Part shown: positions 1-64,000 of the stretch, piece by piece | How positions within the stretch are numbered: position 1 is the first letter of the stretch | Layout: each line of letters opens with the position of its first letter | Notes under the pieces: model-generated | Told to the model about the DNA's origin: nothing | Databases searched by the model: none | Seen by the model: only the letters and a program-made list of their open reading frames with translations | Origin: a virus | Lineage: Duplodnaviria; Heunggongvirae; Uroviricota; Caudoviricetes | Virus record (IMG/VR): IMGVR_UViG_2563366977_000001 | Location: 15,651-79,650 of that record | Reading direction: 5' to 3' (one strand) | DNA length: 64,000 nucleotides | Made by a program: the position numbers and the translations under genes

Positions 1-799
1 CGCCATCTGTACCGCCTTCAAACGCTACATCTTCGAAAGTCAGCAAGTGAGCGGAGTCTTCGGCACCATCAGCCAGTACAGCTCCAAGCCTGGTGGACTG
101 ACTTTCTAACAACGCAGGAATCCATGCTGGCTGGCCCATATCGTTCGTTGCATCCGGATCGAAAGAAACCTGGTAGCTTTCCAAAGTTTCTACAGAACCA
201 TCGGTCTGTGTCTCTTTCAGTTCCAGAGTGAACAGGTCATTTTCTTCATCCTCACGGATCAGTGATAACGTGCGGTTGGTCGAAGCATCACCGTCCTTAA
301 TGTAAAAAATAGCCAGTTCATCCCCGGAAATTTCAGGTGTTTCGCTTGCAGCGAAAGTTACCGGAGAAGTGGCACCAGAAACGGCACGAACGGTCAGTGT
401 ATCGCCGATGTTTACCGTTGCTTCGGTCGGAGCAATTTGCAGAGTTTTTGCAGACTTAGTGCTTTTCGACCTGGCCTGAACAGAAACGGCAATGCCCGGT
501 ACTTTCATGTCTTTTGCGCATACGCGAACCACATAACCGGTGCCGCCTTTTACTGCGCGTTCAACGTGGCGATATGGTTCAAATGCGGCCCCAGTGCGCG
601 GGTGAAGAGGTGAACCTAACACGCTCTGATAGTTGGCTGCTGTAACCTGCAAAACCTTGCCTGGTGCCCCTCTGCGGGAAATAACCAACCCGGCAAAGAC
701 GGAAGCACCGCCAGATGTGTTGGACAGACTAGCATCGGCATTTACGTCCGCTACCGCAACGCCCGCCGCCTGACCAACAGAAAAACCAATTTTATTCAT
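1..799 (-). CDS. Phage structural protein, partial (runs off window start); Ig-like region
   Basis: Minus-strand ATG near 799 with AGGAAA RBS; open to position 1; translated by hand (MNKIGFSVGQAAG...); not in ORF track because incomplete. Confidence 0.4.
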   Translation of the reverse strand, partial: MNKIGFSVGQAAGVAVADVNADASLSNTSGGASVFAGLVISRRGAPGKVLQVTAANYQSVLGSPLHPRTGAAFEPYRHVERAVKGGTGYVVRVCAKDMKVPGIAVSVQARSKSTKSAKTLQIAPTEATVNIGDTLTVRAVSGATSPVTFAASETPEISGDELAIFYIKDGDASTNRTLSLIREDEENDLFTLELKETQTDGSVETLESYQVSFDPDATNDMGQPAWIPALLESQSTRLGAVLADGAEDSAHLLTFEDVAFEGGTDG

Positions 800-864
800 G
801 CTGCTCTTTTCCTCTTTATCGAGCGGATTAGAGAAGCCTCCCCATTTGCATGGGGAGACTTTTA

Positions 865-1155
865 TCAGGCTTCGCCGACCGTGAAGCTGTCACCTACCGT
901 CACTTCTTTGGTTGACGGTTCAACGCTGACGGCGCTTACGCTCTTTGGGGCTTCATTAACCGTTACGGTGCATGTTGCCGTTTTATTGCCATCGGTGGTC
1001 TTGATAGTGAGCACAGCCTGACCTGCTTTAAGTGCGGTACAGGTTTTGCCATCTACGCTCACAATTTCCGGATGATCTGACTCGATAGTGAAAGATTTAT
1101 CTGTCGCATCGGAAGGTGTAATAGTTACCTGAATATCAGCCATTTTTTCCTCCAT
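865..1155 (-). CDS. Small Ig-like (Big_2-type) protein next to capsid gene
   Basis: 96-aa ORF, Thr/Val-rich beta-strand pattern typical of bacterial Ig-like domains; directly downstream of capsid candidate. Confidence 0.4.
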   Translation of the reverse strand: MEEKMADIQVTITPSDATDKSFTIESDHPEIVSVDGKTCTALKAGQAVLTIKTTDGNKTATCTVTVNEAPKSVSAVSVEPSTKEVTVGDSFTVGEA

Positions 1156-1284
1156 ATAGCCCCCTATTCAGGGGCTGGTCTTACTTCTTTTTGGGTGTTT
1201 TTCGTGTCTTTGAAGTGCTCGCGGCGATAGTTTCACCTTCGTTTACTTCAATTGCCGTTGGTGAAACTGACACGTTCGCCACTG

Positions 1285-2982
1285 CTACTTTTTTTCGTTG
1301 ATTTGCCCGCTCAACATGTCAATCGCACCTTCTTTCGAACGTGTCAGGCGAAGGCGAGTGAAATAGTTCTCACCGTTGCGCGGATGCACATCGTTGATTG
1401 CTGTACCCCAAAGAGTGGTGCGGTTTACCAGGGCTGGATTTGTTTCGTGGACATACGGAATAGCAGGCACAGCATCACCAGCGACCAGGCCAGCTTTACC
1501 AATGCCTTCGCCACGACCATAGAAGTAGATGTCGTCCAGGCCAAAGTCGTAGCCATGTTCCTGGAATTGTTTGCAGATAGGCTTCGGCACTTCGTAGATA
1601 CGAATGGAACCAAACAGGGTGCCGATGTATTGAATGTACGGCGACTGTACATAGCCCGGTGCCAACTGGAAGTGCTGCGGCGGTAAGGAACGCAGGAAGT
1701 TAGCAGCATCGCCACCAGCAAAGCCACCACGGATACCGGTGGTCAGGGTGCGGTCAGCCATATCCTGTGACAGCGCGTTCACAACATGGCGAATTAAACC
1801 AACCCACGACTCGTAGTTCTGCGCTTCTGGCAGTGCCACATCAAATTCACGACCGTAAACTGTGTGGAATACCAGAGTGCGTAGGCGCATCATATCGATT
1901 TCGTGGGAAATCCAGTTGCGCATTGCGGAAAATTGCAATGCTGCCAGTTCGAGTCCGTGTTCACGGCTCAGGTCAGATGCTGTCATAACCGTATGTTCGG
2001 ATGCGATCACGTACTGCGACGGGCGCAGGGCGTAATTGCGCATGGACTGGTTAATGACTGGTATCAGGTTCGGATTGCGTTCAATGTTGATTTCAACCTG
2101 AACAGCGATTTCTGTACCCTCTGCTGGTGCTGTACCAAATGTGATATCGATAACGCCGGTATCGTATTTAACTTTTGCTGTAACAGAGAAAGAGTTGCCG
2201 TTGACGTCTTTGTCGTTGAAATACAGGTTGCCGTCACCATCATCTACTTTGGACGGTTTGCGGTTAATCAGCAGTTTGTTGTAGCCCTGGCGTAGCGGGC
2301 AGGCCTGGCCTTCGAAGTTCTGGATATCAAACTGGAAGGTGGTTTTGCTGCCATCGCCTTTTTCGGTCAGGATGTACAGGCGTTTCATCTGCGAATACAC
2401 GCCAGCAGACTGCATGTTCAGTTCATCGCCCTGCTCGAATGTACCGAATTTTGTACCAGCAACGTTGGTCAGCTCGTAAATATTGGTTTCATCACGATCA
2501 CAAGGGATAAACGTACATGCGTCGCTGGTGGCTGCACCGAGAGAAGCAGGCAGGATCAGTGCGGCATATTGTGCAACCTTCATTACACCATCGGAGGTGC
2601 GCATGTCCTTGGCTACTGATTCAAACATGGCTTTGCCAGCGCCTTCATGCGTCTCTTTAGCGGACTCCATCATCAGGCGCTCAAGTGCTACATGGGCGTT
2701 GGCTAATACATCGCTTGCCGGATAATGCCCATGCTGGCGTTTGTATTCATGAATAGACATGGCCCAGCTACCAATGATCTGGCGAGCTGCTTCTGGTCCA
2801 ACGCCTTCAAACATTGGCTCTTTCTGGATAGCTTTTTCCAGGTTAGCCATCATCACTTCGTTGTCGGTAATCATGTTACCGGCAGCATCAGTGGTTGGAT
2901 CGACGGTCATAGCCATGACGCTTGCCGCCCGATTCATAATCTCGCGCTCGCGCTTACGAGCTGGCTCAATGTTCTTGTTCAC
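1285..2982 (-). CDS. Major capsid protein candidate (P1 gp23-like)
   Basis: 565-aa ORF; size matches unprocessed P1 major head protein; lies beside the partition region as in P1; no motif proof. Confidence 0.5.
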   Translation of the reverse strand: MNKNIEPARKREREIMNRAASVMAMTVDPTTDAAGNMITDNEVMMANLEKAIQKEPMFEGVGPEAARQIIGSWAMSIHEYKRQHGHYPASDVLANAHVALERLMMESAKETHEGAGKAMFESVAKDMRTSDGVMKVAQYAALILPASLGAATSDACTFIPCDRDETNIYELTNVAGTKFGTFEQGDELNMQSAGVYSQMKRLYILTEKGDGSKTTFQFDIQNFEGQACPLRQGYNKLLINRKPSKVDDGDGNLYFNDKDVNGNSFSVTAKVKYDTGVIDITFGTAPAEGTEIAVQVEINIERNPNLIPVINQSMRNYALRPSQYVIASEHTVMTASDLSREHGLELAALQFSAMRNWISHEIDMMRLRTLVFHTVYGREFDVALPEAQNYESWVGLIRHVVNALSQDMADRTLTTGIRGGFAGGDAANFLRSLPPQHFQLAPGYVQSPYIQYIGTLFGSIRIYEVPKPICKQFQEHGYDFGLDDIYFYGRGEGIGKAGLVAGDAVPAIPYVHETNPALVNRTTLWGTAINDVHPRNGENYFTRLRLTRSKEGAIDMLSGQINEKK

Positions 2983-3113
2983 GGTTAAACCCTAAATTCG
3001 GGCGCGGCGTGAAGATTCTTTTGACGAGGTGACAATACTCACTTTGTTATTTAGTCAATAGCATTAGAAAAATAATTTTCGTTAACAATCTTGTGTTAGT
3101 ATGGTTTAATCTT

Positions 3114-3126
3114 AATTTTCTAACAT
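3114..3126 (+). promoter_or_regulatory. Recurrent operator-like motif AATTTTCTAACAT, 16 bp upstream of ORF 3142
   Basis: One instance of a motif found at 12 or more promoter-proximal sites in the window; variant copy in opposite orientation at about 3062-3074. Confidence 0.45.
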
Positions 3127-3141
3127 AAAGCATTAGAACAA

Positions 3142-3534
3142 ATGGCGTACAAGATCTTCGTTTCATACAAAAATGGTGCTAAAAGCCATTCTCTGAATAC
3201 AAGCAGCAGATGCCTTGTAGAAGCTCAACTGTCATCAATCCTTACTGAAAGAGACATTCTTTCCCTGGCTGAACGGATCGTGATTCTCCATTCAGGAAAG
3301 GCTATTCTTAATGTTCCCGCGCTTACCCCGCCTTCTGACGTTTTGGCATCTGTTAAGTGGCCTCAAATTGGCACGCCTGTAAGAGTGGAAGATCCTGTAA
3401 CGACCACTCTTTATATGCCGAAGTCAGTAAGGGATTGGCTTGCTGCGGTTGGTAATGGGAAGGTCAGCGCGGGGCTTAGGAAGCTGGTTGAAATGGCTGA
3501 TATTCCGGAGCTGAAAAATGCATGGAGACAGTGA
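3142..3534 (+). CDS. Hypothetical protein
   Basis: 130-aa ORF preceded by operator-like motif; no recognisable domain. Confidence 0.35.
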   Translation: MAYKIFVSYKNGAKSHSLNTSSRCLVEAQLSSILTERDILSLAERIVILHSGKAILNVPALTPPSDVLASVKWPQIGTPVRVEDPVTTTLYMPKSVRDWLAAVGNGKVSAGLRKLVEMADIPELKNAWRQ

Positions 3535-4004
3535 GTAGAGGAAACATGAGTCACGCGAACCCATCGAAAACACAATATCGTTTAATGCTGGCTATCGCGT
3601 CAGCTATACCAACCAGCCTGAATCCACCCGCTGGCTATCCCGCTATTGTTGATGATTGTTTTCAGTATTACGGTGAAGACATCCTGAGTCAGTCTAAGGC
3701 ACTCAAACAGTTATGCAAGGCAGGCATTCTTCACTGCATAGGCGATCCAGATGATTTTGTAGTCATGCTGGCAGATCGTGACTCTTTTCTGCTGTCCTGG
3801 AAAGCCGGGGCGCGCGAAGCGCGTTTGGGTAATGGTATTGGCTACATCGACTATAGCGATTGTCCGCTGGCATTTGCTGGTGGATATATGCATTGGCATG
3901 AGCGAAATAGAGGCCGTCAGCGCCAGTATCGCTTGAGTGACTTTAACGTCTGTCACGGTTTCGAAGAAGCTGACAGCCAGGACATCTGGCTTCAGGAGCC
4001 TTAA
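3522..4004 (+). CDS. Hypothetical protein
   Basis: 160-aa ORF overlapping the previous ORF by 13 nt. Confidence 0.35.
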   Translation: METVSRGNMSHANPSKTQYRLMLAIASAIPTSLNPPAGYPAIVDDCFQYYGEDILSQSKALKQLCKAGILHCIGDPDDFVVMLADRDSFLLSWKAGAREARLGNGIGYIDYSDCPLAFAGGYMHWHERNRGRQRQYRLSDFNVCHGFEEADSQDIWLQEP

Positions 4005-4324
4005 CCCCCCTTCCCTTCCCAAATCTCCCTATTCCTTTGGTTATTCAGTGCGTTTCGTTGGTTGCATTCATCGATAGTGCTGAATAACTGTTCAGCGTAT
4101 GCCGGATACTTGTTTAACAGCACAGGCGTGTCCTCTGGCACTATGCAAGGGGTATAATCAATCAGATTTCCCTGCGGTTTGCTGGTGGCTTCTACGGTAA
4201 TTTGCATTGGCACGCTGATTGATTTCTTTTGCCCGTTCCCGCTGCATCCTGATAACGTCATCAGGCACACGCACATCATTAACCCCGGCATTGCGTAACG
4301 CAGTTTCAAGACGATTGATTTCAT
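4001..4324 (-). CDS. Rz1-like outer-membrane lipoprotein spanin, overlapping Rz in another frame
   Basis: Lipobox LSGC after a hydrophobic signal, Pro-rich mature part; embedded in and extending past the Rz 3' end. Confidence 0.55.
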   Translation of the reverse strand: MKSIVLKLRYAMPGLMMCVCLMTLSGCSGNGQKKSISVPMQITVEATSKPQGNLIDYTPCIVPEDTPVLLNKYPAYAEQLFSTIDECNQRNALNNQRNREIWEGKGG

Positions 4325-4616
4325 TCTGGCTTTCCTCCCGTTGTTTGATCAGGCTGGTATTCAGTTCTGCTGTTTTGCGCTGGTACTCCTTCTCCAGTGT
4401 TTTAATTCTTTCGTTTTCAGCCATCATGGCAGATCGCGATTTTTCACTTAACTGCAATGCGGTAGAAAGCGTGTTGTTCTCGCTTTCAAGTTGTGATTTT
4501 GAGTCTTCCAGGGAACGGATATACCTGATGTGATCGATAACTGCCGCCGTAGTACGGTAAATTCCATAAATGGCTAAAAGCGCAACTACTATCAAAATTA
4601 TCTTTTTCAAAACCAT
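4158..4616 (-). CDS. Rz-like inner-membrane spanin
   Basis: 152 aa; N-terminal TM helix (IILIVVALLAIYGIY) followed by long coiled coil. Confidence 0.6.
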   Translation of the reverse strand: MVLKKIILIVVALLAIYGIYRTTAAVIDHIRYIRSLEDSKSQLESENNTLSTALQLSEKSRSAMMAENERIKTLEKEYQRKTAELNTSLIKQREESQNEINRLETALRNAGVNDVRVPDDVIRMQRERAKEINQRANANYRRSHQQTAGKSD

Positions 4617-4686
4617 CCTCTTCAGATTTTTTGTTGGTGTGATATGTGTACCAATTTGTAACCATTTATGGGCTTAAATGGTGTGT

Positions 4687-5481
4687 TTATGGTTCCTTTT
4701 TAGTGTTGCTTTGGAGCGCATCGATCACACCTTGTGGCATGATCAAACTGATTGCCGGACTCATTACTTCATCGCCCAGTAGAGAACCGGTTAACGTAAT
4801 AGCTACAGCATTCTCCAGTCCCTGTTTGGCTTTTCCGGTAGAGTCCTTAACTTGCTGTACAAGTGTTGAGAGACTACTGCTCGTGTTGTTTATTGCATTT
4901 ATTTGTTCTGTTGCTGCTTCCACAGCGTCTTTTAGTGCTTTGATCTCTTCTTCTGTTAGTGCTGGTTGCTGTGTTGTTCCGGTGGAACTTCCGTTGCCTG
5001 AAGCCTCCCCGCTTGACGCCTGAACTTTTGCATTTATAGCGGTCATGGCTGAAGTGATTGGCACCAGTTCAAATGCTGCCAACGCGTCAATAAGCGATTG
5101 CGGATGCAGGGTATCTCCCATAACTGTTACGAGAGCAAATTCTGGCGCAGGAGATAACTCATTACCTTTGACGTAACATTCCCAGCCAATTTTCATCTGA
5201 AGTAATTCAGTTGGCGAAGTATACGGAGACAGCGAGTCGGCTAAATTGGTTGCTTCTGCACTGACAGTTTTCAGTTGTTCTGAAAAGACAGAAAGCTGAT
5301 TGACCCATGAAACCACCGACGCCGGGTATGCTTTATCCTTCAGGATAAGAGCCTGGATATTCTCTTCCAGAGAACTGGCATTGGATGACGCTGTTTTACT
5401 TAGCGTGATAGATGCAGGCGTAGTTGTGCCTGATGCATTTAGAATTTTGAATGCATTAACTTCAGCGATTGAATCAAGCAT
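4687..5481 (-). CDS. Hypothetical protein (possibly virion-associated)
   Basis: 264-aa ORF abutting PAAR-like gene stop; Ser/Thr/Ala-rich. Confidence 0.35.
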   Translation of the reverse strand: MLDSIAEVNAFKILNASGTTTPASITLSKTASSNASSLEENIQALILKDKAYPASVVSWVNQLSVFSEQLKTVSAEATNLADSLSPYTSPTELLQMKIGWECYVKGNELSPAPEFALVTVMGDTLHPQSLIDALAAFELVPITSAMTAINAKVQASSGEASGNGSSTGTTQQPALTEEEIKALKDAVEAATEQINAINNTSSSLSTLVQQVKDSTGKAKQGLENAVAITLTGSLLGDEVMSPAISLIMPQGVIDALQSNTKKEP

Positions 5482-5765
5482 TATGACACCTGAAAAATTG
5501 CCTCACCATTGGCGATGACTGAGCCACAAGAAAGGGGATCTCCCACACAAACAACTCCTTTCCCGCCTATTGCAAACCATGAGCGTGTCGATACGGCTGA
5601 TCCGGGGTGCGCGCTATTTCCGTCTGTATGGCTGGGGAACGCTCCCCCATCTACAACCACTGGCTTTCCATTTACGGTAAACCAGGAAACTGTTTCTGCT
5701 ACAGGTCGCGGAGGGAATCCTCCATGACCAGAACAAACTGTGTCACTGGTCGCTATTGCACTCAT
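5481..5765 (-). CDS. PAAR-like spike-tip protein
   Basis: 94 aa, Gly/Pro-rich with CSGHGG and repeated G-x-P / NGKPVV motifs resembling PAAR/DUF4150. Confidence 0.4.
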   Translation of the reverse strand: MSAIATSDTVCSGHGGFPPRPVAETVSWFTVNGKPVVVDGGAFPSHTDGNSAHPGSAVSTRSWFAIGGKGVVCVGDPLSCGSVIANGEAIFQVS

Positions 5766-5829
5766 CTAACACCTCCTTTTTCTTAAATCTTCTCCACTTT
5801 GTGATTTTCACTCTTCAGATTTCTTACTT

Positions 5830-6000
5830 CTCATATTTGTCTCTGATTTGTCTCAAACTGGTATCGTGGGCACATCATGTATCATCTAAGTCTCTTTTGT
5901 GTCTCTCTTGCGTCTCTAGTTTGATGCTTTTTACGCTATCTAACTTCTGGTCTTATTTTGTTTTCTCATATAAAATTCAATTCTTTCTCAAATGTGTCTC
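5830..6000. repeat. parC-like centromere: at least 6 GTCTC-containing iterons upstream of parM
   Basis: Repeated TTGTCTC / TGTGTCTC / GCGTCTC in AT-rich leader before ParM start. Confidence 0.45.
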
Positions 6001-6014
6001 AGAAGTGGAGCAAT

Positions 6015-6974
6015 ATGATGCGCATTTTTATCGACGATGGTTCTACCAATATCAAAATGCTGTGGGAACAAGACGGGGAAACTCGAACCCATATCTGTCC
6101 GAACAGTTTTAAACGTGGATGGTCCGCCACATTTGGCGCAGGAAAGCCGTTTAACTACATCATTGATGACGAAAAATATTCATATGACTTGATCTCGCCG
6201 GATGTGCTGCCGACGAATAACGTTGAATGGCAATACAGCCCGCTTAATGTGCTTGCTGTTCATCATGCCCTGCTTACAAGTGGCATTGAGCCTCAAGAAG
6301 TGGAAATAGTTGTCACGTTGCCACTGGCAGAGTTTTATGACGACGACGCACAATACAACATGAAAAATATTGAGCGGAAAAAGGCCAGCCTGATGCGACC
6401 AGTCACCCTTAACAAAGGTCAGGTTTTTACTATCAAAAAAGTGACTGTGCGCCCGGAGTCAATACCCGCAGGGATCGGTCTGTGCGACAGCCTTGTGCCA
6501 GCGCATTCTGTGCTTATTGTTGATCTTGGTGGGACTACTCTGGATGTGTCGATGGTCGCCGGGCAAATGACCGCCGTTTCTCGCGTATTTGGCGATTCTA
6601 ATCTCGGCGTTTCGCTGGTAACTAAAGAGGTCAGACAGGCACTTGCAAAAGCGAATACCGAAACCTCTAATTATAATGTCGATCAATTAATCATTAATCG
6701 TGATGATGAGGATTATTTGACCGACAATATTAACGATCCGTCTGCTATTGATGATGTTAAGAAAGCCATTTCGTCAAGCATAGAACGACTCCGTACACGC
6801 GTACTGGATGTGATCAGTGATTTCAAAGGATACACGCATGTTATGGTCATTGGTGGCGGCGCGCCGCTTGTTGCTGATGCTATCCGTGAGCAGGTAAACA
6901 TTCGTGACGATAGGTTTTTCGTTGCTGATGATCCACAACTTGCTCTTGTCTATGGTCTAAAATCTATCGGTTGA
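6015..6974 (+). CDS. parM: ParM/StbA actin-like plasmid segregation ATPase
   Basis: ORF trimmed to ATG 6015 with GTGGAG RBS; N-terminal IDDGSTNIK motif and DLGGTTLD phosphate-2 motif. Confidence 0.8.
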   Translation: MMRIFIDDGSTNIKMLWEQDGETRTHICPNSFKRGWSATFGAGKPFNYIIDDEKYSYDLISPDVLPTNNVEWQYSPLNVLAVHHALLTSGIEPQEVEIVVTLPLAEFYDDDAQYNMKNIERKKASLMRPVTLNKGQVFTIKKVTVRPESIPAGIGLCDSLVPAHSVLIVDLGGTTLDVSMVAGQMTAVSRVFGDSNLGVSLVTKEVRQALAKANTETSNYNVDQLIINRDDEDYLTDNINDPSAIDDVKKAISSSIERLRTRVLDVISDFKGYTHVMVIGGGAPLVADAIREQVNIRDDRFFVADDPQLALVYGLKSIG

Positions 6975-6984
6975 TGAGGTTGCC

Positions 6985-7350
6985 ATGTCTCAGGAACGTC
7001 GAAAAGTATTGTTTTATCTTCGTCCTGGTCTTAACGCCAGTGAGCAATATGCTGATGCAAAACTTGAGGGCCATCCATTAAGAGATCGCAATGATATGGC
7101 GCGCACAGCGATGCTTGCAGGTATCGCTCTTGGCGAGGTTGATAGCAGATTACCTCCCATGTTGGCATCGCTTTTATCCGGTGATAATAGCCCTGAAGTG
7201 ATCAGAAAAATGCTGGTTTCATTTCTTGAAATTTCGCCTGAAGTTCGGGAAAACCCTGAAGGAAACCCCTCTGCCTCAGCGGATGTTAAAAAACCTGGCG
7301 TTTCGAAAAGCCGCTCTGCACAGAATTTGGCAAACTCACTCCCTGATTAA
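6985..7350 (+). CDS. parR: ParR/StbB-like centromere-binding adaptor
   Basis: 121-aa ORF 10 nt after parM; size and position fit type II partition operon. Confidence 0.5.
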   Translation: MSQERRKVLFYLRPGLNASEQYADAKLEGHPLRDRNDMARTAMLAGIALGEVDSRLPPMLASLLSGDNSPEVIRKMLVSFLEISPEVRENPEGNPSASADVKKPGVSKSRSAQNLANSLPD

Positions 7351-7365
7351 CAAATCTACATCTTC

Positions 7366-7391
7366 AAAGGCTGCAATTTGCAGCCTTTTTT
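7366..7391 (+). terminator. Rho-independent terminator after parR
   Basis: AAAGGCTGCAAATTTGCAGCCTTTTTT-type hairpin followed by T-run. Confidence 0.6.
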
Positions 7392-7404
7392 ATACTGTTA
7401 TGGT

Positions 7405-7475
7405 TCTAATTTGGTGCTGTTTTAGTACCAAAACGGTGTTGTTGTGGTGCTGTTTTGTGTCTGGTTCCACTTTGA
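7405..7475. repeat. Centromere-like repeats upstream of parA (GGTGCTGTTTT x2, TAGTACCAAAACGGTGTTGTTG)
   Basis: Direct repeats; related copy TAGTACCAGAATGGTGTTGTTAG downstream of the operon at about 8618-8640. Confidence 0.4.
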
Positions 7476-7635
7476 GGCTGATTTCGTGTTAAACAGGATG
7501 CAACAGAGGGCAAATTTCGAGTGTTTAGTGTTATACTTTTGCAAAGCATAGTGACTCCACTATAGAGCCAAAACCGCATCAATAAGGCTTCTGTTTGGAG
7601 CCATTTTGATACCAAAATAACACCGAGGGACGGAT

Positions 7636-8277
7636 ATGATTATATTGGTAGCCAGCCAAAAAGGTGGCTGTGGCAAATCAACCACCAGCGTAAACATTTG
7701 TGCGGAGCTTGCCCGCGCAAATAAGGACGTAGTTCTACTTGATGCAGATAAGCAAGGAACATCTGCCCGTTGGGCATCGGACCGTAATGCGGCAGAGGTT
7801 TCTCCAGTAATTCATTGCGTCCAGAAGTTTGGGAATATTCGTGAAACACTTCTTGATCTGGACAAGCGTTATGAATTTGTGGTTGTTGATACCGCTGGTC
7901 GTGATAGCAAAGAGATGCGCACCGGTATTACTGCGGCGGATGTTTTGCTTGTTCCATTCAGGCCATCTCAGCCAGATTTAGACACGCTGGCGCATTTTGT
8001 TGAAGTCTTTGAAGAGGCTTTGGATCTGATGCCTAATCCTAGCATTAAGGCGTGCGCAGTTTTAACAATGGCCCCATCCAATCCGGTTGTGAATGAAGCC
8101 AATGAGGCCAAAGAGTACCTGGCTGAATATCCGCAACTGAAGTTGCTGAAAACCATCATTCGCGATCGCAAGGTTTACCGCGATTGTATGGCTGAAGGGA
8201 AGGGCGTTGTTGAGATGGACAACGGGAAAGCTAAAGGTGAAATCCAGATGTTGGTTAAGGAGTTATTAAGTGATTAA
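7636..8277 (+). CDS. parA: ParA/ParF-type small partition ATPase
   Basis: 213 aa; deviant Walker A KGGCGKST at N-terminus; DTAG motif. Confidence 0.8.
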   Translation: MIILVASQKGGCGKSTTSVNICAELARANKDVVLLDADKQGTSARWASDRNAAEVSPVIHCVQKFGNIRETLLDLDKRYEFVVVDTAGRDSKEMRTGITAADVLLVPFRPSQPDLDTLAHFVEVFEEALDLMPNPSIKACAVLTMAPSNPVVNEANEAKEYLAEYPQLKLLKTIIRDRKVYRDCMAEGKGVVEMDNGKAKGEIQMLVKELLSD

Positions 8278-8557
8278 GCCTCGTAAATCGGTAAAAGCCC
8301 CCGAAGTAAAAGACCTCGATCTTGAACGCCGAATTGAGGCTTTTGCCAGCAAAGCTGATTTGGTGCCGGGTGAGCAACCAGAAGACAACAAAGTGCTCGA
8401 TAAGGACGCCCCACGTGATTTTAAATCCATTCGTGTTGGCTTCAATGAATACGAGTACCAGGTACTTGATGCGTTAAGCAAAAAGCATAATCGCAGCAAA
8501 TTGAATATGATCCGCCATGCTATCCTCATGCTTGCAGAGTCTGAGGATACAAAATGA
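8270..8557 (+). CDS. ParG/ParB-like small partition DNA-binding protein
   Basis: 95-aa ORF overlapping parA stop by 8 nt; C-terminal ribbon-helix-helix-like segment. Confidence 0.45.
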   Translation: MIKPRKSVKAPEVKDLDLERRIEAFASKADLVPGEQPEDNKVLDKDAPRDFKSIRVGFNEYEYQVLDALSKKHNRSKLNMIRHAILMLAESEDTK

Positions 8558-8670
8558 CGCCGGAATGACACCGTTTTGGTTCCATGTGTTATTTTGAGGC
8601 TACTTTGATTCCTTTTTAGTACCAGAATGGTGTTGTTAGTGTACCGTAACGGTGCTTGTTTGATGTTATA

Positions 8671-8691
8671 AAAGCCCCATATGGGGCTTTT
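8671..8691. terminator. Bidirectional hairpin terminator (AAAGCCCCATATGGGGCTTTT)
   Basis: Perfect stem with flanking A/T runs between ParG-like gene and Dam gene end. Confidence 0.6.
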
Positions 8692-8692
8692 C

Positions 8693-9727
8693 TTAATTAA
8701 GTGTGGCTATAATGTCGTTAGCTATCATTCGCGTTGATGCTTTACAGGATACAGAGCGACGGGATGGCATAGGATACACCTTGAAGCCATTGCCAACGTA
8801 AAGTTCGCGAATGTTAGGCGCACCACTGTTTGTTATCACAATTTTCGCTCCGCGTCTGTGGGCATCCACCAGCAGTGACACCAGCCGTTGTTGATCTTCA
8901 AACCTAAAGCTATGCCCTGAGTAATTTGTAAATCCGGTAGTGTCGGGCAATGGTTCATAGGGGGGATCGCAGAAAATCACATCATCATTCCCGGCAGCCT
9001 CAATTACACCAGCAAAATCGCCGGACACAAATTCCGAATACTTTGAAATATCGTCAGCCAGGAACGCCTCCATTTCCGCGAGAGGGAAGTGGGGTGATTT
9101 CTGCTTTCCATATCCGACGTTGAACTCTCCTTTACGGTTATAGCGAGTGACGCCATTAAAACAATGACGATTGAGATACAGGAACGCCGCTGCATGGTGA
9201 AGGGAATCATAAGCACCATTGTTGAATGCATTGCGAACATTCAAAAATGCATCAGCAGAGTTGTAATCCTGAAAAAAACGATATGCCAGTGTGATAAGAG
9301 AATGCCCTTCACGCTGCAATGTCTGATAGAAGTTAATCAGGTCATTATTGATATCGTTCAGCAGGTTGCTTTTAAATCCGGCATTAGTGAAAACAGCGCC
9401 ACCTCCAACGAAAGGTTCTATCAACCGTTTTCCGTGGGGCAGGTGTTCGAAGATAATGGGCAGTGCAGAAAATTTGCCGCCGACCCACTTAAAGACTGGG
9501 CGATCAAATTCGTCCTCCGAGCGAATACGTCGCATATGGCTGATAGTGGCTTCCGCCGCAGGACGATGATTGTCGCTATAAGAAATAAATTTAGCACCAA
9601 TATCAGCCACGGATTCCCTCCTTATTTGCTTCAAATACAGCTCTTGCAAAACCGTAAGGTGTCGCGCTACGAAAATTCGCTCTTTCAGGCCCTGGCGGTG
9701 CCTTGTGTATTCGGTTATCTGGATCAC
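8693..9727 (-). CDS. dam: Dam-type N6-adenine DNA methyltransferase
   Basis: FKWVGGK N-terminal motif, FVGGGAV SAM-binding motif, DPPY catalytic motif; alternative ATG at about 9535 would remove overlap with upstream ORF. Confidence 0.8.
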   Translation of the reverse strand: MIQITEYTRHRQGLKERIFVARHLTVLQELYLKQIRRESVADIGAKFISYSDNHRPAAEATISHMRRIRSEDEFDRPVFKWVGGKFSALPIIFEHLPHGKRLIEPFVGGGAVFTNAGFKSNLLNDINNDLINFYQTLQREGHSLITLAYRFFQDYNSADAFLNVRNAFNNGAYDSLHHAAAFLYLNRHCFNGVTRYNRKGEFNVGYGKQKSPHFPLAEMEAFLADDISKYSEFVSGDFAGVIEAAGNDDVIFCDPPYEPLPDTTGFTNYSGHSFRFEDQQRLVSLLVDAHRRGAKIVITNSGAPNIRELYVGNGFKVYPMPSRRSVSCKASTRMIANDIIATLN

Positions 9728-10409
9728 CTAACGACTTGTCGATTCGCGGAGTTGGCATGATGAATCCTTGTCCGCTCCACAGGCATGTTTTTTTGGTGTA
9801 ATTGTCTTCCTTGCAATATGCAGTGAAGTGATAAGGATGGAATATGTGATCAGGTTTACGCCAGAATGTCGATATTTGGCTGACCGGGTTTTCAATCATG
9901 TACGGGCAACCAATCATCTTTGCAATGTCGTAACACTGCCAGACAACCTGCATTGCTTTGAACTGGAAAACCGGATCTTTTTTTGCTTTATCTGCGAACC
10001 AGCGTGCGCCAGATACAGCCAGGTCAGTACATGGAGGGAAACCGGCTAAAAATACAACTCTGTGCAAATTTTTCCGAAGGAAATTGTAGACCTCATCACT
10101 GTCAATAATTGCGCTGATACGTGTGAGTACAGCACCTGACTCCATCAATTGGCTGCCGGACTCCTGGTGTTGCGGATCGACAATGACTGCATCAATGCCG
10201 TGTTCCAGCCAGGGGGAAACCATATTCCCTGTATAATCACAAAGACTCACCGCCAGCGGTCGGTTATTAATGCTCTGCTTCACCGCCAATGGCCTCCACC
10301 AGCGAGCTAAACATCGCGGATAATTCGCTTGTGAACAGAATGAAGTCAGCATCAAATCGCTGGGCAACATCTTCACGGTCGATGTCATCGTTCTGGTCAT
10401 AGAGATCAT
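9603..10409 (-). CDS. dcm: C5-cytosine DNA methyltransferase (short Dcm-like)
   Basis: GFPPCTDLAVSG (PC motif IV) and YMIENPV (ENV motif VI); overlaps Dam ORF by 125 nt in a different frame. Confidence 0.65.
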   Translation of the reverse strand: MISMTRTMTSTVKMLPSDLMLTSFCSQANYPRCLARWWRPLAVKQSINNRPLAVSLCDYTGNMVSPWLEHGIDAVIVDPQHQESGSQLMESGAVLTRISAIIDSDEVYNFLRKNLHRVVFLAGFPPCTDLAVSGARWFADKAKKDPVFQFKAMQVVWQCYDIAKMIGCPYMIENPVSQISTFWRKPDHIFHPYHFTAYCKEDNYTKKTCLWSGQGFIMPTPRIDKSLGDPDNRIHKAPPGPERANFRSATPYGFARAVFEANKEGIRG

Positions 10410-11172
10410 CGCAAAACGTCAGTGCTTTGATGCTCATATCATCGTTTAACCTGAAGGTCGCGCGGTCCTGCCAGTTGATTGCAACTGTTGTTGCAACTTT
10501 TCCGGCTTCAATATGAGTCATTATTTCCTCTGACTGTAGGTCTACTTTCTTGCAACGAACTGCGCTGCCGTCATCGAACAGAGATTTCAATATGGCTTCT
10601 TCACCTGCTTTAAAGCCTTGAGGAAATGTTGACTTGAACCATTCGGTCATAGTCATTTCGAGCGGTTCTATCGGCGTGAATGGAATCACCGGAAGGCTGC
10701 CAAGTGATTTACGTAAGAGCGCCAGCATTTCTTCTGCTTTTCTGGCGCTGGAAGCTTCCACGAAGACCAGATAGTTGTCGCGATCAATAAGGATTCGCGA
10801 CAATGATTTGCGAGTGAATGCGCGAGGTAACAAAGAGTGGAGAACTTCATCCTTCAGGGTGTTTTTTTCCGACTTCTTCAGCTTACGAGATTGCTCATTT
10901 TCGAGCTTTTCCACTTTTTTCTGCACTTCCTCCTTAATGACATGAGAGGGCAGGAGCTTAATTTCTCGCTGTTGCTGGAGAAGTAGAAAACCGTGGTATT
11001 CATGGATCAGGTTGTCAGCCAGAACCGGCACCCATCCGACTTTTGCCATTTCTTGTGATGCGCATGGAGTGAATGTGAATTGGCTTAAGGCATCACTAAC
11101 GGTGGTTGAGTCCAGTTTAATTTCGCGGGCAAGGCGATAGACGTATATGTTTTTAAAGGCGACTAATCTCAT
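10267..11172 (-). CDS. rdgC: RdgC recombination-associated protein
   Basis: ORF trimmed to ATG at 11172 (MRLVAFKNIYVYRL, cf. RdgC N-terminus). Confidence 0.7.
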   Translation of the reverse strand: MRLVAFKNIYVYRLAREIKLDSTTVSDALSQFTFTPCASQEMAKVGWVPVLADNLIHEYHGFLLLQQQREIKLLPSHVIKEEVQKKVEKLENEQSRKLKKSEKNTLKDEVLHSLLPRAFTRKSLSRILIDRDNYLVFVEASSARKAEEMLALLRKSLGSLPVIPFTPIEPLEMTMTEWFKSTFPQGFKAGEEAILKSLFDDGSAVRCKKVDLQSEEIMTHIEAGKVATTVAINWQDRATFRLNDDMSIKALTFCDDLYDQNDDIDREDVAQRFDADFILFTSELSAMFSSLVEAIGGEAEH

Positions 11173-11182
11173 GTTTCGCAAA

Positions 11183-11220
11183 ACTGTGTTAGAAAATGAA
11201 ACTAAATTATCTAACACAGT
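11183..11220. promoter_or_regulatory. Operator-like inverted repeat ACTGTGTTAGA-N16-TCTAACACAGT upstream of rdgC
   Basis: Perfect 11-bp inverted repeat carrying the recurrent TGTTAGA / TCTAACA motif. Confidence 0.45.
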
Positions 11221-11231
11221 TTTGCATTTTG

Positions 11232-11909
11232 CTATCCCTTCACAAAGGAGAAATTGCTCGCTGTTGCTTTTAGCGCGCCACCAGCTTTCAGGGCTATATC
11301 ACCATCAGCGGCGACGGTTACATTGCTGCCTTTTACATTAACGTCTCCATCAGAGGATACATTGGTTTTGCTGCTTGATTTGACGTTAACCTCACCTCCA
11401 GCATTAAGCACTATATTCGCCGGGCCGATTATGTAAATCTGGCCGGATTCGTTCATCCCTATCCTTGATCCTGCGGCGGTGTTTGCTATTTCATAGCCAC
11501 CGCCAGCCGTTCTTACCTCAAGGATATTGTTTCGGTGAATAACAAAATCTTCAGTCGCCGAAAACTGGGGGCGGGCAGGAGCACCATCAACTTCTTCTGG
11601 CGACCATCCACTTCCTTGTCCGGAGGCTTCCGGAGGCACATTTGGTACGCCTCCTGGGGCATCCTGCGCCGCGCCAACGATTAAAGGTCGGCGCGTGTCT
11701 ATCCTGCCTTTAGCATCCAGATAAGGAAATTCGACCCAGACTAAATCGCCGCTGACTGTAGGTGTAAAGGCGTTACCGATAGGCATTTGATACTCTGCCC
11801 ATGGGAGGTCTTCATCCGGTACACCGTTCCAGTCAGGCAGTATGCGGACCTGCGCTCGCATAAGTCCGGCAGGGTGTTTGGTCCCTACGATTTGCGCTCT
11901 GCGTTTCAC
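11232..11909 (-). CDS. Baseplate central spike protein (gpV-like)
   Basis: N-terminal OB-fold-like pattern (RILPDW...PxGDxVWVEF) and C-terminal repeated NVKxS / VxVxGD beta-helix-like repeats. Confidence 0.45.
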   Translation of the reverse strand: MKRRAQIVGTKHPAGLMRAQVRILPDWNGVPDEDLPWAEYQMPIGNAFTPTVSGDLVWVEFPYLDAKGRIDTRRPLIVGAAQDAPGGVPNVPPEASGQGSGWSPEEVDGAPARPQFSATEDFVIHRNNILEVRTAGGGYEIANTAAGSRIGMNESGQIYIIGPANIVLNAGGEVNVKSSSKTNVSSDGDVNVKGSNVTVAADGDIALKAGGALKATASNFSFVKG

Positions 11910-12886
11910 TGGTTGGGTACTCCTAATATCATTCGTGTTGTATAGCCGATCCGGTCTTCAAAATGGGCTACGTTTTTCACCAGCAGCTTACGAGGCAACG
12001 ATTCGTCCAGCTTATTTTCCTGGTCGTAACGATACACGAGGATCTCAATAACCATTCCCGGCGTGATGTCGGGATTACCCGCGACCTCAATATCCATTTT
12101 GGGTACGAGCGACAATTGCATATTGCGCAGAGTTTCCATATCCGGATCGGATATATAGCGTATTGGAAGTGAGCTATCGCCATATTCGACATAGCCTTCA
12201 GTCATTGAATAGCCGGTAAATCGATACTGAGTATTTGCCGTAACGGCATACTCTTGCTGTATAAGCCTCATTTTTGAAATCGTGTATTCCGCCCTGGGGT
12301 TGTTCCCTTCATAGGTGAATGATGGTTTGGCTTTCATAAGGTCAGCTAATGTATAAAAGTTAAACTGACCACGGCAGGCCCAGCATAAAGCGCCTTTGTC
12401 GCGGGCCATTTCAGATAGCATTTTGGAGGGTTTTTCCCCGGCGGAAAGATGGTACGTACAGCTTCGTTTCAATGCGCTGGAGGCGATTTTCAGTGTACCG
12501 GTATACGTCTTGAAGATGGTATCAGGCGTTTTATTTGTATGCAGGTTAGCCCGTAGAGCGGGGATCTTAAATATCCGAACGTCTTCACTGACTGCAATGA
12601 CCGTAATGACATCACCAGCCAGCACCGCAGATGTTACGAAAAAAGTTGTTTTAAACGTACCTGAATTGCCTTGTGGATCACCCATCTCTGCAACCAGTGC
12701 TGCGCCGTATTTTGTTTTCCAGTCATCAATTATGGTGCCGGTAATGTCGTGAATTTCCAGTTTCAGCAATGGTGCACGCAGGTTTGCCTTTTCCACATAT
12801 ACGGCAGTGAATATCCACTCCCTGGGCACTTTGTTTCCGTTGATGGTAATGGACTGTAGAAAGTATTGCTGTAGCTCCTGGGACAT
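11906..12886 (-). CDS. Putative baseplate/tail protein
   Basis: 326-aa ORF translationally coupled upstream of spike gene. Confidence 0.3.
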   Translation of the reverse strand: MSQELQQYFLQSITINGNKVPREWIFTAVYVEKANLRAPLLKLEIHDITGTIIDDWKTKYGAALVAEMGDPQGNSGTFKTTFFVTSAVLAGDVITVIAVSEDVRIFKIPALRANLHTNKTPDTIFKTYTGTLKIASSALKRSCTYHLSAGEKPSKMLSEMARDKGALCWACRGQFNFYTLADLMKAKPSFTYEGNNPRAEYTISKMRLIQQEYAVTANTQYRFTGYSMTEGYVEYGDSSLPIRYISDPDMETLRNMQLSLVPKMDIEVAGNPDITPGMVIEILVYRYDQENKLDESLPRKLLVKNVAHFEDRIGYTTRMILGVPNQ

Positions 12887-12889
12887 GGC

Positions 12890-13657
12890 TTACCCCATTC
12901 TCAGAGAGGTTTCAGTAATAATTCGTTTCGCGTCCAGCTCCCAGGCGGTGATCACGTCTGCTATAACACTAATTGCCGTTTGTGCAGCATAAATACGCTC
13001 TTCCCCAATTGGGGCTGAAACATCAGTAAAACTGATGTCTTTAGCATCCTGAATCGCGCAGATTAGCGGGACGGGTACTCGTACCAGCGGGGTTGTTGCT
13101 TCAAACTGCGTTCCTGCCATCAAGCGAAGACGTGCTCCTAGCGAATTACACATCAGACTCATGGTCGCCTTATCCGTCGCCATTAACGTAACGTCATACG
13201 TCAGATTTGCCTGGGTGTATTCCAGGGCTACTAAAGGCATACCGCTGCCAGGTTCGCAGAAGTGATCACAGCTTTTGCGGTCTATCTGCTGGTCATTGTT
13301 GATATAGCTGATATCCATTGAGCGCGAGATATTAATCAGAGGGAGCGCATCGCGATTAATGTTCGGATTCTCTGGCTTTCTCCCTTGCCCGGCATTAGCA
13401 CGGCGAACCGCTTTAAGGAACTCGACCGCGTTATCAAAACGGGCAACATAAACACGCTCCGCTGGTGGGCGACTCAGGAATGATGCAAAGCGCCTTTCTT
13501 CTTTTGCTGGTTCCACCAGCGTTACGTCAGAAAAAATGTCGCTGATTAGCGTAGCAAAAGCGTTATCCACTCTTTCCAGACCAGTTGTCTGGAATTTTCC
13601 GGTACGCGTTGTCTGCCACTCGCCAATGCGGGACAGGAGAGTTTTGTTGGGTGTCAT
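12890..13657 (-). CDS. Putative tail/baseplate protein
   Basis: 255-aa ORF in same minus-strand cluster. Confidence 0.3.
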   Translation of the reverse strand: MTPNKTLLSRIGEWQTTRTGKFQTTGLERVDNAFATLISDIFSDVTLVEPAKEERRFASFLSRPPAERVYVARFDNAVEFLKAVRRANAGQGRKPENPNINRDALPLINISRSMDISYINNDQQIDRKSCDHFCEPGSGMPLVALEYTQANLTYDVTLMATDKATMSLMCNSLGARLRLMAGTQFEATTPLVRVPVPLICAIQDAKDISFTDVSAPIGEERIYAAQTAISVIADVITAWELDAKRIITETSLRMG

Positions 13658-14457
13658 TCGATCACTCCGTTTTGAGTGGTATCAAAGTTCCTGGCCGGGA
13701 TGCAGTAATACAGGGAGCCGACGTGTTGTGTTCCGTAGCTGAAGATTCGATGCACGTACCACCAGCGGCGGGCGAGGCCATTCGCCATTTCTTCGTTCCA
13801 TTCCAGGATTGAACCAACAGGTACGTTGTTTGCAGCAATACGCAGGATTAGCACTTCATCAGCAAGACCATCCTGTTCTCCATCGGCATCAATGGCATGA
13901 AACGAATCCCTTCCGTCCGGGTTATCCAGGACGTATACGATTTCCGGTTCCAGATAGGTAAGCTCACGCTGGTTGTTGTCCAGTTGCGTGAAAGACTCTT
14001 CACCTGTTTCATCGTTTACGACGCCATAGGTGCCATCAGCCGGGCGGTATAAAAGCGCCTCGAACGCGTCAGGGCTTGATTCAATAATGAGCATCCAATC
14101 GGCGCGGATCTGGTCGTTGAACGCTTTATGTCCGTTATATCGGGTTTTAAGCTGCTGGTTTGGTTCTCTGTTAGCGAGCGATGCCGGTAGGGGAGCGATG
14201 TCAGGTTCAATCACTTCCGTAACAGAGTCACCAGCATTATCAGGCCAATTATCATGGCTATTAGATTGGGTGGCGGCGTGCTCTTCCAGAATACTGAATG
14301 GCCCTGCACTGACATTCCCATTTTCCGTTGTGCTTCCTTCATTCGCTTCAACCGTCGTTGTCTCTTCTCTCTGCGTGCTGTCATGTTCTGTTCCCTTTCT
14401 CATCAGGCTTGCATCATCAGCAAGCCATTCATCAAAACGGCCCATAAGCGTCCTCAA
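13654..14457 (-). CDS. Hypothetical acidic protein, first gene of minus-strand cluster
   Basis: 267-aa ORF overlapping next gene by 4 nt. Confidence 0.3.
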   Translation of the reverse strand: MRTLMGRFDEWLADDASLMRKGTEHDSTQREETTTVEANEGSTTENGNVSAGPFSILEEHAATQSNSHDNWPDNAGDSVTEVIEPDIAPLPASLANREPNQQLKTRYNGHKAFNDQIRADWMLIIESSPDAFEALLYRPADGTYGVVNDETGEESFTQLDNNQRELTYLEPEIVYVLDNPDGRDSFHAIDADGEQDGLADEVLILRIAANNVPVGSILEWNEEMANGLARRWWYVHRIFSYGTQHVGSLYYCIPARNFDTTQNGVIE

Positions 14458-14608
14458 AGGTCGATTTATCAGGTATCGAAAGGAAGATTTTCGGGAGATT
14501 GTGATTTTGGATGGAGGAGGGGAATTGTTGCAATATGCACTTGCGCACGGTGCAACGGTGCGCTATCATTATGACATTCATTAATAATCATGGAGGATAA
14601 GATGATCG

Positions 14609-14911
14609 ATGAGCAAAAAGATTAACATAAAGAATTTCAGGGATGAGTGGCTTGATGATTTTTTTGAATTTTCAATACCACACAAAAAGATACCTTCTGA
14701 TATTCAGATTACATTGTTGCGGAAGCTGGATATTATCAATGCTGCAACTACTTGGAAGGACTTGAGATCACCACCAGGTAATCGGTATGAGGAATTGTCA
14801 GGGAAGCTAAACGGCTATTCATCAATAAGGGTGAATAAGCAATACAGGTTAATTTTTAAGTGGGTTAACGGAAAGGCCGAGGACTTGTATCTCGACCCTC
14901 ACAAATACTAA
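14609..14911 (+). CDS. higB: HigB-family toxin (plasmid maintenance killer protein)
   Basis: 100 aa; toxin-first arrangement with HTH antitoxin directly downstream. Confidence 0.7.
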   Translation: MSKKINIKNFRDEWLDDFFEFSIPHKKIPSDIQITLLRKLDIINAATTWKDLRSPPGNRYEELSGKLNGYSSIRVNKQYRLIFKWVNGKAEDLYLDPHKY

Positions 14912-14982
14912 AACAAATACCCGGCGGATGGGCCGGGTACTGACCAGAGTCCACTTAATACGCACGCTAGTAAGGGCAAAAA

Positions 14983-15321
14983 ATGAAACAGGCAACCAGA
15001 AAACCGACGACTGTAGGTGATATCCTGCTGTACGAATACCTGGAGCCGTTAGAGCTTAAGATCAACGAGTTAGCAGAAATACTTCATGTTCATCGTAACA
15101 CCGTAAGTGCTCTTGTTAATAATAATCGTAAGCTAACGATGGATATGGCATATCGCCTGGCAAAAGCATTCGATACTTCTGTAGATTTTTGGATTAATCT
15201 TCAGACCGCAGTAGACCTGTGGGAAGTCGAAAATGATATGCGCGTTCAGGAAGAGTTAAGTCGTATCAATACTGCTGAAAAATTTATTTCTCAGCGGAAC
15301 CTGAATAAAAAAGCAGCCTGA
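14983..15321 (+). CDS. higA: HigA-family antitoxin (XRE-type HTH)
   Basis: 112 aa with HTH (ELAEILHVHRNTVSALVNN) and HigA-like C-terminus. Confidence 0.7.
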   Translation: MKQATRKPTTVGDILLYEYLEPLELKINELAEILHVHRNTVSALVNNNRKLTMDMAYRLAKAFDTSVDFWINLQTAVDLWEVENDMRVQEELSRINTAEKFISQRNLNKKAA

Positions 15322-15340
15322 TATAGTAAAACACATACAA

Positions 15341-15366
15341 AAAGCCCACTTAACAAGTGGGCTTTC
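15341..15366 (+). terminator. Hairpin terminator after higA
   Basis: AAGCCCACT-TAACA-AGTGGGCTT stem-loop followed by T-rich tract. Confidence 0.5.
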
Positions 15367-15377
15367 CTTTGGAATTA

Positions 15378-15738
15378 ATGAACATTAAACCTATCCGTAC
15401 AGAACAAGATTATGAGGCCGCACTGCGTGAAGTCGAACCGATGTTCGATAACGAACCGGAAATGAATACCCCGGAAGGTGATTTCTTTGAGGTCATGTGT
15501 CTTCTCATTGAGGAGTACGAGAAAAAACATTATTCCAATTGAGCCACCATCACCTATTGAAGCCATTAAGTTCCGTATGGAACAGCAAGGGCTGACCGTG
15601 AAGGATCTGGAACCGGCTATTGGTAAATCAAATCGTGTTTACGAGGTGCTAAATGGGACACGAAATTTGACGTTACCTATGATTCGCCGTTTACATTCCC
15701 AGTTTGGCATTCCTCTTGAAAGCCTAGTTGGTGTTTAA
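15378..15738 (+). pseudogene. Second HigA-like HTH antitoxin gene split by a 1-nt frameshift in an A6 tract
   Basis: ORFs 15357..15542 and 15478..15738 together resemble one HTH antitoxin; they differ by +1 frame at GAGAAAAAACATT (about 15521-15533). Confidence 0.45.
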
Positions 15739-15799
15739 GTTTGGCGGTCTGGATGACCGCTTTTACCAAAAGTAAAGTTAAGAAGGTTTGATTGTTTAT

Positions 15800-16537
15800 A
15801 TGAGCAAAGATTCATCATTAGAAAATAAAGATGAAAATATCACTGTCAAGAATACAATCGAAGAAGCCATTAGAGACAAGTTATTTAATAAGTTGTTTGC
15901 ATATGTTGTGGTTTCTTTTTTTGTCGTTAACTGGCAGGATATTTTCATTTTATTTAAATCAAAGTACGATATATATACGACATTATCTATAGTATGGGTA
16001 GGTGATGAGTATAATATCCCCTTTTTGCCATCATTCATTTTGCCACCATTTGTAGCTCATTTTGTCATGCCATTTATATATGGCACTGTTGCGTCTGTTA
16101 TTATACCTTATGTTACGTTGTTTATATCGAAAGCCACAGGTAGAAATTATGCAAGGATACGATATCTTGATTATGAATTTGATTTGAAAGAGAAAGCCAA
16201 AATAGAAGATTTAATGTTTGATCTGCGTAGCAAAGAAAGCGCCAGATTAGATTTGGATGCAGCAATAGAGGAGAGAATAAAATCATTAAGTGCAATCGAC
16301 TCTAAGAACAAAGAGCTTCTGGACGACAGAGTTGCTTTGTTCGAAGGCATAAAAGCGATAGTGGATGTATATACAGAAAAAAATAAAAGAATCTCCTCGC
16401 CTGAAGATTTTGTTGATTTATTAAAGGCTGTGGAAAGAACTGATTTTTATAAGGATATTGGTTTGTCTGGCATAAATGATTTAATAGCTGATTTAAAGAA
16501 TACTTACGAAGACATACTTAAACCCATGTCCGACTAA
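15800..16537 (+). CDS. AT-rich two-TM membrane protein with cytoplasmic coiled-coil domain (defence/exclusion candidate)
   Basis: Two hydrophobic helices then charged helical C-terminal half; very low GC relative to flanks; own terminator. Confidence 0.5.
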   Translation: MSKDSSLENKDENITVKNTIEEAIRDKLFNKLFAYVVVSFFVVNWQDIFILFKSKYDIYTTLSIVWVGDEYNIPFLPSFILPPFVAHFVMPFIYGTVASVIIPYVTLFISKATGRNYARIRYLDYEFDLKEKAKIEDLMFDLRSKESARLDLDAAIEERIKSLSAIDSKNKELLDDRVALFEGIKAIVDVYTEKNKRISSPEDFVDLLKAVERTDFYKDIGLSGINDLIADLKNTYEDILKPMSD

Positions 16538-16545
16538 CGCTTAAA

Positions 16546-16563
16546 AGGCGGATTTTCCGCCTT
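16546..16563 (+). terminator. Hairpin terminator (GGCGGATTTTCCGCC)
   Basis: Stem-loop immediately after stop of the membrane protein gene. Confidence 0.5.
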
Positions 16564-16630
16564 GCTTTGATGACTTTGATGTAAAACATTTTTTCAGCTA
16601 TTTGAACACCATGATGGTGTTATTCGTGAT

Positions 16631-17110
16631 TTGTCATTTCTTGATGCTCATCAGGCTGTGTTTGTTCAGCAACAAGAAGGAAAGCAACCGATAGAGTATC
16701 GCTTTTGGGTTACGTACTCTTTTCACTGCTTCACAAAAGACTATGCACACCAGACTGAGGAAGAGAAACTGGCGTTAATGTACCACGCCCCTAAAGAGTC
16801 TCGTCCATTTTGTGAGCGTCGCTATAATCTTGCCAAACTTCACTTAAAAGAGGCAATTCTGTCATTGTCGGAAGGTAAGGTGATCCATGCCGGATACGGA
16901 AGCTATGCCGTTATTGAGGTAAATATTGGGGAGGGTAACAAGGAGTATTATTTTGTTGCGTTTAAGGCTTTCAGGGAAAAGAAAAAGTTGCGGTTACACA
17001 TCACTAGCGCCTACCCGGTATCAGAAAAACCAAATGGCAGGTCAGTGAAGTTTTTCGCAATCGCATACAATCTGTTAAGGAACAAACCGCTTCCTAAGCC
17101 ACCAAAATAA
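16631..17110 (+). CDS. Hypothetical protein, independent cargo unit
   Basis: 159-aa ORF followed by hairpin AAAGCCCACCTTAAGGTGGGCTT at about 17111-17133. Confidence 0.4.
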   Translation: MSFLDAHQAVFVQQQEGKQPIEYRFWVTYSFHCFTKDYAHQTEEEKLALMYHAPKESRPFCERRYNLAKLHLKEAILSLSEGKVIHAGYGSYAVIEVNIGEGNKEYYFVAFKAFREKKKLRLHITSAYPVSEKPNGRSVKFFAIAYNLLRNKPLPKPPK

Positions 17111-17335
17111 CAAAGCCCACCTTAAGGTGGGCTTCGCCAGAAATTATTTTCTGGTATTCAGAACGCCATTACCGGACTTTGCCTTGACCAAGTATCACAA
17201 CAGGCTTGACCTGTTATGATAGCTGGTTGCGGGATGTCTGAATTTCTTCAGTCTGCTGCATCCTCGAAGGTTTGGTTCAACATGTACCATTCCTTCACCG
17301 TCATAATAGTGAACTATTCACGTCCTTACAAACAC

Positions 17336-18541
17336 TTATACATTTTTTACGTTGTTCTTCACATACGCCATGAACATCTTTTCGGCTTGTGCTGGTGGTG
17401 TTCCTGCCATAACAAGCGCGTCAATGAACGCCTGCTTCTTCAGTGCGAACTGGTCAGCAAGACGTTGCTGAAGTTCCTTGTTTTTCTGCTTCTCCCGTTG
17501 CAAAGCAGCTTCTTTTGCCGCTGCCCGTTTTTTCTGTGCGTCGGATAACTTTCTGGCCCTCGTCAGTTGGTCGCGCAGCTTGTCGATCTTACCGTTGTCC
17601 TTTGCCAGTTTTGAGCTTAAAGCGGCCTGGCGTTTCTGATAGAGCTTCCATTCACGTTTAGCTGCCTCAACATTCGTTTTGCTGCTACGGTTTCGATTGA
17701 ACGCCTTCTCGTCTTCTTTTGTGAAGTGTTTTGTCGTGCGGCGGCGATCGTCACCAAAGGCAACTTGCGTTGCAGCTTTTTGCAGGGCGCGAGCAATACT
17801 CATCTGCCAACTGGCAGACTGTAGTCGTGTCATTGAGTGGATCACATGTTTACAGGCGACGCCTTGCAGCTTAGGGTTGCGAACTTTTGGATAGGCGTAT
17901 TCTTTTGGCGGGGCCAGGGCAAAGTTACCCGCAGTGGCGATGTAGCGATACCAGTATTGATGGCGACCGCAGTCACAATCGAAAGACACTCGCCCGGCAC
18001 ACAGTGATTTTGTGACTTTCAGGGCTGATTTATCGTCTTCTGCGATGTCATCGACCATCTGATCCCATTCTTCAAAACGTACCCGGACAATGTGGTGCTG
18101 GTGAACGGATATATCGGACGCTTCCACGCGGATATTAATCACATTGTGACGAAGAGATACGGGCGTAGCTCTTTTGATACCAGAACCGTCGTCTACGGCG
18201 TTATTTGCTCGCTTAATATCGATAGCCTGGCTGGACGCTACCAGTTGTGCGTATGTAATGCCAGCCGTCTTGCTGTCGTATTTTTCGCGTGCTTTGCTTC
18301 GCAGCTTTTCGAAGCCTTTCAGATCGTCACGCGTAAAGAACGTGCCGCCTTTCTTTTTCCCCAGCTTAAGAATGTCTTCGGCTGATTTATTCCTAAGCCT
18401 GCCCGGCGTGAGTGTCCTGTGCGCCTGGCGGCGTTTGCGGTTTTGCTCTTTCCTGATGAGTTCAAATACGCGTGTGAAATCCTTAGAGGACAGGCCGTCA
18501 GTGATATATCGCCCGTCCTGATTTTTCAGGAAGTCAGGCAT
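17336..18541 (-). CDS. SWIM zinc-finger protein with lysine/arginine-rich coiled-coil tail
   Basis: C-x-C-x(n)-C-x-H pattern (FDCDCGRHQYW ... CKHVIH); C-terminal K/R/Q/A-rich helical region. Confidence 0.5.
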   Translation of the reverse strand: MPDFLKNQDGRYITDGLSSKDFTRVFELIRKEQNRKRRQAHRTLTPGRLRNKSAEDILKLGKKKGGTFFTRDDLKGFEKLRSKAREKYDSKTAGITYAQLVASSQAIDIKRANNAVDDGSGIKRATPVSLRHNVINIRVEASDISVHQHHIVRVRFEEWDQMVDDIAEDDKSALKVTKSLCAGRVSFDCDCGRHQYWYRYIATAGNFALAPPKEYAYPKVRNPKLQGVACKHVIHSMTRLQSASWQMSIARALQKAATQVAFGDDRRRTTKHFTKEDEKAFNRNRSSKTNVEAAKREWKLYQKRQAALSSKLAKDNGKIDKLRDQLTRARKLSDAQKKRAAAKEAALQREKQKNKELQQRLADQFALKKQAFIDALVMAGTPPAQAEKMFMAYVKNNVKNV

Positions 18542-18863
18542 TTTCTATCTCCGGTGCCGAGCCAGCGTAATCGCGAATCTTGTTTCTTAGCCATGCTGCG
18601 TCAGGAAGAGTTAACGTTGTCCCTACCGGCATTTCTTCCATTTCTGACTCATGGCCCACCAGCACGCGAAATACCCAGCGCAAATCAGCGTTGCCATAGG
18701 CGCGATAGGCCGCCAGGTCTGAGCGATAAACCTCATCAATTTTTATCGTGTACTGGAAATTATCGGAGTGATACTCCGATACCCGCTTGATCATCTCCTG
18801 ATGGAATAGTGCGCGCAGCACATCGTCTTCAATGCATCGATCGTCGAGCCTGCTGTAACTCAT
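18534..18863 (-). CDS. Hypothetical protein co-transcribed with SWIM protein
   Basis: 109-aa ORF overlapping SWIM gene start by 8 nt. Confidence 0.4.
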   Translation of the reverse strand: MSYSRLDDRCIEDDVLRALFHQEMIKRVSEYHSDNFQYTIKIDEVYRSDLAAYRAYGNADLRWVFRVLVGHESEMEEMPVGTTLTLPDAAWLRNKIRDYAGSAPEIENA

Positions 18864-18955
18864 AACAGTTCCTCACAGTCATAACCTGGGGGGAACTGTA
18901 TGCAGGGTGTGAAATGCGAGAAAGCAGCGTCACCTTGCCTGGTGACGCTGTGAAA

Positions 18956-19237
18956 TTATGCGTGTGAAAATAATGGACGGATGTTTGGGCGAGCGGTTTG
19001 CGAAGCAACCCAAAGCTCATACTGGGATTGCATACCGGTCCACATTTCGGCACTGGTTCCAAGAGCGGACTCCAGACGAAGTGCCATATCAGCGGAAATA
19101 CCTGTTTTTTCGTTCAAAATTCGGGAAAGTGCCGTGCGAGTAATGCCTAATGCAGCAGCGGTGTCTGTGACTGATATGTCTCCCAAATATTCACGAAGAA
19201 CCGCGCCTGGATGCGCGGGATTATGCATACGACTCAT
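18956..19237 (-). CDS. HigA-family HTH antitoxin-like protein (third gene of a TA operon)
   Basis: 93 aa; [21 protein letters not shown]; start overlaps upstream antitoxin stop (ATGA). Confidence 0.6.
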
Positions 19238-19533
19238 ATGTGGAAAGCAACCCGTTTACCGGTTGGCAATTCAACGTCCAGACTCAACTTCCCACCCATA
19301 GCCTCAACGTAACGTTTAAGCGTTGCCACTTTCAAGTCATTGCCTCGTTGTTCAAGTTTTGTGATGGCTGGTTGACTAATTCCCATCGCATCGGCAACTG
19401 TTTTTTGTGATAACTGAAGCTCCTCTCTCAACATCTGCAATCCGACTTCCAGAATCATTTCATCAGCCTGCTCTTTGATACGAGCTTGGCTTTCAGGGGA
19501 TTGCGCAGCAATAACTTCTCTTAGAGTTCTCAT
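19234..19533 (-). CDS. XRE-family HTH antitoxin
   Basis: 99 aa; [24 protein letters not shown]; overlaps toxin stop. Confidence 0.65.
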
Positions 19534-19880
19534 TATTTTTTCTCAAGTTCTGCAAGATGGTTGGAAAATTCGTCGTCTGCAATCCGTATCATTCTTTCGT
19601 AGAACTTTTTATCGTTACTTTTATCTCCGGCGCACAGGATTATGGCTTGCCTTACCGGATCAAATGCGAAGAATGCTCTGATAGGGCGACCAGCGTACTG
19701 AATCCGTAACTCCTTCATGTTTTTATGGCGTGAGCCTTTAACTGTGTCGGCATATGGCCTTGATAATGAAGGGCCATATGTTTCCAGATTGATCAGGTCA
19801 ACCAGGATTTTTTCTTTTAATGCAGGTTCCTGTTCCTGGAACCATTCATCAAAAATTTTTCCAAAATAAATTTGCCACAT
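19533..19880 (-). CDS. RelE/ParE-superfamily toxin (phage Gp49-like / HigB-like)
   Basis: 115 aa; conserved KELRIQYAGRPIRAFFAF...IILCAGDK pattern typical of Gp49-like toxins. Confidence 0.7.
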   Translation of the reverse strand: MWQIYFGKIFDEWFQEQEPALKEKILVDLINLETYGPSLSRPYADTVKGSRHKNMKELRIQYAGRPIRAFFAFDPVRQAIILCAGDKSNDKKFYERMIRIADDEFSNHLAELEKK

Positions 19881-19916
19881 AGTTATTCAAAATCCTTTTT
19901 AATAAACTACATGTTA

Positions 19917-19951
19917 TAAACTACAGGTTATAGCATATAACCTGTAGTTTA
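19917..19951. promoter_or_regulatory. Palindromic operator upstream of the toxin-antitoxin operon
   Basis: TAAACTACAGGTTATA-GC-ATATAACCTGTAGTTTA perfect palindrome plus a direct half-repeat AAACTACATGTTATA. Confidence 0.55.
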
Positions 19952-19985
19952 TATTTTCAAGACCGTTTTTTATTCGATTTAGCAT

Positions 19986-20639
19986 TTAAAGTATCACGGT
20001 ATCCTCATCAACTTCTGTCCCTGCCAGTGACTTTGGCTGGGAGGCGGCTGCTTTAACCTTCTCATGCCCAATAATGGACAGGAACGAGGCCATTATCCCT
20101 GCTTTGTTTTCTTTCTCTACCGATCCAGTCATTTGCTTCAGGTAATCCGCGCTGGCAACATTGTGGTATACCGTTGCATAGCAGCACAGAATCATCAGGA
20201 TGTGCTCTGGTCGGATATCTTGCCAGTTAACTCGATAAACCTCTTCACCGTTGCCGTTGTATTCGGTATCGACGATAGAGTCGGGGATCTCGAATGCCCC
20301 TTTGTTCTTGTCAGGCAGGGATAGCAGCCTTTGTAGTTTCAGCTCTCGGTATCTCTCCATGCCGACAATGATCGCCGCTCTGCCGTCGGCGTGCCGTGTT
20401 TTTAATGTTACCTGGCTGGCACCTGTACCGGCTGAAATGGTTGGCGTGATTTCGTCAACCAGCACCTTAAATTCACTTTTACGCAGCTCGGCAATTGCTG
20501 GTGGAATTTTTCGTTTTTGTTCAATAGCAGATGCTGGGAGGGGCTTTACTTTGTCAATTACAAGCGCACCGTCTTTCAGGACTGCCGTAGCCATCAGCGG
20601 CTTGTTAGTCGAAAGGCTGAATATTGCGATCTTTTGCAT
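19986..20639 (-). CDS. Hypothetical protein
   Basis: 217-aa ORF, no recognisable motif. Confidence 0.4.
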   Translation of the reverse strand: MQKIAIFSLSTNKPLMATAVLKDGALVIDKVKPLPASAIEQKRKIPPAIAELRKSEFKVLVDEITPTISAGTGASQVTLKTRHADGRAAIIVGMERYRELKLQRLLSLPDKNKGAFEIPDSIVDTEYNGNGEEVYRVNWQDIRPEHILMILCCYATVYHNVASADYLKQMTGSVEKENKAGIMASFLSIIGHEKVKAAASQPKSLAGTEVDEDTVIL

Positions 20640-20667
20640 GGCTTTTACTCCACGATAGCAGGCACAA

Positions 20668-20692
20668 AAAAAGGCCGCACATGGCGGCCTGC
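20668..20692 (-). terminator. Strong minus-strand rho-independent terminator
   Basis: AGGCCGCCATGTGCGGCCT hairpin followed by TTTTTTT on the minus strand. Confidence 0.55.
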
Positions 20693-20904
20693 TTTGGCGT
20701 TATGACTCCCTACCGCGCATCGGCTGAAAGTTAGTCGTCAAAAGAACCTTCAACGGGAGCCGTTTGCGCAATGGATTTTGTCCAGATTGTGATTTCCAGA
20801 ATAGTGTCAACAATTTTTTTGAATTTTTTATTCGCGCTGAATTTGGCCTAAGTCATTTTGGCGTAGATGTTTGCTTTTGTAACATAAAACTTCAGTTTGT
20901 TTAC

Positions 20905-21534
20905 ATGAAGGATGGTTTTGTGAAGTTAAGGGTTTTGGGAGCAGTGCTCGCGGTTATATTGGGGGGAGTTTCTCTTAATGCTGCCTATGCAGGCGCGTTA
21001 CCTGCAAAGTATGAGGCTGGGCTGAAGGTGTTGCGAAACGCCAAAACAAACTATACGCCTGATGAAGTTTCAAACTATTGCCAGAAAGAAAATATCCCGC
21101 TGAAACCTGTAGAGCCATTCTTTAAAAGCAACATTGAGTTCTGTGTATTTGCATATGCAGCAGATGAAACAGGCAAAGCCATACAAAAGACAGGGTATTC
21201 CACCAAAGACACAATGTCGGTGTTAAGTAACGGCGTGTTGCAGTTTGAGCTTTATCGTCAGCAAGGAATGGGAGATCTATTGCAGCCTTTGTATATGCTG
21301 GCTTGGGTGCCTGAAGGGCAGCAGTTTCTTATCCGGAAAGGGATGCTTCGGCAAAGTGATGTGGCAGGATTCAATAACATGATGGAACTTGAACGAGCCG
21401 CGAAGCAAAAACAAGCACCTAAGCAACCTACAGCGGAATGCATTCGTAGTGAGATCCAAAAGATATTAAGTGAGCAGCCTTACATTGATCGTGGGGTAGC
21501 CGAAGTCGCTGCAAAAATGAAATGTACTAATTAA
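20905..21534 (+). CDS. Secreted protein (signal peptide), AT-rich cargo
   Basis: Trimmed to ATG 20905; N-terminal signal LRVLGAVLAVILGGVSLNAAYA. Confidence 0.5.
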   Translation: MKDGFVKLRVLGAVLAVILGGVSLNAAYAGALPAKYEAGLKVLRNAKTNYTPDEVSNYCQKENIPLKPVEPFFKSNIEFCVFAYAADETGKAIQKTGYSTKDTMSVLSNGVLQFELYRQQGMGDLLQPLYMLAWVPEGQQFLIRKGMLRQSDVAGFNNMMELERAAKQKQAPKQPTAECIRSEIQKILSEQPYIDRGVAEVAAKMKCTN

Positions 21535-21577
21535 AGTCAAATAGAATAACAAAATGGTAACATCTGGAGTTTGTGAA

Positions 21578-22399
21578 ATGTTTTTAAAGAAATGCGGAAA
21601 CATATTTTGTTCAACAGCGTTTACTGCTGTTATTGCTCTTTCGGTTCCCAGCATATCTTTTGCTGAAGATTTTAGCAAAATTGACTGTAACGCCACAAAA
21701 ACAAGGCAGATGTTGATCGATGATTATAACGAACTTTTAAAAGATGAACCGGAAAAAGTAACAGTAATTGATGCTTACGATCAGGTTAATGAAATAAGCG
21801 AAAAAAATAAACTCCAATGCTTGGGAACGTATGAGTTCTCTGATGGAAGCACGCTTAGAGTTAGGTATAATTTATACCTAAACAGCCTAGGTACACCTAT
21901 ATATAAATTTGTCCCAGTTGAGGATTTAACGCAATATGACGTAAGCGCATCTATTCATAATGCTCCTGCAACCATTACGAGTGCGCCTGAAAATAATGGA
22001 AAAACATACGCCTGTAAGGTCGCTGTAACCTACAATGGAAAACGCTCTAACTACATGGGGGATTCTGGTACATGGGATCGTGTGATTACTGATTATGGAT
22101 CTTACTTCTCATGGGATTTGCCACGCGGAAACAGAGGTAACAGCACTGGGCAGGATGCTTTTAGTGGTATAGACGAATCAAAGCCTGTATTAGAAAATCA
22201 GTTGGTGAGAAAGGAAGTCGAAAAAGATGGTAGTGTGGTTGATGAGTTCAGGACTGAAGTAAGCTATGGTGAGAGACAATCAGCACATAAGTTTGTATAT
22301 GCCCGTAGAATAAAACCTACAGGGACGAGAGAATATTATGTCACAGATCTGACTGATAAACGGGCATTTATGTTTCTGAATTGTCAGCAAGATTCGTAG
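21578..22399 (+). CDS. Secreted protein (signal peptide), AT-rich cargo
   Basis: Trimmed to ATG 21578; signal peptide ending SISFA; low GC. Confidence 0.5.
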   Translation: MFLKKCGNIFCSTAFTAVIALSVPSISFAEDFSKIDCNATKTRQMLIDDYNELLKDEPEKVTVIDAYDQVNEISEKNKLQCLGTYEFSDGSTLRVRYNLYLNSLGTPIYKFVPVEDLTQYDVSASIHNAPATITSAPENNGKTYACKVAVTYNGKRSNYMGDSGTWDRVITDYGSYFSWDLPRGNRGNSTGQDAFSGIDESKPVLENQLVRKEVEKDGSVVDEFRTEVSYGERQSAHKFVYARRIKPTGTREYYVTDLTDKRAFMFLNCQQDS

Positions 22400-22407
22400 T
22401 TGATATA

Positions 22408-22432
22408 GCAGGCTTAAAGATTAAGCCTGCTA
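22408..22432 (+). terminator. Hairpin terminator (AGCAGGCTTAAAGATTAAGCCTGCT)
   Basis: Perfect stem followed by ATTTGTTTT. Confidence 0.55.
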
Positions 22433-22438
22433 TTTGTT

Positions 22439-22789
22439 TTACTCGGTAATTGTTTTACAGTTGTTTTTATTTAAGGCCAACCCAAGTTTACTTGAGGCCA
22501 ACTCATTTTCGGTGTGAGTGCCAGCAAACACAAAGCCTTGTTTTATCTTGTTTATGGTGAAATATTTGTTGTACATGAAAGCCCAAATAAAAGAGGCGAT
22601 CCAGGGGCCAATTCCGGCAGTGAGGAATGCCAGTATCAGCATCACCACGAACACCCCAATGAAGGTTATAAAGTCTTTCCTGAACAAAGCAGGAAAAGCA
22701 CCAAACAAGAATGTAGTCCAAGAAAAACCATAAAAACCGGTTATTGACTCGCCAGTTTGAGGATTTTCAAGTTTAATTTTAGTAGCCAA
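22439..22789 (-). CDS. DUF2628-like small membrane protein
   Basis: 116 aa; GFYGFSWTTFLFGAFPALFRKDF motif and two TM helices. Confidence 0.5.
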   Translation of the reverse strand: MATKIKLENPQTGESITGFYGFSWTTFLFGAFPALFRKDFITFIGVFVVMLILAFLTAGIGPWIASFIWAFMYNKYFTINKIKQGFVFAGTHTENELASSKLGLALNKNNCKTITE

Positions 22790-22920
22790 AACTATTCATC
22801 CTTTAACATAAAAAACAAATACTTATAAAGCTGTGTGAGTCCGCAATACTACTAATTTACACTTTGTAATGCAATGAGTTGATGTATGTCTTGTGACGCT
22901 GTTATTCATATCTGTAGGAG

Positions 22921-23259
22921 TTAAGATTTTTCGGTAATGGTGATTTCATCTCCTAGCCGATAACGGCGGGGAACGGAATTCTCCATCAGGTCGCGAATTG
23001 CTCCCGCCTCACGCAGTTCCTCTGTCTCCCAGTATCTGTTTGTCACCAGGTCAAGGCTGGCAATGACTTTATGCCGGTCATTCGGCATGGCTTCTTTTTC
23101 AGCCATTATCATCAGTGAGAACTCTTCATCCAGTAGAATTTGATACCAGACTTTTGACAGTTCCAACTCTCTAATGAGGGTGAAGCGCCGCTCAATTGTG
23201 GCGGAAGAATAAGTGAAATCAATTTTTTTCGTGGCATACATTTTGCTGTGTCCGGTCAC
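22921..23259 (-). CDS. Hypothetical protein
   Basis: 112-aa ORF downstream of ant. Confidence 0.35.
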   Translation of the reverse strand: MTGHSKMYATKKIDFTYSSATIERRFTLIRELELSKVWYQILLDEEFSLMIMAEKEAMPNDRHKVIASLDLVTNRYWETEELREAGAIRDLMENSVPRRYRLGDEITITEKS

Positions 23260-23297
23260 TTAGTAGTTAAAGCCCCGGCATGACCGGGGCAAATCTA

Positions 23298-24239
23298 TTA
23301 ACTAACAATCCAGTCGGTCGCTGCTACATCTTCTGGCTGTAAATCAATCGCATAGATCTTGCCGTCGCGAATGGTGCGCCAGTTTTTCCGTGAGCCTCTT
23401 TCGGGCCATACCCAGACACTTTCAGGCCAGGATGCTCGACGGCATACGGTTGCATACCCTGTTTTAATCTTCTCTCTGGCGGTATGCAACGACAGGTTTG
23501 CCTTTGGACTTTCAGGCACAGGATGGTGAATGGCCTGAAATAGCCCCATCTTGGGATGATACCAGCGTTTGTTGCGTGGTTCTGCCTCCGACATAACCTG
23601 CTTAAAGGCTTTCCGGAAGGGGGCCAGGGCCACAATGGAGCGCCGCGCAAGCAAACCGTCGGGAGTTAAAAACTCATGCGTATCAGTGGGTATCCGGTAA
23701 GCGTTGACCAGGTTACGGCATTTGGCTTCAGTCAGGCCACATTTCGCCGCCAACTGGCGGTAGCCAATGTAGCCTTCCGGAATATTACCTTTCTTGATCT
23801 GCTCGACGGTTTCAGCGACTTTGGACACTTGTGCCGATACTTCGGCTACCTGGGCATTAACGGCGTTGATCCGGCGTTCATGCTCAAGATGCATTTGCGC
23901 CATTTCAGCCAGAATTTCGGCTTTTGATTTTAACTGTACCCGGGCATTCTCCAGTTCGCGCCAGCGGTCCACCAGCCGGGCGGTGAATTCGGGAGAGAGC
24001 TGCGCGACGACGACAATACTATCGCGCTTGCCTTGCTCGCCTTCGAAGACATAGACCGGATCTTTGACAACCTTCCCTAAGTTATTGATTCTTTCGACGA
24101 ACTCATTTTGAGTTTCTCGGATGACACCGCTAGCCATCATATTGCGAATGGTACGTAAAACATTGCCGTGACGACTACCAACTAACTCTGCAATATCTAG
24201 GCTACTCATTGTCGCTTTTTGAGAGATGGACAGATTCAT
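23298..24239 (-). CDS. ant: Antirepressor (Rha-family N-terminal domain), P1 ant-like
   Basis: 313 aa; N-terminal SSLDIAELVGSRHGNV Rha-like motif; follows icd-like ORF with ATGA overlap. Confidence 0.65.
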   Translation of the reverse strand: MNLSISQKATMSSLDIAELVGSRHGNVLRTIRNMMASGVIRETQNEFVERINNLGKVVKDPVYVFEGEQGKRDSIVVVAQLSPEFTARLVDRWRELENARVQLKSKAEILAEMAQMHLEHERRINAVNAQVAEVSAQVSKVAETVEQIKKGNIPEGYIGYRQLAAKCGLTEAKCRNLVNAYRIPTDTHEFLTPDGLLARRSIVALAPFRKAFKQVMSEAEPRNKRWYHPKMGLFQAIHHPVPESPKANLSLHTAREKIKTGYATVCRRASWPESVWVWPERGSRKNWRTIRDGKIYAIDLQPEDVAATDWIVS

Positions 24240-24454
24240 CAGTGCACCTCCACGCAGTTCATCGGCAGATTCCAGTAATTGAGGATCTCCATCGCATCAA
24301 GAGTGAAGCGAGCAGCAAAAATGCAGGGTTCTTCGGGAAGGTATGAGCGCGCTTCTGCTTCGGTTGCAGCCATGACGCAGATATACAGGTGTTTTTGGCA
24401 GGAATAGAAACGCCAGATAAATTCAGAATGAGTTGGGGTAGGGATAGTAGCCAT
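24239..24454 (-). CDS. icd: Icd-like small protein (immI operon, cell-division interference)
   Basis: 71-aa ORF upstream of and overlapping ant, as in P1 c4-icd-ant. Confidence 0.45.
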   Translation of the reverse strand: MATIPTPTHSEFIWRFYSCQKHLYICVMAATEAEARSYLPEEPCIFAARFTLDAMEILNYWNLPMNCVEVH

Positions 24455-24455
24455 A

Positions 24456-24560
24456 TTGGCAGCCTCCTTTTGCTAATTTAAGGAGCTACCGCGTGAGGTC
24501 TCAATCTCAATGGCGGTAGCACTGGCTGGGTTGAGACTACCGGCGCAAAAGGGAACCGGC
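24456..24560 (-). ncRNA. Candidate c4-like antisense RNA region
   Basis: Noncoding leader before icd with complementary stems (GCTACCGC / GCGGTAGC, GGTCTCAA / TTGAGAC); by position only. Confidence 0.3.
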
Positions 24561-25256
24561 CTGCCTTTCGGCAGCCCAGCCAGCACTACCATTGATCTTG
24601 GAGCTATACGCTACGTATGGCTGTGCGATGGCATGACACAAAAAAAGACGCTTTCGGCGTCTGTGTCGCCTTTTGCATTATCCGGGGTCTCAATCCCGGC
24701 ACCCGTTTTTCTAAGGTGCCGTAGAAATATACCTCACGATAATGCCAGGGCGCAACAGTCAGTATTTTATGCTTTGGCGGATTTCTTCCGGGCTTGCTTG
24801 CAGGCGTAGGCCATTGCTTTAGCTTTCACTTCATCCAGCTTTCCGGTGATCACTTCTTTTCCGAGAGTGACAAACCAGTCATAGCAACCGCCAGTGATGT
24901 TCTGGATTTGAAAGTTGAGGTAGCGAACGGTCATTTTGACACCCCCAGCGCGAGTAAAGAATGCAGATTATCGCGTGAGTGGCGGACAACGAGTGATGGG
25001 AAAGGACAGTAGCTGTTCATAGTGTAGTGACTCCTTGCTTTCGGAGCCGCCATCGACTGTTCCACGGTCTGGTGGCGGCGCAATAAAGGTTGGAACACCG
25101 TGAGTCAACGGGGGCTTTTCAGCCACCTATATTGCACCGCCATTGGTATGGCGGCGGCAATCATACGAAAAACCAAACGGTTTGTCTCAAAAAGTTGACC
25201 GGTGTACCAATCGGTTGTGAATGTACAACGGCGAATCTCACAATTCAACTTAAAAT

Positions 25257-25268
25257 GTTAGAAAATTA
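25257..25268 (-). promoter_or_regulatory. Operator-like motif (TGTTAGAAAATT) at head of the immI leader
   Basis: Recurrent motif about 800 bp upstream of icd. Confidence 0.4.
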
Positions 25269-25841
25269 ATTCATTAATTCAGTCACCATCTGATACAACG
25301 TCATTTCATCAGCATTGTGCCGCCTGAAATCTGCTTTGCCGCCTATTTTTCCATCAGCATGAACAGGAACCAACCAGGGGTATTGCTCGCGGATCTCTGC
25401 TGGCGCTGCGTGTTGATGGTGCCATTTACACAAAGGGAGGACGTATTTATGCGCGTTCTCTGCTGTTCTCCCAAAGATGTGGTGCAGGGATACCACAGGG
25501 CTATGCTGTCCGTGCATATGGCAGGCAATGCAGGGGAGAGCACCGATGGCAGTTTGTATCCGGCGCTCATCTGCTGTGAGTGTTCTGCCTTTCAGGCCGC
25601 GTGACGCGCGCGTTTTTTTGACAGGAGCAGAAGCGGCCTTCTCTTTTCTTCGCTGTTCATATTGCTTCGCTTTTTCAATTTTCTTTTGCCGATATTCAGG
25701 CGATGCGGCTTTTTCTCGCGCACGCTGCTGCTGGCGTTGAGCTTGCTGAAGACGCTTTGCCCTTTGTTCCTCCCGCCATTTCGGATCAGCCAGTTTTTGC
25801 AGGGCTTTTTGTGTCTGTTTCTCCCAATAGCTTTGCTTCAT
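25266..25841 (-). CDS. ref: Ref-like HNH endonuclease (recombination enhancement function)
   Basis: Trimmed to ATG 25841; K/R/Q-rich N-terminal region then Cys/His-rich HNH-like C-terminus (CIACHMHGQH ... CKWHH). Confidence 0.65.
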   Translation of the reverse strand: MKQSYWEKQTQKALQKLADPKWREEQRAKRLQQAQRQQQRAREKAASPEYRQKKIEKAKQYEQRRKEKAASAPVKKTRASRGLKGRTLTADERRIQTAIGALPCIACHMHGQHSPVVSLHHIFGRTAENAHKYVLPLCKWHHQHAAPAEIREQYPWLVPVHADGKIGGKADFRRHNADEMTLYQMVTELMN

Positions 25842-25886
25842 AGAAATACCCGGTTTGTCTACATAGCCGCTATGGTTGATCAAACG

Positions 25887-25918
25887 TGTTAGAAAATCAA
25901 AATTGATTTTCTAACACA
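25887..25918. promoter_or_regulatory. Palindromic operator pair GTGTTAGAAAATCAA / TTGATTTTCTAACAC between ref and DUF4406 gene
   Basis: Perfect inverted repeat of the recurrent motif in a divergent promoter region. Confidence 0.5.
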
Positions 25919-26113
25919 AAATGAAGATACTTTTTTTCAGACGCTATATCAGGAGGTCATGATGCTTGTCGCAATAAGTGCAATCCACCAGCAATCCGGT
26001 ACAGAAATTGGGTTGCTATATGCCCTGTTTTTCACTGTCCTGGCGTTGTTTGAGCTGGGCATTGAACTCTTTGCTCTCATCAACTTTTGCGTAACGTTCC
26101 TGGGGAAACTTTG

Positions 26114-26725
26114 ATGTCAAAACGCATTATGAAAATTTACATCGCGGGTCCGATGACTGGTTATCCCGACTACAACCGCACAGCGTTTTTTTCGAAAGCA
26201 AAAGAGCTGATGGAGGTAGGGCATATTGTTCTGAATCCGGCGCTGTTACCTGCTGGCCTCTGCCAGAGCGAATACATGGATATTTGCCTTGCAATGGTGC
26301 GTTCGGCTAATGCGGTCTATTTGCTCAAGGGGTGGGAGGAATCAGTTGGCGCTCGTGCAGAGCACGAGCTGGCTCAAAAGCTGGGGCTGAATGTAATTTA
26401 TGAGTCACCAACCAACATTGAATGCCAGGTTGCTCCGCATATTTACCGGGAACTGGTCAATGCACTGCGTGATATCGCTGCTGTATATCACGGCACAGAA
26501 CAGCTTCGTGAGCGTTTAGCCCATACCATTTCCTATTACCTGTCTGCATCTCATGAGCACAAGCTCCGTCAGAAGGTAATGATCAAATTTATCATGAGGT
26601 TATCGAAATCCCTGGCAAACGCCGATCCAAAGAATCCATTACCGAAAGTGGCAATGAATTACCTGAAGTCCTGCAACATTGTTTCTGAAGATGGCGTTCT
26701 TTTGGTTAGAAGGAGTTCTGCGTGA
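26114..26725 (+). CDS. DUF4406 / nucleoside 2-deoxyribosyltransferase-like protein with C-terminal extension
   Basis: N-terminal MKIYIAGPMTGYPDYNR motif; ORF trimmed to ATG 26114. Confidence 0.5.
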   Translation: MSKRIMKIYIAGPMTGYPDYNRTAFFSKAKELMEVGHIVLNPALLPAGLCQSEYMDICLAMVRSANAVYLLKGWEESVGARAEHELAQKLGLNVIYESPTNIECQVAPHIYRELVNALRDIAAVYHGTEQLRERLAHTISYYLSASHEHKLRQKVMIKFIMRLSKSLANADPKNPLPKVAMNYLKSCNIVSEDGVLLVRRSSA

Positions 26726-27039
26726 GCTGGCGGGGATGGGGAAGGGCAGAAATCATGATACTCCGCCAGTGCGCCGGGACTATGACAGTCGAGGGTATTG
26801 GGAGACTGATCGGGCGTACCGGTGGTGCTGTCAGGACTAAAGCGCGGCAATTGCGGATCAGCATGATTCTGAAAGGTGACTTTCACCAGTCAGCCAAATA
26901 CCGGCAGAGCGATATAGAGCTGGCGCGGCAGCTTCATCAGTGTGGCGTTCCCCGCCGTGAGATCGCAGAAAAACTCGAAATGCCCCTGGGAATGATTAAT
27001 CAGTACGTTTATTTCGAAAGGAGAGTGCATGAAGTCTGA
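26722..27039 (+). CDS. Small HTH-like protein
   Basis: 105-aa ORF overlapping previous stop; VPRREIAEKLEMP helix-turn-helix-like segment. Confidence 0.35.
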   Translation: MSWRGWGRAEIMILRQCAGTMTVEGIGRLIGRTGGAVRTKARQLRISMILKGDFHQSAKYRQSDIELARQLHQCGVPRREIAEKLEMPLGMINQYVYFERRVHEV

Positions 27040-27595
27040 AGGTTTAACGCCCGCACAACTGGCAGAGCGTAACGCTGAGTATGTAACGGAAATTTCCCGA
27101 CTTGAGAAAGAGCGCGCGGCGCTGGCGGCGGAGAATGCAAGACTGAAGGCCGGGGCTATGTATTTCTCATATGGCTCTGAATTTAGTTTCGAGTGTCACA
27201 AAACTGCTGAGGAGGCTATCGCTGCTGCTGAGGCTGCAATTGACGACTATAGAGGCGATGCTTGCGATGGATGGAGCGAAGAGGTCGAAAGCATTTGCTG
27301 GGGGGTAATTATTCAGCAGGCAACCAAGGTCGGTGAACGCAAGAAGAGGAAATGCGACAGAGTATCACCATGGATTGAAAGAGTTTGTGATTATGAGCTT
27401 CGACCTAATGTCGAAACCCCAGCCACCGACGCTTTCCTGGCTGAAGTCCGGGCGCAGGGATTGGAGATGTTTGCACAGAAATGTAACTCAAAATCCGAAC
27501 AGTCGCTTGCATCTGATATACGCGATAACTGGAAACTACTCGGTGAACATGCAACTGACTTTGCCGATGAGCTTCGAAGAGGAATCAGCAAGTGA
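27029..27595 (+). CDS. Hypothetical protein
   Basis: 188-aa ORF in same-strand operon. Confidence 0.35.
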   Translation: MKSEGLTPAQLAERNAEYVTEISRLEKERAALAAENARLKAGAMYFSYGSEFSFECHKTAEEAIAAAEAAIDDYRGDACDGWSEEVESICWGVIIQQATKVGERKKRKCDRVSPWIERVCDYELRPNVETPATDAFLAEVRAQGLEMFAQKCNSKSEQSLASDIRDNWKLLGEHATDFADELRRGISK

Positions 27596-27867
27596 ATATC
27601 GACACGACAATAACGATCGATACGCTCCTAAATACCGGTCTGGCACTTCTCGGTTGGCTTTACATCATGTCCCGTACATGGCGATGGCTGGGTTCCATTT
27701 TCCTGAAACAGTGGAAAAAACGGCGCAAACAGGAACTACGCCAGAAGGCATTAGAAGCGTTCTATGACGCATTTGAGCTTAGCCGCATTGAACCAGGTAC
27801 AACAGCCAGGATAGCGACAAAAGGCGACCTGATGATAGTGATGTTCAGACAGGAGAAAACAAAATGA
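27592..27867 (+). CDS. Small membrane protein
   Basis: 91-aa ORF with one hydrophobic helix. Confidence 0.3.
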   Translation: MNIDTTITIDTLLNTGLALLGWLYIMSRTWRWLGSIFLKQWKKRRKQELRQKALEAFYDAFELSRIEPGTTARIATKGDLMIVMFRQEKTK

Positions 27868-28088
27868 CAGAACAGACGATGACAAATCGCGAACTTGTTG
27901 ATGCCGCGATTGAACTTGCTGGCGATTTTTATTCCATGTTGGGTTACGAGCATCGACCTGGTTTTAAGTATTGGGAGTCACCGCATCCGCAAGAACAACA
28001 GGTGTTTGAAATGGCCTGCCGTGCTTTTGAGGTTATTCGCGGTTCTGATGTGATGGAGGCCGTTGCCGACTTGGAGGATGAAGAGTGA
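27864..28088 (+). CDS. Hypothetical protein
   Basis: 74-aa ORF, overlapping stops and starts in operon. Confidence 0.3.
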   Translation: MTEQTMTNRELVDAAIELAGDFYSMLGYEHRPGFKYWESPHPQEQQVFEMACRAFEVIRGSDVMEAVADLEDEE

Positions 28089-28396
28089 GCATCATTAAAG
28101 AAATGCCGGTAGAACGTGATGAATATGGCTGCTGGACACATCCGGAGTATGAAAAGTTTTGCGCAGGTCGTGAATATATATCCACTGAGGAATTTGACGC
28201 CTGGATGAAGGAAAATAATCTTCAGTGGACTATTCGCAGTATGGATGAAGATCATTTTAATCTGGACGCAGATGGTCCCGATATTGCCGCCTGGGAACCA
28301 GAGCGACCAGAGGGCGAAGGATGGTTTGTTGGCTCTATTCATGACACTGAAGATGGCCCGGTTTGTATCTGGCTGCGGGAGAAGGTTGCCGCATGA
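28085..28396 (+). CDS. Hypothetical protein
   Basis: 103-aa ORF. Confidence 0.3.
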
Positions 28397-29079
28397 CCCA
28401 GGCGCTGCATGAAGTGAATTTATATAGCCGTATTGATGGTTCAGGCTACAGAAACATATGGGTTGTTGGTGATCTGCATGGTTGCTACACCAGATTGATG
28501 TCTGAACTTCATCGTGTGGACTTTGACCCGACACAGGATTTACTGATATCGGTTGGCGACCTTATCGATCGCGGCACCGAAAATGTTGAATGCCTGGAGC
28601 TATTGCAGATGCCCTGGTTTCGGTCGGTTATGGGAAACCACGAGCGATTAATGATCGATGCGTTAAGCCCCGCAGGCAACGTGAATAACTGGCTAATGAA
28701 TGGCGGCCAATGGTTCTTCATGCTGGACGCTGATCGGGAAATATTAGCCAGGGCGCTGGTGGAACTGGTAAGACGTTTACCCTATATCATTGAGTTGAAC
28801 ACCGGGCATGAAACTATCGTTATAGCCCATGCCGACTATCCTGATAACGAATACCAGTTTGGTAAACCTGTTAGCGATCTCAATGTTACCTGGCGGCGTG
28901 AGCGATTTTATGACGCGGTTGATGGTGTTGGTGGAATGATCACTGGTGCAGATAGCTTTATTTTCGGGCATACGCCAGTAAACAGCCCGAAATCTTTCTG
29001 GAACCAGCACTACATAGACACTGGCGCGGTTTTTTGCGGAAATCTGACGCTAAAGCAGGTGAAGGGAGGACAGCCGTAA
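28393..29079 (+). CDS. ppp: Ser/Thr protein phosphatase (lambda-PPase family), P1 Ppp-like
   Basis: GDLHG, GDLIDRG and GNHE metallophosphatase motifs; trimmed to ATG 28393. Confidence 0.8.
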
Positions 29080-29110
29080 TCCTGAACACATCGTTTATGC
29101 ACTCAAAACC

Positions 29111-29142
29111 GTGTTAGAATATTGATTTTAATTTTCTAACAT
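29111..29142. promoter_or_regulatory. Operator pair GTGTTAGAATATTGA / AATTTTCTAACAT upstream of ORF 29184
   Basis: Inverted pair of the recurrent motif about 40 bp before start codon. Confidence 0.5.
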
Positions 29143-29183
29143 ATTATTTTACCGCTCGGAACAAAACAGAGTCGGTATACATT

Positions 29184-30179
29184 ATGAGTGCAATAATCAC
29201 ACCTCATTTCGTAAACGGAGCTGGTGTGGCTGTCTTTCCGGTAGACAAGCCCACCAGCAACTACATTGGCGCAGGTCGCCGTTTCATTATCTCTCCACTT
29301 CCGCGCGAACAGGCTGAAAACACGCCAGATGGCGTAGTGGATCTGAACTATTCGCTGGTTGCCAACCAGTCTCTGAAAGCATTTTTTCAAAGCGAGCGCG
29401 TATTTAACGCATTAGGCGGTGAAGATTCGCTTGTTCATTGGGTAAGTTCCAATATCCACGATTGCCAGGCGCACGATAAGCGCGATTGCAGCCACCAGCT
29501 AACCACTCATTTCTATAACGGCTCTGCCGTTCGCCTGTGCTGGAAGCATGATGCGGAATACATGATGAAGGGGTACGGCAAGCTGGATGACCAGTTATCC
29601 CTGAATCGTGCCAACTGGGTTATGAACTGGGCTGCGAGCGAGTTAAAACTACCGCCAGAACGCGATCTGAGCATGGTTGAACTCACTTTTTGGGCCATTC
29701 GCCGGAATCTGAAAGACGAGCTGCCAGATGAAGCCGGTCGCATTGCATTTTGTCAGCCAAAACAGGAAATCCCTACCGGCACACTGAAAGAATCGGATAT
29801 CACCTGGGAGCACAGCACCCGTGAGCTGGTGGACATAACCGCAGAGCAGATCGTCAACCTGTCTGTAGATGAGGATTCCGGCCTGCTGTATATGCGCCGA
29901 CCAAAAGCGGTTCTCGGTAAAAGCCCGGCTTATCTCCGGTTTGTGATTTCTCGTCCGTGCATCGGATGCGGAGGCAAAGTTAATCACCCGTTCATGTACC
30001 GCGCCCGCTCGTTAAACGAACACGATCGCTGGGCCGTTCCTCTTTGCGATGAATGCGCCAGAAGCGCAGAAAACGATGTCCGGGCATGGGAAAAAACACA
30101 TGGCATACGCCTTTACGTAGCCGCCAACCAGCTTTTCGACTTCGCCATCGAGCGCGGAGTGATCACGTTCAATAACTGA
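29184..30179 (+). CDS. Hypothetical protein with C-terminal Cys-rich (zinc-binding-like) region
   Basis: 331 aa; CIGCGG ... CDEC cysteine pairs near C-terminus. Confidence 0.4.
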   Translation: MSAIITPHFVNGAGVAVFPVDKPTSNYIGAGRRFIISPLPREQAENTPDGVVDLNYSLVANQSLKAFFQSERVFNALGGEDSLVHWVSSNIHDCQAHDKRDCSHQLTTHFYNGSAVRLCWKHDAEYMMKGYGKLDDQLSLNRANWVMNWAASELKLPPERDLSMVELTFWAIRRNLKDELPDEAGRIAFCQPKQEIPTGTLKESDITWEHSTRELVDITAEQIVNLSVDEDSGLLYMRRPKAVLGKSPAYLRFVISRPCIGCGGKVNHPFMYRARSLNEHDRWAVPLCDECARSAENDVRAWEKTHGIRLYVAANQLFDFAIERGVITFNN

Positions 30180-30183
30180 TGGA

Positions 30184-30762
30184 GTGGATCAAAAAATGAA
30201 AGAACGCGGGATGATTTTTAACGATGAGATGGTCCGGGCAATTCTTGGCGGGAATAAAACACAGACTCGCAGGATTGTTGAAGAAAAATTCTATGGACGA
30301 GCAGTTGCCGCAGAGTTGCTTGCTAAGCATTGTCCATATGGTCAACCGGGCGATCGTATTTGGGTTCGCGAAACCTACCGGGTACATGGCAAAGCGACGG
30401 ACGTCGCAACGCTGGTTTATCGCGCAAGCGTGCGTAACTCCTGGACAGAACAAACGCACCGGGTTCCGGTCGAGGTTTGTAATAAACCAGTATCAGAAAA
30501 GTGGACGCCATCAATTCACATGCCGCGCTGGGCATCGCGCATTCTTCTGGAAATTACCGACGTGCGTGTGGAACGGCTGCATGACATGAGCGAGGCGGAT
30601 GCTAAAGCAGAAGGCGCAGCTCCGGCGACGTACAAGATTACGCCACCTGAAGCTGTTTATCGCGTTGGTTTTGGTGATATCTGGCGCAGTATTTACGGGC
30701 AGGATAACTGGCTATCTAACCCGTGGGTATGGGTAATCGAGTTTAAGCGCATTCAGGAATAA
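30184..30762 (+). CDS. ASCH/PUA-like domain protein
   Basis: N-terminal FNDEMVRAILGGNKTQTRR and IWVRETY resemble ASCH fold signature. Confidence 0.4.
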   Translation: MDQKMKERGMIFNDEMVRAILGGNKTQTRRIVEEKFYGRAVAAELLAKHCPYGQPGDRIWVRETYRVHGKATDVATLVYRASVRNSWTEQTHRVPVEVCNKPVSEKWTPSIHMPRWASRILLEITDVRVERLHDMSEADAKAEGAAPATYKITPPEAVYRVGFGDIWRSIYGQDNWLSNPWVWVIEFKRIQE

Positions 30763-30765
30763 ACC

Positions 30766-31644
30766 GTGAGTATGCATCAAGTCGTCAGCTTTTCAGGTGG
30801 ACGAACATCGGCTTATCTCGTTCATCTGATGGAAGCACAGCGAAAAGCTGGCGCTAGCGTCCATTTCATTTTTATGGATACCGGCTGTGAACATCCTCTG
30901 ACGTATCGCTTTATTCGTGAGGTTGTGAAGTTCTGGAACGTACCGCTAACGGTGTTGCAGGTCGATATAAATCCAGAACTTGGGCAGCCAAATGGTTATA
31001 CGGTATGGGAACCAAAGGATATTCAGACTCGACTGCCGGTGCTTAAACCGTTTATGGACATGGTTAAAAAGTACGGTACGCCATACATCGGCGGCGCGTT
31101 CTGTACCGACAGGCTAAAACTCACCCCTTTCACGAAATATTGCGATGACCATTTTGGGCGAGGGAACTACATCACGTGGCTGGGTATTCGTGCAGACGAA
31201 CCCCGTAGGCTGAAACCGAAACCGGGCGTCCGGTATCTTGCCGAGCTGTCAGATTTTGATAAGTCGGATGTTATCCGGTGGTGGCGAAAACAACCTTTTG
31301 ATTTGCAAATCCCGGAGCACCTCGGGAACTGTGTTTTTTGCATCAAAAAGTCAACGCAAAAGCTGGGGCTTGCATGTAAAGACGAACCAGGTCTGATGCG
31401 GGTTTTTAATGAACTGGTTACAGGCAAACACGTCAGGGATGGTCATCGCAGAACAGGTAAAGACGTTATGTACCGTGGTCACCTGACGCTTGACGGGATT
31501 ACCAGAATGTATGCCGACAGCGACTACAGAAATTTGTATCAGGCGATGGTGCAGGCCAAGCGGTTTGATACTGGTTCGTGTTCCGAATCATGTGAAATCT
31601 GGGGTGACCAATTGGAGTTGAAATTCGAAGAGGTAGTGGAATGA
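30766..31644 (+). CDS. pap: PAPS reductase-family (PP-loop) protein, P1 Pap-like
   Basis: SFSGGRTS PP-loop motif near N-terminus; 292 aa. Confidence 0.7.
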   Translation: MSMHQVVSFSGGRTSAYLVHLMEAQRKAGASVHFIFMDTGCEHPLTYRFIREVVKFWNVPLTVLQVDINPELGQPNGYTVWEPKDIQTRLPVLKPFMDMVKKYGTPYIGGAFCTDRLKLTPFTKYCDDHFGRGNYITWLGIRADEPRRLKPKPGVRYLAELSDFDKSDVIRWWRKQPFDLQIPEHLGNCVFCIKKSTQKLGLACKDEPGLMRVFNELVTGKHVRDGHRRTGKDVMYRGHLTLDGITRMYADSDYRNLYQAMVQAKRFDTGSCSESCEIWGDQLELKFEEVVE

Positions 31645-31844
31645 CAATCGTAAAAACCCATACCGGTACCGTGATCACCAAAGATGGCCCGCAGGTAAAA
31701 AAACTGCACCAAACAGAGCGGATGTGGGGCGTTGGCAAAAACGAGTTTTACCACAAAGAAACTGGACGCCGCCATTTTGCAGAAAATACGCGCCGCCGAC
31801 TGCTGTTAGACACCATCAAGCCTATCGAGGTGAAGCATGTTTAA
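31641..31844 (+). CDS. Hypothetical protein
   Basis: 67-aa ORF overlapping pap stop. Confidence 0.3.
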   Translation: MTIVKTHTGTVITKDGPQVKKLHQTERMWGVGKNEFYHKETGRRHFAENTRRRLLLDTIKPIEVKHV

Positions 31845-32076
31845 ACAGAACGAAAAAGCTATCGCTCAAATTGCTGATTATATCCCGCGTGCGTGCCGGG
31901 GTATGCAGTTGCAGGAAGCCAAAGCGCGCCTGGAGAAAAAAATTGCGCTCTATATTGATGACGGCTGTGATGCCGCCGTTCTTAACGCGGCGTTCGCACC
32001 AGCTCTTAACTGTCATACTCGGGAGTCTTTTTTTTCGTGCATCGCAGCGCAACTCCGCAAAGGAGGCAACCAGTGA
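31837..32076 (+). CDS. Hypothetical protein
   Basis: 79-aa ORF. Confidence 0.3.
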   Translation: MFKQNEKAIAQIADYIPRACRGMQLQEAKARLEKKIALYIDDGCDAAVLNAAFAPALNCHTRESFFSCIAAQLRKGGNQ

Positions 32077-32339
32077 GTGAGTCAAAATGCCAAATTAATG
32101 GCAACAAGATAGAACCGTGCGCGGCGTTGACGCAATCCCTGGAACATGACGCTGAATACACGACGCGAAAAGGTCTGCTGAAATACAAAATCTATAACCA
32201 TGCATTAATTCATTCACAAGACCTGATCATGCTGCGGTCAGGCGAGTTTTCTAAATCGCCGATTCGAATTTCATTTTGCCCGTTCTGTGGTGAAAGTCTG
32301 AAAACGTGGGAAGCGGAGGCAACCAGTGATCAAAATTAA
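32037..32339 (+). CDS. Hypothetical protein (start uncertain)
   Basis: 100-aa ORF overlapping neighbours; C-terminal CPFCG motif. Confidence 0.3.
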   Translation: MHRSATPQRRQPVSESKCQINGNKIEPCAALTQSLEHDAEYTTRKGLLKYKIYNHALIHSQDLIMLRSGEFSKSPIRISFCPFCGESLKTWEAEATSDQN

Positions 32340-33057
32340 CTATCAAGAACTGCGCGAGGCGGCGGAACAGGCAACGCAAGATGAATGGGTAGCATATATT
32401 TTGCCGGGTCATAACGGCATTTATCCTGCGCGCACGTCTGAGGGTAGGCATTGCGGATACTTTATTGACTGGCCTGGCATTGATGGGCAAAGGAATGCTG
32501 GTGCTAATGCCCGTTATATCGCGGCTATCCCACCAAAAGTTGCGCTGGCACTACTGGATGAGATCAACGCATTAGAGGAAACGCGTATCAACGATGTTTG
32601 CCGTATTGTGGAACTAACAAAACAACTGGAGTCGGCAAAATCAAAACTCAACGAGCAGCGCGAGCATTACGAGGGAGTAATCGCGGATGGAGGTAAGCGC
32701 ATAGCAGAACTGGAAAAACAATGCGCTGAATCGGAGCGAAAAGCATTAAGCAACTTTGAAGAGTGTGCTGCGATGGCTGAACGTATCGAAGAGTTGGAGC
32801 AGGCCAACACAAGACAGGACGCCAATATAAACCACCAGCAGGAGGGCGTGACTCAATCAGTCACCCGATACATATATCACTACAACGCAGTGAATGGTTC
32901 TGACTCTATGTCTGGAATTGCGCGGTTAACTTTCATGATCAAATCACAATCTGACCTTGACGCACTTAAAAGCGCACTTAGCAAGGTTGGTGGTTTCCGT
33001 GCAAAAGCAATTACATCTCTTTCATATCTTGGGTGTGAGGAAGATAGCAAACGATGA
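32326..33057 (+). CDS. Ead/Ea22-like protein
   Basis: N-terminal INYQELREAAEQATQDEWVAY ... ARYIAAIPPKVALALLDE typical of Ea22-like prophage proteins. Confidence 0.5.
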   Translation: MIKINYQELREAAEQATQDEWVAYILPGHNGIYPARTSEGRHCGYFIDWPGIDGQRNAGANARYIAAIPPKVALALLDEINALEETRINDVCRIVELTKQLESAKSKLNEQREHYEGVIADGGKRIAELEKQCAESERKALSNFEECAAMAERIEELEQANTRQDANINHQQEGVTQSVTRYIYHYNAVNGSDSMSGIARLTFMIKSQSDLDALKSALSKVGGFRAKAITSLSYLGCEEDSKR

Positions 33058-33587
33058 AAGAAGGATTTAAAGATAATTCAGGTGCAGCGCAAAACACTGG
33101 AGAAATCATTGAGGCATTTAATGGGGAGGAAATGCCCACTTTATTCAGAAAAGAATATCCGCGAAAGAGTAGAGCAATAGAATTGCTGTTTATCATTCTG
33201 TTTTTCGTGTTGCTGATACCAATAGCCTCAATATTAGTGACTGTTCTAATGGGGAAAGTATTTGAACCGTTAGTTGAACTGTATATCGATATAGTGTGGA
33301 CCCCATTCAGGAAGCTACACAATAAAATTAACCCACATAAGGAAACAGATATGGCAACTTTGAAAAAAGAAGATCGTTTTACCAAAAAACAAATCGCCGA
33401 GGCAAAAATCCTCGATAACAACGGAACCTACTTCATCAACGGTTCCATTCTTCCAGTTTATATCAATGAGGATGGAGACACTTACCTTATTGAAGAGTAC
33501 GAAAAAGGCGAGCCGAGCGAACACCTCATTAAAGATTTGTTCGCGGATGGCGTTATTGTTGCGGTTAATCCAATCGGATACAACTGA
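33054..33587 (+). CDS. AT-rich membrane protein
   Basis: 177-aa ORF with hydrophobic helix LLFIILFFVLLIPIASILV; low GC. Confidence 0.35.
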   Translation: MKEGFKDNSGAAQNTGEIIEAFNGEEMPTLFRKEYPRKSRAIELLFIILFFVLLIPIASILVTVLMGKVFEPLVELYIDIVWTPFRKLHNKINPHKETDMATLKKEDRFTKKQIAEAKILDNNGTYFINGSILPVYINEDGDTYLIEEYEKGEPSEHLIKDLFADGVIVAVNPIGYN

Positions 33588-33597
33588 GGCATAATTT

Positions 33598-34344
33598 ATG
33601 ACCACTTTAACCGACAAAGAACTGATTAAAGAAATCAAAGAGCGCATAGGCAGTCTGGACGTGCGAGACAATATTGAGCGCCGTGCTTATGAAATTGCGC
33701 TGGCATCTCTGGAAGCAGAGCCAGTTGGTGATTTTTATGAATACAAACCGGGTGACTGGTATCAGCGTTCGGTCGGGGATAAAGCACCAAAGTGGGTGCC
33801 GTTATATGCCACTCCGCCAGTTCCGGAATTGCAGGCTGATGTCGCACAAGCAATTGAAAATCTCAAGCAGAAGTTAGTGGAATGCAATCGCTATAACTAC
33901 TGCGCAGATGCAGTTAAAGGCGTAGAGGATGCCTGCCGTGCTGTTAGCTATAGCCAAGCCGACAATCAACCAGCATCTGGCAACCAGGCTGCCGAATCCA
34001 ATCGCGGTAATGAGTGGACCGGCAATCCTGATATTGATAACGCCATCATCATGCTCGACCGCATAGATACGCTGGAAAATTGCGATGATGACCGTATTGA
34101 GGGTGTTAAGGCTGTTTTGCGCAGACTGGCTGTCAACTATCCGGTAACTCCGGATGGTTGGATAAGCTGTAGTGAGCGAATGCCAGCTCAAGATGATTGG
34201 ATTTTAATTTATTCAAAGCACGGTGAGTATATGGCAGGCCAGGTGCAAGGGGAATACGTGGAGTTGAGCGACGGCACTTTATCGTGGTTAGGGAACGCCT
34301 TGTTCTGGATGCTGCTACCAGAACCGCCCCAGGAGGCTGGTTAA
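33598..34344 (+). CDS. Ead-like protein with C-terminal DUF551-like domain
   Basis: C-terminal WISCSERMP ... DWILIY ... FWMLLPEPP pattern. Confidence 0.45.
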   Translation: MTTLTDKELIKEIKERIGSLDVRDNIERRAYEIALASLEAEPVGDFYEYKPGDWYQRSVGDKAPKWVPLYATPPVPELQADVAQAIENLKQKLVECNRYNYCADAVKGVEDACRAVSYSQADNQPASGNQAAESNRGNEWTGNPDIDNAIIMLDRIDTLENCDDDRIEGVKAVLRRLAVNYPVTPDGWISCSERMPAQDDWILIYSKHGEYMAGQVQGEYVELSDGTLSWLGNALFWMLLPEPPQEAG

Positions 34345-34439
34345 TGAGCTGGCCTGAAGCATTCGCAACGGTAGGAATTGCAATGGCGGTAGCACTGGTG
34401 GTGTATTCAATTTGCCGTTGGGGGTGATAAGTGAAATAG

Positions 34440-34461
34440 TGCGGGGTATCGTGCAGCCCCG
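34440..34461 (+). terminator. Hairpin terminator (GCGGGG-N10-CCCCGC) with T-rich tail
   Basis: Stem-loop after ORF 33598..34344. Confidence 0.45.
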
Positions 34462-34555
34462 CTGATTTGATTATTTTGTAGAGTTGCATAACAGCATCTG
34501 GCTTGAGTTTCTCCTCCATCTTGGATTATTATTACCGCCCCTATACTTAACTGTA

Positions 34556-34591
34556 ATAATAACTATCTGTTAAACCTGATAGTTATTATTT
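34556..34591. promoter_or_regulatory. Palindromic operator AATAATAACTATC-N10-GATAGTTATTATT upstream of perC-like gene
   Basis: Perfect 13-bp inverted repeat about 25 bp before start codon. Confidence 0.45.
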
Positions 34592-34616
34592 AATATTTAG
34601 TGTGATAGGAGGTTGT

Positions 34617-34916
34617 ATGGTTAAAGATAAAAAAGCTGAAGAACTTGAAAATAAAGGGCTTTGGCGCAGAGCCGCGGCTCGCTGGCAAGATGTGCTGATG
34701 GATTATCTCCAGGATAATCAGACAGACCAGCGGATGTATATTCAGAGGCAAATTCAACGTTGCATTAAATCAGCCACATCAAAAAATGTAAGTTCAAGAG
34801 AAGTCACGACCTCAAGAGCATTACGCAATTCAGCAATACGCGTAGAGAAAGAAATGGGAATACATCGCAATCGCAAGGCTGCACATGATGAATTATATAC
34901 CTATCGGGGTAGGTGA
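34617..34916 (+). CDS. PerC-family transcriptional activator-like protein
   Basis: MVKDKKAEELENKGLWRRAAARW N-terminus resembles PerC/Pch family. Confidence 0.55.
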   Translation: MVKDKKAEELENKGLWRRAAARWQDVLMDYLQDNQTDQRMYIQRQIQRCIKSATSKNVSSREVTTSRALRNSAIRVEKEMGIHRNRKAAHDELYTYRGR

Positions 34917-35162
34917 TTTAAATAATGTGATAGCGTTAAGAGAAATTTTATAAATTGTTTATATGTGACGGGTTAATAGGGGTATTACAGACACTCTTGA
35001 TAAGATAATAAATATTTAAAAGTCATTAACATCACCTATCAAAAATATGCACGTTTTATTTCTACATCGTAATAGTGTACAGGTATATGATTCACCCATG
35101 CTGATGGAGCTTACCGTGGTGACTACACCTTGCAGCCAAAGGTGAATAAGATATAAGGATTC

Positions 35163-35576
35163 TTGATGCACTGGCTGCGAGTAGCCTATAAGGCCGATAC
35201 TAAGCCGGTAATTAACACCATCCTTGAAAAATATCATCTTGAAGCGGCATTGATGACTAAGTCTGGCGATACTCTAGGCATGGTGAGCACAACGTTAGTT
35301 CATGAAATGGCTAAGGCTTTATTGCTGCTGGTGGCTGACAACATGAGGCGGACCATGCCAACGAAAGCTGAGTTACAGGCGCGCGTAGAGATTCTTGAAA
35401 AAGAGAATGCTAGCCTCAAAGGAATGCTGGCGCGGGCGGAAAGGGAAATTATCAGGCAAATTATTGCCAGAGGAGCGACCACCAGCAGATATACCCGACC
35501 GAGTGTCCCGGTGGATGAAGTCTTTTTGTTTGTCGTGGGAGACTTTTTGGTGCTACGACCATCGCAGATGGTGTGA
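35163..35576 (+). CDS. Hypothetical protein
   Basis: 137-aa ORF with central coiled coil. Confidence 0.35.
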   Translation: MMHWLRVAYKADTKPVINTILEKYHLEAALMTKSGDTLGMVSTTLVHEMAKALLLLVADNMRRTMPTKAELQARVEILEKENASLKGMLARAEREIIRQIIARGATTSRYTRPSVPVDEVFLFVVGDFLVLRPSQMV

Positions 35577-35624
35577 TGAACTTGATAGCAGTTTCCCCTA
35601 CTTTGCGGAAGGTAACACCTGCCC

Positions 35625-35975
35625 TCAATGCAGGGGATGAGATTTAACGAAATCGATCACCCTATCTTGAACTTCAGAAAGAAGGTCTTTTTCACGCGCC
35701 AGGACGTCCGGATATTGACGTTCTGGCCTCACCAGATGCCGAAGCTTCCCATTAAGCAGGATGGCCTCAGAAAACACTTTTACGCTGTGCTTTATCCCCT
35801 CTGTTTCACTTTTCAGCGTCAAAATAAAGCGCAATTGCTTATTAGCCTGATTCAGATTCAATACACGAATTTGCAGTTCGTCTATGCTGTTTCGCAATGG
35901 GATTGATGCCACCACACTGGTGCAGTCTCTGATTGTCTGAATTGAACGGCTAACATTGAGAACGTTATTGTGCAT
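35625..35975 (-). CDS. Hypothetical protein
   Basis: 116-aa minus-strand ORF among plus-strand genes. Confidence 0.35.
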   Translation of the reverse strand: MHNNVLNVSRSIQTIRDCTSVVASIPLRNSIDELQIRVLNLNQANKQLRFILTLKSETEGIKHSVKVFSEAILLNGKLRHLVRPERQYPDVLAREKDLLSEVQDRVIDFVKSHPLH

Positions 35976-36007
35976 GTGCCTGATCCACTAACTCCGGGAG
36001 GTTTCTT

Positions 36008-36259
36008 GTGTCAGATCGAAATATAGCAGCTAAAAGCCAGGAAGAGCGAGACAAGGTGAACGTAGACCTTGCCGCCAGCGGCGTTGCTTACAAAGAACGA
36101 CTGAATATACCTGTGATTGCAGAGCAGGTGGCCCGTGAGCAACCGGAAAACCTGCGCGCCTATTTCATGGAACGGCTACGGCACTACCGGCAGTTAAGCC
36201 TCCAGTTGCCAAAAGGGAGCGATCCGGTGTATCAGAACGAGGATGCACCAAAAAAATAA
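36008..36259 (+). CDS. hot: Hot, homologue of DNA polymerase III theta subunit
   Basis: [39 protein letters not shown] closely parallels E. coli HolE. Confidence 0.75.
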
Positions 36260-36635
36260 CGGCAAGATGGGGGAGACATTAAACATGCTTAACTATCACG
36301 ACAACACGCGTTCTATGCAGACAATCCGCACCAATACAGCGGTGGTCGATAGCTTTCCTGTACATACTCAAGGCCGTGAAGATACCGTGGAAGTGCGACG
36401 CATGTTGTGTCGCCGGTCACCGGGCCACCAGCACTTCATCGTAACGTTTAAAAGCGATGTAGAGCGCGCCGAGAAAATCTCTAACTCCACATCTCTGGTT
36501 AAGCCGTTAGCGGAGGTTATTGTGCGCAACAATAAGGCGCGCTTTGTCCTTGAGGAGCATCATTCTGATTTTAATGAAAAAATCGAGTCAAGCATTTTGC
36601 AATATATGAATGGCACGTTCACGCCACCAATGTGA
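36243..36635 (+). CDS. Hypothetical protein at the P1 lxr position
   Basis: 130-aa ORF between hot and humD; start uncertain. Confidence 0.35.
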
Positions 36636-36698
36636 TTAGCCCCCAGCGTGGCGCGCGTACAAACCCCGCTTTCACAAACTATGCCTTTTCAATGTATA

Positions 36699-36714
36699 CT
36701 GTATGAATAAACAG
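36699..36714. promoter_or_regulatory. LexA (SOS) box CTGTATGAATAAACAG upstream of humD
   Basis: Exact CTGT-N8-ACAG consensus 20 bp before humD start. Confidence 0.7.
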
Positions 36715-36734
36715 TATTATTGAGGTAAAACGCT

Positions 36735-37124
36735 ATGGGCTTCCCTTCTCCTGCGGCGGATTATGCAGAGAGCCGTATTTCTCTTGATCAGCAACTAATC
36801 AGACATCCTTCTGCGACCTACTTCATGCGGGCGGCAGACAGCCATCACCGTGAGGGAATATTGCAAGGTGCTTTGCTGGTGGTTGATTCCTCACTTACTC
36901 CGGTTGATGGTTCACTGCTTATATGCGCTATGGAGGGTGAATATCGCATAAAGAGATACAGGAAGTATCCGCGCCAGCACATGGAGGATTTAAGCACCGG
37001 GAAGAAAGAGGCGTTACCAGTGGATGACGATGGATACACGGGCAGTAATGCTGTTTTTGGTGTGATCACCCACATTATCAATGACGCCAGGGGCGGTGAA
37101 TTTGATGATAGTCCTGCTATATGA
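36735..37124 (+). CDS. humD: HumD, UmuD-like S24 peptidase
   Basis: 129 aa; LexA/UmuD-like C-terminal domain; SOS box upstream. Confidence 0.8.
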   Translation: MGFPSPAADYAESRISLDQQLIRHPSATYFMRAADSHHREGILQGALLVVDSSLTPVDGSLLICAMEGEYRIKRYRKYPRQHMEDLSTGKKEALPVDDDGYTGSNAVFGVITHIINDARGGEFDDSPAI

Positions 37125-37258
37125 TTTGTTTTCAGAGAAACCATAGAGAGGCATGACTGGACCTATATCGCCCTGGCCATTTAAATGATTCCTCCCATTA
37201 GACGCGGTTACTCACTTGAAGATAAGATGAGGTTATAATTCTCTTTTTAGGTACGCGA

Positions 37259-37681
37259 ATGAGTTCGTCTGCTTTTGTCACTGTTGTCACTGGAGTAAGC
37301 GTTTTTGTCCTAGGTCGACTCATCATCAAGGGGGTTGAGTCTTACATTTCATTCAAGGAACAGTTGGGGGAAATATCGCATCTGTTATTGTCTAACCAAG
37401 CAAAGCTATCGAATCCCCGCTCTGACTTAAAACAAGAAATCATCCATGATTTGAAAGATGCGGCAGCACAGTTACGGGTGAAGTACGAACTATTACCTTT
37501 CTATATCAAAATGTTACCCATCGGTTTTCGCCTTGTTCCATCAGAAACTGAAATTCGTAAAGCGGCGCAAGAATTGAATCTGATAGCCTCGATACATGAT
37601 GGTAAAACCGGAGAGCTGCCATATGAGCACATAGCCAAGATTGGATTACTGCTCAGAATTCCAACCACTTATTCTGCTTAA
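37259..37681 (+). CDS. Membrane-anchored hypothetical protein (insertion between humD and phd)
   Basis: 140 aa with N-terminal TM helix FVTVVTGVSVFVLGRLII. Confidence 0.4.
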   Translation: MSSSAFVTVVTGVSVFVLGRLIIKGVESYISFKEQLGEISHLLLSNQAKLSNPRSDLKQEIIHDLKDAAAQLRVKYELLPFYIKMLPIGFRLVPSETEIRKAAQELNLIASIHDGKTGELPYEHIAKIGLLLRIPTTYSA

Positions 37682-37789
37682 TCCCAGCAATTGCAAGACT
37701 GCATCTCGAGGATTTAAGGCACCAAGAAGTGGTATTCAGCATCATTAAAACCTATAATTGCGTACACATAACGAGTACACGAGGTGTTT

Positions 37790-38011
37790 ATGCAATCCAT
37801 TAACTTCCGTACCGCGCGCGGCAACCTTTCTGAAGTGCTCAACAATGTTGAAGCCGGGGAAGAGGTTGAAATCACCCGCAGAGGCCGTGAGCCAGCAGTA
37901 ATTGTCAGCAAGGCTACTTTCGAAGCCTACAAAAAAGCGGCGCTGGATGCTGAATTTGCATCCCTGTTTGACACCCTGGACTCCACCAACAAGGAACTGG
38001 TTAACCGATAA
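37790..38011 (+). CDS. phd: Phd antitoxin
   Basis: [39 protein letters not shown] ... matches my recollection of P1 Phd essentially residue for residue. Confidence 0.9.
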
Positions 38012-38391
38012 TGAGGCATATATCACCGGAAGAACTTATTGCGCTTCATGATGCGAATATAAACCGCTACGGCGGCCTGCCGGGAATGTCAGATCCGGGT
38101 AGGGCAGAGGCCATTATCGGGAGAGTTCAGGCCAGAGTTGCCTACGAAGAGATCACCGACCTTTTCGAAGTCTCCGCCACCTACCTGGTGGCTACAGCGA
38201 GAGGGCATATATTCAATGATGCCAATAAGCGTACCGCGCTAAACAGTGCGCTGCTATTTCTACGCCGTAACGGTATACAGGTATATGATTCTCCCGTGCT
38301 GGTGGAACTTGCGGTGGGGGCTGCAACTGGTGAAATCCCCGTATCTTCAGTAGCGGAAAAACTACGTGAACTATATGGTTCCAATATTTGA
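38011..38391 (+). CDS. doc: Doc toxin (Fic-fold kinase)
   Basis: 126 aa immediately after phd with overlapping stop/start; matches my recollection of P1 Doc. Confidence 0.9.
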
Positions 38392-38393
38392 AA

Positions 38394-38419
38394 AGAAGCC
38401 CGCTCAACCAAGCGGGCTT
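38394..38419. terminator. Bidirectional hairpin terminator (GAAGCCCGCT-N6-AGCGGGCTTC)
   Basis: Perfect 10-bp stem between convergent doc and ORF 38472..39269. Confidence 0.6.
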
Positions 38420-38471
38420 CCTACTATCACTCAATGATTTTTTCTGCTGTCAGCCAGCTAATTTCTTGCTT

Positions 38472-39269
38472 TTAGGCGTCAGCATCAGCATCCTCTGCTT
38501 CCACATCTGCCGCGACTTCATCGGACTGTTCTTCTTTGGCCTGTTCTGCAATCGCCGCACGGCATTTCGCCCTGGCTGTAGCGATGGCCTCAACTTTCAC
38601 GTCATTAGGAATACTTGAGGTGACATACATATCCAGTTCTTCAGCACGGAATACTGTTTTGTCCAGGAATTCATCAAGCATCCAGGTTAAGGAAAAGTCG
38701 CAGGAAATCAGCTCTACTTCGCCTTCCGCGCCGTTTGGGAAATGGATAAACATCTGCTTGCCCAGGCCAAGCACGCGACAAGCAGCCATCATTACTGCAA
38801 GTTCCAGGTCTTTGTTTTCACCTGCTACTGGTTGATCCACACCAGTAATAGTGCCGTTCAAATGGATATTATATGGCTGATATTTAGAGATGCGTTCTAC
38901 ACGCCATGTGCCGGTTAAGGTTCCCTGGCGGAAGATTATTGGCGTGACCGAAAGCGACAGCTCTCGAATGAGTTGTTGCGCTATGGCTGGGTCATACAGG
39001 GGATCTAACGCGATGCATCCATAAGATTGCGCCAGTTCAAACAATTCTTCCTGTGTGCACTGAATGCCTCTTGCCGTAATAAAACGTCTGACTCCCGTTT
39101 TCCCATCACGCCAGATAGCAATGCCATTCTCACTATCTAACTCTTCGTCTAAGCCCAGGTATGTAAGGATGGTTCGCTCAATGGTAGCAAAGGGCAGGGA
39201 CATATCATCGTTTACATCCACCAGCAGGCCATTACGCAGGCGATATTGAATGTTTTTGGTATTTTCCAC
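38472..39269 (-). CDS. Hypothetical protein with acidic C-terminal tail
   Basis: 265-aa ORF ending in a D/E/A-rich tail. Confidence 0.4.
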   Translation of the reverse strand: MENTKNIQYRLRNGLLVDVNDDMSLPFATIERTILTYLGLDEELDSENGIAIWRDGKTGVRRFITARGIQCTQEELFELAQSYGCIALDPLYDPAIAQQLIRELSLSVTPIIFRQGTLTGTWRVERISKYQPYNIHLNGTITGVDQPVAGENKDLELAVMMAACRVLGLGKQMFIHFPNGAEGEVELISCDFSLTWMLDEFLDKTVFRAEELDMYVTSSIPNDVKVEAIATARAKCRAAIAEQAKEEQSDEVAADVEAEDADADA

Positions 39270-39275
39270 GTTAAA

Positions 39276-39911
39276 TCACTCCACAACAAACCAGTCACAG
39301 GCCAGTAAATCATCCACAGACGGCAACCAAACGCTGTCCATATTTTGTGCATCTTTCAATACAAAATGGTCACCATAAGGAACGTGAATGCCGTGTAAAT
39401 TGACGCTTCCAGCGAGAACTAACCAGCAGAATTGCTTTTCGCCTTTCCACTCGCGTCGGGCAACTTTCTTGCCTTCCTTCAACCACATTAGCGCGTCAGA
39501 GAAGTCGGCTGCTTCAAGGTCGATTTCTTCTTGTGTGGTAATGATGCCACCGGCAGCAATAGTTACGTCCCTGGCTGTAATGAATGTCACCCCATTGTGA
39601 CCTTCAATGCTGAGCGATACCCCATTTTCGGAGGCGTCGTTAACCCGGCTATAGCATTTTTCAAATGCTTTCTCTGGCACATAGACCAGATAGCCATTTT
39701 CAGCAGTGACGAGATATCCTCCTATTTGCGGTCGGAATTTTTCCAAGAACACACCATCAACACGAAGCGTCATTCCTTTTGGCTCAACGACTTCGATACT
39801 GCCAAAAATGGGCGCATAAGCTTCGCCGACAATAACAATATCTTTGATTTTCGATGCCCGAATGATGCTGTGGCATTTGTATTTGGGGAACACCTGAAAA
39901 GTGCTGACCAT
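39276..39911 (-). CDS. DUF2829 (Tad2-like) domain protein with 135-aa N-terminal extension
   Basis: C-terminal ALMWLKEGKKVARREWKGEK ... VWLPSVDDLLACDWFVVE matches DUF2829 signature. Confidence 0.55.
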   Translation of the reverse strand: MVSTFQVFPKYKCHSIIRASKIKDIVIVGEAYAPIFGSIEVVEPKGMTLRVDGVFLEKFRPQIGGYLVTAENGYLVYVPEKAFEKCYSRVNDASENGVSLSIEGHNGVTFITARDVTIAAGGIITTQEEIDLEAADFSDALMWLKEGKKVARREWKGEKQFCWLVLAGSVNLHGIHVPYGDHFVLKDAQNMDSVWLPSVDDLLACDWFVVE

Positions 39912-39925
39912 AATCCTTCCTCTAC

Positions 39926-40420
39926 TTAAAACTTTGCGTACTGAAGCGGTGTACGCTTGATTTCAACGCGGTCTTCCGATGTGCTACCAAAGCCACCAGC
40001 GCCTCGCTCTGTTTCATCGAGTTCATCAACTTCTACCAGCGATACCGGTTCAACACGCTCAAAAATGCCTTGCATGACCGCCATTCCTGGCTTGAGGCAA
40101 ACGCCTTCACCACCGGGATCTGTAATCAGTTTTGCCATGATTTCACCGCGATAATCGGAGTCGATAATTCCTACGCAGTTAGCCAGGCGCGTATGCTTTT
40201 TGCAGCCCAATCCGGAACGAGGATAAAGTTTCAGACACCAGCCAGGAGGGATCGCCATAGCGAGGCCGGTATGCACCCACCAGCTTGAGGAAATAGCGCC
40301 GTTGCTATCGATACCCGGCGTTATTTCAACAGCAACAAAATCCATCGCCGCCGATCCGGCGGTGGCGTAAACGGGGAGTTTTGCCGCCGGATGAAGGCGT
40401 TTCACTTTCACGTTAATCAT
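39926..40420 (-). CDS. dut: dUTP diphosphatase (trimeric dUTPase)
   Basis: Motifs AGSAAMD, PRSGLG, GIIDSDYRGE and C-terminal RGAGGFGSTS. Confidence 0.8.
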   Translation of the reverse strand: MINVKVKRLHPAAKLPVYATAGSAAMDFVAVEITPGIDSNGAISSSWWVHTGLAMAIPPGWCLKLYPRSGLGCKKHTRLANCVGIIDSDYRGEIMAKLITDPGGEGVCLKPGMAVMQGIFERVEPVSLVEVDELDETERGAGGFGSTSEDRVEIKRTPLQYAKF

Positions 40421-40905
40421 TGCTTTTTAGCTCTCCGGGTAAATGTATAAATCCGGCGTTTGATATGCGGAGCGGTCGGAACGGAGACGCAGGTATTCTC
40501 GATAACACCTTGTTCCTCCAGCGATCGCACAGCACGCAAGAACTGTGATGCATCACCACCGCCAGACAGCCAGAATTTGCGGGCATAGACGCTGCCATTA
40601 CGGATAATTTCTGCGATCACCCGCGCTTGCGTCTGGCTTTCTCGATAGCCAAAGAGTTCTCTTGCCTCTCCTTGTGGGATAGCCAACTGATAGCCTTTCC
40701 CGCTACGGTGACGAACAAAACCGTGAGCAATGAGGTTCTTCAGCTCATTTCTGGTGCGGATACACCCGTACTCAGGGAACTGTGTGTTGATATCACCAGG
40801 CTTATGCCATTCATCAGGACTATCAGCCAGGAGGGACAGAAGTTTCCCTGACAGCTCAGGATTAGTGGTTGGATAACAGTTCAGGGATGGGTAGTAAGTT
40901 TTCAT
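40417..40905 (-). CDS. Hypothetical protein
   Basis: 162-aa ORF overlapping dut start by 4 nt. Confidence 0.4.
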   Translation of the reverse strand: MKTYYPSLNCYPTTNPELSGKLLSLLADSPDEWHKPGDINTQFPEYGCIRTRNELKNLIAHGFVRHRSGKGYQLAIPQGEARELFGYRESQTQARVIAEIIRNGSVYARKFWLSGGGDASQFLRAVRSLEEQGVIENTCVSVPTAPHIKRRIYTFTRRAKKQ

Positions 40906-41246
40906 TTGCGCCCCCTTGCCGGATAGCGCCCGGCATTCGCATCAGGGGCAATGAAGCCGCTGGTGGGGCGAGTGAAAACATGGTTAATTTTCTCGGTCAT
41001 AGCGCGATAATTTTCCTGATAGTGGGCCAGGAGTTTTTCAGCAGCAATGACGGTTACTTTCCGGACGTAGCGTTCAGCTTCCTCCAGATTTCGCCAGTTT
41101 TTTTCGAGGGTAAATACGGGAACGGCATCAAGTCCGGTCATAACACCGAACACCACGACCGCCTGGTCGCGCTTAACGCCCGCAGTGAAGGTTATGGTGT
41201 AACCGTCAACAGTGAAGCGTTTTGATTCCGTAATACGATTGTGCAA
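40902..41246 (-). CDS. Hypothetical protein downstream of recombinase (P1 cra position)
   Basis: 114-aa ORF; listed start is TTG inside a hairpin, true start uncertain. Confidence 0.3.
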   Translation of the reverse strand: MHNRITESKRFTVDGYTITFTAGVKRDQAVVVFGVMTGLDAVPVFTLEKNWRNLEEAERYVRKVTVIAAEKLLAHYQENYRAMTEKINHVFTRPTSGFIAPDANAGRYPARGRK

Positions 41247-41303
41247 AGTACCCTCCGCAATAGGCGAGGGTACTTTACATTAAAATGCACTGTCTAAAAA
41301 GAT

Positions 41304-41317
41304 TGTTAGAAAATTAA
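41304..41317 (-). promoter_or_regulatory. Operator-like motif TGTTAGAAAATTAA just after recombinase stop
   Basis: Recurrent motif instance. Confidence 0.4.
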
Positions 41318-41318
41318 T

Positions 41319-42347
41319 TTATGAATCCATCAGGCGACTATTTGCACCAACGGATGCCCCGCTACGGCGCAAATATCGCATAAGTGTTTCGGGCTTTTTC
41401 CATGTGCCTTCCTGCATGATCTCGACCATTGACACCTGTTTCTCAGCCATATCAATTGCCGCACCAACACGCGCACTATGGCCTGTCCACGTCCGGTATC
41501 TTCCCTTGTTCGGCGTGGCATCTCGTTTGTTCAGCAACCCCCAGGCATCGCTGAATATTTTCTCCATTGCAGGTGCAGTAAGGGGCGTTGTCGTGATTCT
41601 GGCCTTATTACTGCGGTGTATTGGCGGGAATAGCACCGCGTCCGGATGTTCTCGAAGTCCGGACACCTCCAGCCAGTCGTTCAGTACGGCGGTAGTGTAA
41701 CGAGAAAGCACCTTATCAAGTCCGGCGGCGGTCGTGATGGTCTTCGTGTGTGAAATATGCAGCGTTACAGTGTCACCTGTTTGGTCCAGATCTCCGACGC
41801 GGATGCGCGAGATTTCTGACATACGCATCAGGGTATTGTATGCCACGAAGAGAAACGCCCGATTGCGCAGGTCCACCAGCCGCTCGGAACGGGAAAGCAA
41901 CACGTCGAGCAATTTCAGATCATCCCACCGCAACGGTATAGCCTGGCCTGTTCGCTCACCTTTTTCCGTTGCCGCTTCGCGCCGGATGCGCCGCATGGCC
42001 AGAGACACACTTTTATCGTCCGACAGCGGCGGGAGGCCACATTGCGAAAGCAGCATGTTAAGCATGGCATAGTGCTTATCAATGGTGGTCGAGGCCAGAT
42101 CGGCCTCATGCAACTGGAGAAGATACTCGCGGGCCATTTCCGGCGTAATCGGGAACCAGGGGTGCTGGCGCGAATTACACCACCGCGCCCAGGAATGAAA
42201 CACCAGACGGAGATCTCGAAGCGTATTTGGGGCATAAGCTCCCTGGTCGTTCATGAACTGCATAAAGTTTTTTGCAGCTTCCTGGTATTCGGTGCCTATA
42301 TCGCGCAGAAAACCACCAGAACCGCCGGAGATAACTAGTTCACCCAT
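41319..42347 (-). CDS. cre: Cre-family tyrosine site-specific recombinase (Dre-like)
   Basis: 342 aa; colinear with P1 Cre (SWARWC, LNML, RN.AFL..AYNTL, TKT, GHSARVGAA, C-terminal Tyr in RYLRR). Confidence 0.9.
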   Translation of the reverse strand: MGELVISGGSGGFLRDIGTEYQEAAKNFMQFMNDQGAYAPNTLRDLRLVFHSWARWCNSRQHPWFPITPEMAREYLLQLHEADLASTTIDKHYAMLNMLLSQCGLPPLSDDKSVSLAMRRIRREAATEKGERTGQAIPLRWDDLKLLDVLLSRSERLVDLRNRAFLFVAYNTLMRMSEISRIRVGDLDQTGDTVTLHISHTKTITTAAGLDKVLSRYTTAVLNDWLEVSGLREHPDAVLFPPIHRSNKARITTTPLTAPAMEKIFSDAWGLLNKRDATPNKGRYRTWTGHSARVGAAIDMAEKQVSMVEIMQEGTWKKPETLMRYLRRSGASVGANSRLMDS

Positions 42348-42499
42348 GAAACTATTAAACCTCTATATACAGATAACGCTACGTGAAAAATAGAAAACTG
42401 ACAGGGTAGTTATAAGTTAATTTTCAAAATTCAAGCCTTTGATTCGAGGCATGATTTTTCATCCTTGTCAATACTACCTGTTTACTGGAGATTATAGCC

Positions 42500-42531
42500 T
42501 AACTTTAAATAATGCCAATTATTTAAAGTTA
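42500..42531. other. lox-type recombination site (rox-like)
   Basis: TAACTTTAAATAATGCCAATTATTTAAAGTTA perfect palindrome; readable as 13-8-13 (arm CTAACTTTAAATA vs loxP ATAACTTCGTATA, 9/13); 150 bp upstream of recombinase. Confidence 0.8.
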
Positions 42532-42612
42532 GAAATCAGGACTTTTTTCCCAAAAAAAACACCGACCAGATCACTTCGCAAATCCGTCAGCCATGCGGTA
42601 GCTGTTCCTGGT

Positions 42613-42714
42613 TACATTTTCTAATAGGAACAATCAAAAAAAAGCGGTTTTATCCTTTACTCACCTTGTTATTCAGCATAAATTTGTCACAGGACTTTTA
42701 TGTTAGAAAACTAA
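42613..42714 (+). promoter_or_regulatory. Two operator-like motifs (ATTTTCTAATA at about 42616, TGTTAGAAAAC at about 42701) upstream of ORF 42729
   Basis: Recurrent motif in both orientations in the leader of the gene at the c1 position. Confidence 0.45.
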
Positions 42715-42728
42715 ATCGAGTAGGAATA

Positions 42729-43766
42729 ATGAGTAAGAAGTCGATCGAGAATGAGTACAAACGGTTCCTGCAAACCGCTGAACGGTGGAAAGAGCTGGTG
42801 GTCGCAAACTCTGTTTTCCATGATACCAGTTATGTTGGCGAGGAATTTCGCCATGTTGCATTAACACATGATCCGGCTGTATTAGAAGAAGCTGAAAAAT
42901 GCATAGCCGAATGGAAAGCCTTTGTTGATCTGTGTCGCAAGGATGATGACAAAGCCTCAAACATTGTTGAGTCGGTTTATTTACCGATCCCATTCATTGT
43001 TGAGGATACTAATCAGAGTACGCATATCGTTATGCAAAGCGCAACCACAACGAGAACATTTACGCGCGAAGACCTGCTGAAAAAATACGATAAAACTATA
43101 AAGAAAAGCATGAAAAACAGGATATTTTCACAGGTTGTCGGTGCGCTTGAAGAAGAACGCAGATTCTTCGCCGCTGAACGTGAGGGCGAGGTATACCGCG
43201 CAAGAAAAGAAGGTTATACCGATGTGGTGATTACCACCAATATCGAGGGCAACAATGGACTTTCACGCTTCCGAGTGGGTGCGCACGGTGCGCTGATCTT
43301 TGCAAGAAAAGCAAACACAGAGATTCCCGTTGTTAACAACGTTGGTGAGCGCCGTACCCTTACCATTTACACTGGCATTAAACCGCTTCCGTGCGGACTT
43401 CTCGGCGAATTTGACCTTTATCGGGTTCGTGATCTGGAAAAGCAGCAGCCAAGCTATGTCGTGAAGTCATATATCCTGAGAAACATTGATATCCGCAATC
43501 AGAGTTTAAAAAACAAATCAGATAAAATGCTGGCCGAAGCCGATCCAGCCATACACCAGATCGTTAGCCGGAAAATTCAAGAGGCTAAAGATGCAATGGC
43601 AAGGCTGGATAAAATGGACCTGGAACTACTGGAAGTTATGATTGCCTCCGGCGATGACCTGACAGGCATCCGCCTTACTGAAGCCAGGAAAAAATACGGT
43701 AAAAGCGTTGAAGAACGCTATGGGTACACATTCACACAAACGATGTACGCGGCAAAACTCTGGTAA
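42729..43766 (+). CDS. Hypothetical protein at the position P1 uses for c1 repressor
   Basis: Trimmed to ATG 42729 (AGGAA RBS); no similarity to P1 C1 that I can recognise. Confidence 0.4.
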   Translation: MSKKSIENEYKRFLQTAERWKELVVANSVFHDTSYVGEEFRHVALTHDPAVLEEAEKCIAEWKAFVDLCRKDDDKASNIVESVYLPIPFIVEDTNQSTHIVMQSATTTRTFTREDLLKKYDKTIKKSMKNRIFSQVVGALEEERRFFAAEREGEVYRARKEGYTDVVITTNIEGNNGLSRFRVGAHGALIFARKANTEIPVVNNVGERRTLTIYTGIKPLPCGLLGEFDLYRVRDLEKQQPSYVVKSYILRNIDIRNQSLKNKSDKMLAEADPAIHQIVSRKIQEAKDAMARLDKMDLELLEVMIASGDDLTGIRLTEARKKYGKSVEERYGYTFTQTMYAAKLW

Positions 43767-43781
43767 TCGCAAACCACCCAC

Positions 43782-43805
43782 AAGCCCCGAATCGCCGGGG
43801 CTTTT
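43782..43805. terminator. Bidirectional hairpin (GCCCCGAATCGCCGGGGC) between convergent genes
   Basis: Stem-loop followed by TTTTAAAT. Confidence 0.5.
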
Positions 43806-45312
43806 AAATGTCAATATCAGGAATATCCACTTCTGCCAACACCTGATCGCGGAATGTTGCGAGTTCTGCGCCAATGTCTTCATTAGCAGGCACGTAATCC
43901 ACCAGCATAGTGAAGCAGTAGGTATCCCATCTGTCCGGCGACTTGATGTTTAACTTCTGCCGCATGTGCTCCTTGCGCATCATCGCTACCTTCCCTTCTT
44001 CGTTAAGCATATACGGGATTTTTGATGCCTGATCTGCGGTTTTGGGGTCACTATCGATACGCATACGCCCTGATTTAATGGCATCCCCTGCCATAATATT
44101 GGCGTAAGCACGCTGATTGACAAAGCGTTCTCTGTCTCTTAGCGCAAACATAGGCTTACCCCAACGGATGCGAACGGGATTAGCACCACGGCGGACAAGC
44201 TGCGCACACGTATCTGAACCAAAGCCATCAGCATCCACAGCAATGGTGATGTTCGGGTATTTATCAGGAGTGCATTCGTTATAGATAAAGTCGGCAAAAG
44301 CCAACGGGTCCATAGTGCCTGGCATCTCCAGTATCTTAAAGTTCACAACGCGTCGTTTCTCACGATAACCGGATACTTTGCATATATTGAGCACCGATTT
44401 GTCGCGACCATTACCGACGTCAGCGGTCGCTACCCAGCCCCAATCTTTCTCCAGCAACACTTTACGCCGTGCGGCGCGGTCGCACTCATCACGACCAAGC
44501 AAATACCCGTTAATTGCACGCGGGAACTGGCCCAGCACCTTAACCATGTACTCCAGCGAATCCCTGCCGCCGTACTCCAGCAATTTCTCACGAATAAAGC
44601 TCGGTTCAACGAATGGAGATTCTTCAGAGTTAAGGACTATTGCCGTCCAGACTCCTTCCGGATTGCCTTCTGCCTTTGCCCTTGAATGGTGGGATTCATA
44701 AAAGTAACCGCTTGGACGCGTAGGCTGGGAAAGCATGAGCATACGGTTATCTTTCTGCGTTAACGCCCCCGTCATGACGTTAATCGCCTTATCGGATATG
44801 CCCGATGCTTCATCAAGGATTAGCAGTAAATGCTCCGCGTGCTCCCCCGCCAGTGCCTCTTCGTTACCGAGTCGATAACCTTTACAGAGCACTTCCCATA
44901 TCCCTTTACGGGAACGCTCATAAAACATGGTGTCAGACAGGACAAAATAGGTCTGTAACCAGCCGTGGCGCTTAACAGCATTCGCCCAAAACTGTTTCAC
45001 GTATTTGAATACGCCTGTTTTTACCTGGCCTATTTTGTTCGCAACAATAATGACGCGGGCGTCGGGGAACAGGATCATAAAAATTAGTAGCAACATCGCG
45101 GTAAGGGATGACTTACCCGTTCCGTGTCCGGACGTAACGGTCGTCCTGCTCCCCGTCTCCTGCACTGACTGAATGATCTGCTGCTGCTGATGGGAGGGGA
45201 ACATCCCAAAAATATCGACAACCGCCTGGGTAAAGTTGTATCGATACCTGATAACCATATCGCGCCAACGTGGATCACTGGTGACGCACTTAATCTTACG
45301 ACCACCAGCCAT
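43804..45312 (-). CDS. pacB: Terminase large subunit PacB
   Basis: 502 aa; Walker A TSGHGTGKS; directly downstream of pacA with 1-nt overlap. Confidence 0.85.
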   Translation of the reverse strand: MAGGRKIKCVTSDPRWRDMVIRYRYNFTQAVVDIFGMFPSHQQQQIIQSVQETGSRTTVTSGHGTGKSSLTAMLLLIFMILFPDARVIIVANKIGQVKTGVFKYVKQFWANAVKRHGWLQTYFVLSDTMFYERSRKGIWEVLCKGYRLGNEEALAGEHAEHLLLILDEASGISDKAINVMTGALTQKDNRMLMLSQPTRPSGYFYESHHSRAKAEGNPEGVWTAIVLNSEESPFVEPSFIREKLLEYGGRDSLEYMVKVLGQFPRAINGYLLGRDECDRAARRKVLLEKDWGWVATADVGNGRDKSVLNICKVSGYREKRRVVNFKILEMPGTMDPLAFADFIYNECTPDKYPNITIAVDADGFGSDTCAQLVRRGANPVRIRWGKPMFALRDRERFVNQRAYANIMAGDAIKSGRMRIDSDPKTADQASKIPYMLNEEGKVAMMRKEHMRQKLNIKSPDRWDTYCFTMLVDYVPANEDIGAELATFRDQVLAEVDIPDIDI

Positions 45313-46676
45313 TAGTCATCCTCCGGCTGGTCTATCACAATCTCGTCATCTACAGCATCAAAACCGGTATCCCCCGCGTCATAATCACCGTAGATATCAG
45401 CCGTGGCGGAAGGGTCTATATTCAGGTCTTCATCATTGGCCTCAAATTCACCGGCTTTACGTTCTCCGTTCCGGTCGTAATCCCCCATCCCAAGCCTATC
45501 AACGATTTTCGCTACTTCAGCCCGGCGTTGTGCAAGCCATTGTGGGAGTCCAGCTTGTTGCTCGGCAAACTGCTTCGCCTCTTTATCCAGTTGCTCATCA
45601 TCAACATCGTTAACGTCAGAAACCGGAGGCTCCAGAAGTGAGATCGCTTTTGCCGCTCGTGCCGCCAGGATAGCTGGGACACTGACGCCCTGCCGCTCGA
45701 TATATTCAGCTACGCCTATATCGTCCAGCTCCTCGCGCTCACGCATACGTATAGCGGCGGCGATAACCCTGGCGGCGCGTGCGTCAGCGCCAATGCGATA
45801 CTCAATCTCCTTGCCACGCTGCTCGGCCTGCAGGCGGGCAATCGCCAGTTTTTCTCTGGCCTCAGCCTCCCTGAATGCCTGCTGACGCGCGCCCTGCGCA
45901 AGTTTTTCATCCCCCTGGCGTAGCTTCTGCTCGGTCTGGTAGATGGCTGCCAACCTACTGATAAAGTCATTCATGTAGTAGGCCGCATCGCTTATTAGGC
46001 CGAGAAGACGCTGCCCTGGGTGCATCCCCTCTGGCTGTGTATCGCCGAGGGCGTCAATCTCTTCCTGTAGTCGCTCCGCTTCCTGGTCAACGATGGCCTG
46101 ATACTGAATTGCTCGTTCCTGCGCCATCTGTATCGCAAGTCGTAAATGTTCAGTCGCGCCGTTCTTCATCATCTCACGGGCGACGTTGGTGGCAGGCAAA
46201 GTGGCGCTTTGAGCTGATGAGTCAGGGATCATTTGCAATGATCCCTTGTTTCGTTGGGCTTTTTCGCTGCTTTTAGGGATCATTTCTCCCATTTCATCAC
46301 AAAATGATCCCTTCACATCCTTGTGTATCCTGTTGTTATTACTTGGTTTTTCTTTGTGATCCGCATTTTGTTTTTGCGGCATGGCGCGGAACTGTCCACC
46401 AGCTAACGATTTGTCAGTTTTTGTAAATTCTGTGCTTTTATCAGCCTTTTTTTGCTCTTTTTTTGAGCCGGTGGCGCTGCTTTTTGCGCGCTGTTTTGTA
46501 CTTTTCCCGGCAGCCTTAGCTTTCGCCTTAACCTCATTTTTTTTCATATTGAGATGCTTTCTGGCGGTGTTAAAGCTGAGGTCATGCTGCTCGCAATATT
46601 CTTTTATGGTGATCCCGGTTTCTTCTCTTAACTCCAGGAACTTAGCTCGATGCGCCTCCCAGTTAATTAACGTCAT
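45312..46676 (-). CDS. pacA: Terminase small subunit PacA (contains pac site)
   Basis: 454 aa; N-terminal HTH-like segment, K-rich linker, acidic C-terminus; GATC-rich pac repeats inside 5' part. Confidence 0.7.
   Translation of the reverse strand: MTLINWEAHRAKFLELREETGITIKEYCEQHDLSFNTARKHLNMKKNEVKAKAKAAGKSTKQRAKSSATGSKKEQKKADKSTEFTKTDKSLAGGQFRAMPQKQNADHKEKPSNNNRIHKDVKGSFCDEMGEMIPKSSEKAQRNKGSLQMIPDSSAQSATLPATNVAREMMKNGATEHLRLAIQMAQERAIQYQAIVDQEAERLQEEIDALGDTQPEGMHPGQRLLGLISDAAYYMNDFISRLAAIYQTEQKLRQGDEKLAQGARQQAFREAEAREKLAIARLQAEQRGKEIEYRIGADARAARVIAAAIRMREREELDDIGVAEYIERQGVSVPAILAARAAKAISLLEPPVSDVNDVDDEQLDKEAKQFAEQQAGLPQWLAQRRAEVAKIVDRLGMGDYDRNGERKAGEFEANDEDLNIDPSATADIYGDYDAGDTGFDAVDDEIVIDQPEDD
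46225..46373. other. Candidate pac packaging site: clustered GATC-containing octamers
   Basis: GGGATCAT / ATGATCCC at about 46225, 46238, 46276, 46304 plus GTGATCCG at 46366, inside the pacA 5' region. Confidence 0.55.
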
Positions 46677-47065
46677 AGGGAAGCCTCACGTTTTTTCACA
46701 GCGGCGTTCCATAGCTGGTTAGTCATCGCCACCAACTGACGCTGCTCCTTTCGTAATTGAGCTTCTATCTTTCGGTTGGTGTTTTTCACCAACAGCCGAC
46801 CGAATTCAGGAGTGCGCCCGCGCACCTTGAACTGGTATCCATTCAGGCCATGTAACCAATATTTCCGGGGGTATACGCGGTCGTCTATTTCGCAAATGGC
46901 ACGACTGGAACGAACAAAAAAACGTATGATGTTATTTACGTTTACGCGCGACACATGAAGGTGAGGATATTGTGCTTTTGCACGGCTGGTGATTTCGGTG
47001 ACCGTCAGATAGCAGTCAGCCCTGATCATGATATCCGCTATTTCGGCGCTACTGATTTGCTCCAT
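46673..47065 (-). CDS. Putative late promoter activator (P1 lpa / gene 10 position)
   Basis: 130-aa ORF immediately upstream of pacA, overlapping its start; called by synteny only. Confidence 0.4.
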   Translation of the reverse strand: MEQISSAEIADIMIRADCYLTVTEITSRAKAQYPHLHVSRVNVNNIIRFFVRSSRAICEIDDRVYPRKYWLHGLNGYQFKVRGRTPEFGRLLVKNTNRKIEAQLRKEQRQLVAMTNQLWNAAVKKREASL

Positions 47066-47140
47066 TTATCCCCCGGATAGAAAAAGACCGAGGGGATGAT
47101 AATCAGCTTGTTAATACTGAGAAGACTGTCAAAAACATGA

Positions 47141-47172
47141 TGTATTAGAAAATTAATATTAATTTACTAACG
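47141..47172. promoter_or_regulatory. Operator pair TATTAGAAAATTAA / TTAATTTACTAACG upstream of lpa-position gene
   Basis: Inverted pair of recurrent motif about 75 bp before the start codon. Confidence 0.5.
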
Positions 47173-47556
47173 CTACCAGCGGGATAAACGAACAACATGC
47201 TTAACTTTTGCCTCCCACTTCCCTTTATGTTTGTTGATCACCGCCTGCGCCATCTTCAGACTGGCTTCAAAATCGGCTTTTCGACCACTATTGCCCACCA
47301 GCAACGCTCCGTCTATTTCGGGTAAGCATAAGTAATCCTGCTCGACGGTAAGCGGCATTGATGATGTAACCTGGCAGGCTTTCCATCTGAAGCGTATGCG
47401 CACACTCCTGACTGACATCACGACATAACCTGATATTGTGCTCTTGTGTCCGGCGTCTGTGCGTGTAGCCTTGCATGATGTTATCTTGCAGGTGATGATG
47501 TCCCAACCAATGTGCATCGCATCCTCAATGCGTAATTTAGTAGCCTCGTACATCAA
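47173..47556 (-). CDS. Hypothetical protein
   Basis: 127-aa ORF. Confidence 0.35.
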   Translation of the reverse strand: MMYEATKLRIEDAMHIGWDIITCKITSCKATRTDAGHKSTISGYVVMSVRSVRIRFRWKACQVTSSMPLTVEQDYLCLPEIDGALLVGNSGRKADFEASLKMAQAVINKHKGKWEAKVKHVVRLSRW

Positions 47557-48128
47557 AAAACCTCCCAGTCAGTAGCGATAATATCAACACCAGTTGCAAA
47601 CCAGTCTGTCTGCGCCTGTAAATCCCCATTCATCATTACCAGGCGAGGCATAACCATCACATCACAACCTTCAACAATATCGAATGCCTCTTCCGGCAGG
47701 AATTCGACGAGCTTTTCTTTGCTACCAACACTGCCACGGAGCATCGATATATAGCTCCCTTTAGGCCATGATGTTCGCCGGGCATCAAGCCCCTTCATCA
47801 TCCAGTAAAAGGCCGATGAGAACGGGATGTTCTTTTTGGCGATGAGCACGTTATTCGCTTCTGTGTACTTCAGGAACTTAACTAACCTTACCATCGACTC
47901 GGATAACGCAATGTACGGCTCGTGATTGATTGCTGACACACTTACGCCGTGCAGTCCAACACTTACCACTGTCATATCACCGTTCTGTGCGGTTTCGATG
48001 TTGACGCCTTTACGAACTAACGCTGCATAAAGCTCCTCGCGCTTTTGCGTCCAGCATTCTCGTCGCCCTATAAAGTCACTCAAAACGAGATCATCTTCTG
48101 AATACGCGTTATCGTTCGCCGTTAACAT
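47553..48128 (-). CDS. Hypothetical protein
   Basis: 191-aa ORF overlapping next gene by 4 nt. Confidence 0.35.
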   Translation of the reverse strand: MLTANDNAYSEDDLVLSDFIGRRECWTQKREELYAALVRKGVNIETAQNGDMTVVSVGLHGVSVSAINHEPYIALSESMVRLVKFLKYTEANNVLIAKKNIPFSSAFYWMMKGLDARRTSWPKGSYISMLRGSVGSKEKLVEFLPEEAFDIVEGCDVMVMPRLVMMNGDLQAQTDWFATGVDIIATDWEVF

Positions 48129-48582
48129 AACGTCTCCTTTTTTACACGCGCGACTATCCCCCGGCTGAACCGGTAGTGACGTCGTAACTTCGTATTAATT
48201 AAGGGTTACAGCCTGAGCGGCTATATGATGAATTGAAAGGAGTTGTGGCGGTGGTGCCTCCACCTGCCAGGTTAGCCACGCCCGGCGACGACACTTATCA
48301 GAACGTAGTGAATGAAAATGGCTTCGTCACGAGCGCATAGCCGCAATTACCACAACGGAGAAGGCGCTCGTATTAATTAAACACCTTTTCCTGTTGTACG
48401 CCGTGCTATTCCGGCTGTCACACCGAATCGCCAGGATGGTGAGTCCCTGAGTCCGCTATCCTACCAACGGTGACTTGCACATTCCGGCTACCTGATGTGC
48501 CCATGCAGTGTTAGTAAGGCACCTAACAGCTACACCAGACCGCTAACGACGCATGTGCCATACGCCGTGTTACAACCAAATG

Positions 48583-48658
48583 TGGTGGCCCCTACCGGAC
48601 TTGAACCGGTGACCGTGCGATTATGAGTCGCCCGCTCTAACCACTGAGCTAAAGGGCC
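48583..48658 (-). tRNA. tRNA with CAU anticodon, most similar to tRNA-Ile2 (lysidine) rather than tRNA-Met
   Basis: Hand-folded cloverleaf: acceptor GGCCCTT/AGGGGCC, anticodon arm GGCGA-CTCATAA-TCGC, T-loop GGTTCAAGTCC, 3' CCA. Confidence 0.75.
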
Positions 48659-49087
48659 AGATTACTGTTAATTACGCTTACGCTTTTTGCCAGAACCGCG
48701 TAAGGCTTTTGCCGCTTGCTCTACCCCGTATGCAACCACCAGCAGAAACAATAATGTCCACTCCGGGTTTTTATCGGCAAACGCCCAAAAATCCATCACT
48801 TGCAGCCACCTTTTAAGACAAAACGCCATTGCTGTTAGGTTGCGGTGCCGGGTGCCTCCCGGTGACGTTAACCAGTTAACAATTAACGCCGGATCACTTA
48901 TGGATTCTCGTTACGCCAGTAAAAAGACCACCTTTACTGTTTTAACTGTTCCGCGTGCGCTTAGCCGCATTCACCGCAATGGTAAGAGCATTTGGCTGAC
49001 TGGGCGGCGATGACGCCTGTACGCATTTGGTGATCCGGTTCTGCTTCCGGCATTCGCTTAATTAGCCAAATACTCTTAACGTTGCGA

Positions 49088-49174
49088 TGGCGGAGAGTAA
49101 TGGAATCGAACCATCATCGCTTGCGCGACGGGACGGTTTTCAAGACCGCTTGAGCACCATGCTCCCTACTCTCC
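49088..49174 (-). tRNA. tRNA-Ser (UGA anticodon), long variable arm
   Basis: Acceptor GGAGAGT/ACTCTCC, discriminator G, anticodon loop CTTGAAA, 17-nt variable arm, T-loop TTCGATT, CCA. Confidence 0.6.
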
Positions 49175-49415
49175 AGTGATTGTGGTGGTCGGTACTGATC
49201 TCCGACTGCGCCTCTTTTTTTCATAGCCCATAAGGCCGGTCAGTGCGCTTGATGACTGAGGCATCGATATTTACTACGCCGCCTCGTTGCCATAGGGCGG
49301 ACTTGCGCGCCAGCAACGCGCATTCACCACAACGGAAAGAGCATTTATGGCTCGCATCGCGGGAAAAAGCCCACGGTAGAGAGTCGAACTCTACAAATGC
49401 TCTTACCTGTTGTGT

Positions 49416-49491
49416 TGGTGCCGGTTAACGGGATCGAACCGCTGACCATTCGCTTACAAAGCGACTGCTCTACCAACTGAGCTAAACCGGC
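49416..49491 (-). tRNA. tRNA-Thr (UGU anticodon)
   Basis: Acceptor GCCGGTT/AACCGGC, D-arm AGCTCAGTTGGTAGAGC, anticodon loop TTTGTAA, T-loop GGTTCGATCC, CCA. Confidence 0.8.
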
Positions 49492-49495
49492 AATT

Positions 49496-49582
49496 TGGTG
49501 GGGAGTGATGGAGTCGAACCACCCGAGTCGCAATGACAGTAGATTTACAGTCTACACCGCTACCTCTACGGACTAACTCCCC
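49496..49582 (-). tRNA. tRNA-Tyr (GUA anticodon)
   Basis: Acceptor GGGGAGT/ACTCCCC, anticodon arm GTAGA-CTGTAAA-TCTAC, long variable arm, CCA. Confidence 0.8.
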
Positions 49583-49587
49583 TAAAT

Positions 49588-49662
49588 TGGCGATGGTGGG
49601 TGGATTCGAACCACCGACCAGTTGGTTAACAGCCAACTGCTCTACCGCTGAGCTACACCATC
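49588..49662 (-). tRNA. tRNA-Asn (GUU anticodon)
   Basis: Acceptor GATGGTG/CACCATC, anticodon arm GTTGG-CTGTTAA-CCAAC, T-loop GGTTCGAATCC, CCA. Confidence 0.85.
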
Positions 49663-50121
49663 ACTTGCCGGGTACGTCTCCGGCGAGGGCTTCCACCTCC
49701 GTATGCTTTTCGGCGCACCGCGCCCTGGCTGCAATTCGGTAACAGGGGATGCATAACCCTGGCTTCCAGCGTGATTAGCGCCTTCAGCATGACGGGATAT
49801 ACCCGTTACAAGACATTATTCCAGAAAGCCATTAACCAATGGCTGTTACGCGGGAAGGACGTAACAGGTAAGGGCGCTGACCAGAAAGACCTGACCCTTC
49901 TCATTCATCTGGTTAATCACACCAGCGCCCTTGCCTGTTATGCCTCCCCGTTCCCTAATACACAGACGGGGACACTCTGCGGTCGATTTTTTGACGGGGG
50001 ACGACTCATACCCCGTGGCGTCAGGCTTCTTAGGCCGCTACCATCATCAGATCATCGTTTGCATTTACTTTAATGGTCAGTTTCTAAACCGCCGCAAAGT
50101 CGCTAACCATGACGAAAACAC

Positions 50122-50148
50122 TGAAAAAACACCCACCCGAAGGTGGGC
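50122..50148 (-). terminator. Minus-strand rho-independent terminator
   Basis: GCCCACCTTCGGGTGGGTG hairpin followed by TTTTTT on minus strand. Confidence 0.5.
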
Positions 50149-50975
50149 AAATATCCCACTCGCGGTATTGCCACTTAGGCGTATGGTCAACCTGGCAACT
50201 CGGTGTCCTCAACGGGGAAGGAATAACCCCGCCATACTTACCGCCGCGCCTGTCGCGGTTATCGCTACGTATCAACATAAAAGCCGACTGCCTGAGCAAG
50301 ATTCACTTTCAAAGGCCCGCAGAAAGGAATCCATAGTCGGCTTTTATCTTGAAGCGGCTCTCTCTCCGCCCGTCACCGTCCTATCCCGGTTGTCGCGTTT
50401 GCCACGCCAGCCGTAACGAGGTTTAAAGTCTTTTCACGTTTTCATCACTCGACTGCCGTCTATGGCTGTTCGTTGCAGCGGGGGTGCCTCCCCCTGGGGA
50501 TATCCCCGGCCTTACCCCCATTCTTTCAAAACACAATGCAAGGCCACATCCGCATAGGTGCATTACCGCAACGTTAAGGAGACTCAGAGTCAGCAAAATA
50601 AGAGGAAAACCCAACTCTGCGCCTCCTTAACGTTGAGGATGTTCACTGATGATGACCCGATGCAGCCTGGCCCACTTAACATACTCACTGCCAGATCATC
50701 ATCAATGAACACCTTAAAAAGACCTTCCGTGGCTCAAGTCACTGTCGTTTACTCCGTAAAATGCTCTCGCTGAAACCACTTTACGCACTAAACCTGCCGG
50801 GCATGTATTTGCACGGTGCCGGAGCTTTCCCTTACCTTAAAATTTACTTTCTAACACTTAAATTTGTTTGATGCTGGTGGGGAAAGACAATGAAGTGACT
50901 ATCAAACCCGCAAGCGACATGGGAAGCTCCCCACCAGCACGAAAAATTCTATGTTAAGTTAACCCTATAATCAAT

Positions 50976-51008
50976 ATGTTAGAAAGACAATTTTAATTTT
51001 CTAACACA
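50976..51008. promoter_or_regulatory. Operator pair ATGTTAGAAAGACAA / AATTTTCTAACACA abutting stop of ORF 51009..52217; single copy at about 50841-50857
   Basis: Inverted pair of recurrent motif heading a 1.3-kb noncoding stretch upstream of the tRNA cluster. Confidence 0.45.
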
Positions 51009-52217
51009 TTATTTCCCGTAAAGATTTTCAACTCCACCGTTCTTCTTATCCCACTCGTTCGCCCATACCCGGCAAGCATCAATTATTTCCTGACGGCGAT
51101 CGCCCTGCATGAACGGAATGCTTTCATGAAAGCTGCTTGGAATGCAGGCCACACTGAACACTGTATCAAACTCAGTCTGCTTGATTGCCTCCAACGTCTC
51201 TGGACGCATTTTCAATTCGTCGATCGGTGCATCCTTAGAGTCCATAATCCGGCGATGCAAGCGTGGAAAATCCGTTTCAAGGTACGCCATAATTTTATCT
51301 GCCAGACATTCGTCTATGTCGGTATTCCAGTCAGTTTCGAAGCCAGGAATTCGGTAGTAAAGCGGCGTTCCCCATACTGATGGGATCACATCCATCGTCA
51401 GCAGGCGGCTGGTTCTGATTTGCTGATGGTAATTTGCCGTCAGCAACGCTTCGCCACGTTGCCCAGTCTCCGCGACCAGACCATGCGGAAACTCATGGAT
51501 ATAGGCAATAGCTTCTCTTCCGTCATACATTAGCGGGAATGTCTCTGGCCTTTGCCCCATGCCACAGGCGCGATTCAGATCATGACCAAGCTCTGAACAC
51601 TCTCGTTTCAATGTTTCAATAATGCTCTGCGCCGCTGCTAACTTTTTACGCAGTGTGACGAGTTCGCCTTGATACTCAACGCATTGCTGATTTAGCTTGG
51701 TTAAACGCTCTTTTAGTTCGCGACGCTCTCTTTTCAGCGTGCGGTTATCTTTCTCCGCAACATCCAGTCGTTTTGTCAGGCTTGGCGGATAGTCTTTTTT
51801 GTAACGACTCAAATCGACTTCAGCAGATTTGCGCAGTGTATTTGCCTGCTCAAGACGCGCCTCCAGATTGCCGATCTCATTACGCATATTCGCGGCAAAT
51901 TGATTAACTGCATCCCCCAGGCTTTCAACTGTCGCTGATACACCAGTGACTTGAGAAAAACGGATCAAGCCATCATTAACGGCTTGCTGATATTCCTCAA
52001 ACTGATCCACCAGCTTATTGTAATCAACTGCCCCATCATCAAGGAGCTGGTTGATTTCCGCCACCAGGTTATCTGTAGTGGCAATGACGCTCTCATGCAG
52101 TCGCTTTGACAGGTCATCGCCCGGATTTCGTTTCTGTATAAGCGCGATTTGTGTCCGCAGCGTTTCAATTGCGGTTGAGATGATCTCCAGGCTTGATGAT
52201 TCTACTTGCTGACTCAT
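51009..52217 (-). CDS. Hypothetical protein, N-terminal coiled coil
   Basis: 402-aa ORF; long heptad-like N-terminal half; operator motif 20-35 bp upstream. Confidence 0.45.
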   Translation of the reverse strand: MSQQVESSSLEIISTAIETLRTQIALIQKRNPGDDLSKRLHESVIATTDNLVAEINQLLDDGAVDYNKLVDQFEEYQQAVNDGLIRFSQVTGVSATVESLGDAVNQFAANMRNEIGNLEARLEQANTLRKSAEVDLSRYKKDYPPSLTKRLDVAEKDNRTLKRERRELKERLTKLNQQCVEYQGELVTLRKKLAAAQSIIETLKRECSELGHDLNRACGMGQRPETFPLMYDGREAIAYIHEFPHGLVAETGQRGEALLTANYHQQIRTSRLLTMDVIPSVWGTPLYYRIPGFETDWNTDIDECLADKIMAYLETDFPRLHRRIMDSKDAPIDELKMRPETLEAIKQTEFDTVFSVACIPSSFHESIPFMQGDRRQEIIDACRVWANEWDKKNGGVENLYGK

Positions 52218-52235
52218 GTTTGTTCCCTTCCTTGA

Positions 52236-52254
52236 AATTAGTTTTCTAACACAT
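52236..52254. promoter_or_regulatory. Operator-like motif (AATTAGTTTTCTAACACAT) upstream of ORF 51009..52217
   Basis: Recurrent motif followed by GGAAGGG RBS and ATG. Confidence 0.45.
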
Positions 52255-52295
52255 TTTATTAGTATGCAATTTCAATAAAAAGACTCAGGCAACAA

Positions 52296-52320
52296 AAAAC
52301 CCGCCAACTGGCGGGTTTAT
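52296..52320 (-). terminator. Minus-strand terminator (AAACCCGCCAGTTGGCGGGTTT + T-run)
   Basis: Perfect hairpin followed by TTTTTTG on minus strand, after stop of ORF 52327..52653. Confidence 0.55.
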
Positions 52321-52326
52321 GACCGT

Positions 52327-52653
52327 TTAGACGTGTTGGAGTAGCATGTATGCCATATAAATCAAAGCTATCAGTACGACAACTACCTCTGAAATTCTAA
52401 ACGCGCGCTTTACTATCTGCCGCTCACCGTGGGGTATACCATCCGAGTATTCCTGATCCGTCATTTTCCCCAGCCAGCTTACCGATAACAGAGCTGCATT
52501 CTCACTCATATCAAGTTCACTTACGGCCTCTCGTATAAGTGGCGCGGTTACTTTCCTGGAAGCAACTTTCATGGTTATGCTTCTGGTTCTTCCGGCGTCA
52601 TCAGCAAACGTCAGATTTACGTGGTGTTTTCTGCTCAATGAACAAACTCCCAA
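52327..52653 (-). CDS. Hypothetical protein with C-terminal TM helix
   Basis: 108-aa ORF; C-terminal VVVVLIALIYMAYMLL. Confidence 0.3.
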   Translation of the reverse strand: MGVCSLSRKHHVNLTFADDAGRTRSITMKVASRKVTAPLIREAVSELDMSENAALLSVSWLGKMTDQEYSDGIPHGERQIVKRAFRISEVVVVLIALIYMAYMLLQHV

Positions 52654-52835
52654 TCATTGGCTTTCGCGCTTTCCGGGGTAATGCATACCTTGTCGCCGGT
52701 AACTATGTTTCGGGCTTCTAATGCCCCATCATCCATCTTTTTAAGCTCTATACAGAAAGAATGAGGCCATGAGCAGCGACGAGCAACAACGTTAGCACCG
52801 GCAGGGATAAGTTCAGCCACGTTAAGTAAACGCAA
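52635..52835 (-). CDS. Hypothetical small protein
   Basis: 66-aa ORF in operon. Confidence 0.25.
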   Translation of the reverse strand: MRLLNVAELIPAGANVVARRCSWPHSFCIELKKMDDGALEARNIVTGDKVCITPESAKANDWEFVH

Positions 52836-52849
52836 AACGATTTCTCCGT

Positions 52850-53293
52850 TTAATCAAGATTTACATATTCCGTGATAGCTTTTATGGCTTCATCGGCACT
52901 GCGCGCCTCAAAGCAGTAATAGCCTGCTTCCGTGAGGCGGGTCATCCAGACGAGCTGTTCGGGAGTCAGACGGTTTCTCCCGTGCTTCATCTCAATGCGC
53001 ATTCCGTGATACCCACCACGAGCAAGGTCAATAGAAAGGTCCGGATAGCCCTTCTTCTGACCTTCTGCCACCATCTTAATGGCTGTCCTTTTGCCTCTCA
53101 GGCCGCCGTTCGGTGTTGAGTGTGTGTGCTCATACACGTATCGCATGTTGCGATACAGCCAATCCAGAACGCGAACCTGTTCGTAATGTTCGTAATTCCG
53201 TTTTAATAAGTCAGGATTTCTTTCTAACTCTCTCAGTGCAGCAGCGTGCGGGGATATTTCAGAATACGCACTATGATGCCTGCGTCTTCGCAT
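52850..53293 (-). CDS. VRR-NUC-like (PD-(D/E)xK) nuclease domain protein
   Basis: Trimmed to ATG 53293; GYPDLSIDL ... EMKHGRNRLTPEQ pattern; operator motif AAATTTCTAACACAAA abuts start. Confidence 0.5.
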   Translation of the reverse strand: MRRRRHHSAYSEISPHAAALRELERNPDLLKRNYEHYEQVRVLDWLYRNMRYVYEHTHSTPNGGLRGKRTAIKMVAEGQKKGYPDLSIDLARGGYHGMRIEMKHGRNRLTPEQLVWMTRLTEAGYYCFEARSADEAIKAITEYVNLD

Positions 53294-53482
53294 TAAATTT
53301 CTAACACAAACTTCCTGAAATAATGAACACGATAATAACAAGAGCGTTAGTTTTATCAAAACCGAGGGAAATACTACTAAAGAGATAGGCGGATGCAACA
53401 GGTCGGACTTGTTTTTAGAGTAAATGGTGATGCGGGTCAACAAGCCGGGTAAATTGTATGTCATTTACCCAACTTGTTATTT

Positions 53483-53743
53483 TTAATGGTTTATTTTATC
53501 CGGTTCGTTAATTTCCGTAACCGACTTGTCGATAGCAATCATCCATCCTTCATAGGATAAATCATCAACAAGCCCCACCAGCTTATCGTCAGTGTGCGGA
53601 AAATAAATCCATCCCCATTTCGAAGGGTTTTCTATATGCCGCAGGGTAAATACCCGCTTATAACGGTGGTATTCAAGGGCGTATCCCTTCCCTTGTGAGT
53701 ACGCTTTTAAGTCGTCGATCGTAAACCTACGATTCTTTCGCAT
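53483..53743 (-). CDS. Hypothetical protein
   Basis: 86-aa ORF. Confidence 0.3.
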   Translation of the reverse strand: MRKNRRFTIDDLKAYSQGKGYALEYHRYKRVFTLRHIENPSKWGWIYFPHTDDKLVGLVDDLSYEGWMIAIDKSVTEINEPDKINH

Positions 53744-53745
53744 GG

Positions 53746-54180
53746 CTACCCCACGATTCGATATTTCTCTATAGACTCGTCGTAACTTGTGTATACGTAT
53801 GGCTCTGTATCATCAGCATAAGGCGCGACTTCCAGAGCATGAACGGGATTGTATACCGCGTCATTTTCCAGGCGATCGCTCGAATACAGATGCCCGGCTA
53901 AAACCGTAAGCGCCGGGCGACTCATTTTGTAGATCTCTGCCACATCACTATCTACAACTTGTCCAAATGATATGTCGCCGCGCTCCAGCAATAACGTTTT
54001 AAGCGCAGGCCACCACGGCCCATAAAGGTGATAAAGCTGTGGATCTCTTTTCAGCCTTTCCACCATGCCATCCAGATATGCATCCAGAAACGCCTCTTCA
54101 CTCCTGCCATTGAGCGCCTGCGGCAAAATGTCCTCAAGGTAGGATTCCGTCGGTTTTACAGTGTCAATTAATGTCGTCAT
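53746..54180 (-). CDS. Hypothetical protein immediately downstream of darB
   Basis: 144-aa ORF. Confidence 0.35.
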   Translation of the reverse strand: MTTLIDTVKPTESYLEDILPQALNGRSEEAFLDAYLDGMVERLKRDPQLYHLYGPWWPALKTLLLERGDISFGQVVDSDVAEIYKMSRPALTVLAGHLYSSDRLENDAVYNPVHALEVAPYADDTEPYVYTSYDESIEKYRIVG

Positions 54181-54216
54181 TCAAATTCGGCCCCGGATGG
54201 GGCCGCTCCTTATCTG

Positions 54217-57200
54217 TTAGGCCGCATCGGCGATTATTTTACGCAGTTCATCTACCGAGTAACGCGTAGATACCATCCATGCCGGACGGTCAAAGTTCAC
54301 ATCAGCAACCGGGTTTGCTTCAAAATTCCAGAAACGCCCGCCAATCTTCTTAATCGCGTCTTTGGCGTTCCGTATTGTCGAGGAACCTGGTTGGTCGGCA
54401 ATGAGATAAACCGCACCGACGTCCTCGCTGACGCTCCACCAGCGCCCGCGAACACGCGCCTTCGCGCGAATCGGCTTATCATTAACCACAATGATATAGT
54501 CATCATTCGCCGCTTCATCAGCTCTGGCTTCAGCCACTGCCGCCTGCTCTTCTCTTTTGCTTTCAGCCTGTTCAAGCCTTTCCGCGATCTCTGATTCGGT
54601 GGCCCCGCCGTTTTTCAGCGATACATAGTCTTGCCACGTTGCTGATTTGAGCGCATCCGGCAACTCATTCACATAGTCACCGTCTTTCAACTCACGGGCG
54701 CGGCGGGTAGCCATTTCTACCAGGCGATTAACAGAAACAGCATCAGCAAAATCGTCCTTACTAATGTGTTTTTCATCAAATGCATTGATGACAGCCCCCA
54801 CCTTAATCCACTGTGCTGCCGGTGATTCCAGGGGGTTATCAGCCTGGACAATGGCGAGTTTCGCTCCATCTACCCCATTATTCGCCAACTGTTCCAGTGC
54901 CGCCCATCCATCTGCATCACTGAGTGATTTATATTGCTCAAACAATGCATCGCGCCAGGCCGCCAGCGCAGAACGTGTTTTTTCGATCTTCGTCTTAATT
55001 TTCGCGATCTTGACCTGATTAAACATCCGTTCAATATCATCGATATTGCTAAAGGCTTTCATCCTGCCCTTGAATAAACGGTATGCCAGCACGGTCCTCC
55101 AGAATGATTCCAGACCTTCTCCGGACGGTTTGCGGAACAAGCTAAGAATATCTTCAGAAGTGACTTTATTAAGCGAACGACCTGACAGACCACGCCCAGC
55201 CATCCAGTTTTCGAACTCCTGGGCAACATCATCCATCGTTGCCTGTGCGCCCCATGCCTGCATTCCCTGGATGTAATCATACCCATACAATGCCTGGAGG
55301 AATCCCTCACCGTCCACGATATTCAGCGGGTTATCACTGGCTTGTATTTTTGCCACTTCACGCTTCAGCGCCTCATCGTTGCCATCTGGATATATCCATC
55401 GTTCAGGTACTATATCCGATGCTCGCCCGATTTTTTGGCCTATCACGCCATCATAGGCCGATGACAGCGCGATCTGACCATCATCTGTGCGATATGCCCA
55501 GTATTTAATAGCTGACCCACCGCCCCATGCATTACCAGGTTTACCAGCAATAACATTCATTACCCCATTGCGAATAGCATCATAGAACTGATCGCGAGTA
55601 AGTATTGTTGATAGCTGGTGGCACTGAACACCACGCGCAGCCGTTGCGCGCGATTCAGCTACCCCCTCTTCAAAAGTTACCGCTTCAATCACAGAGTCAA
55701 ACGGCAATGTAACGATTGACCCCGGTGATCGAGCGTAACGACTTGCTCTATCCAGCCAGGCGATACGGCAGAGGTATTGTGCTTTTTCACCGTCAATTTT
55801 TTCCACCCGGACAATCGCTGTTGTTTCGCGATCATCAATGACTGCACGGTAATAACTACCTTTATGCAACAGGATATTCTTGTCAGTGCGCATATATTCC
55901 TGTGGGTTCTGAATAACATCGATACTGATATCCAGCACACCAGACTTAATAGCGCGCTCCACATCACCACGAGAGCGTTTCATTATGGTATCCGCGTCTT
56001 TTGCCCTGGTGATCGCAAACCGCAGCACCCGCGCACGTTTTCTGTAGCTACTCAACTGCTCAAGCGCGAATTTTTGCCCATTCCTGTTCGTACCCGCTTT
56101 TATCAGGTCGTCAAGATTTCGCTGGTAATACTCTATCTGTTCCATCGCGCTTTTCAGTTCTGTCTCCATCATGCCGATATCTTTTCCAGCGGCGTTTGCC
56201 GCTTTCAGGTAGATATCGAGAGCATTGTTGGCCTCGCGCTGTGCTTTCAGTTTCAGACGTTCTTCACGCTCTTGCGCCTGGCGAGCCATGATTGCGCGGC
56301 GTTCTTCCGGGTTTGCCGCCAGCATAATGGCGCGTTCATCAGCATCATCCGCATCACCATTGGCGATCTCTGACATGTCGGAGGTCATCACCATCTTGAT
56401 CCAGTCTTTCTTACGTTTCAGCGTATCCAGACGGAAGTCGTCGAATGTGCCTTTGCCACAATAGTAGTGAACATTGACCTTCTCTTGCGGTGAACCTACG
56501 CGCGCACCGCGCCCATTTCGTTGGTCGATACTGGCTGGTGTCCAGGGTAGTGTCAGGTGGTGGATATCGGTTGTCCCGATATGCAGGTTAATACCTACTT
56601 CAGCCTTCTTGTTACAGATAATGATGCGCGTGCGCCCTTCGTTATAGTCGGCGGCAATGCCTTCCATACCCTCAAGGCCAGCATCATTTTTAGCTGAGAG
56701 ATAATCCTCATATTGGGCAAGTTTGCTGTAGTAGGTTTCCCATGCCCCTTCTTTGTATTCACCGTTTTTATTCGGAGTAGGTTCAGTCGGCTTATTCACC
56801 TTCTTCAGCTTGATGCCGCCAGCCTGGCTAACGGTCGTCGCATTGATAATGCCTATCTCCTGCTCCGGCATTTGCAGTGCACTGGCGATAATACGGCGCA
56901 GCTTCTGGTGCTGGGCTTTTTCATCAATGAAGACAATTTGTTTACCGTTCTTCAGACCTTCACGAAGGTTTTCGATCAGCGCGGCATACTTCGGCGGGAT
57001 GGGGTGTGATACCTGCTGCAGATCAATCCCGGCGGCAGCAATGGCCTTCAGTATTTCAGCTTCCAGTTCAATGCTGGCACGTATTTCAACATGCGCCGGA
57101 TGTTCACTAAAGGTGGTCTTCACTACCTTACTGGTGCGCGTACTAACCAGCCCACCAGCGCCGTCTTCTTCGGCCTCGTCTGCATCATCTGCCACTTTAC

Positions 57201-60200
57201 CGCCAGCTACTTTTGGCAGGGCATCAGCAATAGCTTTTACCTTGTCTGCAAGCTCAACGGGGAACTGGAATGTAATCGCACTGGCATACAGATCCGGATC
57301 TATAGCAACCTTATCCATGTCGCGGATGATGGAGAAGATGAAATCATCCGGTTTTTCGTTTGTGATATGCCCGTTTTCATCAACCGTCAGCGCATCTTTA
57401 CTACTTAACTCCTGTGCACGCTTACGAAGCTCTTCATAAGCAGCCTCCTGCTCCCCTGTCATCGGGATCTGCAAGGTATTCTCGACAATATCAGGGATTT
57501 TAACCGTCGCCCCGACGTCCGCAGCAGTCTTCAGAGTAGTCCAGCGATGGAAAATACCACGCAGGCCATCAAGGTTCTGGAAGCCAACCAGCCCCTGCTT
57601 CTCTTCCACTTCCCCGGAAATTTTCTGGACCTGAACTGTGGCTGTTTTACCAAACACACGAACGAAATCATCAGGCGTAATGATGCCCATGCGCATCCAC
57701 TCTTCCTGCGGAATGACAGTAGACAGCATGTTGAAGGCATCAATCGGACTGTTCACCAGCGGTGTTGCCGTCAGCATGACTACACCACGCCCGTTGTTGC
57801 GTTTCATCATGTACGCAGCTTTTACAGCCATGTCGCGGGCCATCTTGGATACTGCCGGGTTAGGCAAATATGCCAGTTGTCCCGCTTCACGCCCGGCATT
57901 AAAGGAGTTGCGGTAGTTATGCCCCTCGTCGGCAATCACGCTATCGAAGTTCATATCCTCAAAGTACGGGATATTCTGCTTCTTCGTTGTACCGGTATTC
58001 GCGGCCTGATCCTTAATCTTGTTCTTCTTCTGCGCATCACGGTGTTTACCAGACGCCAGGTCAAGACGCCCCATTTCCACAGCATTAAAGACAGCTTGCT
58101 GTGAGTTCTCCTCGATGGTTTTTTCTCGTAGCGGGATAGACGCGAATTGTTCTTTTGTCATGATGACCGTTCGCCAATTTGACGACGGGATCATGTTCAT
58201 GCGCTGAACGATAACGGCGCTGGCGGACTCTTTCACAACATTTCTGGTAAGAGGCTGCCCGTTACTGTCGAGGCGTGGTTCGCCATTTTCATCAAGCACC
58301 GGCGCGGTCAGAATATTTCCGCTGTCATCACGAACTTCATCCAAACCGATAAACATCATATTGGCGAAGGCATCAGCACTGTAGAAACTCTGTGCCTCGT
58401 GATACCAGTTCTGATAAACCGCCTTCGGAACAACAATACACGTGCGTTTAGTGCGACCTGTTTCGAAGTTATACGCCTCAAGCGCAAGCGCGGTCGTGGT
58501 TTTACCCAGCCCGGTACCAAATCCCATGATGCCGCGCCCATCTTCTGACAAGCGACGAACTTCTTCATTCTGATAAGTCAGAGGAATGCGCTTTCCACTA
58601 ATCCCTTCCAGGCCAAGCGGTGCGTTAGAGTGCGTGAACGGAATGAAGCCATTGAATGCGTCGTTATAGTCACGGGCTATCTGATCCGCCTGCGGGTGGG
58701 TGCGTAACCAGTCGTTAAAGCTAACTTCCAGTTGAGCAATTTTATCCAGGTACTCGTTAGCGTTCTGCCCACGCGGTTTAACACCGTTCAGGTAGTTTTC
58801 TAACTGGTTCAGGAAGCCGTCTTTATTGTTGGCCTTCTTGAACTCATTCCCGTTTTTGCCGTTTACGGTTCGTAGTTGATAGCCGGTAAATACCCCGTCC
58901 TTACCTTCGTAATCGTCCGGAGATACCAGAATGCCATCGACGACCTTCAGATCAGGTTCAGTGTACTTAAACTCGTCATAGCCCTGCTCTGCCAGGAACT
59001 CTTTTATCAAGCGGCGATCCAGCCAGCGGGCGTTCAGATTAACGGTGACTTTATTTAGTGGCGTGAAAATGCGTTTCTCTTCGATTTTCGCCAACTGACG
59101 CTCAAAGTTCGCTTTCTGTTCACCTGTTGACGCATCACGCCAGCCCACCAGCAATGTTGTTTTGGTTGCAATATCGCCGCTGGTGGCGCGGTCCATCGGC
59201 AGCAGGCAGCCATACCCATCAATAGCGATATCATCAAATTTCGCCAGGTATTCAAGGGCCGCGTCGTCGTCCTCTGGCAGTTCACCAGCAAACGCCTCAC
59301 GAAAGTCGCCCAGCGTTATAGGATTAAGGGCTACATCACTGAAAAGATGTGCTATCACTTGTTCCGGACGTGTAAAGTCAATACCGGCAGCACCATCCGT
59401 TACATCAAGTCGCCCTGCCAGAAGGTCAGAAGTGGAACCATCCTGTTTCACATTGCCAGTGAACGTCATCCAGTTTTTAGCGCCAGCTTCAGCAAGCCCA
59501 TTCAGCTTAATCGCGTGCGGTGGTCCATACTTCGCAACTTCTGCTGCCGCCAGGCGGGATGCATCTGCCAGTTTGTCATCAACGTTCACCCCCAGGTTAC
59601 GCAAATCAAGTGCCTTGTTGATCAACTGCCCTATCAACGCACCGCGCATAACGCGCTCCCTGTCTTTTTCTCGCTGTTTGCCAGCAAAGCGAATCATTGC
59701 TGCCACTTCATCACTGACAACCGATGGATAGTCGGACGCGATCGCCGATATCTGGTCCCATGACAAAGCCAGAATCCCGTTTGTTGACTGGAATGCGATC
59801 TGCAGATCGCCAAACGTCGAAACACCATATCGACTTACATCAAGCGCGGAGGATTTGGTTGTCGTGTCCTTAACCCATTTCAGGCCATCAAACTCATGCC
59901 AGATACCGCCTACAAGACGCTTATCCCCTACTTTTGCGCCCTGCCATGCCTGGGTAGTTACTCCGAGCAAATCCCAATTAATACGGCTTTCAAAGCGGCG
60001 TGATAACGCGGTTTTCATCGACTCATTGGATACACGACCGTCCTTTTTCACCACCAGGGTATTGCGGAAGCTGGTGCGTTCCATGTCGCCGTAAACAAAT
60101 CGCTTCCCTTCGGTTGTAAACCATTTCCCTTTGAGGAAGGTATCCCAAAGGACGTTTGCCGATTTGAGCGTTGCATCATCCGTGTCGGGGATCATCTCCA

Positions 60201-61068
60201 GGAAGGTTTCCGGGTGTTTACGCAATACCCATACGTCCACCACGGTATCTGTACCGGACTCGCTGAACGTACCAGAAGGCATACGATGCGCGCCCAAAAA
60301 TTCCGCTTTACGGCTGACTTTATCGCGCAATTTTTTGTATTTCGTACCATCGGTCATGCCATTCGGCACCACCAATACAATTAGTCCACCAGGCTTAACC
60401 TTGTCGATCGTGCGCAGCACAAAATAATTGCCAACGTTCTTCTCGTTTGCATATGCCGGATCAAGCCCGGCGACGCCGGAACGCCCTTCGCCAAACGGTA
60501 CGTTACCAACTGCGTGGTCATACATTGCATCTTTCGCCGCCAGCGCCTCAAACGCCCCGATATTCACATCATCTTCCGGGTGCAAAAGCTGGTTTATTCG
60601 ACCGGAGATCGGAGACAGTTCGGCGCTGGTCATTATCATGCCCTGCCGTTTTGTCTCCTGGAAAATACCTGTGCCTGCTGACGGTTCCAGTACGTGACCG
60701 CTATCAATACCGTAGTCGCCGAAGAGATCCCATATACCTTCTGCCATAAACTGTGGCGTATAGTATTCGTATTGGCTGCCCTCACCATCTGTCAGGCCGC
60801 CTTCACCGGTATACCCGGCAAGAATCTGGCGCTGTTCGTCAGTTAATTTCGCCCCATCGAAGCCAGGCGGAAGGGAATTAAGAAGATTTACTGCGGCGTT
60901 GTTTGCTGCCCGGCGTGTTTTCTGAATACTGACGCCATCGACTTTCTTAACGCCAAAGGTCACTACAGCTCGCGGTTTATGCAACCGACTAACAATTTCA
61001 ATCAGCGCCCCAATGCTGGTGGCCTGGCTAATTGAATCAATTATTTTGTCCAAAGGAAGCCCCCTCAA
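54217..61068 (-). CDS. darB: DarB-like giant methyltransferase-helicase (capsid-packaged anti-restriction protein in P1)
   Basis: 2283 aa; N-terminal MTase motifs (LEPSAGTGIF, NVPF), central helicase Walker A GFGTGLGKTT and DEGH box. Confidence 0.85.
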   Translation of the reverse strand: MRGLPLDKIIDSISQATSIGALIEIVSRLHKPRAVVTFGVKKVDGVSIQKTRRAANNAAVNLLNSLPPGFDGAKLTDEQRQILAGYTGEGGLTDGEGSQYEYYTPQFMAEGIWDLFGDYGIDSGHVLEPSAGTGIFQETKRQGMIMTSAELSPISGRINQLLHPEDDVNIGAFEALAAKDAMYDHAVGNVPFGEGRSGVAGLDPAYANEKNVGNYFVLRTIDKVKPGGLIVLVVPNGMTDGTKYKKLRDKVSRKAEFLGAHRMPSGTFSESGTDTVVDVWVLRKHPETFLEMIPDTDDATLKSANVLWDTFLKGKWFTTEGKRFVYGDMERTSFRNTLVVKKDGRVSNESMKTALSRRFESRINWDLLGVTTQAWQGAKVGDKRLVGGIWHEFDGLKWVKDTTTKSSALDVSRYGVSTFGDLQIAFQSTNGILALSWDQISAIASDYPSVVSDEVAAMIRFAGKQREKDRERVMRGALIGQLINKALDLRNLGVNVDDKLADASRLAAAEVAKYGPPHAIKLNGLAEAGAKNWMTFTGNVKQDGSTSDLLAGRLDVTDGAAGIDFTRPEQVIAHLFSDVALNPITLGDFREAFAGELPEDDDAALEYLAKFDDIAIDGYGCLLPMDRATSGDIATKTTLLVGWRDASTGEQKANFERQLAKIEEKRIFTPLNKVTVNLNARWLDRRLIKEFLAEQGYDEFKYTEPDLKVVDGILVSPDDYEGKDGVFTGYQLRTVNGKNGNEFKKANNKDGFLNQLENYLNGVKPRGQNANEYLDKIAQLEVSFNDWLRTHPQADQIARDYNDAFNGFIPFTHSNAPLGLEGISGKRIPLTYQNEEVRRLSEDGRGIMGFGTGLGKTTTALALEAYNFETGRTKRTCIVVPKAVYQNWYHEAQSFYSADAFANMMFIGLDEVRDDSGNILTAPVLDENGEPRLDSNGQPLTRNVVKESASAVIVQRMNMIPSSNWRTVIMTKEQFASIPLREKTIEENSQQAVFNAVEMGRLDLASGKHRDAQKKNKIKDQAANTGTTKKQNIPYFEDMNFDSVIADEGHNYRNSFNAGREAGQLAYLPNPAVSKMARDMAVKAAYMMKRNNGRGVVMLTATPLVNSPIDAFNMLSTVIPQEEWMRMGIITPDDFVRVFGKTATVQVQKISGEVEEKQGLVGFQNLDGLRGIFHRWTTLKTAADVGATVKIPDIVENTLQIPMTGEQEAAYEELRKRAQELSSKDALTVDENGHITNEKPDDFIFSIIRDMDKVAIDPDLYASAITFQFPVELADKVKAIADALPKVAGGKVADDADEAEEDGAGGLVSTRTSKVVKTTFSEHPAHVEIRASIELEAEILKAIAAAGIDLQQVSHPIPPKYAALIENLREGLKNGKQIVFIDEKAQHQKLRRIIASALQMPEQEIGIINATTVSQAGGIKLKKVNKPTEPTPNKNGEYKEGAWETYYSKLAQYEDYLSAKNDAGLEGMEGIAADYNEGRTRIIICNKKAEVGINLHIGTTDIHHLTLPWTPASIDQRNGRGARVGSPQEKVNVHYYCGKGTFDDFRLDTLKRKKDWIKMVMTSDMSEIANGDADDADERAIMLAANPEERRAIMARQAQEREERLKLKAQREANNALDIYLKAANAAGKDIGMMETELKSAMEQIEYYQRNLDDLIKAGTNRNGQKFALEQLSSYRKRARVLRFAITRAKDADTIMKRSRGDVERAIKSGVLDISIDVIQNPQEYMRTDKNILLHKGSYYRAVIDDRETTAIVRVEKIDGEKAQYLCRIAWLDRASRYARSPGSIVTLPFDSVIEAVTFEEGVAESRATAARGVQCHQLSTILTRDQFYDAIRNGVMNVIAGKPGNAWGGGSAIKYWAYRTDDGQIALSSAYDGVIGQKIGRASDIVPERWIYPDGNDEALKREVAKIQASDNPLNIVDGEGFLQALYGYDYIQGMQAWGAQATMDDVAQEFENWMAGRGLSGRSLNKVTSEDILSLFRKPSGEGLESFWRTVLAYRLFKGRMKAFSNIDDIERMFNQVKIAKIKTKIEKTRSALAAWRDALFEQYKSLSDADGWAALEQLANNGVDGAKLAIVQADNPLESPAAQWIKVGAVINAFDEKHISKDDFADAVSVNRLVEMATRRARELKDGDYVNELPDALKSATWQDYVSLKNGGATESEIAERLEQAESKREEQAAVAEARADEAANDDYIIVVNDKPIRAKARVRGRWWSVSEDVGAVYLIADQPGSSTIRNAKDAIKKIGGRFWNFEANPVADVNFDRPAWMVSTRYSVDELRKIIADAA

Positions 61069-61163
61069 AACCGTTAAATCCGCCTTAAGCGGTACGGTTT
61101 GAGAGGGTATGGAGTGTGTTAATTTCGCAGAATCACACCCCGAAGGTTCTTACTCAAAAGGGA

Positions 61164-61637
61164 TCATGGTTGTACCTGGATAACATCCCCGTTCTTAACG
61201 GTGATGATTTCATCCAGAATAATAACTTGCGGATAATTACCTGCATACCAACTGAACGAACCAAACACCTCATATTGGCCTGGTGGTACGTTTTCAAATT
61301 CAAATTTGCCTTGAGCATCTGTCAGGACAGTTTTGTCATATTCCACAGCCCGGCCATCGATTGTTTCCAAGATCTGCGTATTGTAATTAATTTGTGGGGT
61401 GTTTTTGATATACGTCGTATATGGGCGGAGAGTAATTTTAGAACCAGCCCCAATCTTCACATCGCCGCCACGCGTCATACCAAATAACTCCCCCTTAACC
61501 TTGCCAGTGCCTTCTTTCGGCAATGCCTGGTACTCTTCTACGGGAAATGCAGGGCGTTTTACGACTTGCTTTTGAATAGGCGCACATCCTGATAATGCAA
61601 ATGCACAAACAATAGCCGCTAATATTGTTTTTTTCAT
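61164..61637 (-). CDS. Lipoprotein
   Basis: Start placed at MKKTILAAIVCAFALSGC by codon arithmetic from the ORF track; lipobox LSGC. Confidence 0.5.
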   Translation of the reverse strand: MKKTILAAIVCAFALSGCAPIQKQVVKRPAFPVEEYQALPKEGTGKVKGELFGMTRGGDVKIGAGSKITLRPYTTYIKNTPQINYNTQILETIDGRAVEYDKTVLTDAQGKFEFENVPPGQYEVFGSFSWYAGNYPQVIILDEIITVKNGDVIQVQP

Positions 61638-61824
61638 GACAATCTCTTTACTCAAATAGATAACGCAAGCTAACAATAACCAATGTTATCACTAACTTAG
61701 CGCAGTTTAACTTTTCTGTTAGATAATACATTGAATAAAGTTAAAGATGAATGCCGTTTAATAATGTTTGGTGTAATAGAAATCACATTCTCAACATAGT
61801 TATTGCTCTTTTTTCATTCGGAGC

Positions 61825-62316
61825 ATGATTATGATCAATAATGAACCTCGCTGGCTTATTGAAGCCCGTAAAAATATTGGAGTCACCGAAATAAAAGGAG
61901 CGAAACACAATCCTGAGATCGTCCAGTTCTGGCGGGATATTAAGCGCAGCGGAATTAAAGACGACGAAACGCCGTGGTGCGCTGCATTTGTTGGTGCAAT
62001 GCTGGAACGTGTAGGCATCCGCTCAACAAGATTTGAGTCGGCAAAATCCTATCTGGATTGGGGCGAGAAATTAGATACACCGGCATATGGATGTATCGTT
62101 GTATTTACTCGCACAGGCGGTGGGCATGTAGGCTTTGTTGTCGGACGCCGCGCCAATGGCGATCTGCTTGTCTTGGGTGGGAACCAGGGGGATGCTGTTA
62201 ATATTCGCGCATTCCCCACATCAAGAGTGTCTGGCTATCGCTGGCCTACTGGAGAACCACGCAATACAGCTCTGTTACCAGTCGGAGACGCAGCGACCTC
62301 AACTAATGAGGTATGA
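61825..62316 (+). CDS. Putative cell-wall hydrolase (CHAP / NlpC-P60-like)
   Basis: 163 aa; conserved Cys (ETPWCAAFVG) and His (GGGHVGFVVG) spaced as in papain-fold amidases. Confidence 0.45.
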   Translation: MIMINNEPRWLIEARKNIGVTEIKGAKHNPEIVQFWRDIKRSGIKDDETPWCAAFVGAMLERVGIRSTRFESAKSYLDWGEKLDTPAYGCIVVFTRTGGGHVGFVVGRRANGDLLVLGGNQGDAVNIRAFPTSRVSGYRWPTGEPRNTALLPVGDAATSTNEV

Positions 62317-62347
62317 AAAAGCCCCGGCCAGGCCGGGGCATCACACT

Positions 62348-63252
62348 TCAAGTTACGATCCAATCATTACCGACTGCATCCGCCGTCGATAAATCGACTT
62401 CCCGGATCTGGCATCCATTAATACAAAACCATCCGGTAGTAGAGCAATTATCAGGCCAGACCCATACACCAACACTCCATGCTTCACGGCGGCACACTTC
62501 AGCCTGTCCTTCCCTGATTTTTTTTACCGCCTGCATGATGTCCATCACTCGCCTCCCCAACCGATCACCTGGAATTGCCCCATCCTTGGGTGATACCAGC
62601 GTTTTCCTCGGTGTTCAGCCTCCGACATCATCAGGGTAAAGGCATTCATGAAGGGAGATAAGGCCACAATAGTACGACGCGACAATACCCCCTCTGGCGT
62701 CAAAAACTCATGAGTATCTGTGGGGATCTGGTAAGCGTTGACCAGGTTGCGGCATTTGGCTTCAGTCAGGCCGCATTTCGCCGCTAACTGGCGATAGCCA
62801 ATGTAGCCTTCCGGAATATTGCCTTTCTTTATTTGCTCGACGGTTTCAGCAACCTGGCTAACCTTTGACTCAACAACATGAAGCCGCTTTTGCTGCTGAA
62901 CTGCATTTGCAGCCATTGCAGCGATCATCTCTATTTCGGTCAACGGCTGGCGTACTTGTTCTTCCAGTTCGCGCCAGCGGTCCACCAGCCGGGCGGTGAA
63001 TTCGGGAGAGAGCTGCGCGACGACGATAATACTATCGCGCTTGCCTTGCTCGCCTTCGAAGACGTAAGCCTCGACACTACGGCGTAGTCCTAAGTTATTG
63101 ATTTTTTCGAAAACCTGCAATGCAGGAAGTTGAATAACTCCAGATTTAGCCAGGCGCTCTATTGATATTTTTACGTTATCTGGACGACTTCCCACCAGCT
63201 CCGCGATCTCAATGCTGGTCATTGATGGCTTTTCGAGAATGCAGATATCCAT
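62348..63252 (-). pseudogene. Second ant-like antirepressor copy, split into two ORFs by a frameshift
   Basis: ORF 62545..63252 matches ant residues 1-about 235 and ORF 62348..62560 matches the ant C-terminus in another frame; long stretches over 90% nt identity to 23600-24060. Confidence 0.5.
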
Positions 63253-63476
63253 CAGTGAGCCTCCGCAATGCCGGGATTGGTAATATTGCGATACCAGGGA
63301 TTAGTGTTTGGTTGTGGGGAAGTAGAGAAACGACCAGTAAGAACACCATATTGATCAGGGATCAGAGAACGGGCTTCTTTTTCGGTTGCGGCAATTGCGA
63401 AGTGATCGCAGTGTTTTTGCAGGGAGTGGAAACGCCAGATGAATTCTGGACGTGAGCAAGGATTGGCATTAACCAT
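63252..63476 (-). CDS. Second icd-like small protein
   Basis: 74 aa; shares EFIWRF.S.QKH...AATE.EAR with ORF 24239..24454. Confidence 0.45.
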   Translation of the reverse strand: MVNANPCSRPEFIWRFHSLQKHCDHFAIAATEKEARSLIPDQYGVLTGRFSTSPQPNTNPWYRNITNPGIAEAH

Positions 63477-63804
63477 AGTTACGGCCTCACTAACAGGTTT
63501 AACAACCTGCTACCCGCTGTCAAACAGGTGGCAGGACGTGACAGGGTTGACAGACTGGCGTTAGTGAAACCAGCAGGCCGAAGCCTCCCCATCACGCCCC
63601 ACCATAATTCGGGCGTAACGCGGTTTACGGACACAAAAATACCGCAATATCGGAAATCTGCGGTTGTCCGCACTAACATTCAGGCTGTCAAACCTGGTCG
63701 CAGAATTTGCTACGACGGCATGAATATAAGCCTGAACATTAGAAAGATCAACAGAATTTTTATCAGATGCTGTTTTTTTGTGACGATGTAAATCATACAT
63801 TCTT

Positions 63805-63838
63805 GATTAGAAACATCAATTTAATTTTCTAACATACA
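63805..63838. promoter_or_regulatory. Operator pair TTGATTAGAAACATCAA / AATTTTCTAACATA upstream of second immI copy
   Basis: Inverted pair of recurrent motif. Confidence 0.45.
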
Positions 63839-63891
63839 TTTTCGAGCGATGAAATTCCCGCCGCACGGTTATTGTACAGTCAATCGCAACA

Positions 63892-64000
63892 TCATCCCCG
63901 AAAGCCCTCCGGAATTGACCAGTCTTCCCGGTCAAATTCAGACCTATAGCCACGCTGTTTCATCAGGTCAAATGCTTCATTGATGGTTGCACATCCCTGG
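63892..64000 (-). CDS. C-terminal fragment of a minus-strand gene running off the window end
   Basis: Open frame ending in TGA at about 63892 (..EAFDLMKQRGYRSEFDREDWSIPEGFRG). Confidence 0.3.
   Translation of the reverse strand, partial: QGCATINEAFDLMKQRGYRSEFDREDWSIPEGFRG

Follow-up and report, generated by a model that had tools for sequence, protein, structure and literature searches.

Gene 25 of bacteriophage P1 was reportedly defined by Walker and Walker in 1983 through amber mutants that are specifically defective in their tails, which are unstable. In the annotation of the P1 record, it is the second gene of an operon of the order 26-25-7-24-6-5 with the Lpa-dependent late promoter LP26 in front, and the phenotype is described as baseplate for gene 26 and as 'tail stability' for genes 25, 7 and 24. 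Structural roles are known for gp7 as stopper, gp24 as tail terminator, gp6 as hub and gp5 as spike (PMC12810830), and gp26 was modelled as plug or wedge protein in two P1 baseplate structures (PDB 9ay5 and 9vzk; PMC12810830 and a baseplate preprint), where six copies of the protein tie the wedges to the central hub. According to the preprint, contraction is proposed to be triggered when gp26 and PmgA detach from this hub. Missing from the protein lists of both published virion and baseplate reconstructions (PMC12810830; baseplate preprint), one of which claims nearly all head-to-tail proteins, is gp25.

The DNA investigated here, a stretch of 64,000 nucleotides of the virus record IMGVR_UViG_2563366977_000001 that we refer to as the window, belongs to a D6-like phage-plasmid of the P1 family. 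Its minus strand encodes a protein of 109 residues (18534..18863) followed by one of 401 residues (17336..18541), both starting with ATG. From sequence comparison it is virtually certain that this pair represents copies of P1 genes 26 and 25, both late genes of the tail, an identity that was already known, since D6, the closest sequenced phage, annotates both genes in this way. The 401-residue protein is 56% identical to P1 gp25 over 359 residues (E 3e-137 in BLASTP), 96.7% identical to the product of orf74 of phage D6 (tblastn and BLASTP) and matches PHROG 1722 ('tail protein', E 5e-196, residues 2-399), which identifies its gene as orthologue of the 'tail stability' gene 25. It equals P1 gp25 and D6 orf74 in length, with which it also shares the position after gene 26, a CxC...CKH core and a helical tail, although the C-terminal helix diverges from P1 gp25 beyond about residue 335. 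The 109-residue protein aligns with P1 gp26 across 96 residues at 43% identity (E 2e-24 in BLASTP), finds the PDB chain 9ay5_S/9vzk 'Gp26' with an E-value of 2.4e-18 in phmmer, matches PHROG 1269 ('baseplate wedge subunit', E 1e-35) and corresponds to D6 orf75, which is labelled 'similar to P1 gene 26', thus defining its gene as the orthologue of gene 26, which codes for a baseplate plug/wedge protein resembling gp53 of T4. As in P1, the gene belongs to PHROG 1269 and heads the cluster, whereas its product is 16 residues shorter, with the alignment beginning at residue 17 of P1 gp26. The preliminary description of this DNA could not place the pair in the P1 gene set and had declared its proposal void should a characterised morphogenesis gene of P1 without accessory role turn out to be clearly homologous. 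The orthology to gp25 and gp26 provides precisely this homology and assigns the pair to the first two positions of the 26-25-7-24-6-5 series.

In comparison to D6, a nucleotide identity of 88% contrasts with the protein identity of 96.7% found for the 401-residue protein, which implies that the differences are mostly synonymous. Judged by their sequence, both reading frames are real genes. The start codon of gene 25 is located within the end of gene 26, resulting in the described overlap of 8 nt (ATGCCTGA on the coding strand, 18534..18541, minus strand), where P1 contains a 9-nt gap. From this overlap we infer translational coupling of the two genes, and the overlap combined with their conserved adjacency suggests that they are co-transcribed. 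A putative ribosome-binding site of the sequence GAGGA (18870..18874, minus strand) precedes the ATG of gene 26 by 6 nt. Further upstream, a perfect 10-bp inverted repeat with a 6-nt loop (CAGCGTCACC / GGTGACGCTG, 18925..18950, minus strand) separates gene 26 from an HTH gene; this element, in whose 3' arm the homology to D6 starts, could act as leaky terminator or RNA stabiliser. On the other side, a strong terminator-like hairpin of 14 pairs with a T run (17108..17139), located 197 nt downstream of gene 25 at the end of a convergent yjaZ-like gene, probably terminates the 26-25 transcript.

Both proteins differ strongly in their electrostatic properties, with a computed net charge of +38 and a pI of 10.1 for the 401 residues of gp25 compared to a net charge of -7 and a pI of 4.9 for the acidic 109-residue gp26. 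For gp25, AlphaFold2 predicts a globular domain (residues 1-292, 17666..18541; this and all following regions of gp25 on the minus strand) consisting of N-terminal helices, a three-stranded sheet and a SWIM-like core, with a mean pLDDT of 88.8 and a pTM of 0.89. It is followed by a single 88-residue helix (residues 291-378, 17408..17671) that would extend over about 13 nm if straight, and by a C-terminal helix (residues 383-400, 17342..17395) carrying the motif F-x-D-A-L..G....A, which is conserved among P1/D6-type relatives. Between residues 293 and 378, Lys or Arg occupy 24 out of 86 positions and, in one heptad register, 62-67% of the a and d positions are hydrophobic or Ala. This region, which was initially noticed as K/R/Q/A-rich coiled-coil tail, thus probably forms a coiled-coil arm. 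The putative zinc-finger core is contained within residues 185-240 (17822..17989). Out of only four cysteines (181, 189, 191, 230), three take part in the signature C189-D-C191 ... C230-K-H232 (CxC at 17969-17977, CKH at 17846-17854), which, with 38 residues in between, conforms to the CxCx(n)CxH pattern of SWIM domains. A structure search with the model identified the SWIM domain of ZSWIM8 as best fold match, the solved SWIM zinc fingers (Pfam PF04434) nearest to the core being those of ZSWIM8 (9rwz) and Shu2 (6dex). In ZSWIM8, this domain is described as zinc-binding 'central organizer' within a protein-protein superdomain (PMC13083262). Among the best seven viral matches by structure, two are likewise named SWIM-type domain proteins; the 'SWIM-type domain-containing proteins' of Achromobacter phage Motura and Burkholderia phage BcepSauron in BFVD resemble the sheet-plus-SWIM part of gp25 (Foldseek E 7e-3 and 4e-2), but they contain only 139-223 residues and do not share much of the architecture of the 401-residue protein.

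At the level of sequence, the relationship to SWIM domains is more distant. Window gp25 has no match to Pfam SWIM at E<=1 and does not reach the gathering threshold of 19.6 bits, its CxC-CxH spacer far exceeding the span of the 38-position model. Among 31 relatives, SWIM was nevertheless the only family matched repeatedly, in eight cases with scores below threshold (7.7-12.7 bits, best E 0.02) that map onto the motif region. Pfam and NCBIfam scans of gp25 and gp26 gave nothing usable otherwise, no HTH or other regulator domain was found in Pfam scans of gp25 and its relatives, and PDB sequence searches with either gp25 or its family profile returned chance or low-complexity matches only and no relative. 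Taken together, gp25 apparently harbours a conserved SWIM-like zinc-finger core that has so far been unannotated.

The conservation of this core was analysed in 134 full-length representatives of clusters at 50% identity. Throughout this diverged set, C189, C191, C230, K231 and H232 are invariant and the same holds for E214, P218, N222 and G227, whereas the spacer between CxC and CxH measures 36-38 residues in 132 proteins and conservation peaks at residues 181-240. A CxC...CxH string alone might occur by chance, but its presence in 134 out of 134 relatives argues against this, and the signature pointed out at the outset stands as the most conserved part of the protein. The family, which comprises at least 601 clusters at 50% identity, maintains a mean net charge of +31.8 +/- 7.7 and an invariant Arg- and aromatic-rich stretch G-R-H-Q-Y-W-Y-R-Y, and no informative domain fusions were found in its longest members. 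In one deposited phage genome, a gp25 homologue is labelled as MvaT-like nucleoid protein, which most likely reflects only its K/A-rich tail.

Gene context was compared in 104 loci; the 103 related loci that were fetched were all found via a gene 25 homologue. A gp26-like gene is located directly upstream of gene 25 in 100 of these 104 loci, even where genes 7-24-6-5 sit elsewhere, with an overlap of 8 nt in 54 related loci and of 1 nt in 14. Relatives of 32% identity on contigs of 84-94 kb display the gene order of P1. In distant relatives the pair is located beside portal and terminase genes instead of baseplate genes, adjoining the portal gene in 17 distant loci, and in Xanthomonas phage Rb1 it is found just after a gene resembling the Sit tape measure. 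At every locus examined, gene 25 is part of a late morphogenetic cluster. In distant phages, gp25 is followed by a gene of about 170 codons (PHROG 4597), which was considered as diverged gp7 stopper and rejected, based on an hhalign probability of 3.4% and no link in jackhmmer; no PDB relative of this protein was found. Among 5,426 complete E. coli genomes, genes 25 and 26 are present in 101, always on plasmids.

Mass spectrometry of purified P1 virions detected only two peptides of gp25 (8.4% coverage), a protein that received no assignment from HHpred and for which the authors allowed a role as assembly co-factor. The same study, which used a two-peptide threshold, also found two peptides of the six-copy stopper gp7, and did not detect gp26, PmgA and several six-copy baseplate proteins. 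Knock-down of gene 25 by CRISPRi lowered plating only about 10-fold. We tentatively propose, at slightly less than an even chance, that gp25 is a zinc-organised tail-completion factor working with gp26. In such a mechanism, C189, C191, C230 and H232 would hold zinc in a SWIM-type finger with a fixed insert of 36-38 residues, and the ion would organise the globular domain of the very basic protein, from which a coiled-coil arm of roughly 13 nm would follow. Translational coupling would lead to its production in step with gp26. As a transient or sub-stoichiometric factor, gp25 might use its SWIM-centred domain as protein-docking platform, as found for ZSWIM8 and Shu2, to load or lock gp26 and the wedge-hub junction into a metastable extended state. 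In its absence tails would assemble yet fire or disintegrate, thus appearing as 'unstable tails', and the protein itself would stay outside the ordered, symmetric virion. Bacteriophage T4 has the hub assembly factors gp51, gp26 and gp28, and in SPP1 a minor protein of basic character, gp7, binds to both portal and DNA. These proteins may serve as analogues of gp25 with respect to their assistance in assembly, their location in a late structural cluster and their absence or scarcity in the ordered virion, a likeness that is one of function.

The invariant zinc ligands, their coincidence with the conservation peak and the repeated SWIM matches are all consistent with the proposed tail-completion mechanism, as are the nearly constant gp26-like neighbour with its mostly 8- or 1-nt overlap, the opposite charges of the two proteins, the lack of a PDB relative of gp25, its absence from both reconstructions with just two peptides in the virion, and the contraction trigger ascribed to the detachment of gp26 and PmgA in the preprint. 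However, adjacency and coupling constitute a circumstantial link between gp25 and gp26, and the phenotypes of gene 26 (baseplate) and gene 25 (tail stability) differ, indicating that gp25 is not simply needed for gp26 function. Further reservations arise from the Pfam SWIM score, from zinc binding being a prediction, from the weak effect of CRISPRi and from the neighbourhood of the pair in distant relatives, which is portal and terminase and not baseplate. A conserved charge above +30 also suits the binding of nucleic acids better than a pure protein chaperone, and a peptide count equal to that of gp7 would be compatible with a genuine virion protein of low copy number. We thus consider it possible, although rather doubtful, that gp25 is a low-copy, flexible or asymmetric constituent of the tube lumen, the neck or the DNA end, whose basic surface and zinc finger would bind the packaged DNA or else the acidic inside of the tube. 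Without it, the loaded tail or the joining of head and tail would be destabilised, and symmetrised cryo-EM maps would not show the protein, just as Sit, the tape measure, and UpfB, the tripod protein, are unresolved in the P1 maps together with the fibres (PMC12810830). Such a location is supported by the detection of gp25 with a count that passes the two-peptide threshold when gp26, PmgA and several baseplate proteins escaped altogether, by the family-wide charge and the invariant Arg/aromatic stretch, by the fact that gp7 and gp24, which carry the same 'tail stability' label, are now known as neck proteins, and by the portal neighbour in 17 distant loci and the Sit-like neighbour in phage Rb1. 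Conversely, two peptides may reflect carry-over of an abundant late protein, the authors themselves allowed for an assembly co-factor, the solved SWIM domains matched by the model serve protein-protein assembly and not DNA binding, and no unassigned density is reported for the P1 maps (PMC12810830). The same basicity kept across the family, in combination with the zinc-finger core, would also befit a histone-like nucleic-acid-binding regulator of late tail gene expression or mRNA stability, with an indirect tail phenotype. The MvaT-like annotation and the modulatory character of a weak CRISPRi phenotype could be quoted in its favour, but we regard this role as improbable in light of the location of gene 25 within late morphogenetic clusters, the specific tail defect of the amber mutants, the lack of a detected regulator domain and the likely origin of the MvaT label in the composition of the tail.

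Even further removed from the evidence, and in our view highly improbable, is a role of the pair as accessory operon outside the P1 gene set, serving lysogeny, exclusion or defence from within a cargo island. In its favour are toxin-antitoxin and other low-GC cargo on both flanks of the pair and the lack of annotation in Pfam and NCBIfam. The remainder of the ancestral operon, genes 7 (stopper), 24 (tail terminator), 6 (hub) and 5 (spike), is found at 11232..14457 on the minus strand, as identified by PHROGs 1906, 1767, 1390 and 430 and by jackhmmer. Unlike in P1, gene 7 does not directly follow gene 25, from which it is separated by 2,878 bp that contain the terminator-like hairpin and cargo on the opposite strand (14609..17110, plus strand, GC 0.38), which includes a HigB-like toxin, an HTH antitoxin, a frameshifted HTH regulator, a 249-residue protein and the yjaZ-like gene. 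With low-GC cargo located also upstream of gene 26, the core pair comes to resemble part of an island. The initial placement inside an accessory island was correct for the flanks and not for the pair itself, whose GC content of 0.486-0.499 is that of the core genome compared to 0.38 in the adjacent cargo, and which all 103 related loci found via gene 25 contain, whereas the length of the inserts beside it ranges from 0 to 2,878 bp. Out of 82 loci, 49 have a gap of no more than 3 nt between genes 25 and 7, and in the remaining 33, D6 and every close relative of the window among them, this gap amounts to 294-2,878 bp. Besides this synteny, the accessory reading is rejected by the clear homology to P1 genes 25 and 26, by the identity of gp26 as modelled baseplate protein and by the PADLOC defence models, where gp25 obtained two insignificant matches (E about 0.007, with no single stretch passing) and gp26 none. 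A pattern of a 9-bp box, 3-5 nt and TANNNT, which is crude in deriving its consensus from P1 LP26 and LPpmgL only, identified no LP26-type promoter in the window. It is the insertion of cargo between genes 25 and 7 that has turned 26-25 into a separate two-gene unit. In the lineage to which D6 and the window belong, cargo has two insertion hotspots, the 25|7 junction and the DNA ahead of gene 26, which split the ancestral late operon, and annotators should be prepared to find core tail genes stranded amid toxin-antitoxin modules.

As known tail genes of P1 and D6, genes 26 and 25 are themselves ordinary, and what is of some value concerns the features of gp25 and the explanation of the apparent island. 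With considerable reservation, we suggest that the gp25 family might constitute an unrecognised class of zinc-dependent, SWIM-centred and highly basic morphogenetic proteins of P1-like myophages, acting either as catalyst of the wedge-hub lock or as hidden component of the virion bound to DNA or the lumen. Either outcome, if true, would explain the one classical tail gene of the 26-25-7-24-6-5 operon of P1 that was left unassigned by two recent virion structures. Concrete point mutants and candidate partners of gp25 are suggested by its invariant Cys and His residues, by its SWIM-like fold and its conserved, extremely positive charge, and by a coupling to gp26 that is nearly universal.

By homology, the two overlapping ORFs on the minus strand of the window are the gene pair 26-25 of the phages P1 and D6, the latter being the closest sequenced relative, and thus an already known pair rather than an accessory operon. 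The ORF listing recovers both reading frames exactly as initially delineated, namely gene 25 encoding 401 residues (17336..18541) and gene 26 encoding 109 residues (18534..18863), each with an ATG start, and with gene 25 starting inside the end of gene 26 in an overlap of 8 nt (coding-strand junction ...gaaaATGcctGActtc). The larger protein is assigned to PHROG 1722 'tail protein' (E 5e-196) and the smaller one to PHROG 1269 'baseplate wedge subunit' (E 1e-35). A tblastn search of 50,697 phage records found the larger protein in 23 of them. The D6 counterpart is annotated as 'similar to P1 gene 25; orf74', and homologues with 56–58% identity in P1, P7, SJ46, RCS47 and other P1-like phages carry the feature '25: gp25, tail stability'. 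Pairwise BLASTP against P1 gp25 yields 56% identity over 359 residues (E 3e-137), and P1 gp26 is 43% identical to the smaller protein, which is also matched by the chain designated 'Gp26' in the solved P1 structures 9ay5 and 9vzk (E 2.4e-18). In the P1 record, the late promoter LP26 is followed by genes 26, 25, 7, 24, 6 and 5. In light of this homology, the D6 annotation and the P1 gene order, the preliminary description was wrong to state that it could not assign the pair to the P1 gene set, and the clear homology to a characterised P1 morphogenesis gene, which it had itself named as evidence against its reading, was found. Compared to D6, the DNA is 88% and the larger protein 96.7% identical, which points to purifying selection on both ORFs. 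As a whole, the window belongs to the P1 phage-plasmid family and resembles D6: a 20-kb stretch aligns over 74–84% with plasmids of about 90 kb from E. coli, E. marmotae and Salmonella, and the 26-25 pair is present in 101 of 5,426 complete E. coli genomes, plasmid-borne in every case.

The larger protein contains four cysteines, three of which, together with H232, form the C-x-C...C-x-H signature recognized at the outset (C189-D-C191...C230-K-H232). A Pfam scan of this protein returned nothing even at E ≤ 1, it does not reach the curated threshold for membership in PF04434, and neither Pfam nor NCBIfam annotates a SWIM domain in it. Searching 1.84 billion representative proteins with a profile yielded a family of 601 members at E ≤ 1e-3. 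We aligned 134 full-length sequences, each representing a cluster at 50% identity and many sharing only 23–30% identity with the query. Residues C189, C191, E214, P218, N222, G227, C230, K231 and H232 are invariant in this alignment; conservation peaks at residues 181–240 and the spacer between both halves of the motif measures 36–38 residues in 132 sequences. SWIM is the sole Pfam family matched repeatedly, in 8 of 31 diverse members (best E 0.02), with other families each found in at most three. These sub-threshold matches fall on the motif, as illustrated by the family member P0268, whose residues 187–238 correspond to profile positions 11–34 of 38 with a score of 12.7 bits (threshold 19.6). 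Structure comparison with predicted viral models gave two proteins labelled 'SWIM-type domain-containing protein' within the top seven matches. From the invariant motif, the sub-threshold matches and the structural matches, we conclude that the conserved Cys/His core of gp25 has a SWIM-like fold and constitutes a divergent SWIM-type finger with a fixed and conserved insert of 36–38 residues, whose zinc binding is putative. The closest structural precedent for the use of such a module is ZSWIM8, where the SWIM domain serves as zinc-binding 'central organizer' of a protein-protein superdomain (PMC13083262). Within the literature accessible to our search, no paper linking gp25 to a SWIM domain was found.

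In the full-length model of gp25 (pLDDT 85), a compact domain (residues 1–290) is followed by a single helix of 88 residues (291–378) and a short terminal helix. The long helix displays one heptad register with 62–67% hydrophobic residues or alanine at a/d positions and is, as modelled, compatible with a coiled coil, while the C-terminal quarter is enriched in K, R, Q and A, in line with the coiled-coil tail of this composition that had been proposed. The protein is strongly basic (net charge +38, pI 10.1), as is the family (mean +31.8, sd 7.7, minimum +9 in 134 members), and gp26 is acidic (pI 4.9). The ten longest family members scanned carry no extra Pfam domains, and defence-system models match neither gp25 nor gp26. 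The homologue from Xanthomonas phage Rb1 (5758-6879) was deposited as 'transcriptional regulator MvaT', a description repeated in a 2026 paper and probably erroneous, prompted by the K/A-rich tail.

To characterize the gene context, we surveyed the window and 103 related loci by local jackhmmer searches. At 100 of the 104 loci, the gp25-like gene is directly preceded by a gp26-like gene, and both genes overlap by 8 nt in 54 cases and by 1 nt in 14. Of the four exceptions, one gene is located at the end of a contig, one in a remnant on a chromosome, one in a D6-like locus and one in phage Rb1, where the gp25-like gene is preceded by a gene for a tape measure resembling P1 Sit and a gene on the opposite strand. 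The full order 26-25-7-24-6-5 is kept in relatives of 32% identity on contigs of 84–94 kb. In 17 loci of greater divergence, a conserved protein of about 170 residues (PHROG 4597, no function assigned) is encoded after the pair; a link between this protein and the gp7 stopper was sought and none established. Two of these loci were scanned further: next comes a portal gene (PHROG 1497) in locus L095 and, in Acinetobacter phage ABMM1 (region 4299-6247), a 592-residue PHROG 1014 protein with no function assigned, the ABMM1 pair thereby lying between the latter and a terminase gene. The adjacency in 100 loci with differing downstream genes defines the 26-25 pair as a deeply conserved unit, coupling gp25 to gp26, with variable genes following. 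We also observed that gp7 of the D6 type is about 90–100 residues longer than the 165–174-residue forms of distant relatives (loci L002 and L086 compared), the extra segment likely being an acid-rich low-complexity stretch near the N terminus (residues ~20–100). In the window, the likelier start of gene 7 is the ATG at 14445 (MGRFDEW, RBS GAGGA) and not the TTG at 14457 of the ORF listing.

The surroundings of the pair differ from those in P1. Downstream of gene 25, all on the opposite strand, lie from low to high coordinate genes for a HigB-like toxin (14609-14911), an HTH antitoxin (14983-15321), an HTH regulator corresponding to D6 orf72 (15357-15738), a 249-residue protein with no function assigned and a yjaZ-like protein of 159 residues (16631-17110), at whose end a strong hairpin terminator (17108-17139) also faces gene 25. 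Beyond this cargo, the minus strand resumes with genes 7 (13654-14457), 24 (12890-13657), 6 (11906-12886) and 5 (11232-11909). The regulator gene is split into ORFs of 61 and 86 residues by a break around 15533, where 1 nt is inserted relative to D6 (CATTATTCCAAT vs CATTA-CCCAAT), and is probably a frameshifted pseudogene or the result of a sequencing error. The yjaZ-like gene, of low GC and missing from D6, matches the NCBIfam model of the E. coli stationary-phase protein YjaZ (E 4e-87, 290.7 bits, cutoff 324). On its upstream side, gene 26 is flanked by an orphan HigA-like HTH gene, a Gp49-like toxin/HTH pair and then a mat homologue. Within this segment (18956-19880, minus strand), the Gp49-like (DUF891) toxin gene overlaps its HTH antitoxin gene, and its product weakly matches the PADLOC model NsnC (E 4e-8); in D6, other small ORFs occupy the interval from mat to gene 26. 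Located 5 nt past the HTH gene stop and 62 nt before gene 26 is a GC-rich inverted repeat (18925-18950) with perfectly matching 10-bp arms and a loop of 6 nt; owing to the weak T run after it we do not call it a terminator, and since D6 homology begins within its 3' arm it marks the insertion boundary.

Among 82 loci holding both gene 25 and gene 7, the latter follows within 3 nt in 49, as in P1, and after 294–2,878 bp in 33, including D6 and all close relatives of the window, whose gap is the largest (2,878 bp; 14458-17335). One locus with a gp25 100% identical to that of the window has only 904 bp between both genes. This variation identifies the 25|7 junction as a cargo hotspot in the lineage including D6, and the 26-25 pair as part of the core genome left isolated between insertions. 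The proposed location inside an accessory island consequently holds for the flanks, which are low-GC cargo (0.38 at 15–17 kb and 0.43 at 19–20 kb), but not for the pair itself, which is of P1 orthology and at 0.486–0.499 resembles the rest of the phage; that the pair would itself be accessory cargo is extremely improbable.

The split bears on transcription, as genes 7-24-6-5 of such elements must, we infer, have their own promoter, and the transcript of 26-25 would probably comprise just these two genes and end at the hairpin at 17108-17139. In a CRISPRi screen of P1, guides against 26 and 25 lowered plating only about 10-fold (EOP about 0.1) and both genes were scored non-essential, whereas plating dropped more than 10^5-fold for the downstream genes 7 and 5 (PMC10695390). 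Yet both 25 and 26 are defined by amber mutants, and the essential genes 7, 24, 6 and 5 are located downstream. Such contrast is what one would expect from transcription of 7-5 that is not wholly dependent on read-through from 26, and it may indicate a promoter inside the operon ahead of gene 7, fitting the split operon in the window.

In P1, gp26 is a baseplate protein that was modelled in two independent cryo-EM studies (bioRxiv 10.1101/2025.07.21.665459; PMC12810830), as a T4 gp53-like subunit of which six copies per baseplate fix the wedge triplexes at the hub (bioRxiv 10.1101/2025.07.21.665459) and as a six-fold 'plug' (PMC12810830), with gp7, gp24, gp6 and gp5 assigned as stopper, tail terminator, hub and spike (PMC12810830). 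Conversely, gp25 is missing from the protein lists of both reconstructions (bioRxiv 10.1101/2025.07.21.665459; PMC12810830), one of which claims the identification of almost all proteins from head to tail (PMC12810830), and is thus absent from the ordered virion models; a search of solved structures with gp25 found no relative. Gonzales et al. detected it in virions by only two peptides (8.4% coverage), with no HHpred assignment, and considered both a structural role and one as assembly co-factor (PMC9024508). Its 'tail stability' label goes back to classical amber mutants. We tentatively favour, at somewhat less than an even chance, that gp25 is a docking protein organised by zinc, whose synthesis is coordinated with that of gp26. 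Acting transiently or in sub-stoichiometric amounts, gp25 would set or lock the junction between wedges and hub, such that tails lacking it would assemble but contract or fall apart. Such locking would fit the proposal that contraction is triggered by detachment of gp26 and the baseplate protein PmgA from the hub (bioRxiv 10.1101/2025.07.21.665459). A less probable, though serious, alternative places gp25 as a genuine low-copy and flexible virion component in the tube lumen, the neck or on the DNA end, where it would bind DNA or the acidic tube interior. This would be in line with a peptide count equal to that of the six-copy gp7, with its extreme charge, with the neck location of gp7 and gp24, which share its phenotype label, and with the portal-proximal position of the pair in distant phages. 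A role of gp25 as regulator appears unlikely, well behind both. While the gene pair itself is known, the residual interest lies in gp25, which lacks a functional assignment even after two virion structures.

Follow-up and report, generated by a model that had tools for sequence, protein, structure and literature searches.

Why does a phage-plasmid carry the gene for a HigA-family antitoxin in an operon whose toxin is not a HigB? This question is raised by three overlapping genes in a 64-kb window (the whole stretch of DNA analysed here), the source element of which is a D6-like (P1-like) E. coli phage-plasmid. The parts of this trio are ordinary; its value is that of a clean natural case of a toxin swap that is open to testing. 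Many genomes contain orphan antitoxins, which have been explained as products of decay or as anti-addiction devices; only rarely can their origin be read off directly. At this locus of one phage-plasmid family, three states coexist, namely higBA as the ancestral one in sibling plasmids, the empty slot in D6 and the trio as the derived one, and the breakpoint is resolved to the base.

Gene organisation of the locus

The three open reading frames were confirmed in the window; they are located on the minus strand in the order Gp49 toxin, XRE antitoxin and higA, and both flanking genes have the same direction (Table 1). Both junctions are ATGA start/stop overlaps. The overlap of toxin and XRE gene comprises positions 19533-19536, and the one between the antitoxin gene and the third HTH gene, which a preliminary description of this DNA had reported, is present at that junction. 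The reading frames, the overlaps and the profile matches given below are in line with the three-cistron unit proposed there, which consists of a Gp49/RelE-superfamily toxin, an XRE antitoxin, a HigA-family gene without toxin and a palindromic operator.

Table 1. Features of the trio locus and its flanks (positions in the window).
Feature	Position	Strand	Basis or remark
P1 gene-26-like baseplate wedge subunit	18534..18863	-	downstream flank, co-directional with the trio
terminator-like hairpin 3' of higA	18925..18950	-	10-bp stem, 6-nt loop, then CUUUCUCGCAUUU
higA, 93 aa	18956..19237	-	NCBIfam TIGR02607; antitoxin kept from a displaced higBA module
left recombination junction	19234..19238	.	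homology to higBA siblings stops at 19238, one base before the higA ATG
XRE-type HTH antitoxin, 99 aa	19234..19533	-	Pfam, gene order in homologues; cognate partner of the Gp49 toxin
incoming cassette, 747 bp	19239..19985	-	homology gap against siblings; promoter, operators, toxin, antitoxin
Gp49-like (PF05973) RelE/ParE-superfamily toxin, 115 aa	19533..19880	-	Pfam, PHROG, predicted fold
operator box 3	19902..19918	-	repeats box 2 in the same orientation with 1 mismatch; the two starts are 14 nt apart
operator box 2	19915..19932	-	other inverted-repeat arm; just 3' of the -10, over the expected transcription start
-10 hexamer TATGCT	19932..19937	-	consensus scan; across the 3-nt spacer of the inverted repeat
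operator box 1	19936..19953	-	TATAAACTACAGGTTATA on the coding strand, one inverted-repeat arm; fills the -35/-10 spacer
-35 hexamer TTGAAA of the cassette promoter	19955..19960	-	consensus scan
mat (maturation control homologue, 217 aa)	19986..20639	-	upstream flank, co-directional with the trio

The hairpin downstream of higA has a folding energy of -21.8 kcal/mol (z = -3.25), and none of 200 shuffled sequences was equally stable. It is part of the old higBA cassette, being present in the higBA locus L001 and missing in the empty slot of L006. Another terminator-like hairpin inside higA (19201-19218) was left uninterpreted: there was one match compared to 1.3 expected by chance, and the coding sequence is conserved in the siblings.

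That the third gene has no cognate toxin nearby holds insofar as no HigB gene is adjacent, but a HigB-like toxin of the same family (PF05015) is encoded about 4 kb from the trio, together with its own 112-aa HigA (14609-15321, plus strand). This toxin gene (14609-14911) is the only PF05015 gene that a small HigB profile search detected in the 64-kb window, and its product shares 32% identity with the HigB that is paired with the trio's HigA in sibling plasmids. A tblastn search of the window for a homologue of the sibling HigB gave chance matches only. The matching HigB is found on E. coli sibling plasmids and on IncF plasmids, and not in cis.

A Gp49-like toxin and its XRE antitoxin

The toxin matched the Pfam family Gp49 (PF05973) with 76.9 bits (cutoff 23.9; E=1.3e-21) over model positions 1-89 of 90, and PHROG 3445 'toxin' with E=6e-30. 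Since a search of PDB chains with its sequence gave nothing at E<=1, the fold was examined using a predicted structure. The AlphaFold2 model (pLDDT 90.8) had its best Foldseek PDB matches with HigB of S. pneumoniae (6af3/6af4; TM 0.65-0.75, probability 1.00), and other top matches were V. cholerae HigB2 (5jaa) and P. horikoshii RelE (1wmi), each with a probability of 1.00. According to the model the toxin has a RelE/BECR fold, and this fold and the Pfam match bear out the earlier assignment to the Gp49-like RelE/ParE-family toxins. V. cholerae HigB2 had been considered as a member of the Gp49 family and was dropped; a table in PMC11980606 lists it under PF06296, making it a fold neighbour only. 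Toxins of the Gp49 family are ribosome-dependent mRNA degraders, the genes of which are followed by the antitoxin gene (PMC11980606). Judged by family and fold, the trio's toxin would be a RelE-fold ribosome-dependent mRNA endonuclease that is neutralised by the XRE protein and leads to post-segregational killing.

The XRE antitoxin showed Pfam matches to HTH_3 (E=2e-9) and HTH_37 (28.2 bits, cutoff 27) as well as weak sequence matches to the structures of M. tuberculosis HigA3 and HigA2. Its HTH comprises residues 32-83, and the N-terminal approximately 30 residues are presumed to be the toxin-neutralising part. Homologues of the module, among them those of Acinetobacter and Psychrobacter with 50-54% identity, have the toxin gene first and the XRE gene second in all 80 species-representative loci. 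A HigA-like gene within 3 kb of the pair was found in none of the 80, nor was there a consistent third open reading frame downstream of XRE. Because the Gp49-XRE pairs elsewhere are two-gene modules free of HigA in 80 of 80 cases, HigA is not an ancestral third component of the operon. A designed or ancestral role of HigA in the operon is not supported; the gene is a remnant of a displaced higBA module.

Promoter and operator boxes

The cassette promoter has 9 of 12 consensus matches and a 17-nt spacer between the -35 and -10 hexamers. In the commoner trio haplotype the -10 hexamer is TATGAT, and the polymorphism at position 19933 was found in 16 of 20 trio loci. The promoter is overlapped by an inverted repeat of two perfect 18-nt arms (boxes 1 and 2), which are separated by a non-palindromic spacer of 3 nt. 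The perfect palindrome of 35 bp reported earlier is thus a perfect inverted repeat, but it is 39 bp long including the spacer and ends at 19953 instead of 19951. The extra half-site was found as well; this is box 3, with 16 of 17 matches. Allowing up to three mismatches, the 17-mer box occurs three times in the window, each time in the trio promoter (0.14 copies expected), and none of 100 shuffles reached three copies.

Upstream of homologous toxin genes, paired inverted boxes of 17-18 bp of the type TATAAGCTnnAGCTTATA were found repeatedly. In the two-gene homologue L004 the same layout of TTGAAA, box, -10 and box with 17-nt spacing was found, with two boxes. Because HigA-free Gp49-XRE pairs elsewhere have the same kind of boxes, the palindrome is assigned to the XRE antitoxin. 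The inverted repeat arrived with the Gp49-XRE cassette, probably as the operator of this antitoxin, which is predicted to bind it. It is very unlikely to be HigA's own site, since it is cassette-borne and matches the operator layout of the Gp49-XRE family. A search of the window for TGTGTATACACA, the palindrome of the sibling higB promoter and thereby a putative HigA operator, gave two matches at two mismatches (1.97 expected), no more than by chance.

In the related HigBA2 system of A. baumannii, promoter repression is exerted by the antitoxin, with the toxin serving as co-repressor (PMC5906591). If the trio's module behaves like its family, dimers of the XRE protein would bind the three boxes of 17-18 bp that overlap the sigma-70 promoter (TTGAAA-17 nt-TATGCT), with the toxin as co-repressor, and the operon would be autoregulated. 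HigA would be inactive on the Gp49 toxin as well as on the palindrome.

Three co-directional overlapping cistrons behind one promoter are also what a true tripartite TA system would look like, with HigA as dedicated regulator (as in PaaR-PaaA-ParE and omega-epsilon-zeta) or as second antitoxin against the Gp49 toxin. Three-component systems exist (PMC11980606, PMC5105189); TAC (HigB1-HigA1-SecB), PaaR2-PaaA2-ParE2 and omega-epsilon-zeta share the three cistrons in one operon with the trio, the TAC toxin is a Gp49-family member like the toxin described here, and the trio promoter has three operator boxes compared to two in L004. However, the third gene of the trio encodes neither chaperone nor conserved regulator, and none of the 80 relatives has it alongside the pair; the XRE protein already contains an HTH, and the boxes match the operators of the XRE family. 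HigA furthermore equals or nearly equals in sequence an antitoxin whose toxin is unrelated to Gp49: the HigB of the siblings and the Gp49 toxin did not align at E<=100, and HigA and XRE share a marginal HTH match only. We therefore consider a tripartite system highly improbable.

HigA and the sibling higBA plasmids

The product of the third gene matched NCBIfam TIGR02607 (HigA) with 96.6 bits (cutoff 47.7; E=5.7e-28), which confirms that it is a HigA-family HTH protein, and it matched the solved structures of GraA, P. aeruginosa HigA and P. vulgaris HigA with E values of 1e-12 to 1e-9. The representative of the HigA cluster (P0121) led only to a contig of 696 bp, which was uninformative.

In the siblings NZ_AP027414.1, NZ_CP127300.1 and NZ_CP099330.1, a PF05015 HigB and a HigA of 93 aa each are encoded between mat and the gene-26 baseplate gene; in D6 and NZ_CP085065.1 this slot is empty. 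The higBA pairs at the slot diverge in step with their backbones (90-97% identity of higA on backbones that are 83-99% identical), and related higBA pairs are also present on IncF plasmids. Altogether, matches to the query were found at 124 places, 115 of them plasmid-borne and nine chromosomal in E. coli genomes, whichever part of the query matched.

The commoner HigA allele of the trio is identical in protein sequence to the HigB-paired HigA of NZ_AP027414.1. The allele in the window differs from it by two amino acids (M21I and A26T in the window allele) and was found only in trio contexts in the look-ups made. The two substitutions could equally be the start of drift. The ratio pN/pS of higA is approximately 0.16, a value that is based on two non-synonymous and four synonymous differences, possibly imported by recombination; with so few substitutions and possible recombination the selection test gave no meaningful result.

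A base-resolved junction upstream of higA

Compared to NZ_AP027414.1, the window shows 99% identity up to position 19238, and the identity resumes at 19986 with the mat stop codon, which is the right-hand edge of the Gp49-XRE cassette. Because homology to the siblings breaks at 19239-19985, these 747 bp have taken the place of higB, its promoter and neighbouring backbone spacer. The higBA cassette relative to the empty slot corresponds to L001 3125-3844, and 219 bp of backbone spacer must therefore also have been lost from the window. Since the cassette was joined exactly at the higA start codon, the stop codon TGA of the XRE gene is supplied by the ATGA of higA. The XRE C-terminus ...RVAFHI is nevertheless the native one; its homologues end with ...RVAFHI*, so the junction with higA falls at the native stop codon.

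Among all trio loci the mat allele shows at least 98.2% identity, compared to at most 96.1% with that of any other plasmid. As the mat allele of the trio loci is thus distinct, the cassette and mat may have been imported together from an unsampled lineage, and the right-hand boundary may not be the second breakpoint of one replacement event.

The higA gene in the window is without promoter and operator of its own, and the gene upstream encodes the XRE antitoxin and not HigB. A Shine-Dalgarno sequence was not found within 15 nt of its ATG, whereas the sibling higA is preceded by GAGGAA; higA may therefore be poorly translated. From this architecture, expression of higA would be possible solely as third cistron, by termination-reinitiation coupled to XRE.

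Distribution of the trio

Trio loci were recovered solely by exact-protein look-up in draft assemblies and Logan contigs. All 30 contig loci obtained carry the trio with identical junctions, an intact higA and the exact ATGA overlap. They diverge by at most 1.8% and comprise two haplotypes on several recombinant backbones. Searches of phages, PLSDB and complete E. coli genomes gave no record that covers the cassette at 80% identity or more, and an exact search for the 36-nt junction in IMG/VR gave no match. With no occurrence in PLSDB or in 5,426 complete E. coli genomes, the trio gives no obvious sign of outcompeting its higBA siblings. The trio is young (about 1.8% divergence or less), so that finding higA intact in 30 of 30 loci says little about selection.

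Proposed history and role of the orphan HigA

Taken together, the locus is best read as a toxin-module replacement mosaic, for which we estimate a probability of roughly 60%: an autoregulated Gp49/XRE addiction module with a coupled orphan HigA that may act in trans against the HigB of siblings. The slot between mat and the baseplate gene once held a canonical higB-higA addiction module, as it still does in the siblings, until the 747-bp cassette with its own promoter and operator displaced higB, its promoter and the spacer and was joined at the higA start codon. This direction of the event is based on the higBA pairs, which have diverged along with their backbones and have relatives on IncF plasmids, and on the low divergence and single junction of the trio. 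The likeliest activity of the retained HigA would be the neutralisation in trans of HigB from sibling higBA plasmids, against which it may guard. A trio plasmid could then enter cells with siblings or displace these without being killed by HigB, while imposing a different addiction. Anti-addiction by orphan antitoxins is a described concept (PMC7354431, PMC12548467). The partition region (parM and neighbours) is 98.3% identical between the window and the higBA sibling NZ_AP027414.1, which makes direct competition plausible; the higBA-carrying sibling phage-plasmids are probably incompatible with the trio plasmid, the replication gene of which is located outside the window.

The same replacement history would also leave behind an inert relic, that is, an undecayed passenger without target that is poorly or not translated and will eventually be lost, with Gp49-XRE as the only functional part. 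The missing Shine-Dalgarno sequence, promoter and operator, the youth and low divergence of the trio and the two substitutions seen in trio contexts only are consistent with such a relic, and surveys cited in PMC7354431 trace the majority of orphan antitoxins to degraded TA systems. Against it speak the open reading frame, which is intact and exactly overlapping in 30 of 30 loci with two haplotypes and several recombinant backbones, and the commoner allele, which is still the protein of a HigB-paired HigA. In addition, neither the native C-terminus of XRE nor the start of higA was altered at the junction, suggesting that recombinants were filtered for an expressible higA. An inert HigA is thus possible, but we regard it as doubtful. 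In this case the locus would simply document well how TA modules turn over by mosaicism in P1/D6-like elements, which is useful for annotation and unsurprising.

A stronger form of the replacement reading, which we put forward only tentatively, is that the trio is a selected composite of addiction and anti-addiction. It would be immune to killing by partition-identical higBA siblings and by IncF plasmids with the same HigB, and would impose an addiction that rivals cannot neutralise. If true, the trio would be a one-sided weapon in plasmid-plasmid and phage-phage competition, and this would explain why the recombination junction keeps the higA start codon to the base.

Alternatively, in line with the decoy idea of the preliminary description, the solo HigA might serve the phage as counter-defence by neutralising HigB-type toxins of the host, chromosomal or prophage-borne, through which the cell would otherwise abort infection or the lytic growth of the phage-plasmid. 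In favour of this are the phage-plasmid nature of the element, the nine chromosomal places among the matches and documented cases in which phages overcome TA defences by means of orphan antitoxins, such as T4 Dmd and the anti-DarT enzymes (10.1101/2024.07.11.602962; PMC7354431). But the closest HigB partners are encoded on sibling phage-plasmids and IncF plasmids, in line with the 115 plasmid-borne matches, and HigA stems from a complete module at the same site instead of having been acquired alone. Moreover, none of the three proteins matched a PADLOC defence or counter-defence model that would fit such a function (the single match, of the toxin to NsnC, is at the domain level), and that HigB systems abort infection by P1-like phages is an assumption. 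Counter-defence is therefore unlikely; anti-addiction and plasmid competition are favoured because the commoner HigA allele is the cognate antitoxin of the sibling HigB.

As a natural system, the locus lends itself to three questions: whether addiction modules limit the way in which they can be replaced (toxin lost first, antitoxin kept), whether the kept antitoxin gives a competitive edge over sibling elements, and how translational coupling can rescue a gene stripped of its promoter and ribosome-binding site.

Comparison with known systems

The Gp49-XRE pair resembles the 'reverse' type II TA modules of the Gp49 family, such as HigBA2Ab of the A. baumannii plasmid pAB120, HigBA2/HigBA3 of M. 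tuberculosis and Tad-Ata. These likewise have a PF05973 RelE-like toxin encoded first, an overlapping gene for an HTH antitoxin of about 100 aa and an inverted-repeat operator over the promoter. The trio, the activity of which is predicted here, differs by the heterologous third antitoxin gene, the three boxes and its location in the late-gene region of a phage-plasmid.

Canonical HigB (PF05015)-HigA (TIGR02607) systems include HigBA of Rts1/Proteus vulgaris, GraTA of P. putida, HigBA of P. aeruginosa and the sibling pair WP_032323275.1/WP_094259667.1. Like their antitoxins, the third gene product is a full-length HigA of 93 aa, zero to two amino acids away from the sibling antitoxin. Unlike in these systems, higB, its promoter and its palindrome are missing upstream, and both the promoter of higA and the antitoxin gene to which it is coupled are foreign.

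Orphan or anti-addiction antitoxins, for example the chromosomal ccdA of Erwinia against CcdB of F and those of Bartonella pVbh, also lack a toxin. Similar to these, higA is located on a mobile element with complete TA systems, and the matching toxins are found on competing elements. In contrast to other orphans, its origin by toxin replacement can be traced to the base and it sits in another TA operon; its activity in trans is predicted.

In the higBA-higX locus of Caulobacter crescentus, a foreign TA pair is located just upstream of a resident HTH gene that works independently of the pair, which creates the appearance of a three-gene unit of higBA and a regulator, comparable to the order in the trio (PMC13384398). 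HigX is an ancestral membrane-bound transcription factor, whereas the resident gene of the trio is the surviving half of an older TA module.

Organization of the trio locus

The window is a phage-plasmid of E. coli, D6-like (P1-like), which aligns with plasmid NZ_AP027414.1 over most of its length at 91-99% identity and has the structural genes of P1/D6. The locus studied here, the trio, comprises genes for a Gp49-like toxin, an XRE antitoxin and a HigA-family protein. A three-gene toxin-antitoxin (TA) arrangement had been noted in the preliminary description, and the family matches of the three ORFs together with ATGA overlaps at both gene junctions confirm it.

Features of the window, with positions on the window
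Feature	Position	Strand	Remarks
Second accessory hotspot	14508-16595		~2.1 kb, inserted relative to NZ_AP027414.1
HigB-like toxin	14609-14911	+	PF05015, E=1e-34
HigA-family antitoxin, 112 aa	14983-15321	+	complete pair with HigB-like toxin
Small HTH ORF, 86 aa	15478-15738	+	after 112-aa HigA-family gene
ORF of 249 aa	15788-16537	+	no family match
Gene-25-like "phage tail protein", 401 aa	17336-18541	-	SWIM zinc finger-like Cys/His pattern FDCDCGRH...ACKHVIH
Gene-26-like baseplate wedge gene	18534-18863	-	flanks trio, co-directional
Hairpin, 10-bp stem	18925-18950	-	3′ of higA stop codon, z=-3.25
HigA, 93 aa	18956-19237	-	TIGR02607, equivalog level, 96.6 bits (cutoff 47.7)
XRE-type HTH protein, 99 aa	19234-19533	-	HTH_3 and HTH_37
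Gp49-like toxin, 115 aa	19533-19880	-	Pfam Gp49/PF05973, E=1.3e-21, well over threshold
Third box copy	19902-19918		one mismatch
Inverted repeat	19915-19932 / 19936-19953		18-nt arms, perfectly complementary, 3-nt spacer
mat	19986-20639	-	flanks trio, co-directional
phd (73 aa) and doc (126 aa)	37790-38391	+	region 97.8% identical to sibling plasmid

The components of the trio are ordinary members of known families, and the Gp49-XRE pair belongs to the Gp49-type "reverse" HigBA-like modules. The nearest solved folds to the predicted toxin structure (pLDDT 90.8) are S. pneumoniae HigB, V. cholerae HigB2 and archaeal RelE; gp49 family members are listed as ribosome-dependent mRNA degraders with the gene order toxin-then-antitoxin (PMC11980606). 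The XRE antitoxin matches the M. tuberculosis HigA3 and HigA2 structures weakly, and HigA matches the solved structures of GraA, P. aeruginosa HigA and P. vulgaris HigA. A further match of the toxin is to the last 100 residues of the PADLOC defence candidate NsnC (E=3.7e-8), thus its domain has been reused in a larger defence protein.

Probable origin of the trio by module replacement

In related D6-like plasmids (siblings) the site between mat and the gene-26-like gene is an accessory slot. It is empty in phage D6 and NZ_CP085065.1, and in NZ_AP027414.1, NZ_CP127300.1 and NZ_CP099330.1 it is occupied by a canonical PF05015 HigB (93 aa) followed by HigA (93 aa). Window and NZ_AP027414.1 are ~99% identical from 17000 to 19238, one base short of the higA ATG; homology is absent past this position and is back at 19986, the mat stop codon. 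Measured against the empty slot, the sibling higBA cassette spans positions 3125-3844 of L001, a higBA-carrying sibling locus. From these cassette limits and the homology breakpoints it follows that higB and its promoter have been lost from the window, along with another 219 bp of backbone spacer. The sequence that replaces them is a cassette of 747 bp (19239-19985), which encodes the Gp49 toxin and the XRE antitoxin and includes the promoter of this pair.

The left junction could be resolved to the base. XRE homologues have the C-terminus ...RVAFHI, followed by a stop codon. On the coding strand of the window, CACAT, as found at homologous XRE gene ends, is followed without a gap by ATGAGT, where higA begins; therefore the last Ile codon of XRE is ATA, and its stop codon TGA is supplied by the ATGA of higA. 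The sibling higA is preceded by the Shine-Dalgarno sequence GAGGAA, and no comparable one is present upstream of higA in the window. We regard it as very probable (about 0.9) that the trio originated by module replacement and that higA is left from a sibling-type higBA module.

What is new in the trio is the arrangement produced by this replacement. Conceptually, it comes closest to orphan or anti-addiction antitoxins and to Caulobacter higBA-higX, in which a resident HTH gene has acquired a foreign TA pair on its upstream side (PMC13384398). A non-exhaustive literature search revealed no TA operon with a heterologous antitoxin translationally coupled to its end. The trio offers a natural test case, resolved to the base, of the way in which addiction modules are replaced and of whether orphan antitoxins are kept because they help in competition.

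HigA in relation to the Gp49-XRE system

We surveyed 80 loci with homologous toxins (50-79% identity, one genome per species). An XRE homologue is located directly downstream of the toxin in all of them, a HigA-like gene within 3 kb in none, and no consistent third ORF was found after the XRE gene. Similarity between the sibling HigB and the Gp49 toxin was not detectable at the sequence level. Judged from these comparisons, HigA is not a component of the Gp49-XRE system. A true tripartite TA system is highly improbable, since both the survey and the operator evidence (see below) are at odds with it. The preliminary observation stands, and the interpretation given with it is supported in part. 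Its sequence places the third gene in the HigA family, but its context in the window is not the one expected of that family. The statement that no cognate toxin lies nearby needs qualifying, as a toxin of the HigB family is encoded at a distance of 4 kb.

In one of the 80 loci, L046 from Rodentibacter pneumotropicus (~3670-3930), an 87-aa ORF starts 13 nt past the XRE stop codon. It has the look of an antitoxin-type HTH protein and may be a tandem antitoxin paralogue.

Operator and promoter

The inverted repeat upstream of the toxin had been described as a 35-bp perfect palindrome with an extra half-site. The repeat is indeed perfect, but it measures 39 bp with its spacer and ends at 19953; the half-site corresponds to the third box. 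The 17-mer of the boxes occurs at these three places only within the 64 kb (0.14 expected). Boxes of 17-18 bp with the form TATAAGCTnnAGCTTATA, paired and inverted, are found in homologous modules close upstream of the toxin start codon. In the two-gene module of an E. coli plasmid (L004) the layout is that of the window: TTGAAA, a box in the 17-nt spacer, the -10 hexamer and a second box. Box 1 of the window occupies the -35/-10 spacer, box 2 lies over the expected transcription start, and box 3 is in the leader, slightly downstream of box 2. A search of the window for TGTGTATACACA, the putative operator in the higB promoter that was displaced, gave no hits above chance. On this sequence evidence the palindrome is part of the Gp49-XRE cassette. 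In an A. baumannii Gp49-type module it was found experimentally that the antitoxin represses the promoter with the toxin as co-repressor (PMC5906591).

Among 20 trio loci (L008-L027), a single common polymorphism falls within the inverted repeat, at position 19933 in the 3-nt spacer. Because it alters the -10 hexamer (TATGCT in the window, TATGAT in 16 of the 20 loci), the two trio haplotypes may differ in promoter strength.

Distribution of the trio and state of higA

Exact-protein look-ups in NCBI draft assemblies, ENA metagenomes and Logan identified 30 contig loci, a few of which share assemblies; most lie on contigs of about 90 kb. The order Gp49(115)-XRE(99)-HigA(93) between mat and gene 26 is found in all 30, and the 90% identity cluster of the toxin represents 251 contigs. 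The trio was not found in any record of PLSDB or INPHARED, nor among 5,426 complete E. coli genomes. Between loci, the trio region is 98.2-100% identical; there are two main haplotypes and the junctions are the same, which points to a single origin. The outer flanks are 87-100% identical with differing neighbour cargo, thus the block with the trio has travelled across recombinant backbones.

For the mat allele, identity is at least 98.2% across all 30 trio loci, and no PLSDB plasmid exceeds 96.1%. This suggests that the cassette was linked to a particular mat allele in transit and may have come together with it from an unsampled D6-like lineage. If both arrived together, only the left junction would be the trio-forming event.

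The higA gene is intact in 30/30 loci. The commoner trio allele is protein-identical to the HigB-paired HigA of NZ_AP027414.1; the window allele differs at two residues (M21I, A26T) and was seen in trio contexts only among the look-ups. The pN/pS of higA against relatives is ~0.1-0.2, the value within the trio being based on six substitutions, and is compatible with either selection or youth. That HigA is an inert relic is a possible but less likely reading.

A possible role for the retained HigA

A single promoter with three cassette-type boxes precedes three overlapping cistrons, and higA is devoid of a promoter, operator or ribosome-binding site of its own. Going by family knowledge, the operon would be autoregulated by XRE with the toxin, the Gp49 toxin would cleave ribosome-bound mRNA, and the pair would confer post-segregational killing. 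The architecture implies that HigA would be produced only via termination-reinitiation coupling at the ATGA overlap, and we lean towards HigA being expressed. The stable hairpin 3′ of higA is a remnant of the old higBA cassette, absent from empty-slot plasmids; as it separates the TA genes from the baseplate gene that follows, it could influence read-through of late transcription.

Given its identity to the sibling antitoxin, HigA may be able to neutralise the HigB of siblings in trans. The window and a higBA sibling are 98.3% identical in the partition region containing parM, so competition of both plasmid types for the same cells is probable. A plasmid retaining higA could then displace a higBA sibling without setting off HigB; the anti-addiction logic of such antitoxins has been reviewed (PMC7354431, PMC12548467). 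Such a role would explain why the surviving recombinant keeps higA expressible, and we propose a selected function in trans-immunity only tentatively. The suggested decoy against host TA-based abortive infection invokes the same biochemistry in another arena; it is improbable, as known partners of the trio HigA are mostly plasmid-borne.

Other TA loci and neighbouring cargo

The hotspot at 14508-16595 is a second case in the window where a TA pair has an additional HTH gene after it. With phd/doc the window thus contains three complete TA loci and the orphan HigA. The gene-25-like protein occurs as 398-aa and 401-aa alleles, each with different neighbour cargo in most loci (a YjaZ-like gene versus a PF09907 HigB toxin pair).

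Follow-up and report, generated by a model that had tools for sequence, protein, structure and literature searches.

We have characterized two related, non-cross-reacting copies of the phage P1 "immunity I" (immI) switch in a D6-like, P1-family plasmid prophage. The window, i.e. the whole 64,000-nucleotide stretch of viral DNA that was analyzed, is 93% and 90.5% identical to phage D6 at the nucleotide level at the two module regions. In phage P1, the immunity I switch is made up of an antisense RNA, a cell-division inhibitor and an antirepressor. Both modules of the window (copy 1 and copy 2) are encoded on the minus strand, as are all module features given below, and share one order: a1/b1 sites first, then the C4 RNA, a2/b2 at the ribosome-binding site of icd, icd itself, the gene for an antirepressor of the Rha/Roi type, a Tad2-like domain (DUF2829 fold) and finally a terminator. 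The two are very probably anciently diverged paralogous immunity I-type operons that are gated by C4, with copy 2 representing a normal two-gene layout. A preliminary description of this DNA had proposed two such modules, and each was found to contain a C4 RNA above the Rfam gathering score with a1/b1 upstream and a2/b2 downstream, an icd homologue and an antirepressor-type gene. The dual arrangement is ordinary and by itself of little weight, being already annotated as two c4-icd-ant layouts in Escherichia phage D6 (MF356679; orf17-19 and orf82-83) and present in ~100 finished plasmids (for each module, ~92-109 PLSDB plasmids contain 80% or more of the sequence). A second c4/icd region has also been noted for pYU39_89 (PMC6799933).

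Copy 2 is the more P1-like of the two in its leader. A promoter scan returned a P51b-like promoter (TTGATC-17-TATATT; 63723..63751), which aligns with the annotated P1 promoter P1c4/P51b, and a second candidate promoter at 63792-63819. The a1/b1 region (63671..63729) matched Rfam family c4-a1b1 (RF03163; 54.4 bits against a gathering score of 46.7) and includes a1 (TTGACAG, 63685-63691) and b1 (GTTAGTG, 63671-63677), both identical to the annotated P1 sites. The C4 antisense RNA (63524..63609; Rfam C4, RF01695, 68.8 bits against a gathering score of 45) contains a' (63547-63553) and b' (63560-63566), and its positions 63527-63603 exactly match the 77-nt P1 misc_RNA c4. Sites a2 (63517-63523) and b2 (63488-63494) are likewise identical to those annotated in P1, and b2 adjoins the GAGG Shine-Dalgarno sequence of icd. 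The icd homologue (63252..63476, 74 aa; phrog_1426, E 5.7e-39) encodes a protein 61% identical to P1 Icd, and its stop codon overlaps the start of ant as TGATG. The ant gene (62545..63252; phrog_63, E 8.3e-47) encodes a Rha/Roi-type protein of 235 aa, full length for its family; "antirepressor" is used for the Ant proteins throughout as a family annotation. Pfam Phage_pRha scored 21.6 bits on this protein (Ant2), under the cut-off of 29.9, yet along its entire length Ant2 shares 70-74% identity with Roi homologues. A separate 65-aa Tad2-like ORF follows (62348..62545), its ATG overlapping the ant stop codon (TGATG) with GGAGG upstream, and the module ends in an intrinsic terminator, GCCCCGGCCTGGCCGGGGC plus TTTTT (62321..62339; terminator scan, 8 GC pairs). 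A AATGTATG repeat upstream of copy 2 was considered and rejected as a dispersed operator.

In copy 1, a candidate promoter (TTGCGC-18 nt-TATATT; 24726..24755) was read from the sequence. It was not picked up by a consensus scan, being too weak relative to the consensus, and is kept in the leaders of 15 distinct relatives. The leader then carries an IsrK-like segment (24641..24719; Rfam isrK, RF01394, 59.1 bits against a gathering score of 50), at the 3' end of which the terminator scan placed a terminator-like hairpin followed by T7 (24646-24662). This combination of RF01394 score and rho-independent terminator was found in copy 1 only. Site matching located a1 (TTGAGAC, 24687-24693) and b1 (GCAAAAGG, 24669-24676). 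The C4 antisense RNA (24509..24596; RF01695, 76 bits against a gathering score of 45, E 4.6e-13) presents b' (CCTTTTGC, 24545-24552) in the loop of hairpin 2 and a' (GTCTCAA, 24531-24537) in a single-stranded linker, both unpaired in the minimum free energy fold. The exact complements of a' and b' lie at a2 (24498-24504) and b2 (24466-24473), the latter adjoining the GGAGG Shine-Dalgarno sequence of icd. The icd homologue (24239..24454, 71 aa; phrog_1426, E 3.7e-41; 63% identical to P1 Icd) again overlaps the ant start as TGATG. Here ant (23298..24239, 313 aa; phrog_63, E 3.8e-61; Phage_pRha, PF09669, 37.1 bits against a cut-off of 29.9) encodes an antirepressor of the Rha/Roi type that continues into a fused Tad2-like C-terminal domain, which occupies the last 65 codons (23298-23495). 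A terminator-like hairpin read from the sequence (GCCCCGG-N5-CCGGGGC; 23272..23290) has the same stem as the copy 2 terminator but was not flagged by the terminator scan because its T-run is short. Among 24 related loci, 6 have a disrupted copy 1 ant, which is therefore dispensable in some lineages.

Both modules thus have the P1-type immI organization, with single-stranded a' and b', exact 7-8-nt complements at a2/b2, a1/b1 upstream, and icd placed first with a one-base TGATG overlap with the effector gene. The suggestion that they differ in antisense specificity proved correct: copy 1 uses TTGAGAC (a) and GCAAAAGG (b), while copy 2 uses TTGACAG and GTTAGTG, the same as P1. Cognate and non-cognate pairs were called by exact site matching, and in both directions the sites of the other module were absent from each module. 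Whole-molecule RNAduplex and cofold energies were tried as a specificity test and abandoned, as they did not tell cognate from non-cognate pairs because the C4 stems get opened. The leaders had been described as unrelated. They are only 35-50% identical and cannot be aligned by BLAST, but both are members of the C4 family (RF01695) with the same architecture and differ in their recognition sequences. Among relatives, a1/a'/a2 and b1/b'/b2 co-vary perfectly, giving four specificity types at the copy 1 locus and six at the copy 2 locus; complementarity is 7/7 and 8/8 at the a and b sites in all 10 variants, and the a and b words reassort. The nearest relatives of the leaders also differ, copy 2 being 96% identical to P1 immI and copy 1 90% identical to a second RCS47 module and ~70% identical to the isrK/C4-Rha loci of Stx phages. 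The C4 gene is misannotated in databases as "ash family protein" or orf84.

On the P1 model, each operon would use its own promoter to produce a leader carrying a1/b1, then the C4 RNA and then a2/b2, and the C4 RNA would be cut out of this leader. Base-pairing of its single-stranded a' and b' with a2/b2 would mask the ribosome-binding site of icd, so that translation of icd would be turned off and, through the TGATG coupling, that of the downstream Rha/Roi-type antirepressor as well. Because the two C4 RNAs recognize different words of 7-8 nt, the modules would be gated independently. We infer C4 processing, repression in vivo and the antirepressor activity of the Ant proteins, as we do a function for the Tad2-like domain.

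The closest known system is the immI region of P1 and P7 (c4-icd-ant1/2), which has the same architecture of a1/b1, C4, a2/b2 over the icd ribosome-binding site and icd coupled downstream. The copy 2 C4 RNA and all four sites are identical to those of P1, and the copy 2 leader is 96% identical over 309 nt; the shift in specificity between P1 and P7 by compensatory changes is likewise seen among relatives of the modules of the window. The window differs from P1 in that its effector is of the Rha/Roi type, unrelated to P1 Ant1/Ant2 and not their orthologue (BLASTP of P1 Ant1 against Ant2 of the window, E 0.35), in the position of repL (upstream in the window, downstream in P1), in the added Tad2-like domain and in having two modules per genome. 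It also lacks the Op51 C1 operator, and a search for the P1 C1 operator ATTGCTCTAATAAATTT with up to 3 mismatches gave 0 matches anywhere in the window. Phage D6 and D6-like plasmids such as pYU39_89 have the same two modules, with the same split and fused layouts and the flanks repL/hydrolase/darB and ref/pmgF, but nucleotide identity is 90-93% and D6 copy 2 has b=ACTTACG, as opposed to the full P1 specificity of the window.

The copy 1 leader is of the IsrK/C4 type known from Stx phages and RCS47. As in the Gifsy-1 isrK-orf45-anrP locus and Stx-phage loci, isrK and a terminator are followed by C4 and an antirepressor-type gene; one Stx-phage leader is annotated "C4 antisense RNA | isrK", and the ~70%-identical Stx leaders adjoin Rha-family genes. 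Unlike these loci, the module of the window has an icd gene. IsrK activates translation in trans by a mechanism that has been described (PMC4825925). The Ant proteins resemble lambdoid Roi/Rha proteins of the HK97 Roi type (for Ant2, 70-74% identity over the whole 232-235 aa and the same C-terminus; for the copy 1 protein, a Pfam Phage_pRha match), but are placed behind C4-icd in the window, and a 78-aa linker plus domain lengthens the copy 1 protein. Satellite phage P4 is a further relative, its immunity region being 71.5% identical over 149 nt to the C4 region of copy 1. The CI RNA immunity of P4 relies on the same kind of leader-derived antisense RNA, although in P4 the targets are the phage's own replication genes, acted on through transcription termination, and not an icd-ant pair.

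The fused form is that of copy 1, and copy 2 has a conserved two-gene arrangement. The start of the small ORF combines the TGATG overlap with a GGAGG 8 nt ahead of it, a coupling arrangement shared with both icd/ant junctions, and the split junction is invariant across 30 examined loci (9 + 21). Selection was first examined with 9 sequences, giving pN/pS values of 0.04 for icd2 and 0.22 for ant2; since this sample was too thin, it was extended with IMG/VR loci for the 65-aa ORF and the copy 1 C-terminal domain. Variable sites by codon position were 11/11/10 in the 65-aa ORF (pN/pS 0.66) and 9/6/32 in the copy 1 C-terminal domain (pN/pS 0.15). The detached 65-aa ORF therefore evolves under relaxed constraint and is only weakly constrained, and the copy 1 C-terminal domain, ant2 and icd2 are under purifying selection. 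One reading of these patterns, which we regard as possible but doubtful, is that the 65-aa ORF, open by chance, is a redundant or functionless remnant next to a working Ant2 and copy 2 switch, the sole working domain being the one fused in copy 1. By codon position, variation in the ORF is compatible with a uniform distribution and departs significantly from that of its neighbours (binomial P 0.002), and the strong constraint on the copy 1 domain points the same way. However, the ORF is open in 12 of 13 distinct variants (the remaining one frameshifted, in an A8 run), and its Shine-Dalgarno sequence and start overlap are invariant. Its pS of 0.05-0.07 is below the synonymous divergence of its neighbours (0.14-0.21), which argues against free drift, and there are C4 modules whose only cargo is a distant stand-alone homologue of the ORF.

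The fold of the small ORF and C-terminal domain matches Tad2 and AcrIIA7 and was assigned as a Tad2 fold. Sequence identity to Tad2/AcrIIA7 (DUF2829, PF11195) is 13-19%, and Pfam scores for Tad2-like (PF11195) are near the threshold, at 16.6 bits for the small ORF and 23.9 for the relative P0005 against a cut-off of 25; none of the sequences tested reached the gathering score, and the copy 1 domain gave no PF11195 match. The family of the 65-aa ORF is very small, with 3 clusters in a word-indexed protein search and 7 representatives in an exhaustive profile search. Stand-alone homologues were found directly behind C4 and a1b1 in two other plasmid-like contigs of ~90 kb (L173 and L175), where each is the only gene behind C4 and b2 lies at its start. 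Together with the fold and the near-threshold scores, these contigs fit a second reading, namely that the modules are primarily early-pulse anti-defence cassettes, on only until C4 accumulates after entry, with the Tad2-like protein as the key cargo in place of lysogeny control. We consider it unlikely, given that the sequence match of the domain falls under the Pfam cut-off, that a PDB sequence-profile search returned no Tad2, and that Ant and Icd have established lysogeny and cell-division roles in P1.

The preliminary description had read the second copy as frameshifted, and on such a reading copy 2 would be a decaying duplicate with an inactivated ant. The frame does change exactly at 62545 (TGATG), such that the C-terminal domain is in frame with ant in copy 1 and in another frame in copy 2. 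The near-neutral pattern of the detached ORF and the presence of truncated or frameshifted single-member variants (P0002, P0003 and P0008) in the protein database are in keeping with decay, but ant itself is not damaged. Ant2 is 70-74% identical to ~60 lambdoid Roi homologues over the whole 232-235 aa, and it ends at the same position and with the same motif as these homologues (..FQVIGW..), i.e. with a native Roi-family C-terminus and not as a truncated pseudogene. Decay is very unlikely in view of this C-terminus, the purifying selection on ant2 and icd2, the exact TGATG overlap with GGAGG that is unchanged in 30/30 loci, the intact and co-varying C4 RNA and targets of copy 2, and the stand-alone homologues of the small ORF elsewhere. 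Nor is the junction a sequencing error, since D6, 7 finished plasmids and 21 IMG/VR loci all have it. With its Tad2-like domain encoded by a separate, translationally coupled 65-aa gene, copy 2 has a regular two-gene organization and is not a frameshifted pseudogene.

Between the copies, blastn aligned 23534-24097 with 62568-63110 (76% over 570 nt, E 2e-114). A sliding profile resolved two islands, one 98% identical (23949-24038 against 62962-63051) and one ~92% identical (23679-23828 against 62713-62862), outside of which the copies are 35-75% identical; the longest exact run is 64 nt. The claim of ant stretches over 90% identical was therefore sound, and the example pair put forward for it aligns, once shifted by 4 nt, with 1 mismatch in ~62 nt. 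At the protein level, Ant1 and Ant2 are 63% identical over 237 aa, the C-terminal domains 40% and the Icd proteins 45%; N-terminal Ant "type" was assigned by best match only. The islands are also ~90% identical to lambdoid roi genes and are therefore mosaic segments shared across the Roi family, which do not point to a recent duplication. That the modules arose by a recent segmental duplication within the genome and were kept similar by gene conversion is extremely unlikely: islands of 98% and 92% do lie within otherwise diverged genes and the terminator stems are alike, but the leaders and icd genes are as divergent between the copies as from P1 and have a different close relative elsewhere for each copy, and the island pattern is common to all 10 of the genomes compared and the islands to lambdoid roi. 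Ongoing intragenomic gene conversion was dropped as an explanation, as within-genome profiles contained no recent conversion tract. The proposal that the repeats are a substrate for homologous deletion fared less evenly. One metagenomic contig (L092) has the exact predicted 39-kb deletion junction, with breakpoints within the identical islands, although an assembly chimera would give the same result, and the junction was found in 0 of 72,556 plasmids; a homologous 39-kb deletion between the modules is plausible. The pYU39 p75 deletion variant was rejected as a recombination product of the repeats, the affected part being the baseplate/tail region.

The recognition words at both loci are a textbook case of three-way compensatory evolution, with at least 10 specificities generated by reassortment of a and b, and their covariation extends the heteroimmunity paradigm of P1 and P7. 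We predict that the copy 2 C4 RNA, identical to that of P1, would silence icd-ant of a co-resident or superinfecting P1. More speculatively, and with little confidence, C4-type switches may be general gates for expression in the first minutes after entry, with cargo that includes a Tad2/AcrIIA7-fold protein. A small protein of this fold recurs among the genes carried by C4-gated modules, and it could tie antirepressor switching to anti-defence. Should the domain act as a sponge for signalling nucleotides of the immune response, or as a sensor that relays their presence to the antirepressor, modules of the immI kind would couple anti-defence with the choice between lysis and lysogeny.

The two immI-type modules lie entirely on the minus strand, in regions already represented in Escherichia phage D6 (MF356679), a circular plasmid prophage related to P1. 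Megablast matched positions 23000-25400 and 62000-64000 to D6 over their full lengths, with 93.4% and 90.5% identity, respectively. In the D6 record, the interval from ref to pmgF holds an icd-like gene (orf83) and a Rha/Roi/KilA-like anti-repressor gene (orf82), and the interval from repL to peptidoglycan hydrolase/darB holds an icd-like gene (orf19), a Roi-like anti-repressor gene (orf18) and a gene for a 65-aa hypothetical protein (orf17). Copy 1 and copy 2 were at least 80% present in 92 and 109 PLSDB plasmids, respectively, which are mostly ~90-kb, non-mobilizable plasmids of Escherichia or Salmonella; the nearest belongs to E. marmotae (98.4%). The dual-module arrangement is a known one, annotated in D6 and common among D6-like plasmids. 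Just past the copy 2 module sits a 2283-aa ORF (54217-61068, minus strand) that corresponds to D6 orf15, a gene whose annotation notes similarity to P1 darB (defence against restriction). The phage-plasmid also contains a strong match to the sRNA sroH (17112-17297, minus strand; 113 bits versus an Rfam gathering score of 80) and a cluster of four tRNA genes (48586-49662, minus strand; 41.6-75.5 bits, Rfam tRNA).

The preliminary description took the leaders of the modules to be unrelated, which they are not. Each contains a minus-strand C4 antisense RNA above the Rfam gathering score of 45, located at 24509-24596 in copy 1 (76 bits) and at 63524-63609 in copy 2 (68.8 bits). An isrK family match lies upstream of copy 1 (59.1 bits versus a gathering score of 50) and a c4-a1b1 family match upstream of copy 2 (Rfam). 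The exact complement of each single-stranded C4 word was found twice per module, upstream (a1, b1) and downstream (a2, b2), with b2 adjoining the icd Shine-Dalgarno in both. The C4 RNAs and their words bear out the existence of two immI-type modules, as well as the suggestion that they have different antisense specificities: the words of copy 1 (a, TTGAGAC; b, GCAAAAGG) and copy 2 (a, TTGACAG; b, GTTAGTG) differ at three of seven and five of eight positions, respectively, and neither module contains the words of the other. The 77-nt P1 C4 RNA has an exact match in copy 2 (63603-63527), where all four a/b sites agree with the P1 annotation. Between P1 and P7, each word differs by two bases, a difference sufficient for heteroimmunity and exceeded by the divergence between copies 1 and 2. 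ORFs overlying the C4 RNA gene (24473-24592, minus strand, and 24510-24809, plus strand) have been entered in public databases as proteins, under the labels "ash family protein" (39 aa, RefSeq plasmids) and orf84 (D6), and are probably mis-annotations of that gene. In Gifsy-1, orf45, downstream of isrK, is reported to be translated (PMC4825925).

Distinct leaders of the copy 1 type (15) and copy 2 type (13) were compared from D6, plasmids, IMG/VR contigs, P1 and P7. Four word combinations occur at the copy 1 locus and six at the copy 2 locus, among them those of P1, P7 and D6. In every combination at both loci, a1/a'/a2 and b1/b'/b2 are perfectly complementary (7/7 or 8/8), and the a and b words reassort independently of each other. 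Because the words change in a three-way compensatory manner, these sequences provide strong evidence that both C4 switches are functional and that their specificity is under selection.

In P1, C4 is cut from the leader and pairs with a2/b2, blocking icd translation (features annotated in NC_005856). By analogy, C4 of each module would be excised from its leader and block icd translation through a2/b2, and expression of the coupled antirepressor would be blocked as well; in a newly entered naive cell, the operon would fire until C4 builds up. In copy 1, an IsrK-like short RNA bearing a1/b1 may modulate the switch, as in Gifsy-1 (PMC4825925). The effector of the modules has no relationship to P1 Ant1/2. 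The copy 2 leader is 96% P1-like, yet the P1-type C1 operator (ATTGCTCTAATAAATTT, up to three mismatches) is absent from the whole window, and on this basis the repressor and operator system must differ from that of P1.

The two ant genes do contain stretches more than 90% identical, as first described. They align in a 570-nt HSP (76% identity, E 2e-114), within which a sliding profile revealed sharp islands of 98% (23949-24038 versus 62962-63051) and ~92% identity (23679-23828 versus 62713-62862) amid sequence of 35-75% identity; the copies match exactly over at most 64 consecutive nt. At the protein level, identity is 63% over 237 aa for Ant, 40% for the C-terminal domains and 45% for Icd. 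These repeats had been proposed as a substrate for homologous deletion, and a single metagenomic IMG/VR contig of 10.7 kb (L031/L092; IMGVR_UViG_3300013958_000038) has the expected junction. It carries repL, a P1-type C4 and icd2 joined to a mosaic ant that switches from segment to segment between copy 2 and copy 1 types (2-1-2-1), with breakpoints within islands, followed by the fused copy 1 C-domain, pmgF and sequence colinear with window positions 21342-17392. The mosaic ant thereby joins the copy 2 upstream flank to the copy 1 downstream flank (L092 4253-6302), the exact product expected from a crossover between the repeats. Path-switching at identical k-mers during short-read assembly would look the same, so the junction is either an assembly chimera or the product of a 39-kb deletion, and it is absent from 72,556 finished plasmids. 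The 39-kb deletion is plausible but unproven.

Copy 2 was also said to be frameshifted. The reading frame does change at 62545 (...GGGGAGGCGAGTGATGGAC...), but ant2 (62545-63252) is not broken. Its TGA stop and the start ATG of the 65-aa ORF (62348-62545) have one A in common, GGAGG lies 8 nt upstream, and the same TGATG one-base overlap is used at both icd/ant junctions. D6, seven plasmids and 21 IMG/VR loci all have this junction, save for one silent C/T, and in every one of them except a single locus Ant2 has 235 aa. Approximately 60 lambdoid Roi homologues, 70-74% identical to Ant2, end alike with the same motif (..FQVIGWQR*), and nothing comparable to the small ORF follows roi in them. 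Given the shared terminus and invariant junction, the 235-aa protein is the native full-length form; the 313-aa copy 1 protein (23298-24239) is a form with an extra domain fused via a short linker. Of 24 related loci, 6 carry a truncated or frameshifted fused ant (L120, L131, L132 and L145, 212 aa; L104, 45 aa; L109, 299 aa), whereas the layout of copy 2 does not vary; the occasional breaks found in nature are in copy 1 and not in copy 2.

Among relatives, icd2 (63252-63476; pN/pS 0.04; 3/1/19 variable sites at codon positions one to three), ant2 (0.22; 28/31/81) and the fused copy 1 C-domain (0.15; 9/6/32) are under purifying selection. The separate 65-aa ORF (0.66; 11/11/10) is weakly constrained, perhaps due to redundancy with the fused copy. 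Its codon-position pattern is unlike that of neighbouring genes (binomial P 0.002) and compatible with a uniform distribution, and one of 13 distinct sequences is frameshifted within an A8 run; the other 12 are intact, and the ORF has diverged less overall than the flanking genes have at synonymous sites. We consider it rather unlikely that the ORF is a remnant. A hydrophobic 44-aa ORF lies inside it in an alternative frame (62353-62487, minus strand); 10 of 20 variable sites fell at its own third codon positions in the first nine sequences, a bias that disappeared with more sequences (11/11/10) and was probably noise.

The leaders have different relatives. That of copy 2 is 96% identical to P1 immI; that of copy 1, with the icd start, is 88-95% identical to an extra module of P1-like elements such as RCS47 and JL22, and it is ~70% identical to Stx-phage isrK/C4 leaders adjoining Rha-family genes and 71.5% identical over 149 nt to the P4 immunity region. 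These relationships, an island pattern alike in 10 of 10 genomes compared and the ~90% identity of the ant islands to lambdoid roi genes all speak against a recent duplication. The modules are anciently diverged and share mosaic ant segments.

There is evidence that the extra domain is a distant Tad2/AcrIIA7-fold (DUF2829) domain, a prediction of fold and not of function. Its family is tiny: among 1.84 billion clusters it has seven representatives, which take either the fused 313-aa form or stand-alone forms of 65-96 aa, and PHROG 7385 comprises stand-alone 65-aa proteins like the small ORF. Four of five members gave sub-threshold matches to Pfam Tad2-like (PF11195), the best of which spanned the whole profile (23.9 bits versus a cut-off of 25). 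In an AlphaFold model (pLDDT 81.6), the five best Foldseek matches in the PDB were all SPO1 Tad2 (probability 0.98-1.0). The distant stand-alone homologues P0005 and P0006 occur on ~90-kb contigs with ParM/StbB genes. Their genes (68 and 96 aa; L173:3746-4207 and L175:3752-4291) immediately follow a c4-a1b1 element plus C4 RNA; a b2 word is located at the start codon, and neither icd nor ant is present at these C4 loci. Because of this placement, the extra domain is a recurrent cargo of C4-gated modules, and this cargo, with its predicted Tad2 fold, is the sole lead that goes beyond what is known.
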